This document shows, piece by piece, positions 1 to 34,084 of a stretch of 34,084 nucleotides of DNA; the stretch's first letter is position 1; each line of letters opens with the position of its first letter. A model generated the notes under the pieces. That model had not been told where the DNA came from, did not search any database, and saw nothing but the letters and a program-made list of their open reading frames with translations. The translations under genes and the position numbers were made by a program. Origin of the DNA: a virus (taxonomy: Duplodnaviria; Caudoviricetes). The stretch is from IMG/VR virus record IMGVR_UViG_3300020202_000172, positions 1 to 34,084 of that record. One strand, written 5' to 3'.

Positions 1-203
1 TCGCCGCCGCCCGCGCCGAGCACGCGGCGCTGCGGGGCGCCCTGGAGCAGATCATCGAGAACTACGACGCGCGCGTAGGGGTTCGTGGGCACCATCTCGG
101 ATGCGACTGCGGCGGCACGCGAGACGGGCTGCACTCGTGTCGCACGTTCGTACAAGCCATCGAGAGCGGACGCGCCGCGCTCGCGGCCTGGAGGACCCGA
201 TGA
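1..203 (+). CDS. Partial hypothetical phage protein (5' end outside window)
   Basis: Open frame from position 3 (AAARAEHAALRGALEQIIENYDARVG...CDCGGTRDGLHSC...WRTR) ending in TGA at 201-203, overlapping the next ATG (ATGA coupling). Confidence 0.6.
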   Translation, partial: AAARAEHAALRGALEQIIENYDARVGVRGHHLGCDCGGTRDGLHSCRTFVQAIESGRAALAAWRTR

Positions 204-1438
204 CCGACACCCCCGCGCCGCCCGCCGAGGGCGAGATGACGCCGGAGCAGAGATGGATCCGCCGCGTGAAGCGGTCCTTTCCGGAGTGCCGAGACGGCTA
301 CAGCGGATCCCTTGCCCTGTATCGCAGCGAATACCTCGACGATCTCCGCTCCGCCGAGGCGCAAGGCCGAGAGAGGGGCGCAAGGGAGGAGCGGGAGGCG
401 TGCGCGCGCGAGATCGAGCCCGACGAGCACGATGTCGGCGATTGGGGCGGCGCGCTCCGTTGGGCATGTCTGCGGATCCGCGCCCGCGCCACCCCCAGCC
501 AGAGAGAGAGCGCGGGGGAGCCGGGTGGAAGTAAACCGGCCCCCGTTGCGCCTACGTCAGAAGACCAAGCGGGGCTTGATCGTTCGGCGCAGCCAGGGGC
601 CGCGCGCGCATCCTACCACGTCGCGCCCGCTCCCGTCCCCGCAGAGCCGCAGGCGGTGAGCGAGGAGAAGTGCTCGACCTGCGGCAAGCGGGACGGCGAG
701 CCGGGAAGCCAGTTCTGCTCGAATGGCTACCACTACGCGCCGGCCACTGTCAGCGAGGAGCGGGTCCGAGAGATCGCCGAGGACGTCATCAACCCCGTGC
801 TCGGCGCCTTGGACACGCGCATCGGCGAGATCCACGGGCGCCTCGACATGGACACGCCGCGCGACCGTCAGATTGACGCGCTCTGGGACCGCATGTGCGC
901 GCACGTCGAGGAGCGGCACGCGAAGCCCGTTCGCGAGGACCTCGCCGCCCTTCGCCGGGAGGTCGCCGGGCTGAGAGAGCGCGTGGAGGCGCAGCAGGAG
1001 ACGCAGCGGGCCAGGGGCGTGCCGCCCCCGGACCCCCTGCCCGAACCGACATGCCCAGCGTGCGGCCACGCCACCGATCTCCATTCCCCGGAGAGCCGCA
1101 TCGTCGGCTGCCAGTGGAGCCGTCGTGAGGGCGACGGACTCACCATCTGCGGCTGCCGCAGGCTGCGCAGAGAAATCGAGACGCTCCGAGCGGGGTTTCC
1201 AGGGGGCGGCAGCCCCATGGCTCCGAACGCCTCTTCTCCGCCCTCCCCGTCCCCCGTGGAGCCGGCGCCGAGCGTCCTGGTGCCGAGAACGGACCTGAGT
1301 GCGGCCATCGCCTCGGTTCGGTTCGCGGCTGACGTGCGGGCCATCGACCACGATCAAACGCAGCGGCGCTACGCGCTGGAGGAGCGCCTGCTTGAAGATC
1401 GTCTCGTCCGCGCCCTTTCCATCGAGGCTCCCCGATGA
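200..1438 (+). CDS. Hypothetical phage protein with Cys/His clusters (possible Zn fingers) and a coiled coil
   Basis: ATG at 200 preceded by GGAGG, within the 101..1438 ORF. Contains CSTC..C, CPACGH..H..C..CGC clusters. ATGA overlaps at both ends. Confidence 0.65.
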   Translation: MTDTPAPPAEGEMTPEQRWIRRVKRSFPECRDGYSGSLALYRSEYLDDLRSAEAQGRERGAREEREACAREIEPDEHDVGDWGGALRWACLRIRARATPSQRESAGEPGGSKPAPVAPTSEDQAGLDRSAQPGAARASYHVAPAPVPAEPQAVSEEKCSTCGKRDGEPGSQFCSNGYHYAPATVSEERVREIAEDVINPVLGALDTRIGEIHGRLDMDTPRDRQIDALWDRMCAHVEERHAKPVREDLAALRREVAGLRERVEAQQETQRARGVPPPDPLPEPTCPACGHATDLHSPESRIVGCQWSRREGDGLTICGCRRLRREIETLRAGFPGGGSPMAPNASSPPSPSPVEPAPSVLVPRTDLSAAIASVRFAADVRAIDHDQTQRRYALEERLLEDRLVRALSIEAPR

Positions 1439-1722
1439 GCATGACGCGGGACGAGCAACGCGCCTATATGCGCGGTTATCAGCGCGGAAAAGCCGGCAAG
1501 TGGCCGGACATGGCGACGGTCTCCGACGAGCGGTTCCGTGTTCTGGCGCAGGCCGCCAAGCAGCTCGCAGATGCGGTCGACGAGATGCTCTGCCAATTCG
1601 ACGACCGCGACGACGATCCGATGCAGGTCGCGATTGACGATGCCCGACACCTTGTGCTCTGTGCGATCCAGGAAGCATGGAACGAAGTGGCCGCTCAGGC
1701 CCCCGAGGCTCCCCATGCCTGA
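1435..1722 (+). CDS. Hypothetical phage protein
   Basis: 95-aa ORF with ATGA overlap. AYMRGYQRG is a common motif in small phage proteins. Confidence 0.7.
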   Translation: MSMTRDEQRAYMRGYQRGKAGKWPDMATVSDERFRVLAQAAKQLADAVDEMLCQFDDRDDDPMQVAIDDARHLVLCAIQEAWNEVAAQAPEAPHA

Positions 1723-1900
1723 GCCGAGCACCCTGCGGCGGCTTCTTGCTCGTTTGCGCTGCGCGCTCATCAAGCACGATGCGGGCGGGCACATGGATCC
1801 GTTCCCCGAGAAGCGCTGGATCGACGAGGAGACCAGCCTGTTCGAGTGGAAGTGCCTCGACTGCGGCCAGTGGATCCACTCCGACGAGGCGCGCCCGTGA
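1715..1900 (+). CDS. Small hypothetical protein with C..H / CxxCG Zn-ribbon-like motif
   Basis: ATG at 1715 after GAGG. MPEPSTLRRLLARLRCALIKH...WKCLDCGQW. Ends in GTGA overlap. Confidence 0.65.
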   Translation: MPEPSTLRRLLARLRCALIKHDAGGHMDPFPEKRWIDEETSLFEWKCLDCGQWIHSDEARP

Positions 1901-2256
1901 GCGCCCCTGAGCCGAGCACGCCGGAGACGAGCGCGATCGCCGCCGTGCTGGCCCGAGCCGGCCACAAGAACCCGGCAGACGACTGCGTGGCGTGCCGCGC
2001 CCGCTCCGAGCTCTCCGCCCTCCGCCAGGAGCTCGAAGAGGCTAGAGCCGAGAGGGACGATGCACGCTTGCTCTGGCGTGCCAAGGGACTGGTGCTCATT
2101 GCGCGGTCAGGCGGCGGCCGTTGGGAGTTCTTCGGCGGGCCGCACTCGCGTCAGTACCTATGTGATGACAGGCAGGGCGTCCCCGTCCTCGACGCCGCCT
2201 CTCGCTCCGCGCTGCGCCGCGCCCTCGGAGAAGAACGACATGCCGATCCGTCCTGA
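1897..2256 (+). CDS. Hypothetical phage protein (CxxC, coiled coil)
   Basis: GTG at 1897 overlapping the upstream stop. HKNPADDCVAC followed by coiled coil ELSALRQELEEARAERDDAR. Confidence 0.65.
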   Translation: MSAPEPSTPETSAIAAVLARAGHKNPADDCVACRARSELSALRQELEEARAERDDARLLWRAKGLVLIARSGGGRWEFFGGPHSRQYLCDDRQGVPVLDAASRSALRRALGEERHADPS

Positions 2257-2596
2257 GAACCGCGCCCGCTATCCCGGCAACTGGCGCGCGATCTCCGACC
2301 GCATCCGCTTCCAGCGCGCCGCCGGACGCTGCGAGTGCGAAGGCGAGTGCGGCCTGCATCGGACGACGCCGGGGCCGCGCCGCTGCGTCGAGGTTCACGG
2401 CCAATCCGCGACCTTCGCCAAGGGCAAAGTCGTGCTGACCGTCGCCCACCTCGACCACACGCCGGAGAACGTCGCCGACACGAACCTCAAGGCGATGTGC
2501 CAGCGCTGCCACCTGCTCTACGACAAGGACCACCACCAAGCGAACGCGGCCCGGACCAGAGCGCGCCGCGCCCTCGGAGAGGAGGAACGAGCGTGA
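2240..2596 (+). CDS. HNH endonuclease-like protein
   Basis: ATG at 2240. MPIRPENRARYPGNW...RCEC..C...VLTVAHLDHTPEN...NLKAMCQRCHLLYD is a typical HNH motif arrangement. Confidence 0.85.
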   Translation: MPIRPENRARYPGNWRAISDRIRFQRAAGRCECEGECGLHRTTPGPRRCVEVHGQSATFAKGKVVLTVAHLDHTPENVADTNLKAMCQRCHLLYDKDHHQANAARTRARRALGEEERA

Positions 2597-2772
2597 GCGC
2601 CGGCAAGAACGTTCGCCGGAAGCACCGCGCGCGCAAGCCGTACCGCGGTTCGCGGGCCGCCGACTCTTCATGCCGAAGCAACGGCTCGTGCGGCTACTGC
2701 CGGAACAACCGCATGCACCGGCATCGCAAGAAGCTGGAGCCCCACGAGGCCCCACCCCCGCACACCCCCTGA
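2593..2772 (+). CDS. Small basic Cys-containing hypothetical protein
   Basis: GTG at 2593 (GTGA overlap). RKPYRGSRAADSSCRSNGSCGYCRNNR resembles a recurrent small phage protein type. Confidence 0.65.
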   Translation: MSAGKNVRRKHRARKPYRGSRAADSSCRSNGSCGYCRNNRMHRHRKKLEPHEAPPPHTP

Positions 2773-2815
2773 GAGACACCGTGGCTTCCCCTAACCCTGT
2801 TCCCTGAGAGAGACC

Positions 2816-3358
2816 ATGACCCGACTGCTTCTCGCCCTGTTCCTGCTCGCCCCGCTCGCCCCCGCGCAGACCCGCACCTTCTCCGCCACGCTCAACGTCG
2901 GCGAGACCGCCACGGTGACGATCGCCGGGCCGAACCCCGGAGCCACGAGCGCGCTGATCTCGATCGACGGCCAGGCCGACCGCTGGCGCGCCGTCGAGAA
3001 CCTCTCGCTCTTGACCGGAGGCACCGCGACGTTCGCTCCCGCGACGGCCAAGGTCGAGGTCGGGATCGGGGCCTCGGCGCTCGTCTCCGCGAGCGTGGGC
3101 GCGCCTGCGACCTCGTTCGCTGGCCTCTCCGTCTGGGACGGGACGATCGACTTCGCGGGTCCGAGCTCGGGCTCGGCGCTGCTCTCGGGACTCTACAGCG
3201 CCTCCAGCGGCGGCCCGGCGGCTCCTTGGGCGGGACGCCGCGTCGTGCTCTGGATCCGCGCCACGGACAGCCCCACGGGCATCTCCGGGACCACGGGCGC
3301 GCTCGCGACGCAGCACGGGTGCTTGGTGACGGTGAACGGGACGGTATCCTTCCAGTGA
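2816..3358 (+). CDS. Secreted beta-rich protein, choice-of-anchor E-like
   Basis: N-terminal signal peptide MTRLLLALFLLAPLAPA|Q. Thr/Ser/Gly-rich, with VENL and WDGTIDFAGPSSG motifs. Confidence 0.6.
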   Translation: MTRLLLALFLLAPLAPAQTRTFSATLNVGETATVTIAGPNPGATSALISIDGQADRWRAVENLSLLTGGTATFAPATAKVEVGIGASALVSASVGAPATSFAGLSVWDGTIDFAGPSSGSALLSGLYSASSGGPAAPWAGRRVVLWIRATDSPTGISGTTGALATQHGCLVTVNGTVSFQ

Positions 3359-3633
3359 TGGACCGAGCCGAGATCCGGAAGCTCGCCGAGGCGGCGCTCG
3401 CGGATGACCACTCCGTGCATGCGCGAGCGGTCGCTGCGCTGAACGAGCATGGAGAGGTCACAGTCGCACCGTGGGTCATCGCCGCAGCCCACCGCGAGCC
3501 CGCCCTCGCGCGCGCGGTGCTGGAGCTGCTGGACAAGCTCGGCGCCGTGGAGAAGGAGTACCTGTCCTTCGCGCTACAGTCGATCGGCAGAGACACCGAC
3601 GACGCCGCGCCCACGCCCGAGGAGAAGCCCTAG
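3358..3633 (+). CDS. Hypothetical phage protein
   Basis: ATG at 3358 overlapping the upstream TGA. MDRAEIRKLAEAAL...WVIAAAHREPALARAVLELLD. Converges on the minus-strand operon. Confidence 0.65.
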   Translation: MDRAEIRKLAEAALADDHSVHARAVAALNEHGEVTVAPWVIAAAHREPALARAVLELLDKLGAVEKEYLSFALQSIGRDTDDAAPTPEEKP

Positions 3634-3938
3634 GGCTCGATCAGCGCCGAGTAGACCCGCGCGTAGGCGAGCCCGAACTCCGGGCCGTGATCGGCTACGC
3701 TCGGGTGCTCGCTGGTCCAACTCAAGGCGTGACTCCACTCGTGAAGTAACGTCCAGCGCAGAAAGTCGCCCTCCAGCGTCGGATCGAGCGAGATCGCGAA
3801 GTGCGGCGTGGACTCTCTGTGGAAAGAGCAGGAGCCCCAGCGCTTCTTGAGGGCCCGGCGCCGTACGACCACGGGCCACATGGGCGGGACGCGCTTGCGC
3901 AGGACCGCGAGGTCGCGACGGAGCGCGGCGCGCTTCAC
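3630..3938 (-). CDS. SprT-like zinc metallopeptidase (minimal)
   Basis: GTG at 3938 (GTGA overlap). RWGSC...ISLD...TLLHEWSH...DHGPEF matches the SprT/HExxH pattern. Confidence 0.8.
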   Translation of the reverse strand: MKRAALRRDLAVLRKRVPPMWPVVVRRRALKKRWGSCSFHRESTPHFAISLDPTLEGDFLRWTLLHEWSHALSWTSEHPSVADHGPEFGLAYARVYSALIEP

Positions 3939-5014
3939 CGCTTCGCTCTCCCGCCCGGCGCGCGCACCTTCCGGATCGGCCCGGCCATGTTGAAGGCGCC
4001 GTTGTAGTAGCCCCGGTCGAACCACTGCCGCAGGGCCGTCTTGACCTCGACGACCGCGCCCCGCTCGTCCTGTCGCGGCTCGATGATCCAGCCGCCCACG
4101 TCGTACTGGAGCCCCTTCTTGCGGCCCCAGGTGTCTTGGTCCTTGGTGCAGCCGGCGCCGATCACGTGGACCCCGCGCTCGATGAAGTAGATGAGCTTGT
4201 GGAGATGCCCGCTGCACATGATCGCGGGCTTCTCGCCGGGCTGGAGCGAGCGGACGATCTTCTGCATCGTCCAGCTCGTCGCGTGCGCGCTGCCGCCGCC
4301 GGGGTGGTCCAGCCAGAGCTTGGACGAGGCGCCCGTCTTCGCGTGCTCCAGCGAGAAGAAGGCCTCCTTGTAGCCGCAGTCGCGCAGGTCGTGGCGCCCG
4401 TACTCGCGCGCGGAGCTGACGAGCAGCCGCCCGACGTCGATCCCTTCGCGCTTGGCGTACCAGCCCTCGTGGTCGTCGCCGGAGACGAACCACGTCGTGA
4501 TGCCCTTCTTCTCGGGGAAGTTCTCGACGAAATAGTCGACCTGCGGCTGGAGCCCGTGGCAGTCGGGCAAGAGCTCGTGGTCGTTGTCGTGGCCCTCGCC
4601 GTCGATCCAGTTCCCGGCGAGCAGGACGTTCTCGATCCCCTCCGAGGCGAACCAGTCGTAGAGGTCGGTCGCTACGTCCTCGCGCGCGCACTTCGACCCG
4701 TAGTGGGTGTCCGAGATGATCCCGAATCGGTGCCGGCCGTTCTTGTCCGAGATGAACTTGAGGTTTTCGAGCGTGCGCGGGGCCGGCTTGCGCACGAGGA
4801 CGATCACGTCCCCGTGGACCTTGACGTTGAGCGACTGCTCGACGAGCGCGTCGCAGAGGTCGATCACGGCGCCCCGCGAGCAACCGATCTCGGCCGCGAC
4901 CTCCGCCAAGGGGATGCGGCCGCCGCGCTTGAGCCGGGCGTGGAGAATGTCGAGGGCTTCGGTGTTCCCCTCCTCGCGGGCCCACTTCGCAACGTCGAAG
5001 CGGGGCTTCTTCAA
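3935..5014 (-). CDS. Calcineurin-like metallophosphoesterase with N-terminal HTH
   Basis: Motifs ISDTHYG, AGNWIDG, SGDDHE, HPGGG, GHLH. N-terminal LAEVAAEIGCSRGAV is HTH-like. Start inferred as TTG 5014 overlapping the upstream stop. Confidence 0.8.
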   Translation of the reverse strand: MKKPRFDVAKWAREEGNTEALDILHARLKRGGRIPLAEVAAEIGCSRGAVIDLCDALVEQSLNVKVHGDVIVLVRKPAPRTLENLKFISDKNGRHRFGIISDTHYGSKCAREDVATDLYDWFASEGIENVLLAGNWIDGEGHDNDHELLPDCHGLQPQVDYFVENFPEKKGITTWFVSGDDHEGWYAKREGIDVGRLLVSSAREYGRHDLRDCGYKEAFFSLEHAKTGASSKLWLDHPGGGSAHATSWTMQKIVRSLQPGEKPAIMCSGHLHKLIYFIERGVHVIGAGCTKDQDTWGRKKGLQYDVGGWIIEPRQDERGAVVEVKTALRQWFDRGYYNGAFNMAGPIRKVRAPGGRAKR

Positions 5015-5244
5015 GTGCCCAGCCCGCCGAGGCAGTTGTGGACGTGCGAGTGGAAGGCCGTGTACTTGTAGGGGTAGCCCAACTGCTCGCACGCCATCCG
5101 GTAGATCGAGCGCACCTTGCCCTTGAACTCGCCCCGGGCGCGCATCTCCAGGGCGATCCGGATGCCCTCGGCCGCCTCGGGAAGGCGACAGGTCTCGCAT
5201 TTCGTGGGTCGCGCGGGCTCGAATCCCCGCGCCCACGAGGCCAC
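5011..5244 (-). CDS. Small putative Zn-binding protein (CETC...HxxxC); start uncertain
   Basis: Part of the 5011..5349 ORF filling the gap between DUF3310 and the phosphoesterase. GTG at 5244 is the nearest non-overlapping start. Confidence 0.6.
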   Translation of the reverse strand: MASWARGFEPARPTKCETCRLPEAAEGIRIALEMRARGEFKGKVRSIYRMACEQLGYPYKYTAFHSHVHNCLGGLGT

Positions 5245-5245
5245 G

Positions 5246-5560
5246 TCAAAGCCCGGAGGGGCCTTCGATGCTTTCGCGCTCGGCGCTCTCGGCTTCCCGG
5301 AGCGCGATGTGCCGGTCGAGGTAGAAGCGCGCCTTCCTGAGGTCCTCAATCTCCCGTCCTTTGTAGGAGGCGCGGCAGACGTACTTGATGACGTTGCCGA
5401 GGTGGTAGGCGAGCTTCTGGTCCTCGATGAAGTCCAGGACCTCGATCTTCCCTCGCGTGTAGTGCGAGGGGCGGCTCACGGGGTCGTGCCCCGAGCCTGG
5501 CTGCGTGGCGGCGTCGCCCACGGACGGGGAGCCTACACTACCGATGGGGTATGTCGCCAC
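5246..5560 (-). CDS. DUF3310 (SaV-like) protein
   Basis: DPVSRPSHYTRGKIEVLDFI...YHLGNVIKYVCRASYKG..EDLRKARFYL is the DUF3310 signature. Confidence 0.9.
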   Translation of the reverse strand: MATYPIGSVGSPSVGDAATQPGSGHDPVSRPSHYTRGKIEVLDFIEDQKLAYHLGNVIKYVCRASYKGREIEDLRKARFYLDRHIALREAESAERESIEGPSGL

Positions 5561-5565
5561 CGTTG

Positions 5566-5594
5566 CAACTAGGAAAGGTAGACGGATCAGACAA
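5566..5594 (-). promoter_or_regulatory. Putative sigma70-like promoter of the DUF3310 operon
   Basis: TTGTCT-N17-TAGTTG with 5 nt to the GTG at 5560. Shares TTCCTAG with the promoters at 22808 and 30507. Confidence 0.5.
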
Positions 5595-5666
5595 GCGCCC
5601 TACGGAGAGCGCGGATGGAGCGCCACAGGACGAGGACTGGGGCGAGGATCAGGAGGCCGAGGACGG

Positions 5667-6020
5667 CTAGGCAGACGTAGTCGTCGCGACGGGGCTCGGG
5701 GGGCTCGCCGGCTGGGGCTGGTTCGGCAGGCCCCAGACCTTCTTCTCCCGGTTGTTCCGGTAGAAGTTCACCCCGAGGAAGCTCGTCACCAGGGTCGCGA
5801 TCCCGGTCCCGATCGTCTGGGGCCAGTCGATCGACTCCCCCTGCTCGGTCAGCAGGGCTCGGATCGACTCCGCTTCCTCCGGGGAGATCACTCCATCGGC
5901 CACCGCTGCGTTCCAGGTGGCGGTCAGGCGCTCCCCCACGGTAGGGGACACGGCACACGCGGCGAGAAGCAGGAAGGCCGCTAGGGCGGGAAGGCAATGC
6001 GCTCGTTTCATGAGGATCAT
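5667..6020 (-). CDS. Lipoprotein with C-terminal hydrophobic helix (spanin-like)
   Basis: (MIL)MKRAHCLPALAAFLLLAA|C lipobox and later TIGTGIATLVTSFLGVNFY followed by RNNREKK. Start at 6020 or 6011. Confidence 0.65.
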   Translation of the reverse strand: MILMKRAHCLPALAAFLLLAACAVSPTVGERLTATWNAAVADGVISPEEAESIRALLTEQGESIDWPQTIGTGIATLVTSFLGVNFYRNNREKKVWGLPNQPQPASPPSPVATTTSA

Positions 6021-6322
6021 TTGCGGGGGTGGATCTCGCGGACTTCCGGTACGGCGAGAGAGGCGTTGGCGATCCGCAGGCGGAGAGCGAAAATCTCCAT
6101 GTCCTGCGCGGTCCAGGCGTCGTGCGCGGCGCGGTCCGAGCGTTCCAGGCGGTTGTTGAGATCGACGAGCTGCTCGCGCAGCCCGCTCATCTCGACGTCG
6201 ATGCGCTTGTCCAGGGCGGAGTACCCGTCCTTGACGGAGAGCACGCCCCAGAGGACGCAACTTCCCACGGCGACGGCCATGCCGATGGGGACGAGGGTGT
6301 CGCGGTTGATGACGGGGGGCAT
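6017..6322 (-). CDS. Membrane-anchored coiled-coil protein (i-spanin- or holin-like)
   Basis: One N-terminal TM segment (LVPIGMAVAVGSCVLWGVLSV) followed by heptad-like LDKRIDVEMSGLREQLVDLNNRLE. Confidence 0.6.
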   Translation of the reverse strand: MPPVINRDTLVPIGMAVAVGSCVLWGVLSVKDGYSALDKRIDVEMSGLREQLVDLNNRLERSDRAAHDAWTAQDMEIFALRLRIANASLAVPEVREIHPRK

Positions 6323-6375
6323 GGCTCGGGATGGGGCTGGGGGAGGGTCGGAACTGGGAAACTAGAGGCGGCCTG

Positions 6376-6405
6376 TTGCCCAGACGCATGGGATCCGAAT
6401 AGGAT
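6376..6405 (+). promoter_or_regulatory. Putative sigma70-like promoter for the antisense membrane genes
   Basis: TTGCCC-N18-TAGGAT, 7 nt before the ATG at 6413, with no clear Shine-Dalgarno. Confidence 0.45.
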
Positions 6406-6412
6406 CGGGGGC

Positions 6413-6619
6413 ATGGCCCAATTCCCGTGGCGCCGAGCCCGCCCGCTTCTGCTCGCGCTGACCCTGCTCTCTGCCCTCGCCTGGGCCTTCTGGGAGCAGG
6501 CGACGCGCTTCGACTACGAGCGCCTGAGCGCGGACACCCTGCGCGTGACGAACACGCGGACAGGGGAGACCTTCCTGCTCACCGGGCCCGACATGGGGGC
6601 CTTGGAGCGGGAAGAGTAG
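6413..6619 (+). CDS. Small single-TM membrane protein (moron-like)
   Basis: MAQFPWRRARPLLLALTLLSALAWAFW-EQATRF...NTRTGETF, 68 aa, antisense to flanking genes. Confidence 0.7.
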   Translation: MAQFPWRRARPLLLALTLLSALAWAFWEQATRFDYERLSADTLRVTNTRTGETFLLTGPDMGALEREE

Positions 6620-6703
6620 CGGGGGGCTGGCGCCGTCCCAGGGATGGGATAGGCTGGGGGTGGGGCTGGTCCCATGCGGGCCGAGCCCCACGGAAGCCCC
6701 ACC

Positions 6704-6976
6704 ATGAGCAAGATCACCAAGACGGGCCTGATCCTCGGCCTGATAGCCTTCGCCGGCTGGTACGCGATTACAGCGCGTTTCCAGACGCGCCGGCTCGGCA
6801 ACACCACGTACATCCTCACGGACACCTGGCGGTCGCAATCCTGGTTCGGGAACGGCGGCTATCTGACGCCGCTCTCGCCGGAGTCGCTCCAGACCTTCGA
6901 CGCACGTTTGCGAGCCGAGAAGCTGGACCGCGATCTGTCCGCCCTGATCGAGGCGGTACCGCCCTCCGACGAGTAG
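6704..6976 (+). CDS. Small single-TM membrane protein, candidate superinfection exclusion factor
   Basis: MSKITKTGLILGLIAFAGWYAI-TARF...DTWRSQSW...DLSALIEAVPPSDE. Converges on the ejection protein gene. Confidence 0.7.
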   Translation: MSKITKTGLILGLIAFAGWYAITARFQTRRLGNTTYILTDTWRSQSWFGNGGYLTPLSPESLQTFDARLRAEKLDRDLSALIEAVPPSDE

Positions 6977-6981
6977 AGCGT

Positions 6982-9900
6982 TCACGGCACGTTCTCCCGG
7001 ACGGCCCGAAGGAGCTGCGCGATGGCAGCGTCCGCAGCCGCGCCGTTGTCGGACTTCTTGGCTGCCTTCACGCGGCGCTCGACCACCTGCGCGCGGGCGG
7101 CGAGGTTGGCGTAGGCCGCTTCCTCGGGCGACAGATCCTTGCCCGCCTTCCGTCGCTCGACGGCCCGCTCGATCTTTGCGAGCACGTCGTAGAACTCCCG
7201 GATCTCGTAGCTCTCGTCCGGCTCGGACGCGAAGCGGCGCACGAGCGGCACGTCCTTGAGCGTCCACTCCCCGGACTGGACCCGCTGGGGGAGCTCGACC
7301 ATCCGCCGGGCGAACTGCCCGACGCCGCCGGAGAGGAAGTCCGAGAAGTGCTCGATCGTCTCCGGCGAGATCGAGATCGCGCCTTCGCGCTGGTCGTCTC
7401 CGCCCGTCGCCCGGTTGAGCCAGTCCGTGAACGCCTTGGCGTTCGGGGAGACGCTGTCGAAGTGCCGCTCGGAGTCCGGCGGAGGCGTGCGGTCGAACGG
7501 GTTTTCCGCCGGCATGATCGGCTTGCCAGCATGGTTCTTGTTCTCCTCGACCTCGATGAACGGGCGCAGCGCGGTCGGCGCTACCGCCTGGAGCGGGGTC
7601 GAACCCCCGAGCGGATCGAAGTTCTGCCGCGCAGCGACGAGCACCTCAAGGCCGGCTTCGGTCGGGCTCAGCGCGCCGGAGACAACCTCCTCCGCCAGCG
7701 AGCCCATGTAGTAGAAGAGTCCATACCCCCAGGGGAGCGGAACCTTGACGCCCTTCCCTTCGGTGCCGGGGATCAGGAACGTCAGGTTCTTCGACTTGTC
7801 CCAGGTCGAACGCTTCTCCCAGTAGGGGACGCCGTCGTCGTCCTCCCCGCCTCCGACGCGGTTGAGCCAGGAGAGGACGTAGCCCGCAGCCGCGAGGCCC
7901 AGCGTCATCTTCTGGATCTGGCGGTTCTTGACGACGCCCGTGAGCACGCGCGCCGAGCCCTGGACGTTCGCGTTCGCGAAGAGATACAGGCTGTTGAGGA
8001 CCGGGCCCCACTCGCCCTTGCGGTTGAAGTCGACCGTGAGCTCGCGAGCGATCTTCGCCGCGCGCTTCTTCGAGATCCCCATCTCGCGCGCCACGCTGTA
8101 GGCGTGGAAGCGCATCGCGTTCTCGACGGCCTCGTTGAGGTCGCGGATGAACTGGTCGGCCGCCTTGATCGCCTTCTTCGGGCCCGGCGCCTCTACCGCC
8201 GTCGCCTTCTCGATCTTGCGTAGCTGCGTCTCGAACGACTCGATCGTGCCCCAGCCCGCCTTGCCGCCCTCCTCGGCGAACTCGCGCGCGCGATCGTACT
8301 GCGCCCCCTTCGCGTCGGGATCCCTGGCGAGGGTCCAGAGCGTGCGCAGCGCTTGGCCGACCTTCTTCGGGCTGCGGAACGCCGAGGAGAACGCCTTGCC
8401 CTGCTCGGCCGAGATGTGGATCCCGGCCGTCGAGAGGTCGCGGACGAAGTTGGTCGCCCAGAACTCCGGGTTGCGCGCCGTGAGCAGTTGCCCGTACTGG
8501 CGCATGACGAACGCGACCGGGCGCAGGAACTTCGGCGCGTCCTCGACGCCGACGCCCTTGAAGGCCGCCGCGTAGCGCTCGTCCCGGACGACGAGGTAGC
8601 GCTCCCTGCCGTTCTCCTTGAAGGCCAGGACGTAGCCTTTCGCCGCGTCCTCGGGCTTGGGCTTGTCCGTCACTTCCCAGAGCGGGTCGGGGTTCGCCTC
8701 GACGAGCTTCGCGACGGCGGTCCCGACGCGGTTCTTCTCGGCGCGGAGCACCGCTTCCTTCGCCTGGACGAAGGTCCAGACGAGCGGGTTGTCGGCCTTG
8801 GACTGGCGGCCCTCGGCGCGCTTGGCTTCCTTGCCCTTGACGTTGAGCGAGCGGCCGCCGCCGACGCCCTGCTCGGGGTCCGTGGCCGTGCGCAGGGGGA
8901 CGTAGGTCGAGCCGAACTTCTCCCACGCGGCGCGGCCCTCGGAGGAGAGCAGCCCGCCCTCTTCCAAGGCGTCCAGGCGCTCGCGGTTCACGCGCTCGAC
9001 GATCCGGGCGAGGCGCTCGAAGTGCGGCCGGCGCGGGTCCTGTGCGACCCTGGAGAGCACCGCAGCGGCCTCGGCGCGCGTCATCCCGGCGCCAGTCTCT
9101 TCGGGCCCGAGCTTCGGGTTGCGCTCCAGGATGACTCGGCGGCGGTCCTCGGCGTGGCGCGCAGCCAGGAACTCGCCGGCCTCTTCCGGGCTGATCTGCG
9201 CGCGCTGGAGGATCTGGCCGACCTGCTTCTCGGGCCCGCGCTCGATGCGCGCGACGCGCTCCGCGGCTCGTCCAGGCATGAGCGAGGCCGCGAGGTCCAC
9301 GTCCGCCTCCTCGGGGACGGCGCCGCCCTTCTCGGCGACGACCTTCTGCGCCACGCGGAAGCGGTTGAGCCGGTCCCGGACCTTGCGCTCGATCAGTTGG
9401 AGCGGGGTCTCCGGGGGCAGGGCGAGCGAGTCCGGCGTGGCGCCGGCGCGCGAGGTGTCCGGGGCGCGGGGGCGGAAGTCGGAGCCGCCGAGGAGACCGA
9501 AGCCCCAGGCATCCGCCGTGACGGGCGGCAGGCCGGCCTCGTCCTCCGGGATGTCGAACGGGACTTCGTCCACGACCTCCGGCTCGGCGCGCGACGCGCT
9601 GTCGGGCTGGGTGTGGAGCAGGAAGTCGAGCATCTCCTGCTGGCGAGCCGTGAACTTGCCGGGCTTCTCCGAGGTCGCCCGCTCGATCAGGCGCGAGACC
9701 TCCGTCGCGCTCATGTTCCCGGGGCGAGAGAGCCACCAGGAGGAGTTGGGCTCGGGGCGCGTGCGCCCGATGACCGTGCCCTCGGCGTTGCGGATCTGCT
9801 GCCCGCCGGACTTGCCGCCGACCTCCATCGCGAGGCGGCCGAGGTGCTCGCGCACGCGCGGGTCGGAGAGGTCGGGCTCCGAGGGAGGCGTGACCTCCGG

Positions 9901-12081
9901 GGTCACACTTGTGCCCTCGGGAGTCACATCGGCTTGGGAGGGAGCCCCGGCATCGACCTCGGCCGCGGGTAGGGCCGTCTGAGAGGTGGTGTCGGCCGGG
10001 GCTGGAGGGGGGGTGGGGGCGTGCGTCTTGGTGATGAGCACGTCCGAGTCGTCGAAGACGACGTAGTTGTACGTGCCGTCGCCCTGCGCTCGGCTGTTCT
10101 CGTCGAGGTACTTGATCCCGCGGATACCCAGGCCGCGCAGCTCGCGGCTCGCTGCCGCCGCGTCGCCGGCCGCGCCTCCGGTCAGGCGGCGGTAATACTG
10201 CTCGCCTGTTTCGCGCGCGAACGGGTGCGCCTCGTCCATCGCCTTGGTCAAGGCGTCGTACTCGGGCATCTCCGAGAGCGGGATGCCCTGCTCCTGCGCG
10301 CGCGCGGCCAGGGCTTCCTCGGCCGCGAAATCCCGCACCTTGACGCCGAGCGCGGCGCGCACGCGCGGGGACTGCTCGCTGAGGGGCCTGTCCCACAGCA
10401 GGAACTCGTCGTCGGCGGGGACGAGGTTGGCCTCGTAGGTGCGTCCCTGCGTGCGCTGGAGATCCTGCTGGTTCGTCTCCAGCCACCCGATTGACTTCGC
10501 CAGGCGTGCGCGGCCAGAGGCGTATTCCGAGTCCTTGAGGGCCTCGGCGCGCTCGCGCATCGCCCGGAGCGCGGCCTCGACGGAGCGGGCCTTCTCAACC
10601 TCGTCGATCGCGTCCCGCGCCTCGGGCGGGAGCGCTCGGGCCTCCTCCGTCGGCACACCCTGTCTCGAGACCTGCGCGCCCTTGAAGGTCACGCTGCTCG
10701 ACAGGGCCTCGCGATAGTGGTCTCCGATCTCCTTCGTGTCAGTGAAGTAGAGCCCGTGCCCGAACGTCTGCGCGCCCTCGCCGGTCCCGATCTTCTGCGT
10801 AGAGAAGCGATCGAACTCGTGCGGCGAGCCGTGGTAGACGGTCTTGCCCCGGGGGGCGGCCTCGGTGCCCGACTCGGAGACCGCGTAGTTGACGGGCTCG
10901 GTGCGCCCCCCCTGATCCAATGGGTTGGCTGTCGGCGCGGCCCGCTCGGAAATCGCGGTTTCCTCGGCGGCTGCGGCCGGCGCCGTCGTTTCCTCGGGCG
11001 TGGCCGGCGGTACGGCCTCGATCAGCGCGTCGAGCGCCTCGTCGGACGCCAGCGAGGTGTTCACCCCTGAGACCGCTATCGAGGTCCCGCCGCCGACCAC
11101 GGCTCCCACGCCCATCGCGCGGCCGGTCTGGCCGAGGTTGATCTCCGCCTCGGGCTGGTAGGTCGCCTTGCGCACGGCCTGCGTGCCGAGGTCCTGGAAG
11201 CCCTCCTGGACCGATTCGCCCAGGCTCTCGACGCCCACGCGGCGCACGAGCCCGCCGCCGGCCTTGCCGAGCCGCCCGAGCGCTCCGCCGACACCAAAGA
11301 CCTCGCCGGCCCCCAGGAGGCCCTCGACGGTCGTGGCGACCGCGGTCTCGCCCGGCGTGGCCCCCGCAGCCTGAGCCGACTCGAAGCCCTCGTTGCCGCC
11401 CGCAAGGGCTCCTGCCGCAGCCATCCCAGGACCCCCGAGTAGGGCCGCAGGGACCATCGCTGCCGCGCTTCCCAGGCCCGCCGGCACGTCCGAGGCGAGG
11501 AACGAGTCCTCCAAGCCGGGAACGGGCGGGGCAAGCCCTTGGCCGAAGCTGCGGATCCCCTGGACGAGCGGGTCCTGCGCCGGGTCGGGCTGGTCTCCCG
11601 GCAGGATCGAGTCCGCGATCCGGAAGAGGCCCGTCAGCCCCGAGGCCGCGAAGCGCGCACCGCCCCGCGCGAAGCTCCCGATCGCCTGCTGCGCGTAGTC
11701 TCCGACGCTCGCGCCCTCCGCCGGCACGGCAGCGATGAGCGCGTCCAGCGGGTCCGGCTCGGGCGGGACCGCTGCGATGAGCGCGTCCAGGGGGTCGGCC
11801 TTGCCCGCGGGCGTGAAGACTTCACCCTGCCAGCTACCGGCCTTGGCCCGGTTCGCGCCGACCGCGTACTGCGACTCGACCGAAAAGGTCTCGTGATTAG
11901 GCTTCTTGAACGTGTCCGGCCAGTGCCCGGTCGCTGGGTCGGGCTCGATCCCGGCCTTGAAGGCGCCGCGCAGGTCGTAGTCCGCGCCTGAGTCCTGCGG
12001 CGCGTACTTCGCCTTCCACTGGCGGAACGCGGCCTCCTCGGCAGGCGAGAGCTTCGTCTCGTACTGTCCGAGCTGGGGCAT
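6982..12081 (-). CDS. Large internal virion/ejection polyvalent protein with ART-PolyVal-like and LPD38-like domains
   Basis: 1699 aa at the end of the tail module. Gly/Ala-rich hydrophobic N-terminal region; VYHGSP..FDRF..IGTGEGAQTFGHGLYFT...GIKY...NYVVFD (ART-like); VDFNRKGE and FLIPG..KVPLPWGYG (LPD38-like). Confidence 0.85.
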   Translation of the reverse strand: MPQLGQYETKLSPAEEAAFRQWKAKYAPQDSGADYDLRGAFKAGIEPDPATGHWPDTFKKPNHETFSVESQYAVGANRAKAGSWQGEVFTPAGKADPLDALIAAVPPEPDPLDALIAAVPAEGASVGDYAQQAIGSFARGGARFAASGLTGLFRIADSILPGDQPDPAQDPLVQGIRSFGQGLAPPVPGLEDSFLASDVPAGLGSAAAMVPAALLGGPGMAAAGALAGGNEGFESAQAAGATPGETAVATTVEGLLGAGEVFGVGGALGRLGKAGGGLVRRVGVESLGESVQEGFQDLGTQAVRKATYQPEAEINLGQTGRAMGVGAVVGGGTSIAVSGVNTSLASDEALDALIEAVPPATPEETTAPAAAAEETAISERAAPTANPLDQGGRTEPVNYAVSESGTEAAPRGKTVYHGSPHEFDRFSTQKIGTGEGAQTFGHGLYFTDTKEIGDHYREALSSSVTFKGAQVSRQGVPTEEARALPPEARDAIDEVEKARSVEAALRAMRERAEALKDSEYASGRARLAKSIGWLETNQQDLQRTQGRTYEANLVPADDEFLLWDRPLSEQSPRVRAALGVKVRDFAAEEALAARAQEQGIPLSEMPEYDALTKAMDEAHPFARETGEQYYRRLTGGAAGDAAAASRELRGLGIRGIKYLDENSRAQGDGTYNYVVFDDSDVLITKTHAPTPPPAPADTTSQTALPAAEVDAGAPSQADVTPEGTSVTPEVTPPSEPDLSDPRVREHLGRLAMEVGGKSGGQQIRNAEGTVIGRTRPEPNSSWWLSRPGNMSATEVSRLIERATSEKPGKFTARQQEMLDFLLHTQPDSASRAEPEVVDEVPFDIPEDEAGLPPVTADAWGFGLLGGSDFRPRAPDTSRAGATPDSLALPPETPLQLIERKVRDRLNRFRVAQKVVAEKGGAVPEEADVDLAASLMPGRAAERVARIERGPEKQVGQILQRAQISPEEAGEFLAARHAEDRRRVILERNPKLGPEETGAGMTRAEAAAVLSRVAQDPRRPHFERLARIVERVNRERLDALEEGGLLSSEGRAAWEKFGSTYVPLRTATDPEQGVGGGRSLNVKGKEAKRAEGRQSKADNPLVWTFVQAKEAVLRAEKNRVGTAVAKLVEANPDPLWEVTDKPKPEDAAKGYVLAFKENGRERYLVVRDERYAAAFKGVGVEDAPKFLRPVAFVMRQYGQLLTARNPEFWATNFVRDLSTAGIHISAEQGKAFSSAFRSPKKVGQALRTLWTLARDPDAKGAQYDRAREFAEEGGKAGWGTIESFETQLRKIEKATAVEAPGPKKAIKAADQFIRDLNEAVENAMRFHAYSVAREMGISKKRAAKIARELTVDFNRKGEWGPVLNSLYLFANANVQGSARVLTGVVKNRQIQKMTLGLAAAGYVLSWLNRVGGGEDDDGVPYWEKRSTWDKSKNLTFLIPGTEGKGVKVPLPWGYGLFYYMGSLAEEVVSGALSPTEAGLEVLVAARQNFDPLGGSTPLQAVAPTALRPFIEVEENKNHAGKPIMPAENPFDRTPPPDSERHFDSVSPNAKAFTDWLNRATGGDDQREGAISISPETIEHFSDFLSGGVGQFARRMVELPQRVQSGEWTLKDVPLVRRFASEPDESYEIREFYDVLAKIERAVERRKAGKDLSPEEAAYANLAARAQVVERRVKAAKKSDNGAAADAAIAQLLRAVRENVP

Positions 12082-12084
12082 CGC

Positions 12085-13275
12085 CTACTTCCCACCTCGC
12101 AGCGCCGCCTTGATCTTCTCCGGCGGGTCTCCGTTGGCCTTCATGCGCGCCACCATGCGGACCTGGTCCTCGGTCGCGCCCGCAGCTTCGATCGCCGCTT
12201 GGAGGTCCGGAGCGGGCGCCTGCTGCGCCGGGGCCTCGTACAGCCCCCGGTACTCGCTCACGAGCGCGCGCCGGTCGGTCTTCGGATCCAGCCACCGCTC
12301 GTCCTTCTGCGCGAGCTCGATCGCCGTCGATTGCAGCTTGAACTCTCGCTCGGCGTCCTTGTCCTTGGTGTCGGCCTGCCGCGAGCGGGCGCGTCCCGGT
12401 TGCAGATGCCCGATCGCCTGCTGGTACGCCTGTCCGGCTTTCGCAGGCTCGATCTCCATCTGCGCCGCCGTCGCGAGCGCGCGCTCCAGCCGCGACGACA
12501 GCTCGTCCGCCTCGCCGTAGTCGCCGTTCGCCTCGGCCGCGTCGATCCGGGCGCGCAGGCTGTTCGCCAGGGTGTCCAGCTTCGATCGGTATTCTCCGAC
12601 CATCTGCTGCTGCGCCTGCCGAGCGCCCGCCTCCTTGCGGATCCCCGAGAGCGCCGCGAGCAGCGACTTGTGATCGCCGCCGAGGGCGAACGTCTCGGCC
12701 GCACCCTGCACGCGCGGAGCGAGCACGGGATCTCCGGCGATGGCGGGATTGGCCATCATCTCCTTCAGGGCCGTGTCGGCTTCGAGGCGCTGCGCCTCTT
12801 TCTGCCGGCCCTGGAAGCGCTCCCGCTCCTCCTTCGTGAAGCGCGCCGCGAACTCTGGGTCCTTGAAGCCCGACGCGACCTGGGAGAGACGGGCCTCGAA
12901 CGCCCGCTCGGGGTCCTGATCGGGCGCGACCGGCTGCGCGAGCATCTGGAGCCCGCGCGAGTACGTCGCCACGTCCGACGCCTCGTTCTGCTCGGAGCGC
13001 AGGAAGCGACTGTCGATTGCGGCTTGCCGCTCGTCGATCTGCGCGTAGCGCTGCTCCTGGAGATCGAGCCGGCGGTTCGTCGCCTCGTCCTGCCGGCGCT
13101 GGCGCGACATCTGGTACTCGGTCGCCCGCAGAGCGTCCGCGCGCTCCTGTTCGTACCTCTGATCCGCCACCTTCTCCCGCTTGCGCTGGTGGTAGCGGTG
13201 GAACCCTGCACCGACGCTGTTCTGGTAGGCCGCCCCCGCTGCTTCCCAGAAGTCGTCTCCGATCACGGCCGGCAT
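12085..13275 (-). CDS. Putative internal virion/ejection protein (alpha-helical, Gln/Arg/Glu-rich)
   Basis: 396 aa coiled-coil-like protein, middle of three genes after the tail genes as in podoviral ejection modules. Confidence 0.65.
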   Translation of the reverse strand: MPAVIGDDFWEAAGAAYQNSVGAGFHRYHQRKREKVADQRYEQERADALRATEYQMSRQRRQDEATNRRLDLQEQRYAQIDERQAAIDSRFLRSEQNEASDVATYSRGLQMLAQPVAPDQDPERAFEARLSQVASGFKDPEFAARFTKEERERFQGRQKEAQRLEADTALKEMMANPAIAGDPVLAPRVQGAAETFALGGDHKSLLAALSGIRKEAGARQAQQQMVGEYRSKLDTLANSLRARIDAAEANGDYGEADELSSRLERALATAAQMEIEPAKAGQAYQQAIGHLQPGRARSRQADTKDKDAEREFKLQSTAIELAQKDERWLDPKTDRRALVSEYRGLYEAPAQQAPAPDLQAAIEAAGATEDQVRMVARMKANGDPPEKIKAALRGGK

Positions 13276-13276
13276 T

Positions 13277-13921
13277 TCAGTCGTCTCCGAACAGCGCGTC
13301 GCCCGCCGCGGCTCCGGCAGCGCCGCCCAGGGGCCCGAGGAACGAGCCCGCGACGCCGCCGAGGAGCGAGCCCAGACCGCTCTTTTTCTTCTGCTTGGGC
13401 TTGTTCAGGTAGTTGAAGTGCAGTCCTCCGACTCCCATCAGCGCCCCGAACTTGTCCTGGTAGAGCCCCGCAAGCCCCGACTGCGCCCCGCCGAGCGCCA
13501 TGCCCTTCTGCGCCTGGAGCCCCGCGACCGCCTGAGCAAGCGCTTGGTCCACCTGCGCCAGGTTCTGCGAGCCCTGCGAGTAGAGCCCGCCTTGCAGGTT
13601 CGCGTTCACGGTCGTGTTCGCGAGGCCCGACTGCTGCAAGCCCGTCTGAAGCCCGGCGAGCGCCTGCGCCTGGTTGTTCATCACGGAGGTCTTGGCCGCC
13701 GTAGCGCCCGAGCCCGCGCTGGAGATCGCCTTGTCGAACTGACCTCCGATCGTCTTGGCGGCCTGCTTCTGCGCGAGCAGCGCCAGCGCGTAGTCCGTCG
13801 CCTGCGCGCCGTAGAGCTTGTTCAGGAGATCGGCGACGTGGTTGGGCTTCTTCTTGGGCGTCTTGAGCTTGGCGAGCCCAAGCTCCCCACCCGGAGCGCC
13901 AAAGTCCTTCATCTGCGCCAT
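13277..13921 (-). CDS. Putative ejection/pilot protein (Gly/Ala/Gln-rich)
   Basis: 214 aa with C-terminal GLGSLLGGVAGSFLGPLGGAAGAAAG glycine-zipper. Position is analogous to P22 gp7. Confidence 0.65.
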   Translation of the reverse strand: MAQMKDFGAPGGELGLAKLKTPKKKPNHVADLLNKLYGAQATDYALALLAQKQAAKTIGGQFDKAISSAGSGATAAKTSVMNNQAQALAGLQTGLQQSGLANTTVNANLQGGLYSQGSQNLAQVDQALAQAVAGLQAQKGMALGGAQSGLAGLYQDKFGALMGVGGLHFNYLNKPKQKKKSGLGSLLGGVAGSFLGPLGGAAGAAAGDALFGDD

Positions 13922-13928
13922 CTGTCAC

Positions 13929-14612
13929 CTAGCCGATCAGCAGAAAAGCCACCGTGCTCGTGTCCGCCACGTCCGAGCTCAGGATGTCGAAAGAGACCCC
14001 GACCACGAGGTTTGCGATCGAGAGATGACCCAAGGTCCCGCCCGCCGTCTGGCGAGCGTGGAAGACGCGCGACGAAGCCGTGACCGCCGCGGACGCGACC
14101 GTCACCGTGCCCGCGACGAGCGTCGCCGTGCCCATCACCCAGGGCATGTTCGCGACCGGCACTTGGGCGTTCGCGTCCAGCGGAGCCACGCCGTTCGCCG
14201 CAGCCCGCGTTGCCGTCTCGATCCGCGCTGCGATCGCTGTCGCGTGCGCGTCGAGCACGTCCTTGACCGACCCGCCCGTCACGCTGGAGTCGTTGCGGAC
14301 CTGCGACGCCTTCGGACGAGCGATGGCGCGTCCGTCCTTGAACTGGAGCGAGTCGTCCCCGACCGCCAGTTGCTTGCGGCGCGGCGAGCCCGTCACGGTC
14401 TCCAAGCCATCGCCCAAGCGATCCGCGATCTCGCCCCTGGCGTTGATGTACTGCGAGCCTGCGGGGTCGAGCTTCACCGAAGCCCGCCCGTCGGCGTCCA
14501 GCTCGATCCCGTCCCCGAACTGACGGTCGGTGTTCCGCGGCGGCGAGCTCGTGTGCCGCGGGTCGCTCGCCATCGTGCGCGAGGGCCGGGACATGAAGCG
14601 GTCCTGGCTCAC
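13929..14612 (-). CDS. Putative short fibre/needle protein
   Basis: GDG(I/L)E repeats, the ANGVAPLDANAQVP fibre motif and a C-terminal GTATLVAGTVTV beta domain. Confidence 0.6.
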   Translation of the reverse strand: MSQDRFMSRPSRTMASDPRHTSSPPRNTDRQFGDGIELDADGRASVKLDPAGSQYINARGEIADRLGDGLETVTGSPRRKQLAVGDDSLQFKDGRAIARPKASQVRNDSSVTGGSVKDVLDAHATAIAARIETATRAAANGVAPLDANAQVPVANMPWVMGTATLVAGTVTVASAAVTASSRVFHARQTAGGTLGHLSIANLVVGVSFDILSSDVADTSTVAFLLIG

Positions 14613-17600
14613 GCCGAGGTCCTCCGCCGCCCCGCCGGAGCCGCCATCACCGAGGCCGACTCCAGGGCGAAGCGCTCACCCGCGGTGCCGTTGAAGAGGC
14701 GCAGCCAGACGAACGAGCCCGCCTGCCGTTCGACCTGGAAGGCGTTGGGGCCAGCTGTCAGCGTGCCCGTCTGGTCCGCCCCCCCGGTCGCGTCGGCGTT
14801 GGCGCTCGCGTACCACTCGAACCCGCAGCCGTTCTGCGTGTTCGCGAGGTCGGCCTTGAGGTTGTAGAAGCGCCACCAGGAGGGCGACCCCTCCGGCGCG
14901 TTGGGGCCGAGCAGCACCGAGGCGTTCACCGCCTGCGTGGCGCCGCCGAAGAGCGTCCCGTCGTTCGCGCTCGACTCGTCCCACTTGAGGATCTGCCCGT
15001 CCTCCGTGCCGACGAGCAGGATGCGCGACCCGACCACGTCGCCGTCGATCACCGTGGCCGCCGTCGGCTGGATCCCGATCGCGAAGGTGTCCGGCCAGGG
15101 CGCCAAACGGTCCGTCAGCCGGTGCCAGAACCAGTGCTCGGTCGAGGAGCCACCGGCCCCGAAGGGCATCACGAAGACGTGCAAGCCCTCGTCGCGCGCG
15201 TTCCAGATCGCCTGGACGTAGAACGAGCCGTAGTCGATGTCGCGCAGGTAGCGCGGGAGCTGGTCCTCCGAGAGCGAGCGGGGCTTGCCGCCCGGCGCCA
15301 TCGCGTACAGGCCGCCCTTGGAGCCGACGAAGTAGAGGACCCCGTTCTCGTCCTTGTCCCACGAGGGGCCGAAGGCCATCCCGGTCGTGTCGGTGACGAG
15401 GCCGTACTGCGCGTTCTCCGCCGTCGGATCCCCGTAGAGCGCCTGGATCGTCGAGGCGCCTCCGAAGATCAGCACGTCGTCCGAGTAGGGGACGATCGCG
15501 TTGATGATGTCCGGGCAGGGACCGACGCGAGAGTCGTTGCCCTTGACCGCGATCCCGTCCTTGAAGACGGGCGGGAAGAGGTCCCAATCCGTCGCGTTCC
15601 CGCGCGCCGACATCGTCCAGTTGTGCGGATCGTCGGGATCCCGGGCGAGCACGAGACGCCCGCCCCACGCCGCCACGAGCTGGCAGCGGTAGGGCACCTT
15701 GCCCGACGTCGCGCTCTTGAGCTCGGCGAGCGTCGAGGTCTTCGGGTCGTAGGACCAGACCTTCTTCCCGTCCACGAAGTACGCCTTCTGGAACAGGACG
15801 CACGAGTCGATGTACTTGGCGCCGCTCTCGAAGGGCGTCCCGATCGCCGTGAAGCTCGCCGTCGTGAAGCTCTTGAGCGCGGTCCCGGAGGCCACGAGGT
15901 AGAGCGCTTGCTTGGGGCTCTGCACGCTCGGCGTCGCGGAGACGAGGCGGATCCGGTAGAGCGTCGTCTTGTTCGAGGCGGTCTCGTTGCGCGTCCCGAC
16001 GTAGACGTACTCCGCCCGCGCCTGGATCGGGTTCGCCGTGGACGAGAGATCGGTCTGGTAGTCGGGGATCGCCGGATCGACCGCGACCGCGTGCGCCTGC
16101 GGGTCGTCCGTGAGGTTGTCGAGCGTGACGAGCAGTTGCGCGTTGGGGGAGACGGCGCTCGCAGGCTGGCGCCCGTAGACCCGCATCGTCGTCGTCTCGG
16201 CCACGTCGAAGACCGGGACGTAGACGCTGTCGAACTTGTCGACGGCCATCCGCGGGTAGTGGTAGGAGGGCTCGCCGGGCGCCGTCTGCCAGGCGTTCGC
16301 GAGCCCCGTCCCCAAGGTCACGGAGAAGGTCGTCCCGCTGTCGATCACCTTGCGGATGTCGATCGCGTCCGCCGTGATCGAGGGCGTCGAGACGAGCGCC
16401 TGACGCGGCCCGATCGAGTACAGCTCGCCCGCGGAGTTCACCCGGACGCCATAGCCGACACCTCCTCGTCCGAGCCCGTTGTTGGACTCGTTCGAGGTCA
16501 TCACCCACTTCACGTCCCCGTTCGCGGGGTCGAACTTGGCGAGGATGCCGTAGACCGACTTCAGGTTGCGAGCGCCCGAGGCGGTCCCGAGGGTCGACTT
16601 CGAGGGCGGGCCGCCCAGCGTGAAGTTCGAGACCTCGTTCAGGTGGAAGGGGTGGGGGTAGTGCCCGCGGTTGCCGCCCGAGCCGTTGATCGAGGTCGAG
16701 CTGGTCGTCGCGTTCCAAGAGAGGCGCGCCCCGCCCGTGCTCTCGGTCGTCGCCGCCGCCGCGGCGTAGGACGAGCGCGAGTAGACGAACATCGCGTAGT
16801 TGACCGCGTTGTTGTAGGCGATCGGCGCGGTGGCGAAGAAGGCCGTATTCGCGACCGTGGCGGAGCTGTAGTCGGTCCCGGGGACCCCCGTGCGGTTGAC
16901 CGCGTGGTGCAGGTTCAGGAGCGAGATCCGAGGCGCCGCCCCGATCAAGACCTCGTTCGCGGTCGTCGTCAGGACCGTGCGGAAGGTGTAGGTCTGCGAG
17001 CCGATCGTCGCGGTGTCGCCGTCGTTGATGACGCCGACGCCGGAGAGCACGCTCGCCCGGCCGCCGGGAAGGAGGTGCGCGAGGCCCCACTTGTGGGCGA
17101 GATAGCCTTCCAGCTGGTAGAGCTCGTGCGCCGTCGCGCCGAACGAAAACGCTTGGTCCGGGTAGGCGATCGTCGAGTTCGGGGCCGCGAGCAGGGACTG
17201 CCGCACGCCGTCCGCGTTGTCGTAGTCGGAGAGGACGACGATCTCGCAGATGTCGCCCTTGAGCTTGGAGATCGACCCGTAGGGGGCCGCGGGGCCGCTC
17301 CCGAGCAGCGTGGCCTCCGTCGAGGTGAACGCGGCCGAGCTCCAGCGGTCGCAGGGCTGGCCGTTCACCCGCAAGAGCGAGCGCGTCGAGGCCCCGGCGA
17401 GATCGTTCACGCCGCCGTCGCAGACCCAGGTAATGAGCGCGTGTCCGTAGGGGCCGCGGGCGTTGCCGAGCGGGTGCCCGTTCGCGCCGGTGGGAGCCGA
17501 AGTGACGGCGACGGTGACTTGCGCGTTGTCGCCCTGGACGCCGTCGGTCTCGAAGATCGAGACGGCCCCGGGAACCGTGTTCGTCCCGGCGTCCGAGTTG

Positions 17601-18892
17601 TCCCGATTCGCGATCAGGGCCCGCGTCCCCGTCGAGTGCGGGGTCATGATCCAGCGCGGAGCGTCCGCGGTGGTGTCGAGCGGGACCCGGACCACCATGC
17701 AGATGCAGTAGGCGGCCTCGCGATAGGTGGGGATCAGCGTCTTCTGCTGGTCCCGCAGCGCCCGGTCGATCGAGCTCGGCGTGGCCGAGGTGAGCCACTG
17801 GTCCGTCCCGTTGAAGCGCAGGGACGGCATCGCGCCGAAGCCGGTCGAGCGGTAGCTCGGGCCCGTACCGCTCGCCGTAGGGGCGGTGAGGTTGCGGCTG
17901 TTCCCCGACTTGTCGAACCAGATTTTGACCTCGCCGCCCTCGATCTCCTCCGTGTTCGTCGGGGGAACGACCGCGAGCGTGTCGAGGTCCGAGGCGTCGA
18001 GCCAGCACCAGATCCGCTTCTGCCAATCGGTGAGGTTGAGCGGCGTCCACTCGACCCAGCGCGCCGTGGTGAAGGGAGAGGCGGGGTCCAGGCCCCGACG
18101 CGAGTTCGGCTCCGAGGCGACGAAGACCGAGCCGTCCTTGGGCCCGAGATCCATGTCGTTCGCCGGGTAGGGCACCTCCCAGCGCATGACCTCGGAAGGC
18201 GAGTCCGAGTCGATCCCCTCGTAGACGACGACGTACGCTTTCGCCTTGTCGGCGTAGTTGAGCAGCGCGTAGAGCAGCGAGTCCTTGCGCTTGACCGCCT
18301 CGACGTAGGCGCCGGGCGAGAGCGTCCAGACGACCTCGGCCTTGTTGTCCTGCGTCTGACGGTACTTCCAGAGCTTGGCCGTCTTCTGGTCCCCGCCGCT
18401 GGAGACGCCGGCGTAGATGCCGGTGAAGTCGTCCACGTAGAACGCCCGGATCGTGTGTTTGAGGTCCGCGACCGGGAAGCTGATCTTGAAGATCAGCGCG
18501 TTCTCGCTGTTGTACTTCGCGGCCCCGGACGGCCCGTCCAGGACGTAGACGTTCGACTGGCTGTCTGCCTGAACGCCGAGGCAGTCGGTCGTCGTTGGGT
18601 TCGAGGAGGTCCAGGCTTGCTCCTCCGAGCCCGCCGCGATCAGGGCGTAGGTGACGCCCTTCTTGTCGTAGACGAGCGGCTGGAGGCGCTTGATCTTGGT
18701 GGCGCCGTTCGCCTGTCCTGCGACGTAGTTCGTGCGGCCCGAGCGCTTGGAGCCGCGGCGTCGGCCGGTGACGGGGTCGATCGAGCGGACGTTGCGGGCT
18801 TGGCGCGTGGTCAGCGCGGGCTGCTTGCCGAAGGCGGCGCCCTCGGACTGGCCCCGGATCGGCCAGGGAAGCTCCAGGAACTCGGCCGGCAT
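14609..18892 (-). CDS. Tail nozzle/stabilisation-like protein with large LamG-like insertion
   Basis: 1427 aa after the adaptor gene. N-terminus and C-terminal beta-propeller-like part resemble podoviral nozzle proteins. Internal WLDASD..WFDKSGN..LRFNG..KGDICEIVV..EGYLAHKWGL domain. Confidence 0.7.
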   Translation of the reverse strand: MPAEFLELPWPIRGQSEGAAFGKQPALTTRQARNVRSIDPVTGRRRGSKRSGRTNYVAGQANGATKIKRLQPLVYDKKGVTYALIAAGSEEQAWTSSNPTTTDCLGVQADSQSNVYVLDGPSGAAKYNSENALIFKISFPVADLKHTIRAFYVDDFTGIYAGVSSGGDQKTAKLWKYRQTQDNKAEVVWTLSPGAYVEAVKRKDSLLYALLNYADKAKAYVVVYEGIDSDSPSEVMRWEVPYPANDMDLGPKDGSVFVASEPNSRRGLDPASPFTTARWVEWTPLNLTDWQKRIWCWLDASDLDTLAVVPPTNTEEIEGGEVKIWFDKSGNSRNLTAPTASGTGPSYRSTGFGAMPSLRFNGTDQWLTSATPSSIDRALRDQQKTLIPTYREAAYCICMVVRVPLDTTADAPRWIMTPHSTGTRALIANRDNSDAGTNTVPGAVSIFETDGVQGDNAQVTVAVTSAPTGANGHPLGNARGPYGHALITWVCDGGVNDLAGASTRSLLRVNGQPCDRWSSAAFTSTEATLLGSGPAAPYGSISKLKGDICEIVVLSDYDNADGVRQSLLAAPNSTIAYPDQAFSFGATAHELYQLEGYLAHKWGLAHLLPGGRASVLSGVGVINDGDTATIGSQTYTFRTVLTTTANEVLIGAAPRISLLNLHHAVNRTGVPGTDYSSATVANTAFFATAPIAYNNAVNYAMFVYSRSSYAAAAATTESTGGARLSWNATTSSTSINGSGGNRGHYPHPFHLNEVSNFTLGGPPSKSTLGTASGARNLKSVYGILAKFDPANGDVKWVMTSNESNNGLGRGGVGYGVRVNSAGELYSIGPRQALVSTPSITADAIDIRKVIDSGTTFSVTLGTGLANAWQTAPGEPSYHYPRMAVDKFDSVYVPVFDVAETTTMRVYGRQPASAVSPNAQLLVTLDNLTDDPQAHAVAVDPAIPDYQTDLSSTANPIQARAEYVYVGTRNETASNKTTLYRIRLVSATPSVQSPKQALYLVASGTALKSFTTASFTAIGTPFESGAKYIDSCVLFQKAYFVDGKKVWSYDPKTSTLAELKSATSGKVPYRCQLVAAWGGRLVLARDPDDPHNWTMSARGNATDWDLFPPVFKDGIAVKGNDSRVGPCPDIINAIVPYSDDVLIFGGASTIQALYGDPTAENAQYGLVTDTTGMAFGPSWDKDENGVLYFVGSKGGLYAMAPGGKPRSLSEDQLPRYLRDIDYGSFYVQAIWNARDEGLHVFVMPFGAGGSSTEHWFWHRLTDRLAPWPDTFAIGIQPTAATVIDGDVVGSRILLVGTEDGQILKWDESSANDGTLFGGATQAVNASVLLGPNAPEGSPSWWRFYNLKADLANTQNGCGFEWYASANADATGGADQTGTLTAGPNAFQVERQAGSFVWLRLFNGTAGERFALESASVMAAPAGRRRTSA

Positions 18893-19620
18893 CAGACGAT
18901 CGAGATGGGCCCGTGCGGGTTGACGAACCGGACGGCGCTCGGGTTGAGATGCTTCTGCGCGGCACCTCCGCGCATGATCCCGAGCGTCGCCTGCTTCTGG
19001 CCGTCCGTGCGCACAGCGGCTTCCCAGGTGGGACCGGCCTTGAGGGCGGCGATGCGGTCGGCCTGGGCCTCGACGTCACGCTCCTGGTGAGAAAGAGCCC
19101 AGAGCGCGCAGGTCTCCTTGAACAGGGGGACCATGAACTCGGGGATGTTCGCGATGTGCGCGTCGTCGGTCAGCGGCGTCCAGCCGGCGCGGTATTGGAT
19201 GCGGATGCCGTTCGTGACGTTCGTAGACGGCGCCGGATGCAGTTCGAGGCGCGCGAGGGACGCCGCCACGAGGGCGCCCGTGGTCCACACCGGCGCGCAC
19301 CAGCCCGGGGTCGCGAAGGGCTTGATGTTCGAGTTCCGCAGGAAGACGATGTACTCGAATGGAACCTGCTCGACCTCCGCGAGGTATCCCGACGTCATGT
19401 GAGCGGCGATGAGCTCCAGGAAGTCCGCCGGCAGAGCGACGTACTCCTGATTCTGGACGAGGTTCGCGAGGGTCGTCTGCCGCGCGAGATAGCCCCAGCC
19501 GTTGGCGGAGGAGAGCCAGGTCCCCGCGTCGTTGACGAGATCGTTGGCCGTCGCACCCGCGAGCGTGGAGCCCGTGGCGTACTGCATGTGCGTGACGGCT
19601 TGGGCGCGGGTGATCGTCAT
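18892..19620 (-). CDS. Putative head-tail adaptor (tail tubular protein A-like)
   Basis: 242 aa. LVNDAG..W.YL...EYVALPADFLE...LELHPAPS...IQY...IPEFM..LF pattern. Located after capsid genes. Confidence 0.7.
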   Translation of the reverse strand: MTITRAQAVTHMQYATGSTLAGATANDLVNDAGTWLSSANGWGYLARQTTLANLVQNQEYVALPADFLELIAAHMTSGYLAEVEQVPFEYIVFLRNSNIKPFATPGWCAPVWTTGALVAASLARLELHPAPSTNVTNGIRIQYRAGWTPLTDDAHIANIPEFMVPLFKETCALWALSHQERDVEAQADRIAALKAGPTWEAAVRTDGQKQATLGIMRGGAAQKHLNPSAVRFVNPHGPISIV

Positions 19621-19632
19621 CGGTAGGGGAGG

Positions 19633-19674
19633 GCCCGCCCCCGGCGCTCAGGAGGAATCACGCCGAGGGCGGGC
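19633..19674 (-). terminator. GC-rich hairpin after capsid/decoration genes (terminator or mRNA stabiliser)
   Basis: GCCCGCCC..CGGCG / CGCCG..GGGCGGGC inverted repeat in the only intergenic gap. No U-tract. Confidence 0.45.
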
Positions 19675-19689
19675 GAAGGAATCAGGGGA

Positions 19690-20268
19690 TCAGGCCATGC
19701 CTTCGATGCCGTTGAAGAGCACCGGCCAGGAGACGAGAACGCCCGCCGTGTAGCTGCCTTCCGCGGTGTCGGCCGCATCCGAGACGCCGCCCAACGTGTA
19801 GTTGCCCTCGACCCAGCCGAGGCACTTCAAGTTGTTGGTGTTCGGGTTGGTGCCGAGGTAGCGGTTGACGTTGGTGGCGTTGTTGGTCGCGTAGACGCAG
19901 GCCCCGTAGCCCGTCTTGCCGCTGGTCACGGCGCGGACGATGGCGTTGACGTGGCCTCGGATGCAGACCCGCAGCGTCTTGCCGTCGTTGACCGCTTCCA
20001 TCGCGATCCCGAACAGACCGAACGTGCAGGCCGCGCCGTTCGCCGCGCCGGAGAGCCCGGGGTTGACGACGACGTTGTAGGCCGAGTTCGGCGTGCCGGA
20101 CGAGGACGAGCCCTCCGTGAAGGTGGTCGCCTGCGTCAGGAACGTGTCGAACTGGACGAGTTGCCCGACCACGGTCGCAGCACCCGTCTTGTTGAGGCAG
20201 ATCCGCTCCTCGTACTTGAGGAGTTCGACGCCCCGGCCCGGATTGGCGATGAGGTTCGTGAAGCTCAT
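19690..20268 (-). CDS. Putative capsid decoration/cement protein
   Basis: ATG at 20268, 2 nt after the capsid stop. 192 aa with NKTGAATVVGQLVQFD...GIAMEAVNDGKTLRVCIRG pattern. Confidence 0.7.
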   Translation of the reverse strand: MSFTNLIANPGRGVELLKYEERICLNKTGAATVVGQLVQFDTFLTQATTFTEGSSSSGTPNSAYNVVVNPGLSGAANGAACTFGLFGIAMEAVNDGKTLRVCIRGHVNAIVRAVTSGKTGYGACVYATNNATNVNRYLGTNPNTNNLKCLGWVEGNYTLGGVSDAADTAEGSYTAGVLVSWPVLFNGIEGMA

Positions 20269-20270
20269 GG

Positions 20271-21455
20271 CTACAGCACCCCCGCCGTTCCGATGTCCGC
20301 CGTCGGGTAGATGATCCCGTGACGGATGCGCGAGCGACACACGAGGTTGCCCCAGGTGTCGACCGGCATGAAGTGCGACGTCGGCGTCTCCGGGGGAGTG
20401 AACTCGCCGAGGTTCTTCATGAACCTGCCGGACTTGTAGACCATCCGCAGGTACTTGGGCTGGAGGAGGAAGTAGCGCGGGCCCGCGTTCGTGGTGCCCG
20501 CGGTGTCGAGCTCCGTCGAGAGCGCGGCAGCCGCGCCCGTCGGGAAGATCGCCGCCGAGTCCAGTTGCGCGACGTAGACGCAGGGAGCCCCCGCGTACAT
20601 CGGCTGGAACCACGGGTCCTTCATGTCTTCCCACCGGTCGTTGTTCGCCCGGTAGACCTTCATGAGGTTGATCCGACCTTGCATCGACGTGGCGACGATG
20701 TTGATCGGCTCGGCCGTGTCGGACTCGAAGTACTGCTTGTCGTAGGGCGGCGACTGGAATTCGAGGCTCAGCCACGCCTTGTCGAAGGCGTCGGTCAGGG
20801 CCTGCGTGGTCGTGGTCGACGCCGTGTAGCCGAACCGCTGCGGGACCCAGTTCGTCTGCCCGACGGTCGTCGGGTTGATCTGCTGGACCGTAGTCCACAC
20901 ACCACCGGGGTGCGCGGCCGAGGGCAAGCCGTTGTCGAACTCGTTGACGAAGCAGGGGATCGAGTAGGGCTCTTGGCCCGTCGCCGATTCCATCTTCGTG
21001 GTGTCGGGAACCGCCCAGAGGAGTTCCTCTTGGAAGTTCGCCTGGTCGGTCGCGAGCTCTTGCTGCTTCGCGTGCCAGATGCGCTTGTACTGCTGCGCGA
21101 GCTGCGCGGCGCTGGCCCCGTCGTTGAGCTCGATCTCCTGGTCCGTGTAGGCGATGTGGTTTTCCCAGAATCGCCAGGGCACGGTCCACGCGGTACCGGT
21201 CTGCTTGTTGGTCCGCGAGATCGGAGCGTTCGGGAGGTAGGTCGTCCCGGTGCGGGTGGCGGACAGGTAGATGATGTCCTTGATCTGCTGCCCGCCTTGC
21301 AGCATCTCCGACATCTTTTGACCTCGGCTGAGGTAGCCGAGCGTGCGGTAGTTCCGCTTCTGAGCGTCGTTGACCCGTTCCTCCTGCGAAGTGAGGAACG
21401 TGGGTCCCGTCTCATTGACGAACTCCGCGAACAAGCTGAGAGCTTGTCCGGCCAT
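20271..21455 (-). CDS. Major capsid protein
   Basis: 394 aa directly after the scaffold gene. GGQQIKDIIY...ELND..., YFLLQPKYL, WGNLVC.SR..HG resemble podoviral HK97-fold capsids. Confidence 0.8.
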   Translation of the reverse strand: MAGQALSLFAEFVNETGPTFLTSQEERVNDAQKRNYRTLGYLSRGQKMSEMLQGGQQIKDIIYLSATRTGTTYLPNAPISRTNKQTGTAWTVPWRFWENHIAYTDQEIELNDGASAAQLAQQYKRIWHAKQQELATDQANFQEELLWAVPDTTKMESATGQEPYSIPCFVNEFDNGLPSAAHPGGVWTTVQQINPTTVGQTNWVPQRFGYTASTTTTQALTDAFDKAWLSLEFQSPPYDKQYFESDTAEPINIVATSMQGRINLMKVYRANNDRWEDMKDPWFQPMYAGAPCVYVAQLDSAAIFPTGAAAALSTELDTAGTTNAGPRYFLLQPKYLRMVYKSGRFMKNLGEFTPPETPTSHFMPVDTWGNLVCRSRIRHGIIYPTADIGTAGVL

Positions 21456-21479
21456 GAGAGAGGGTCTTTCGGGTGGTCG

Positions 21480-22484
21480 TTACCCGAGACCAGCGATGCG
21501 GCGAGCTTCGTCCGGAGAGCGCTGCGCCAACCGAGCCGCGAGGAACGCGACGACTTTGTCGTCCTTGTTCACGGGCACGGGCGGCGAGGAGCGCGACGCG
21601 AGCGAGGGCTGGCCGTTGGTCCGGGTACGGGGATTCGAGTCGGACTTCGCAGGACCCGCTTTGCCCAGCACGATCGCCGCCGCGTCGGAATACGCCTCGT
21701 CGAGGGACTCGTAGGTCCCGCTCGAAAAGAGCTTGTCCGCCTTGGCCTTGACCTTGCCGAATTCAGCCTGGTCCTCGACCTGCGGGAACCGTCCCGCAAG
21801 CCGCGTCCGGGCACGCTCCTCCTGCACGCTGAAGTACCCACCGGCGAGGGTCTGGATGGCGCTCGTGAGCTCCGCCAGTTGCTCGTCGTAGTGGCCTTTC
21901 AGGGCCGAAAGAACGGTTCCGAACTTCGAGGCCGCTTCGTCTCCGAACTCTTCACCCAACGGCTGGACCAGCTTGCCCACGTCGAACGCTGGACCTTTCG
22001 GCTGCGTCTCCGGGGCGCTGGCTGCTTCACGCTGCTTGATGACTTCGTTGGCGCGCGCAACCTTGGCGTCGTTTTCTGCCTGGCGCTTCTTCTCGTGCGC
22101 GGCGATCTCGAGGACCTCCTCGCGCGAGAACTTCTCCAGGTGCTTCGACTTGAGACCCGTCAGGCGAAGGGCCTGGAACGCGGATTCGAGATCCGCGTCT
22201 GTTTCCTTCGCTTTCGGGGGTTCAGCCGACGCCGATTCCTCAGCGTCGGTGTTCTTGATCTTCTCCTTCGCCTCCAAGGAGAGGCCGGGATGTCCCGGCG
22301 TAGCGAGATCCGCCTCGCCCAAGCGCTTCTTCAGGAGCGCTTCGCCGCGCGCGAGACCCTCGGCGACGAATCGCCCCTTGTCGTCGCGCGCGCGCTCAGG
22401 GGGAGGCAGCGAGGCTTCTGCGGTCGGAGCCGTCTCCACGGCGGGGGCTTCGACGACCGGGGCCTCGACGACGGCTTCGCTCAT
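21480..22484 (-). CDS. Putative capsid scaffolding protein
   Basis: 334 aa, acidic and disordered N-terminus with RARDDKGRFV, helical core, directly upstream of the capsid gene. Confidence 0.75.
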   Translation of the reverse strand: MSEAVVEAPVVEAPAVETAPTAEASLPPPERARDDKGRFVAEGLARGEALLKKRLGEADLATPGHPGLSLEAKEKIKNTDAEESASAEPPKAKETDADLESAFQALRLTGLKSKHLEKFSREEVLEIAAHEKKRQAENDAKVARANEVIKQREAASAPETQPKGPAFDVGKLVQPLGEEFGDEAASKFGTVLSALKGHYDEQLAELTSAIQTLAGGYFSVQEERARTRLAGRFPQVEDQAEFGKVKAKADKLFSSGTYESLDEAYSDAAAIVLGKAGPAKSDSNPRTRTNGQPSLASRSSPPVPVNKDDKVVAFLAARLAQRSPDEARRIAGLG

Positions 22485-22801
22485 GAGGGGTCGAAGGCGA
22501 GCTGGCGCTTGCCTTGCGTGCGGGCCTCGTCCTTGGCCCGGAAGTTCTCGATCTCCCGCTTGGTGCAGAAGACGGGCTTGCCTTCGGCCGTGTGCCTCGG
22601 CGCGTCGGGGTGCCAGCGGTGGAGGGAGTGCGCGACGTGGAAGAAGTCCTTGGGCTTCTTCACCTCGGGCAGGGACGCGATCCGCGTCAGGGTCCGGCCG
22701 TCAACCACGAGGGGGTCCCCAATGCGGGGGGCCTCGCTGGGCTCCAGGACCAGCTCGACCACCTTGCCGCGGGCGTCCGCGAACTCGTAGGTGCCGGGCA
22801 C
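22481..22801 (-). CDS. Small head-module protein (FmdB-like N-terminus lacking Cys)
   Basis: MPGTYEF..GKVVE...LTRIAS pattern, often seen between portal and scaffold. GTG start, ATGA overlap with the scaffold gene. Confidence 0.6.
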   Translation of the reverse strand: MPGTYEFADARGKVVELVLEPSEAPRIGDPLVVDGRTLTRIASLPEVKKPKDFFHVAHSLHRWHPDAPRHTAEGKPVFCTKREIENFRAKDEARTQGKRQLAFDPS

Positions 22802-22807
22802 GGGGAG

Positions 22808-22836
22808 ATGCTAGGAAGATAGGTCCCCGTTGTCAA
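22808..22836 (-). promoter_or_regulatory. Sigma70-like promoter for scaffold/capsid/tail genes
   Basis: TTGACA-N17-TAGCAT, 6 nt before the GTG at 22801. Confidence 0.75.
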
Positions 22837-22872
22837 CCCGGAGACCACAAGATGTGGTATGGTTGCCGGCCG

Positions 22873-23091
22873 ATGACCCCTACCCCTAGTGCCTACGTCT
22901 CCCTGTTCCCGCCCCGCGAGTACCAGCCCGGAGAGCGGCCCTGCCCGGCCTGCGAGGCCCACGGCTACATGCGCTACGGCCGCGCCCTAGGGGCCGGGCG
23001 GGACATCCAGATCGCCTACGACTGCCTCGTCTGCGGGGGCTCCCGGCTGGCCGTGGGGCCGCGCGAGGCGATGGTCGTGGCCGCCATTTAG
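22873..23091 (+). CDS. Small Zn-finger protein (CPAC...CLVCGG)
   Basis: ATG at 22873 downstream of TGTGGTATGGT. 72 aa with DnaJ-like CxxCxG(x)G pairs. Confidence 0.55.
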   Translation: MTPTPSAYVSLFPPREYQPGERPCPACEAHGYMRYGRALGAGRDIQIAYDCLVCGGSRLAVGPREAMVVAAI

Positions 23092-23112
23092 CGGTAAGAT
23101 GGCGCCCGAACT

Positions 23113-23181
23113 GTGGGCGTAGCTCAACGGTAGAGCGTCGGAATGTGGCTCCGTAGGTCGGGTTCGAATCCCGCGCCCACC
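23113..23181 (+). tRNA. tRNA-His(GTG), atypical or degenerate
   Basis: Acceptor GTGGGCG/CGCCCAC, D-stem GCTC/GAGC, anticodon loop ATGTGGC, TTCGAAT T-loop, discriminator C. T-stem only 4 bp and no encoded CCA. Confidence 0.8.
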
Positions 23182-23182
23182 C

Positions 23183-24265
23183 CTAGAACCCCGCCGGCGC
23201 CAGCCCGACCCGGTAGGCGTCCGCCTGCTCGACCAGACCCTTCAGCCAGGCGTAGGTCTCCCCGATCGTCTGCCCCAAGTCCGTGACCCCGTTCGTGGCC
23301 ACGATCCGGCCTTGGTGGTTGACCCCGGCCTCCGCGCACGCCGCCGCCAGCACGGGGAACTGCTTGGGGTCGTGGCCGGAGTTGTTGTTGTCCTCGCTCT
23401 GGGCGTAGAAGCTCAGGATCGAGAGCCCGACGTTCTCCTTGCGCTTGAGGCCCAAGAGGTACATCGGGCTCGACCGCTTCTGGATCGAGAGCGGCACGAT
23501 GTTGTGCTCCGACCAGTCCGATTGCGAGGCCGGGATGTCCCCGAAGAGACCCGCGTTCGTGCCCGCCGGGTTCGCGTAGACCCCCGACGTGTAGTTGTAC
23601 TCCTCGCCCACGCAGGTGATCTCGCCGTACCAGTTCAGGTGCCCGGCCACGCGCGAGCTGGAGTAGCGATCCCAGCGCGACCCCGCGCGGTAGTTCGGCA
23701 GGAACGGCAGCGACGGCGAAAGCAGATTGACCATGCCGTTGCACGAGCCGGCCGACTGCCCCCAGGTGAAGATCAGGTCCTTGTTGATCCCCCAGCGCCA
23801 GCCGTTGTCCTTGAAGTACTGGACCGCGCGCCCGATCGCCGCCTGATCGCCCCAGTAGCCGTAGTCGGGGTAGGTCGGCTTCCCCGCCAGCGACGCCGCC
23901 TGCGGATACTCGCAGGAGACGAGCGTGAAGGCCGGCTTGGTCTTGTCGATCGTCGTCGAGCTGTAGCCGTACTTCGGATCGAGCAGCGAGGCCGCGACGA
24001 CGTGGTGCCCGCGGTTGGGCGTGAACGGGCTGTTGAAGTTGAAGAGGTCCTGGTCCCAGCCGACCGAGACCCACGAGCCCGCGTGGAAGACGAGGAGGCA
24101 CGGGTTCCCGCCCACCGCGTCCCAGTTCGTCGGGTGCCGGTAGACCGTGCAGACCGTCGATGGGTGCTTGGCGTAGCGGATGTACTTGTGCGTCAGGTTC
24201 GACGGGTGCTGGTAGGCGTCGGTGAAGGCGTTGGGCATGGCGGGTGCGAGGGGCGGCGCCGACAC
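23183..24265 (-). CDS. Alpha/beta-hydrolase (carboxylesterase/HSL-like)
   Basis: PCLLVFHAGSW (oxyanion motif), AVQYFKDNGWRWGINKDLIFTWGQSAG (nucleophile elbow), candidate catalytic His in GHDP. Confidence 0.8.
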   Translation of the reverse strand: MSAPPLAPAMPNAFTDAYQHPSNLTHKYIRYAKHPSTVCTVYRHPTNWDAVGGNPCLLVFHAGSWVSVGWDQDLFNFNSPFTPNRGHHVVAASLLDPKYGYSSTTIDKTKPAFTLVSCEYPQAASLAGKPTYPDYGYWGDQAAIGRAVQYFKDNGWRWGINKDLIFTWGQSAGSCNGMVNLLSPSLPFLPNYRAGSRWDRYSSSRVAGHLNWYGEITCVGEEYNYTSGVYANPAGTNAGLFGDIPASQSDWSEHNIVPLSIQKRSSPMYLLGLKRKENVGLSILSFYAQSEDNNNSGHDPKQFPVLAAACAEAGVNHQGRIVATNGVTDLGQTIGETYAWLKGLVEQADAYRVGLAPAGF

Positions 24266-24274
24266 GGGCGCGGA

Positions 24275-25003
24275 CTAGTGGCCGTATCGGATACCGTGCT
24301 GAAACCCGCAGGAGGACCGCACGAGCCACGTCGTGCTCGCGTGCGCCACGCTGGCGACGACTCGGTAGAGGCGGCAACCCGAGTCGAACTCGTGGTTGAT
24401 CGCCGTCTCGCCCATGCCGATCAGCGTCGGCCCGGTGAACGTCCCGCCGCGCAGGATCCGGCTCTCGACCACGTAGCCCTGCGCCGTCTTGCCCTCGCTG
24501 TAGAAGCGAAAGCGCAGGTCCACGTAGCCCGGGTCCGCGTGGTTCACGATCGAGGCCGTCGCGGCCGAGAACACGTCCACGAAGGTGATCGCCGATCCGG
24601 CGTTCGCCGTGTGGTCGAGGATCTTGTTCGTCGAGGTCGCGATGTCGTTCACTTGGAGCTTGAGCGTGATGACGTCCCCGGCCGAGATGTTCGTCCACTT
24701 GCCGAAGAACGAGCCCTCGATGAACCCGCCACGCTCGAACGAGGGATCCCAGACCTCGGCGGCCCCCAGGATCACCCCGGTCGGGTTGTCCGCGGTCGTG
24801 ATCGTGAAGCCGGTTTCGTAGTTCCCGCTGGGCTCCTCGCCCGTGAGCATCCAGAAGCGGTCGAACTGGGGCCGGACGATGTCGGAGGGCCCGTAGGCGC
24901 CGCCGACGTTCTCGATCCCCATCGCCGAGAGGTCTTCCTGCTCCTGGCTGGAGTCGGGGTAGCCGAGACGGGTGAACTTCTTGGGAGCGCCGGTCTTCGT
25001 CAT
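24275..25003 (-). CDS. Hypothetical protein, possibly virion-associated
   Basis: 242-aa beta-rich ORF directly downstream of the portal gene. Confidence 0.65.
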   Translation of the reverse strand: MTKTGAPKKFTRLGYPDSSQEQEDLSAMGIENVGGAYGPSDIVRPQFDRFWMLTGEEPSGNYETGFTITTADNPTGVILGAAEVWDPSFERGGFIEGSFFGKWTNISAGDVITLKLQVNDIATSTNKILDHTANAGSAITFVDVFSAATASIVNHADPGYVDLRFRFYSEGKTAQGYVVESRILRGGTFTGPTLIGMGETAINHEFDSGCRLYRVVASVAHASTTWLVRSSCGFQHGIRYGH

Positions 25004-25006
25004 GGA

Positions 25007-27001
25007 TCAGGCCACCATCTGCGACTTCGCCGCCTTCGCGCCCGCGCTCTGACCCGGGGCCCCTTGCCGCGACGGGCCCGCGCGCTGGGGAAGCTGCGGA
25101 CGCGCCGCCGGGGCGACGTTGCTCTGCATCTGCGGCCGGGCCATCCCGCCTTGCTGGCCTGGCCCTGAGCCCATCCCCGTCGCGAGCTGCGGCTGCGCCG
25201 CCGCGAGGGCGCCCTGGAGGGCGAGCATCTCCTCGTCGAGGTACTTGCCGAGCTCGGGCTCGTCCCAGGCGCGACCGAAGTCGTCCAGGAACAGCTTGGA
25301 TCGGAAGTGCGGCATCGTCGGAGCCGCGCTCGCCACCTGCATCACCATGCCACCGAGCGTCATCGCCTTGCGCTGCGCCTGCGCCTCGGAGACGCGCTCC
25401 ATGCTCTGCGGCTCGATGTCGAGGTCCAGGTCGGAGAACGAGGCGTTGGCGTGCAGCTCTTGGAGCTTCTGGAGGGACGCCGCGATGAGCTGCGGGACGA
25501 GCTCGGGGATCTGCTCCGGGGGCGCGCCGATCGACTCCAGGAACTGGACGACCTGCGGGGCCATCTCCGCGGCCATCGCCTGCTCGTGCATGTTCGGGCT
25601 GCCGCCGTAGAACGTGCCCCCCTCCTCGTCGGAGGCCATCACGACCTTGTCGTCGTGGTAGAGCAGGTAGGCGACCTTGAGGCCGATCTTCTTCACGAAC
25701 TTGGCGAACTGACGCTTGCGCCACGCGGCGCGCGCGGTCGAACCCTTGTCGGCCACGGCCTCGGCGGTCGCGGTGACGTCGCTGTTCGGCTGGCCCGCCG
25801 CCGTGTCGGAGATGCCCGACGTGCGACGCAGGCGCTGGTCGAGGACGTCGCAGGTGACGTGCTGCTCGGGCGACGAGCCGCCGAGCGGGACAGCCACGAT
25901 GCCCGTGCGCACGTCGTCGATCTCCATCGGGACGATCGAGCCGTCCGCGGCCTCCGCGACCGCCTTTTGGAGCTTGTCGCTCTTGTGGCTGACGAAGCCG
26001 AGCGTCTTGCGCCGGCGGTCGGCTTGCAGCCGCGCCTTCTCCTGCGCGTTGACCTCGCGCAGTTGCCCCTCGATCGCGAGGAAGCCCGAGAGCGGCACCG
26101 TCTCGTCGGGGACGTTGAACTCGCCGCCCGTGGCATAGGGGCCGGACTCGTGCCCGTAGAACCATTGGGGCGCGCGCACGAAGGCCATCGGTGCCGTCCC
26201 GCCGGCTTCCTTGCCGCCCTCGGCGATCGTGAAGATGCCGCCGTGGTAGCAGTCCCAGTCTTCTTCCGGGACCTCGCTCCACAGAGGGTCCCCGACGGGC
26301 GGATGCCACTCGGGGATCCAGACGTGGTGCAGGACGATCTCCTTGCGGTCGGGGCTCTTGAGCGAGTCGTCCTTCTTGCGGAGCTTGTCCAAGCCCACGC
26401 CCGTCGCGAGGGCCTCGATCGCCTCGACGTTCCAGCCGGCGTCGGGGTTCTGCTTGGCTTCGAGGAGCAGGTCCTCCTTGTCCCGGATCGTCGTGTGCCC
26501 CTCGAACCGGCACTCCTCCTCGTCGATCGCGAGCGGGTCGCGGAAGTAGCGCCGGAACGAGACGCGCTGGATCGCCGGCTTATGGCGGACGCTCGTCTGC
26601 TTGCCCTGGTCGAAGCCCGGGACCGGACGCTGGACGATGCACGCGACCGGGTAGAAGAAGCACTGGTCGTCGTAGAACTTGCCGAGCAGCTCGTCGAGCG
26701 AAACGTCCTTCGTCCAGCGGTTGAGCCCGCCTTGGATCGCCTCGGCGATGAGGGCGTAGTCCGAGCCGCGCTTGGTTTTCGCCATCCAGCGCGGGTTGTC
26801 GTAGACGCTCTCGGCCTTGGTGAGGCCGATGAACTCGAAGGCGTGGTTGACGGGGTCGTAGTCCCCGGTGCGCTCGTCGCCCCAGTAGAAGGGCGAGGTG
26901 TAGCGCTCGACCATCACCTTGACGTTCTTGGTGCGGCGGTCCTGGAACTGGATCGCGGCCTCGACCTCTTGCCAGAGGGACTTGAGCTCGGTGGAGAGCA
27001 T
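25007..27001 (-). CDS. Portal protein
   Basis: 664 aa between terminase and scaffold. YFRDP.A, SGISD...G...TATAE motifs and Gln/Ala-rich tail typical of podoviral portals. Confidence 0.85.
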   Translation of the reverse strand: MLSTELKSLWQEVEAAIQFQDRRTKNVKVMVERYTSPFYWGDERTGDYDPVNHAFEFIGLTKAESVYDNPRWMAKTKRGSDYALIAEAIQGGLNRWTKDVSLDELLGKFYDDQCFFYPVACIVQRPVPGFDQGKQTSVRHKPAIQRVSFRRYFRDPLAIDEEECRFEGHTTIRDKEDLLLEAKQNPDAGWNVEAIEALATGVGLDKLRKKDDSLKSPDRKEIVLHHVWIPEWHPPVGDPLWSEVPEEDWDCYHGGIFTIAEGGKEAGGTAPMAFVRAPQWFYGHESGPYATGGEFNVPDETVPLSGFLAIEGQLREVNAQEKARLQADRRRKTLGFVSHKSDKLQKAVAEAADGSIVPMEIDDVRTGIVAVPLGGSSPEQHVTCDVLDQRLRRTSGISDTAAGQPNSDVTATAEAVADKGSTARAAWRKRQFAKFVKKIGLKVAYLLYHDDKVVMASDEEGGTFYGGSPNMHEQAMAAEMAPQVVQFLESIGAPPEQIPELVPQLIAASLQKLQELHANASFSDLDLDIEPQSMERVSEAQAQRKAMTLGGMVMQVASAAPTMPHFRSKLFLDDFGRAWDEPELGKYLDEEMLALQGALAAAQPQLATGMGSGPGQQGGMARPQMQSNVAPAARPQLPQRAGPSRQGAPGQSAGAKAAKSQMVA

Positions 27002-27253
27002 CTAGGAGGGCTCCTTCTCGGACCCAGACCATGCGCGCCGGTAGCCTTCGCAGTTCCGGATAGCGCGCTCGCAGCAGGTGTCGGCCGTGCTGAAAAGGTC
27101 TCCGGGCTGGTACTCGGTGCGGCTTCCGCACTCCGGGCAGTCCCAGTAGAAGACGTGCTCGCGCGTCGGGTCGGCACGGTCGATCCACCCGTGGGCGATC
27201 CGAGAGGCGTTGAAACGCTCGGCGACCTCGCGCCAGCCGTCCAGCTCGCTCAC
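27002..27253 (-). CDS. Small Cys-rich hypothetical protein
   Basis: GTG at 27253 (GTGA overlap). WDCPECG...TCC..C. Confidence 0.6.
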   Translation of the reverse strand: MSELDGWREVAERFNASRIAHGWIDRADPTREHVFYWDCPECGSRTEYQPGDLFSTADTCCERAIRNCEGYRRAWSGSEKEPS

Positions 27254-27510
27254 GCGATCTCCTGAAGGGGTGCGAATGGGAGCCGGCGCTCGTCGAACGT
27301 CCACATGGACGTCGCGCCTTCGGGTAGCGTCACGAGCGCCCCGAACGGCTTGGCACAGTCGTGCGCCTCGCACTTCCAGTCCGCGTACCGGAAGACGGCC
27401 GAGAACGGGGGCGTCTCCGCGAACGCTTTCGCGCCGGCTGCGTCGCGCGCCGGGACGCCGAGCACGTTCTGCTGCACGGAGAAGCAGTAGGGGCACTGAA
27501 GCTGGATCAC
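27250..27510 (-). CDS. Small Zn-ribbon-like hypothetical protein
   Basis: GTG at 27510 after GGAG, GTGA overlap. QCPYC...KCEAHDC.KPF. Confidence 0.6.
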   Translation of the reverse strand: MIQLQCPYCFSVQQNVLGVPARDAAGAKAFAETPPFSAVFRYADWKCEAHDCAKPFGALVTLPEGATSMWTFDERRLPFAPLQEIA

Positions 27511-27854
27511 CCAATCTCCTTGAGCGGCAGCCCGCACGCTTGGGCGAAGCGCTTGGCGACCTTGCGGGCGTCCGCCTTGCGCGTGTAGCTCTCGCTCGTG
27601 ATCGCCTTCTGGCCGTTGCCGTAGCGCACGCGCCAGAAGTGGCCCTTGCGCCCCGAGAAGACCTCGACGCGGTAGGGAATCGGCTTCAGCGGCCGGCCTT
27701 CTAGGCGCTGGATCTTCCCATCGAACCCGAGCAGCATCAGATGATCCTCGGGGAGTCGCGTGCTGCACAGGATCGGCGCCGGGAAGCCCCCGACGTCCGG
27801 GAGCGGGAAGCCGATCTCGCTCGTGACGTAGCTGATCTCTTTGCGCTTGGTCAT
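27507..27854 (-). CDS. Protein with C-terminal DUF1508/YegP-like domain
   Basis: ATG at 27854. VEVFSGRKGHFWRVRYGNGQKAITSESYTRKADA resembles DUF1508. Confidence 0.65.
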   Translation of the reverse strand: MTKRKEISYVTSEIGFPLPDVGGFPAPILCSTRLPEDHLMLLGFDGKIQRLEGRPLKPIPYRVEVFSGRKGHFWRVRYGNGQKAITSESYTRKADARKVAKRFAQACGLPLKEIG

Positions 27855-28060
27855 CGCTTGGCCTTCCTCGTCACGATCCGCGCACACCGGGGGCAGTCGT
27901 CGCCCGCGCGCACCACGTCCGTCTCGATCCGCTTCGAGTTCGAGTCGGGGATCGTGGCCTGCCCGCAGAGCGCGTGCGTCCCCACGAAGTAGTGCGCGTA
28001 CTTGAAGTCGCGCGGCCACTTCCAGCCCTTGCGGACCGCCGTGCGCGAGCGGACGGCCAC
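27851..28060 (-). CDS. Small hypothetical protein (H..CG...CxxC)
   Basis: 69 aa, GWKWP..AHYF...ALCG...CPRC, ATGA overlap with the next gene. Confidence 0.6.
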   Translation of the reverse strand: MAVRSRTAVRKGWKWPRDFKYAHYFVGTHALCGQATIPDSNSKRIETDVVRAGDDCPRCARIVTRKAKR

Positions 28061-28064
28061 GGAC

Positions 28065-28133
28065 TCAATACCCGCTGCCCTTGGTCCCGCGCGGCTTCGT
28101 CGGCTTCGAGCCCTTGCCTTTGCACTTCTTCAT
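28065..28133 (-). CDS. 22-aa Lys/Gly-rich micropeptide
   Basis: ATG at 28133 after GAGG. MKKCKGKGSKPTKPRGTKGSGY*. Exactly fills the gap after terL. Confidence 0.55.
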   Translation of the reverse strand: MKKCKGKGSKPTKPRGTKGSGY

Positions 28134-28141
28134 GGTTCGCC

Positions 28142-29647
28142 TCAGTCGGAGAGATCGTGCCCGTACAGCGCGCCCCGGGAGTTCGGGGGGAACCGCTTGG
28201 GCGGGGGAGGGTCGGAGAGGTCGCGGTTGTGAGCGAACATCACCGCGTAGCGCAGCGCGTCGCAGCCGTGGTCGGGCACGGAGTCGTCCGTGAGGTCGAT
28301 CTCCCGCTCGCCCGACTTCGCCGCGAGCTGGCCGTATGAGCGCTTCTTGAAGACGTAGCCCTCGACCTCCTGCTCGGTGCGGTCGGGCAGGCCGAGGTCC
28401 GAGAGGCCGCGGATGCCCTCGCTGGGGCGGCCTAAATCGACGTGCTCGTTCGCGTCGCGCACCAGGAAGAGACGTCGCTCGGCGAGGTACTGCCGCACGA
28501 GGTCCAGGCCCCCGATGTCCCCGACGCCCGAGCTCGCGCGCTTGTTGTTCGCCGGCTGGGCGATGCGCGCCATCGGCTCGTGGTTGCCCGCAGGCGTCCC
28601 CAGGTGCTCGTTGAAGATCGAGATCGCGTCCGCGTCCTCGGGGTCACAGATCACCCGGCGCAGGTCGTAGCGCTTGTGGTACTCGCCCACGCGCGCCGCC
28701 CACCAGTTGACGTTCTCGCCCCGGCGGTAGACCTCGTGCAGGCGGTAGAGGTGACCGGTCCCCTTCGCGACGCCCCAAATCTGGAGCACGCCCGGAGCCG
28801 TGAAGCCCCAGTCCTGCGAGGCGAAGTGCCAGCCGATCTCCGGGACCTCGGAGCGGGTCACGAGGTGGACGGCCGGGTCGTAGCTCGACCACACCAAGCC
28901 CTCGGCCTGGTGCCACTTGCCCTTGTAGAGACGCTCGCGGCGGGGGCCGGTGAGCTTCGAGAGGGACTCGATGTACGCCGCGCCCTCCGGGGTCCAGCGC
29001 TCCCGCGCCGCGTCGTAGAGCGCCGGGTTGTCCCAGTGCCTCGACTCCAGGCGGGGGTAGGGCCCGTTCGGGGCGTAGCGCTTGTTGACCCAGTGCCAGG
29101 GGACGTGCGGGTTGGTGTCCGCGACGAGGAGCTGGAAGGGGATCGCGCCGGGCGTGCCACGACGCTCGCCGTTCCAGTTGCGCAGCGCTCGACGGGCCTT
29201 CTCGTGCTCGTCCAGGCTGATCTCGATCAGCTCTTGGACGTACCAGACGTCGTAGTCGGTGCTGTAGAGCCGGGTGTCGGTGTCCAGCCCTGCCAGGATC
29301 AGCTCGGAGCCGTTGCCGAAGTCGTAGCTGTGGCGGTTGAGCCGGCGGGGCCCGTTCAGCATCGCGTGGCCGGCGGGGACCACGTCCTGCTCCCAGGTCT
29401 TGCAGAAGCTCTCCGTGAGCGACGCGCGCGTCTTGCGCACGACGATGATGCGGATGCCCGGGTACTGGTAGCCGAGCCAGAAGAGGACGTGCGCGACGCC
29501 TCGGGACTTGCCGGTCCCGCCTGGGCCGTCGAGCAGGTACTCGAGGATCTTGGGCGGCCCCTCGTAGCCGGCGAGGGCCTCCATGAGCTGGAGCGGGGCG
29601 CCGCGCAGCTCGACCCGCAGGCGCGGGCGCTCGGGGGCGGAGATCAC
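28142..29647 (-). CDS. terL: Terminase large subunit
   Basis: Walker A GPGGTGKS, VVRKTRASL, Walker B-like VWYVQE, DTNP, nuclease QDWGF and DHGCDALRY. GTG start at 29647 inferred from overlap. Confidence 0.93.
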   Translation of the reverse strand: MISAPERPRLRVELRGAPLQLMEALAGYEGPPKILEYLLDGPGGTGKSRGVAHVLFWLGYQYPGIRIIVVRKTRASLTESFCKTWEQDVVPAGHAMLNGPRRLNRHSYDFGNGSELILAGLDTDTRLYSTDYDVWYVQELIEISLDEHEKARRALRNWNGERRGTPGAIPFQLLVADTNPHVPWHWVNKRYAPNGPYPRLESRHWDNPALYDAARERWTPEGAAYIESLSKLTGPRRERLYKGKWHQAEGLVWSSYDPAVHLVTRSEVPEIGWHFASQDWGFTAPGVLQIWGVAKGTGHLYRLHEVYRRGENVNWWAARVGEYHKRYDLRRVICDPEDADAISIFNEHLGTPAGNHEPMARIAQPANNKRASSGVGDIGGLDLVRQYLAERRLFLVRDANEHVDLGRPSEGIRGLSDLGLPDRTEQEVEGYVFKKRSYGQLAAKSGEREIDLTDDSVPDHGCDALRYAVMFAHNRDLSDPPPPKRFPPNSRGALYGHDLSD

Positions 29648-29880
29648 GCGGACTCCCCGACGGGGAAGACGATCCCGGCGAGCGAGCGAGAGCGACGGAC
29701 CAGCTCGTTGTACGTGTCGCTGAACTGCACCGGGCCGGTGGCCGCGAGGAAGTCCAGGTAGGTGCTGATTGGCCCGGCGGGGGCCTGGGTCGGCTCGCAG
29801 AGATAGGCCGCCCCGCAGTTGGGGCACTTGTCCCGGCCCGCCGTGCTGACCGCCCCGCAGTAGTCGCAGCGGCGGCTCAC
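29644..29880 (-). CDS. Small Zn-ribbon protein
   Basis: CDYCG...KCPNCGA. GTGA overlaps at both ends. Confidence 0.65.
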   Translation of the reverse strand: MSRRCDYCGAVSTAGRDKCPNCGAAYLCEPTQAPAGPISTYLDFLAATGPVQFSDTYNELVRRSRSLAGIVFPVGESA

Positions 29881-30248
29881 CCCGCGTCCTCCGGCATCGG
29901 CGGGGGCTTGGTGACCTTGACCCCGTGGATCTCGACCGTGCAGCCCTCCTGCACGCCGTGGTTCACGTCCTTGGGCACCGGGCCGTCCGTGCGGTCCAGG
30001 ATCTTCAACAGGCCCGTGAGCTCCTTGCCGTTGCCTTGGCGCAGGAGAGCCAGGATGGTCTCGGCGGCGGCATTGGCCTCGGCGCCCTCGCCGTGCTCGT
30101 TGGGATTGGCGGCGAGCTTGCGCAGCAGCGGGGCGAGGACCGAGGCGCCGCGCGGGCGACCGCCGGGGTTGCCCGACTGACCCGGCTTGAAGCGCGTCTC
30201 GACAGGCGGGAGCGGGCGTCCGCTGGCCTGTTCTTGAGGCTCGGTCAC
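29877..30248 (-). CDS. Putative terminase small subunit (DUF5681-like)
   Basis: RFKPGQSGNPGGRPRG N-terminal motif and ILDRTDGPV, upstream of terL. Confidence 0.75.
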   Translation of the reverse strand: MTEPQEQASGRPLPPVETRFKPGQSGNPGGRPRGASVLAPLLRKLAANPNEHGEGAEANAAAETILALLRQGNGKELTGLLKILDRTDGPVPKDVNHGVQEGCTVEIHGVKVTKPPPMPEDAG

Positions 30249-30499
30249 CTCGGGTAACTCTCCGCCTCGGCGTCCAGGTTCCGGGTCCAGGACGGGCCCG
30301 AGGCGTCCTCCTGGTAGAGCCGGCCCGAGAGGCTCCCTCCCTCGCCTGCGGCTCGCTTGAGCCGGTGCAGCTCCTTCAGGAGCGCGCGCGAGAGATCGAC
30401 CGGGAGGGGTTGGTCCTGGGAGATGAGCCGCTCGGCGGCAGCGATCTCCGACACGGTCGCGAGCGGGCGCTCGACGGCCGAGGGGGTGGCGTCGGTCAC
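30245..30499 (-). CDS. Hypothetical protein, first gene of packaging operon
   Basis: 84 aa, GTG start just downstream of a sigma70-like promoter, GTGA overlap with the small terminase gene. Confidence 0.6.
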   Translation of the reverse strand: MTDATPSAVERPLATVSEIAAAERLISQDQPLPVDLSRALLKELHRLKRAAGEGGSLSGRLYQEDASGPSWTRNLDAEAESYPR

Positions 30500-30506
30500 G
30501 CTGTAG

Positions 30507-30535
30507 AAGCTAGGAAGTTAGGGTCCCGTTGTCAA
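30507..30535 (-). promoter_or_regulatory. Sigma70-like promoter for the terminase/portal operon
   Basis: TTGACA-N17-TAGCTT, 7 nt before the GTG at 30499. Near copy of the 22808-22836 promoter. Confidence 0.75.
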
Positions 30536-30655
30536 CCCGTTAGCGCCCCATATGTGGTAGGATGAGCGCGCCGGGCCCCAAGCCCTCGTGGGTCGTAGCC
30601 GAGCACGAGCGAGCGGCCAGGAGGCGCCGGCAGAACCCCCGAAAGGCTCTCCCTC

Positions 30656-31603
30656 ATGGCTCTCGCAGCCTTCCTGATCCGCGACCACAACGCCTCTGCG
30701 TCCGCGCACGGGGCCCTCACCAGCCCCGTCCTAACCACGCCGGTGCTGTCGGGCACCGTCACCGGCACCTACACCCTGGGCGGGACCGTCACCGTCGCCT
30801 CCCCGACGATCACTGGCTCGATCGTCCTGGAGGGCACCACGGACGACGCGAGCGAGCTGACGATCTCGTGCGAGCCGACCGCGGACCGCACGCTGACCCT
30901 GCCGGACGCCACGGACACCCTGGTCGGCAAGGCGACGACCGACACGCTGACGAACAAGACGCTGACCTCGCCCCGGATCGGCACGGCGATCCTCGACACC
31001 AACGGCCTGGAGCTCGCGAAGCTCACGGCGACGGCGTCGGCGGTCAACGAGGTCACGCTCGCGAACGCGGCAGCGGGCAACGGGCCGACGCTCTCGGCCA
31101 CGGGCGACGACACCAACATCGACCTCAACATCGCCCCCAAGGGCACGGGGACGGTCCAGATCGCCAGCGACGGCGTTACGCGGTTCGTGCAAGTCGCGCT
31201 GACCGCCGCCGAGGTGAAGGCGCTGCGGGCGACGCCCAAGACGCTCGTGGCCGCCCCGGGCGCCGGCAAGGTGCTGGAGTTCCAGGGCGCCGTGCTCCTC
31301 CTCGACTACGGCACCACGCAATTCGCCGAGGACGGCGGGGGCTCGAACCTCGGCATCCGCTACACCGACGGCTCCGGCGTCAAGGTGTCCGAGGACATCG
31401 AGATGACCGGCTACATCACCCAGAACGCGGACTACGTGACGTTCGCGGTGCCGGACGGCGGGGCGGCGACGGCGATCGTGGCGAAGACCGGCTGCGAGAA
31501 CCAGGCGCTCGTCCTGCACAACGTCGGCGCGGGCGAGATCGTCACCGGCGACAGCCTCCTGCGTGTCAAGGTCGCCTACCGCGTCTGGTCGACCGGCTTC
31601 TAG
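30656..31603 (+). CDS. Putative virion fibre/decoration protein
   Basis: 315 aa, Thr-rich. DRTLTLPDATDTLVG..TDTLTNKTLTSP and ATGDDTNIDLNIAPKGTG are recurrent phage fibre motifs. Confidence 0.7.
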   Translation: MALAAFLIRDHNASASAHGALTSPVLTTPVLSGTVTGTYTLGGTVTVASPTITGSIVLEGTTDDASELTISCEPTADRTLTLPDATDTLVGKATTDTLTNKTLTSPRIGTAILDTNGLELAKLTATASAVNEVTLANAAAGNGPTLSATGDDTNIDLNIAPKGTGTVQIASDGVTRFVQVALTAAEVKALRATPKTLVAAPGAGKVLEFQGAVLLLDYGTTQFAEDGGGSNLGIRYTDGSGVKVSEDIEMTGYITQNADYVTFAVPDGGAATAIVAKTGCENQALVLHNVGAGEIVTGDSLLRVKVAYRVWSTGF

Positions 31604-31622
31604 TCCCTAGCGGGCGCTGCGG

Positions 31623-31653
31623 GCGGGGCTCCGAGAGGGGCCCCGCTTCGTTT
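31623..31653 (+). terminator. Rho-independent terminator
   Basis: GCGGGGCTCC-GAGA-GGGGCCCCGC 10-bp stem followed by TTCGTTT, 20 nt after the 31603 stop. Confidence 0.7.
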
Positions 31654-31782
31654 CCAGGGTGAGAGAAGCGCGCGGTGTTTCATGGCCTAGCTATCTCGAA
31701 AAGGCGTCCCGGGCTCTCCCCGGGCACCATGCCGCGCGCGACGGACTAAGCGTTCAGGAGTAACGCCACGTCCGATTCGGGT

Positions 31783-33588
31783 TCAGCCAAGGAGCGCCTG
31801 AATGTCGCGGAGGTAGTCCCCGCACCACGCGAGGTCCTCTTTCTCTTCGAGCCAAGCGCGACGCGCTTCGAGCGTGTCGTGCGGCTTCCAGTGTTCGAGG
31901 GCGAGACTGAGGAACTCGTCGTTCGGATTGGCGCGGTGCGCCGCCGAGCACGCGGCGAGAACGTGCGTCGGATCGCCCGGGCCGTAGCCCTCCAACTCGG
32001 CAAGCTCCTTGCCGTCGCGCGTCGTCGCGATCCAGTGCGGGGGCCCCCAGCCGGTGTCCGGGTTGCCCGGCTGATAGGGCTTTGCAGGCAGGTACCCGTA
32101 GAGCGAGCGAACCTTGAGCTCCAGCAGCGCACCCATCTCCGGCCGCGCCCGCCCGTAGCAGGCTCGTTCGAGCGCGTACATCCCCACGGCGTTCAGCCCC
32201 TCGTGGAAGGTGATGATCCCCGTGCAGTTGGAGGGCAGCTCGTCGCGCTTCTCGCGCATCGTGAAGCCCCACTTGTCCGCCGCGAGCAGGCCGAGCGCGA
32301 GCATCTTCTTGCCCCACTCCAGCCAGCCCGGGACGCCGTAGGTGTGGCAGGCCGCACCCCCGTAGCACATCCAGGCGTAGTTGCGGTCGAGCCAGCCGCC
32401 CTTGTGCGGGTTCTTCGAGACAAGGTGCATCGACTTCGCGAGCGTCGTCGGCAGCCACTCGCCCGGGTAGCTCTCGACCGCCTTCTCGTCCGGCCGGTCG
32501 CTCCAGGTCTGGTAGCGCCAGTCCTCGCAGGCCATCGCGAGGTCGTCGATCGCCCACTGTTCGCCCGTGTGGCAGAGCGGGATCAGATGCCGCATCAGCC
32601 GGATGCCGTGCGCCACGTCGTGGCCCCGGTACTCGCGCAGCTTCGACTCGTAGGCGCAGGTCCCCGAGTTGAACCGCTTGTAGCGGTAGTCGTCGTACCC
32701 GCCCTGCATGAAGCAGACGAGCTCGGTCTCGCCTTGCCGGCCCGGCTCGCCCTTCATCAGTTGCCGGTCGGGCCGCACCGTCCAGTCGTAGAGCGAGATC
32801 GGCCTGCCCGTGTCCGCGTCGTAGGCCGCGCAGAACTGACGAGCCATGTTCGCGCGAGCCAGGATCGCGTGGCAGAGAAGCGCCTCGGGCACCTGCTCGT
32901 AGCCGTGGCTGGGGTCGATCCCAAAGCCCCCGTGCATCCAGGCGGGCGGAGCGCCGTCGAGCCAGAAGGGGCCCATCGCGGGGCCTTGGATGTCGGCCGC
33001 GTAGCCGAGGTTGAGCGGCGCGCCGCCGAACTGAGCGCCCAAGAGCTTCGTCGCCCGCTCGGCGCAGACGCTCGCGTACATGGCGCGATCGACCTTCGGC
33101 TGCCGGCACGCGCCCGGGCCGTAGCCTTTGACCGGATCCGGGATGCGCGCCCCCGCGTAGCGCAAGAGGCCCTGCGCCTTCGCCTTGCTCTTGCCCGCCC
33201 GCACGAGCGCGAAGGGACGCTCCAGGATCGCCCGGGCCGGGAACCAGTGGCTCCCCTCCGCCGGCTTGCCCGCCCAGATCCACGTCCCCGAGAAGCTCTG
33301 CTCCCCGGCCTGCGGCAGCGTCACCCACTCCCAGCCCGCAGGAGCCGCGAACTGGATCGAGTTGTAGTAGACCTCCCCGCAGAAGCCCGTCCCGTCCCGC
33401 TTGACCACGCCGTTGTTGACGCGGAGCACGCCGACGATCAGGTCCGAGCCGACGCCCTTCGCGTAGACGTGGACACCGAGCGTCGAGCCAAAGCGGCCCC
33501 AGGTGAAGCCCTTGTTGCGCGGCTCCACCTTCGGGGAACAGGCGAGCGAGAGCCCGTCGGGGAAGACGATCAGGCCGGTGATGTTCAT
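31783..33588 (-). CDS. Large hypothetical protein, aromatic-rich (possible carbohydrate-active alpha/alpha-barrel)
   Basis: 601-aa ORF with globular composition, beta-rich N-terminus and helical Trp/Tyr-rich C-terminus. ATGA overlap with the upstream gene. Confidence 0.65.
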   Translation of the reverse strand: MNITGLIVFPDGLSLACSPKVEPRNKGFTWGRFGSTLGVHVYAKGVGSDLIVGVLRVNNGVVKRDGTGFCGEVYYNSIQFAAPAGWEWVTLPQAGEQSFSGTWIWAGKPAEGSHWFPARAILERPFALVRAGKSKAKAQGLLRYAGARIPDPVKGYGPGACRQPKVDRAMYASVCAERATKLLGAQFGGAPLNLGYAADIQGPAMGPFWLDGAPPAWMHGGFGIDPSHGYEQVPEALLCHAILARANMARQFCAAYDADTGRPISLYDWTVRPDRQLMKGEPGRQGETELVCFMQGGYDDYRYKRFNSGTCAYESKLREYRGHDVAHGIRLMRHLIPLCHTGEQWAIDDLAMACEDWRYQTWSDRPDEKAVESYPGEWLPTTLAKSMHLVSKNPHKGGWLDRNYAWMCYGGAACHTYGVPGWLEWGKKMLALGLLAADKWGFTMREKRDELPSNCTGIITFHEGLNAVGMYALERACYGRARPEMGALLELKVRSLYGYLPAKPYQPGNPDTGWGPPHWIATTRDGKELAELEGYGPGDPTHVLAACSAAHRANPNDEFLSLALEHWKPHDTLEARRAWLEEKEDLAWCGDYLRDIQALLG

Positions 33589-34084
33589 GCGCGCCGCTCG
33601 ATTCTCCGCGCCCGCGCGCGCTCCCGGGTCATCCGAAGGTTCCGCTCCGCCGAGGACTCGATCTGCGCCATCGCGAGCATCTCATTGACCGCCGAGCGAA
33701 ACGCGACGTGCGCACCCAGCCGGCGCACCTCGGCGCGCACCTCCCGCAGCGCACGCTTGCTCACCCAGGCGTTCATTTCCCCCGCAGCGAAGAGCTCCTT
33801 GATCTTGAGCTGGCGGCCGGCAAGCAGCCGAATGCGGATCCAGCGCGGGCTCTCCGTGTCGGCGTCCGGGTCGACCGTCCTCGCGATGATCGCCACGCGG
33901 TCGCACGAGGCCTCGAATTGGTGCGGCCGGACCTCGCGCTTCTTCCGCCCCAGACAAGGCGGGCTGCAACTGCGCCGCATCAAGAACTTGTGGTCGCTCT
34001 CGCCGGGCGCCCGGGCGAGCGGCTTGGAGCACGCATCGAAGCGGCAGCGGCGCTCGGCGTAGGGGTGCAGCGCGGGGCCGGTCA
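33585..34084 (-). CDS. Partial hypothetical protein with N-terminal Zn-finger-like motif (start at or just beyond the window edge)
   Basis: The frame of 33585..33983 stays open to the window end: TGPALHPYAERRCRFDACSKPL...RRSCSPPC. Confidence 0.6.
   Translation of the reverse strand, partial: TGPALHPYAERRCRFDACSKPLARAPGESDHKFLMRRSCSPPCLGRKKREVRPHQFEASCDRVAIIARTVDPDADTESPRWIRIRLLAGRQLKIKELFAAGEMNAWVSKRALREVRAEVRRLGAHVAFRSAVNEMLAMAQIESSAERNLRMTRERARARRIERRA

Follow-up and report, generated by a model that had tools for sequence, protein, structure and literature searches.

The window, by which we mean the whole stretch of 34,084 nucleotides that was analysed, contains three co-oriented genes coding for proteins of 214, 396 and 1699 aa, the last of which closes the series; they lie behind an adaptor gene (PF24175), a 1427-aa gene and a fibre-like gene (Table 1). 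The 1699-aa protein has an LPD38 domain (PF18857; residues 1421-1614, E 3.5e-35, 122 bits with a curated cut-off of 27) as well as a weak ART-PolyVal match (residues 413-461), and it is likely to be a gp16-like ejection protein. The 396-aa and 214-aa proteins have no family match in Pfam, PHROGs or NCBIfam. From its position, the former is presumed to be a gp20/gp15-like tunnel protein, while position and composition suggest a gp7/gp14-like first ejection protein for the latter. We count this soil phage as temperate because an integrase (PF00589, E 7e-21) is predicted in G001, a longer record of the same phage, which also encodes a MerR-type HTH and an HTH_3-like ORF.

Table 1. Features of the ejection locus and of the antisense genes behind it.
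Feature	Positions	Strand	Basis or remark
Second antisense membrane ORF, 68 aa, without the motif tail	6413..6619	+	Alignment to the 90-aa protein; not noticed in the first-pass annotation
Candidate decoy, 90 aa	6704..6976	+	ORF call, AlphaFold2 model, codon use
Motif copy DLSALIEAVPP, residues 77-87 of the 90-aa protein	6932..6964	+	Followed by SDE and the stop codon
1699-aa large polyvalent protein, gp16-like ejection candidate	6982..12081	-	Pfam, PHROGs
Recombination node in the large gene, about residues 692-715	9938..10006	-	Contig breaks, joint 6663 to 9938
Repeat copy 3, LDALIEAVPP, residues 350-359 of the 1699-aa protein	11005..11034	-	Six-frame motif scan
Repeat copy 2, DPLDALIAAVP, residues 110-120 of the 1699-aa protein	11722..11754	-	Six-frame motif scan
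Repeat copy 1, DPLDALIAAVPP, residues 96-107 of the 1699-aa protein	11761..11796	-	Six-frame motif scan
396-aa helical protein	12085..13275	-	gp20/gp15-like tunnel role from position
Three-helix C-terminal tip of the 396-aa protein (residues 358-365, 369-380, 385-393)	12088..12210	-	AlphaFold2 model
214-aa Gly/Ala/Gln-rich protein	13277..13921	-	gp7/gp14-like role from position and composition

The first-pass annotation had described three copies of a short motif in the N-terminal part of the 1699-aa protein, and all three were recovered on the minus strand, the third being directly preceded by a Gly/Ala-rich, weakly hydrophobic segment. It had also placed a copy at the end of a 90-aa protein encoded on the opposite strand; the peptide DLSALIEAVPP and its strand hold, but the positions given for it (6935-6964) omit the initial D, and the motif is not quite terminal, as SDE follows it. 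This tail is identical to copy 3 of the ejection protein at 9/10 residues. When all six frames of the window were scanned, the four motif copies took the top ranks (scores of 61, 53, 44 and 34, with 26 for the next best). The best 10-mer shared by the 90-aa ORF and the N-terminal 450 residues of the ejection protein from the same phage scored 43 (shuffle mean, 24.4), a value reached by none of 3000 shuffles, whichever way the shuffling was done (P<1/3000), and the phage's own ejection N-terminus ranks first among 73 ejection N-termini for its match to the 90-aa ORF. If position is ignored, one in 200 shuffled six-frame windows attains the motif score. A weaker copy, DLQAAIEAA, had been proposed near the end of the 396-aa protein; it is indeed the best match there, yet with P=0.17 we reject it as a copy, and in the AlphaFold2 model it forms the first helix of the C-terminal tip. 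A fold search with the tip model against the PDB gave no match at E<=0.001.

By its codon use, the antisense 90-aa ORF looks like a real gene, because its GC3 (0.88) lies near the range of six neighbouring minus-strand genes (0.89-0.97). An alternative upstream ATG at 6674 would give a 100-aa version. Its AlphaFold2 model (mean pLDDT 74.9) consists of a predicted membrane helix (residues 3-23), a four-strand meander (26-57), a long helix (59-83) and the motif tail, in agreement with the single membrane helix proposed earlier. With two basic residues before the helix and three after it, the predicted topology is ambiguous. Neither a family match (Pfam, PHROG, NCBIfam, PADLOC) nor a fold match in BFVD at E<=0.001 was found for this protein, an ESM Atlas search gave nothing but leads below 0.9, and a scan for regulatory signals of the gene found no promoter-like site and no terminator. 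Homology searches retrieved, besides the protein itself and one repetitive artefact, a sole homolog, P0082 (E 4e-4, 35% identity), whose tail matches the motif of the window with a score of 18, below chance; they recovered no close relative together with its flanking DNA. Next to the 90-aa gene, the 68-aa antisense ORF (GC3 of 0.91) aligns to it with a local score of 45 (P=0.0055 against shuffles), and it is likely a paralog of the 90-aa protein that lacks the motif. Judged from these predictions, then, an envelope-type protein has the cognate repeat of its own phage at its C-terminal end.

The DNA offers a hint of how this tail arose. The motif copy in the 90-aa gene forms a 24-nt inverted repeat (92%) with positions 11006-11029, and the tail and copy 3 have in common the rare codon GTA (4 of the 333 Val codons). 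Additionally, five of nine codons are identical between them, with 4.99 expected, and the other four differ at silent sites. As 9/10 residues were kept despite this silent drift, the pattern hints at DNA copying followed by retention at the protein level. In a DNA scan of viral contigs for the motif of this phage, 25 loci were found, and the motif lies in an ejection protein only in this phage, the other carriers being unrelated proteins.

The role of the repeat was approached through other phages. NPFDQFD-type repeats are accompanied by a matching tip in the upstream protein at 57 of 68 loci by pattern, spread across 24 BLAST clusters of unrelated large proteins, whereas the tip pattern occurs in 1/51 control LPD38 loci without that motif; for KPWEE(F/Y)-type repeats, a matching tip is present at 15/17 loci. 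These counts come from other phages, as no relative of the motif type of the present phage was found. By contrast, the region 100-150 aa from the C-terminus of the upstream protein shows no correlation with the repeat (r 0.03). A Mantel test over 25 LPD38 loci gave r 0.48 (partial, 0.39; Spearman, 0.14), but we give it no weight because three related pairs supply most of the signal. The repeats themselves differ completely from phage to phage. Since the repeat type tracks the tip type upstream, the N-terminal repeat probably serves to dock the large protein on the C-terminal tip of the ejection protein encoded upstream; the earlier suggestion of a docking signal is borne out to the extent that, in two motif types, the repeat behaves like one. 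In the present phage, the AlphaFold2 model, the pairing seen elsewhere and a nearly unchanged tip in a sibling strain make the 396-aa tip the likely receptor. A complex prediction for tip residues 338-396 with residues 52-90 of the 90-aa protein, made without control runs, scored 0.03 (the mark being 0.34), and we give it no weight in either direction. The repeat/tip pairing is better supported than any decoy role, and it holds whether or not the 90-aa gene encodes a decoy.

Population variants branch at the node within the large gene. In the sibling strain, the 90-aa gene is exchanged jointly with the 985 C-terminal residues of the large protein and not with its motif-bearing half, a pattern that would rather fit a target within the former. 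In that strain, 7 of 126 nt are changed in repeat copies 1-2 and 1 of 218 nt in the 396-aa tip, while the flanks differ.

Cognate decoys are rare. The first-pass annotation had expected LPD38 loci in general to carry an adjacent membrane gene with its own motif, which did not prove to be the case: none of the 41 convergent hydrophobic ORFs behind other LPD38 genes matches a repeat motif, and a candidate for a cognate decoy was seen at 2/147 loci overall, namely this phage and an F116-like secreted moron. No decoy lies within 10 kb at any of the 68 NPFDQFD loci, scans of 11-81 kb from 25 further LPD38 phages gave nothing convincing, and none was seen in DC1, Gervaise, Gerry, BcepIL02, 45A6, Page, RPZH6 or F116, for several of which the true N-terminus of the large gene was not recovered. 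In F116, KPWEEF occurs twice and nothing else matches the search pattern. The F116-like moron is a 116-aa antisense signal-peptide ORF of L497, L500 and L514, whose C-terminal end is the cognate KPWEEY; it is absent from that place in the near-identical L487. From its sequence, this moron is a second candidate for a cognate decoy, on an unrelated scaffold. Two borderline matches, a 59-aa ORF of L008 and a holin-like ORF of L014, have lysis-type or ordinary genes as neighbours and were discounted. We found no description of the peptide-decoy pattern in print, in a search that covered articles exclusive of their supplements.

We propose, with a probability of about 0.5, that the 90-aa protein, as a tethered decoy, keeps phages of the same peptide type from assembling their conduit and thereby from delivering their DNA. 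In this model, the gp16-like protein would dock through its repeat on the tip of the gp20/gp15-like tunnel protein, as the gp16-N tape of T7 does on gp15. In a lysogen, the 90-aa protein would span the inner membrane with its N-terminus inside and its tail outside, displaying the peptide at the end of its long helix. The tail would occupy the tip of the incoming tunnel protein, so that the large protein could not dock and the conduit would stay incomplete. As to its origin, copy 3 may have been copied onto a pre-existing membrane scaffold, proposed because the 68-aa paralog is such a scaffold without the tail, and then kept at the protein level. The points in favour of a decoy are the exclusion of chance, the motif sharing, the residues kept despite silent drift, the gene-like ORF, its convergent position like that of P22 sieA, the integrase, the repeat/tip pairing in other phages, the T7 precedent, the L497-type moron and the near-constancy of copies 1-2 and of the tip in the sibling strain; those against it are its rarity, the mismatch of the P0082 tail, the exchange with the C-terminal half, the ambiguous topology and the missing promoter-like site, to which it may be added that P22 SieA excludes without any peptide common to gp16 or gp20.

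Several other explanations must be weighed. The 90-aa protein could be a SieA-like factor, or another moron, whose membrane helix and beta-meander target the large protein in its C-terminal half; the tail would then be left over from an inverted DNA copy and contribute little. The motif-free paralog and P0082, the joint movement with that half of the large gene, the inverted repeat with its rare codon, and SieA escape mutations in gp16 (positions 532 and 546) and in gp20 (positions 338-350), as reported in PMC10883804, all point in this direction. We nevertheless regard this explanation as unlikely, though worth serious consideration, given that the residues were kept while silent sites drifted to the codon-bias expectation, and that precisely the repeat was copied, in frame and at the C-terminal end, as is also the case in the unrelated L497 moron. 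Alternatively, the tail might bind the tip for the benefit of its own phage after entry, by capping or dismantling the spent conduit or by stopping progeny from re-injecting, rather than guarding the lysogen; in favour of this, the motif necessarily matches the ejection proteins of the phage that carries it. We hold this improbable, as the antisense position is that of sieA, a lysogen-expressed gene, and such a gene appears dispensable, because most repeat-bearing phages are without one nearby and L487 is without the moron of L497.

It is less probable still that the partner of the repeat is a host protein, or that the repeat functions in capsid loading, with the small protein titrating or using the same partner and the tip pairing reflecting gene linkage instead of binding. 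With a few hundred bases between them, repeat and tip could be inherited jointly, and the Mantel signal indeed comes mostly from three related pairs; but the pairing spans unrelated large-protein clusters and a second motif type, the neighbouring upstream region is uncorrelated with the repeat, and repeats that are wholly different between phages are unlike a signal for a conserved partner. Finally, a chance similarity of amphipathic helices, to which the presence of LDALIAAVP in unrelated viral-contig proteins might lend some colour, is largely refuted by the shuffles and the ranking described above, and we consider it very improbable.

If the tethered decoy is correct, it may belong to a broader pattern, which we put forward more tentatively: in short-tailed phages, N-terminal repeat and tunnel tip would form a swappable lock-and-key, temperate members would repeatedly have transferred the key to envelope scaffolds of unrelated kinds as type-specific decoys, and the 90-aa gene would be one more independent graft, with exclusion groups that could be read from sequence. 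The repeat/tip pair is a concrete, small interface that bears on how very divergent ejection proteins find each other, and a decoy with the repeat would imply an exclusion mechanism whose specificity ten residues could predict. Were this true, exclusion groups would become readable from genomes, and peptide-based phage resistance would become approachable in laboratory strains.

Among known systems, gp47 of phi24B is likewise a very large protein with an LPD38 domain above the curated cut-off; proteomics detected it in virions, and it is proposed to be ejected (bioRxiv 10.64898/2026.04.10.717836), but identity to it is about 31-39%, in the C-terminal part only, and the available text on gp47 mentions neither N-terminal repeats nor exclusion. 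HK97 gp15 and the TP-J34 and Tuc2009 proteins are prophage membrane proteins that block DNA entry and are escaped via changes in conduit-forming proteins; these, however, act on siphophage tape measure or tail proteins, with no mimicry reported in the part of that account available (PMC10883804). In T7, the large ejection protein uses an extended N-terminal segment, the gp16-N 'molecular tape' (residues 157-228), to bind and order the C-terminal part of the tunnel protein gp15 (PMC8954989), which is the kind of contact proposed for the present phage. The T7 tape is long, whereas the repeats here are short and swappable, and the available T7 account contains no decoy (PMC8954989).

The closest comparison is with SieA of P22, which blocks injection through gp16 and gp20, by a mechanism that Leavitt et al. 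(mBio 2024, PMC10883804) describe as unresolved. The two proteins are not homologous (local score of 22, P=0.80), and P22 SieA has no peptide in common with gp16 or gp20 (P=0.49 and 0.23). The likeness lies in the setting, where the earlier analogy with sieA stands: in both cases the phage is temperate and short-tailed, and a small, predicted membrane gene lies antisense and convergent directly behind its last ejection gene, with 5 nt between its stop and that of the 1699-aa gene here and 22 nt between the end of sieA and gene 16 in P22; in both, the ejection conduit is the proposed target. SieA is 162-164 aa long, with three membrane helices predicted (PMC10883804), in contrast to the 90 aa, one predicted helix and beta-meander found here, and it acts against divergent ejection sets, while type specificity would be expected of a peptide decoy.

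The 1699-aa LPD38 protein carries three copies of a short repeat and a 90-aa antisense ORF ends in a further copy, as reported by the first-pass annotation, whose positions are correct except for one codon. These four copies are the top four matches in a six-frame scan of the window, and the 90-aa ORF scores 43 against the N-terminus of its own ejection protein, while shuffles average 24.4 and none of 3000 scores as high. Additionally, this N-terminus ranks first among 73 ejection N-termini as a match for the ORF and, when position is disregarded, one of 200 shuffled windows attains the motif-match score. The GC3 of the ORF (0.88) is similar to that of neighbouring genes. The motif shared by both proteins is a real feature. 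The weaker copy that had been claimed in the 396-aa protein, DLQAAIEAA, is not significant (P=0.17); in a structure model it forms helix 1 of the three-helix C-terminal tip of that protein, and it could still be an internal motif-like helix.

Coordinates of the features discussed (window positions unless a locus is named)
Feature	Position	Strand	Remarks
1699-aa LPD38 protein	6982-12081	-
First 90 aa of this protein	11797-12081	-	Separate domain ahead of repeats
Repeat copy 1	11761-11796	-
Repeat copy 2	11722-11754	-
Repeat copy 3	11005-11034	-
ART-PolyVal match, residues 413-461	10600-10850	-	Weak, below cut-off
396-aa protein	12085-13275	-	Ends in the tip
90-aa membrane ORF	6704-6976	+	Behind ejection operon, convergent to it; tail DLSALIEAVPP
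68-aa membrane ORF	6413-6619	+	Behind ejection operon, convergent to it
366-aa ORF	30562-31662	+	Strand opposite to neighbours; matches no family
Integrase, MerR-type HTH, IS1595-family transposase ORF, HTH_3-like ORF	L269:7134-11271		In G001, outside window; DNA methylase and AAA_24 protein nearby
116-aa signal-peptide ORF of another phage	L497:7324-7674	-	Antisense

The minus-strand genes are ordered as an adaptor (PF24175), a 1427-aa protein, a fibre-like protein and proteins of 214, 396 and 1699 aa. The last contains an LPD38 domain (E 3.5e-35), and the available text on phi24B describes an LPD38 protein as a virion protein, for which ejection is proposed (bioRxiv 10.64898/2026.04.10.717836); the roles ascribed to the 214-aa and 396-aa genes are based on their position. 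Two repeat copies precede a Gly/Ala-rich segment of the 1699-aa protein and one follows it, a layout also found in several proteins with NPFDQFD repeats (L331, L354, L359). There is a weak PHROG match at residues 598-687, and the opening stretch of the large protein of another locus, L060, resembles by eye the first 90 aa. The two small membrane ORF products are weakly related (P=0.0055), and the 68-aa one is likely a paralog lacking the motif tail. The 90-aa protein is modelled as a membrane helix followed by a meander of four strands and then a long helix with the motif at its end. The phage is temperate, since its longer record, G001, codes for integrase and HTH proteins; according to the source record, its DNA was found in soil metagenomes.

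To compare phages, 242 loci with an LPD38 match were reduced to 140 complete genes, 78 clusters and 73 clusters of at least 1000 aa. Significant self-repeats within the first 400 aa were observed in 24 of these 73, part being Gly-rich noise, and the genuine ones are wholly unlike from phage to phage. Repeat type was compared with the C-terminus of the upstream gene's product. As an independent test, NPFDQFD was searched for, giving 121 loci (112 distinct), from which those below 3 kb, six without an N-terminal copy in the large ORF and one without room were left out; by pattern match, one tip type lies upstream in 57 of 68 loci, and the 11 misses comprise six with the tip by eye, three chance motifs in another protein family and two without tip. 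The 60 large NPFDQFD proteins of at least 400 aa form 24 BLAST clusters. Among LPD38 loci, this tip pattern occurs in 2/2 with the motif and 1/51 without it. For KPWEE(F/Y), 80 of 105 loci were examined and 19 distinct ones have the motif at the start of the large ORF; a second tip type, judged by eye, ends the upstream ORF in 15 of the 17 where it was available, four being near-identical F116-like records. These pairings make it likely that the repeat is a peptide that docks on the tip, a precedent being T7, where, in the available part of the source, the gp16-N tape stabilises the C-terminal part of gp15 (PMC8954989). A motif scan of viral contigs and LPD38 loci found no second example of the window phage's own motif type, so that pairing in this phage is suggested by analogy. 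In an F116 record (L485:8890-9000), the giant gene begins with KPWEEF in a short frame of its own, apart from the rest of the gene. By eye, short strand-like stretches are seen at the P22 gp20 end and gp16 start (L450), perhaps another tip-peptide pair.

The expectation that each LPD38 locus would have an adjacent TM gene sharing its own motif was not borne out: of 42 convergent hydrophobic ORFs, found behind 34 of 70 LPD38 genes, only that of the window matches a repeat motif, and two others rank first through Pro/Thr-rich non-repeat stretches. No convincing decoy was seen when 25 further LPD38 phages were scanned more widely. A uniform test of 3187 small ORFs in 147 loci gave two plausible cases, L497 (z 6.1) and the window ORF, whose z of 3.1 implies that the test is only moderately sensitive. 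In L497, L500 and L514, the antisense 116-aa ORF (a moron) has the cognate KPWEEY at its end, and it is missing at that place in the near-identical L487. On this evidence, decoy-like genes are real but sporadic, on unrelated scaffolds, most loci being covered to 10 kb. Small convergent membrane ORFs without cognate motif adjoin LPD38 genes in 12 loci (L004, L009, L138, L156, L183, L192, L195, L204, L218, L224, L225, L228) and are candidate SieA-position genes of other kinds.

Population variants were observed in two sequencing runs. The X2 contigs are interrupted at 6634-6663 and at 9938-9967, and a borderline joint links 6663 to 9938 (depth 12; the shorter side has 30 letters). In X3, one contig matches the window up to 6663 and then diverges, and several records branch at 9938-10006, so that this part of the large gene is a recombination node at which several variant halves meet; X3 pieces show 7 differences in 126 nt from copies 1-2 and 1 in 218 nt from the tip. 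Judging from these breaks, the joint and the conserved copies and tip, the 90-aa gene and the part of the large gene that encodes its C-terminal 985 aa are exchanged together, repeat and tip being retained. The 68-aa ORF is unchanged in the sibling strain; its product is found in four contigs, the 90-aa protein in two and P0082, the sole 90-aa homolog found, in two. P0082 may be the other allele at this position, and its tail does not match the window motif. This mismatch and the exchange pattern are the main evidence against the strict motif-decoy code initially envisaged. Elsewhere, variation falls in a lipoprotein-like lysis-region gene (5666-5807): one variant contig carries 698 different letters between 5665 and 5703 and differs at 18 positions within 5703-5807.

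At the DNA level, the tail of the 90-aa gene and copy 3 form an inverted repeat (24 nt, 92%). Codon identity between them is 5/9, with 4.99 expected from codon bias, and GTA (4 of 333 Val codons) is the sole rare codon in common. These ten codons hint that the tail might be an old copy of copy 3, retained at the protein level.

We give a probability of about one half to the 90-aa protein being a decoy for superinfection exclusion. A SieA-like action in which the motif tail is incidental seems distinctly less probable, a self-directed role of the protein is unlikely, and another partner for the repeat and tail is more doubtful still. Sharing of the motif by chance is very improbable in view of the shuffled sequences, the rank among N-termini and the shuffled windows. 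The proposed decoy mechanism is surprising and would be cheap to test; the window locus is an orphan.

A literature search, mostly at listing level, found no report of these N-terminal repeats or of decoy exclusion. According to the available part of the source (PMC10883804), P22 SieA has the same gene position and proposed target as the 90-aa protein. By contrast, homology between them is absent, their architecture is unlike and, whereas the 90-aa protein shares a peptide with the ejection repeat, SieA has none in common with gp16 or gp20. By this comparison, we infer that the 90-aa protein would be SieA-like in action but not a SieA.
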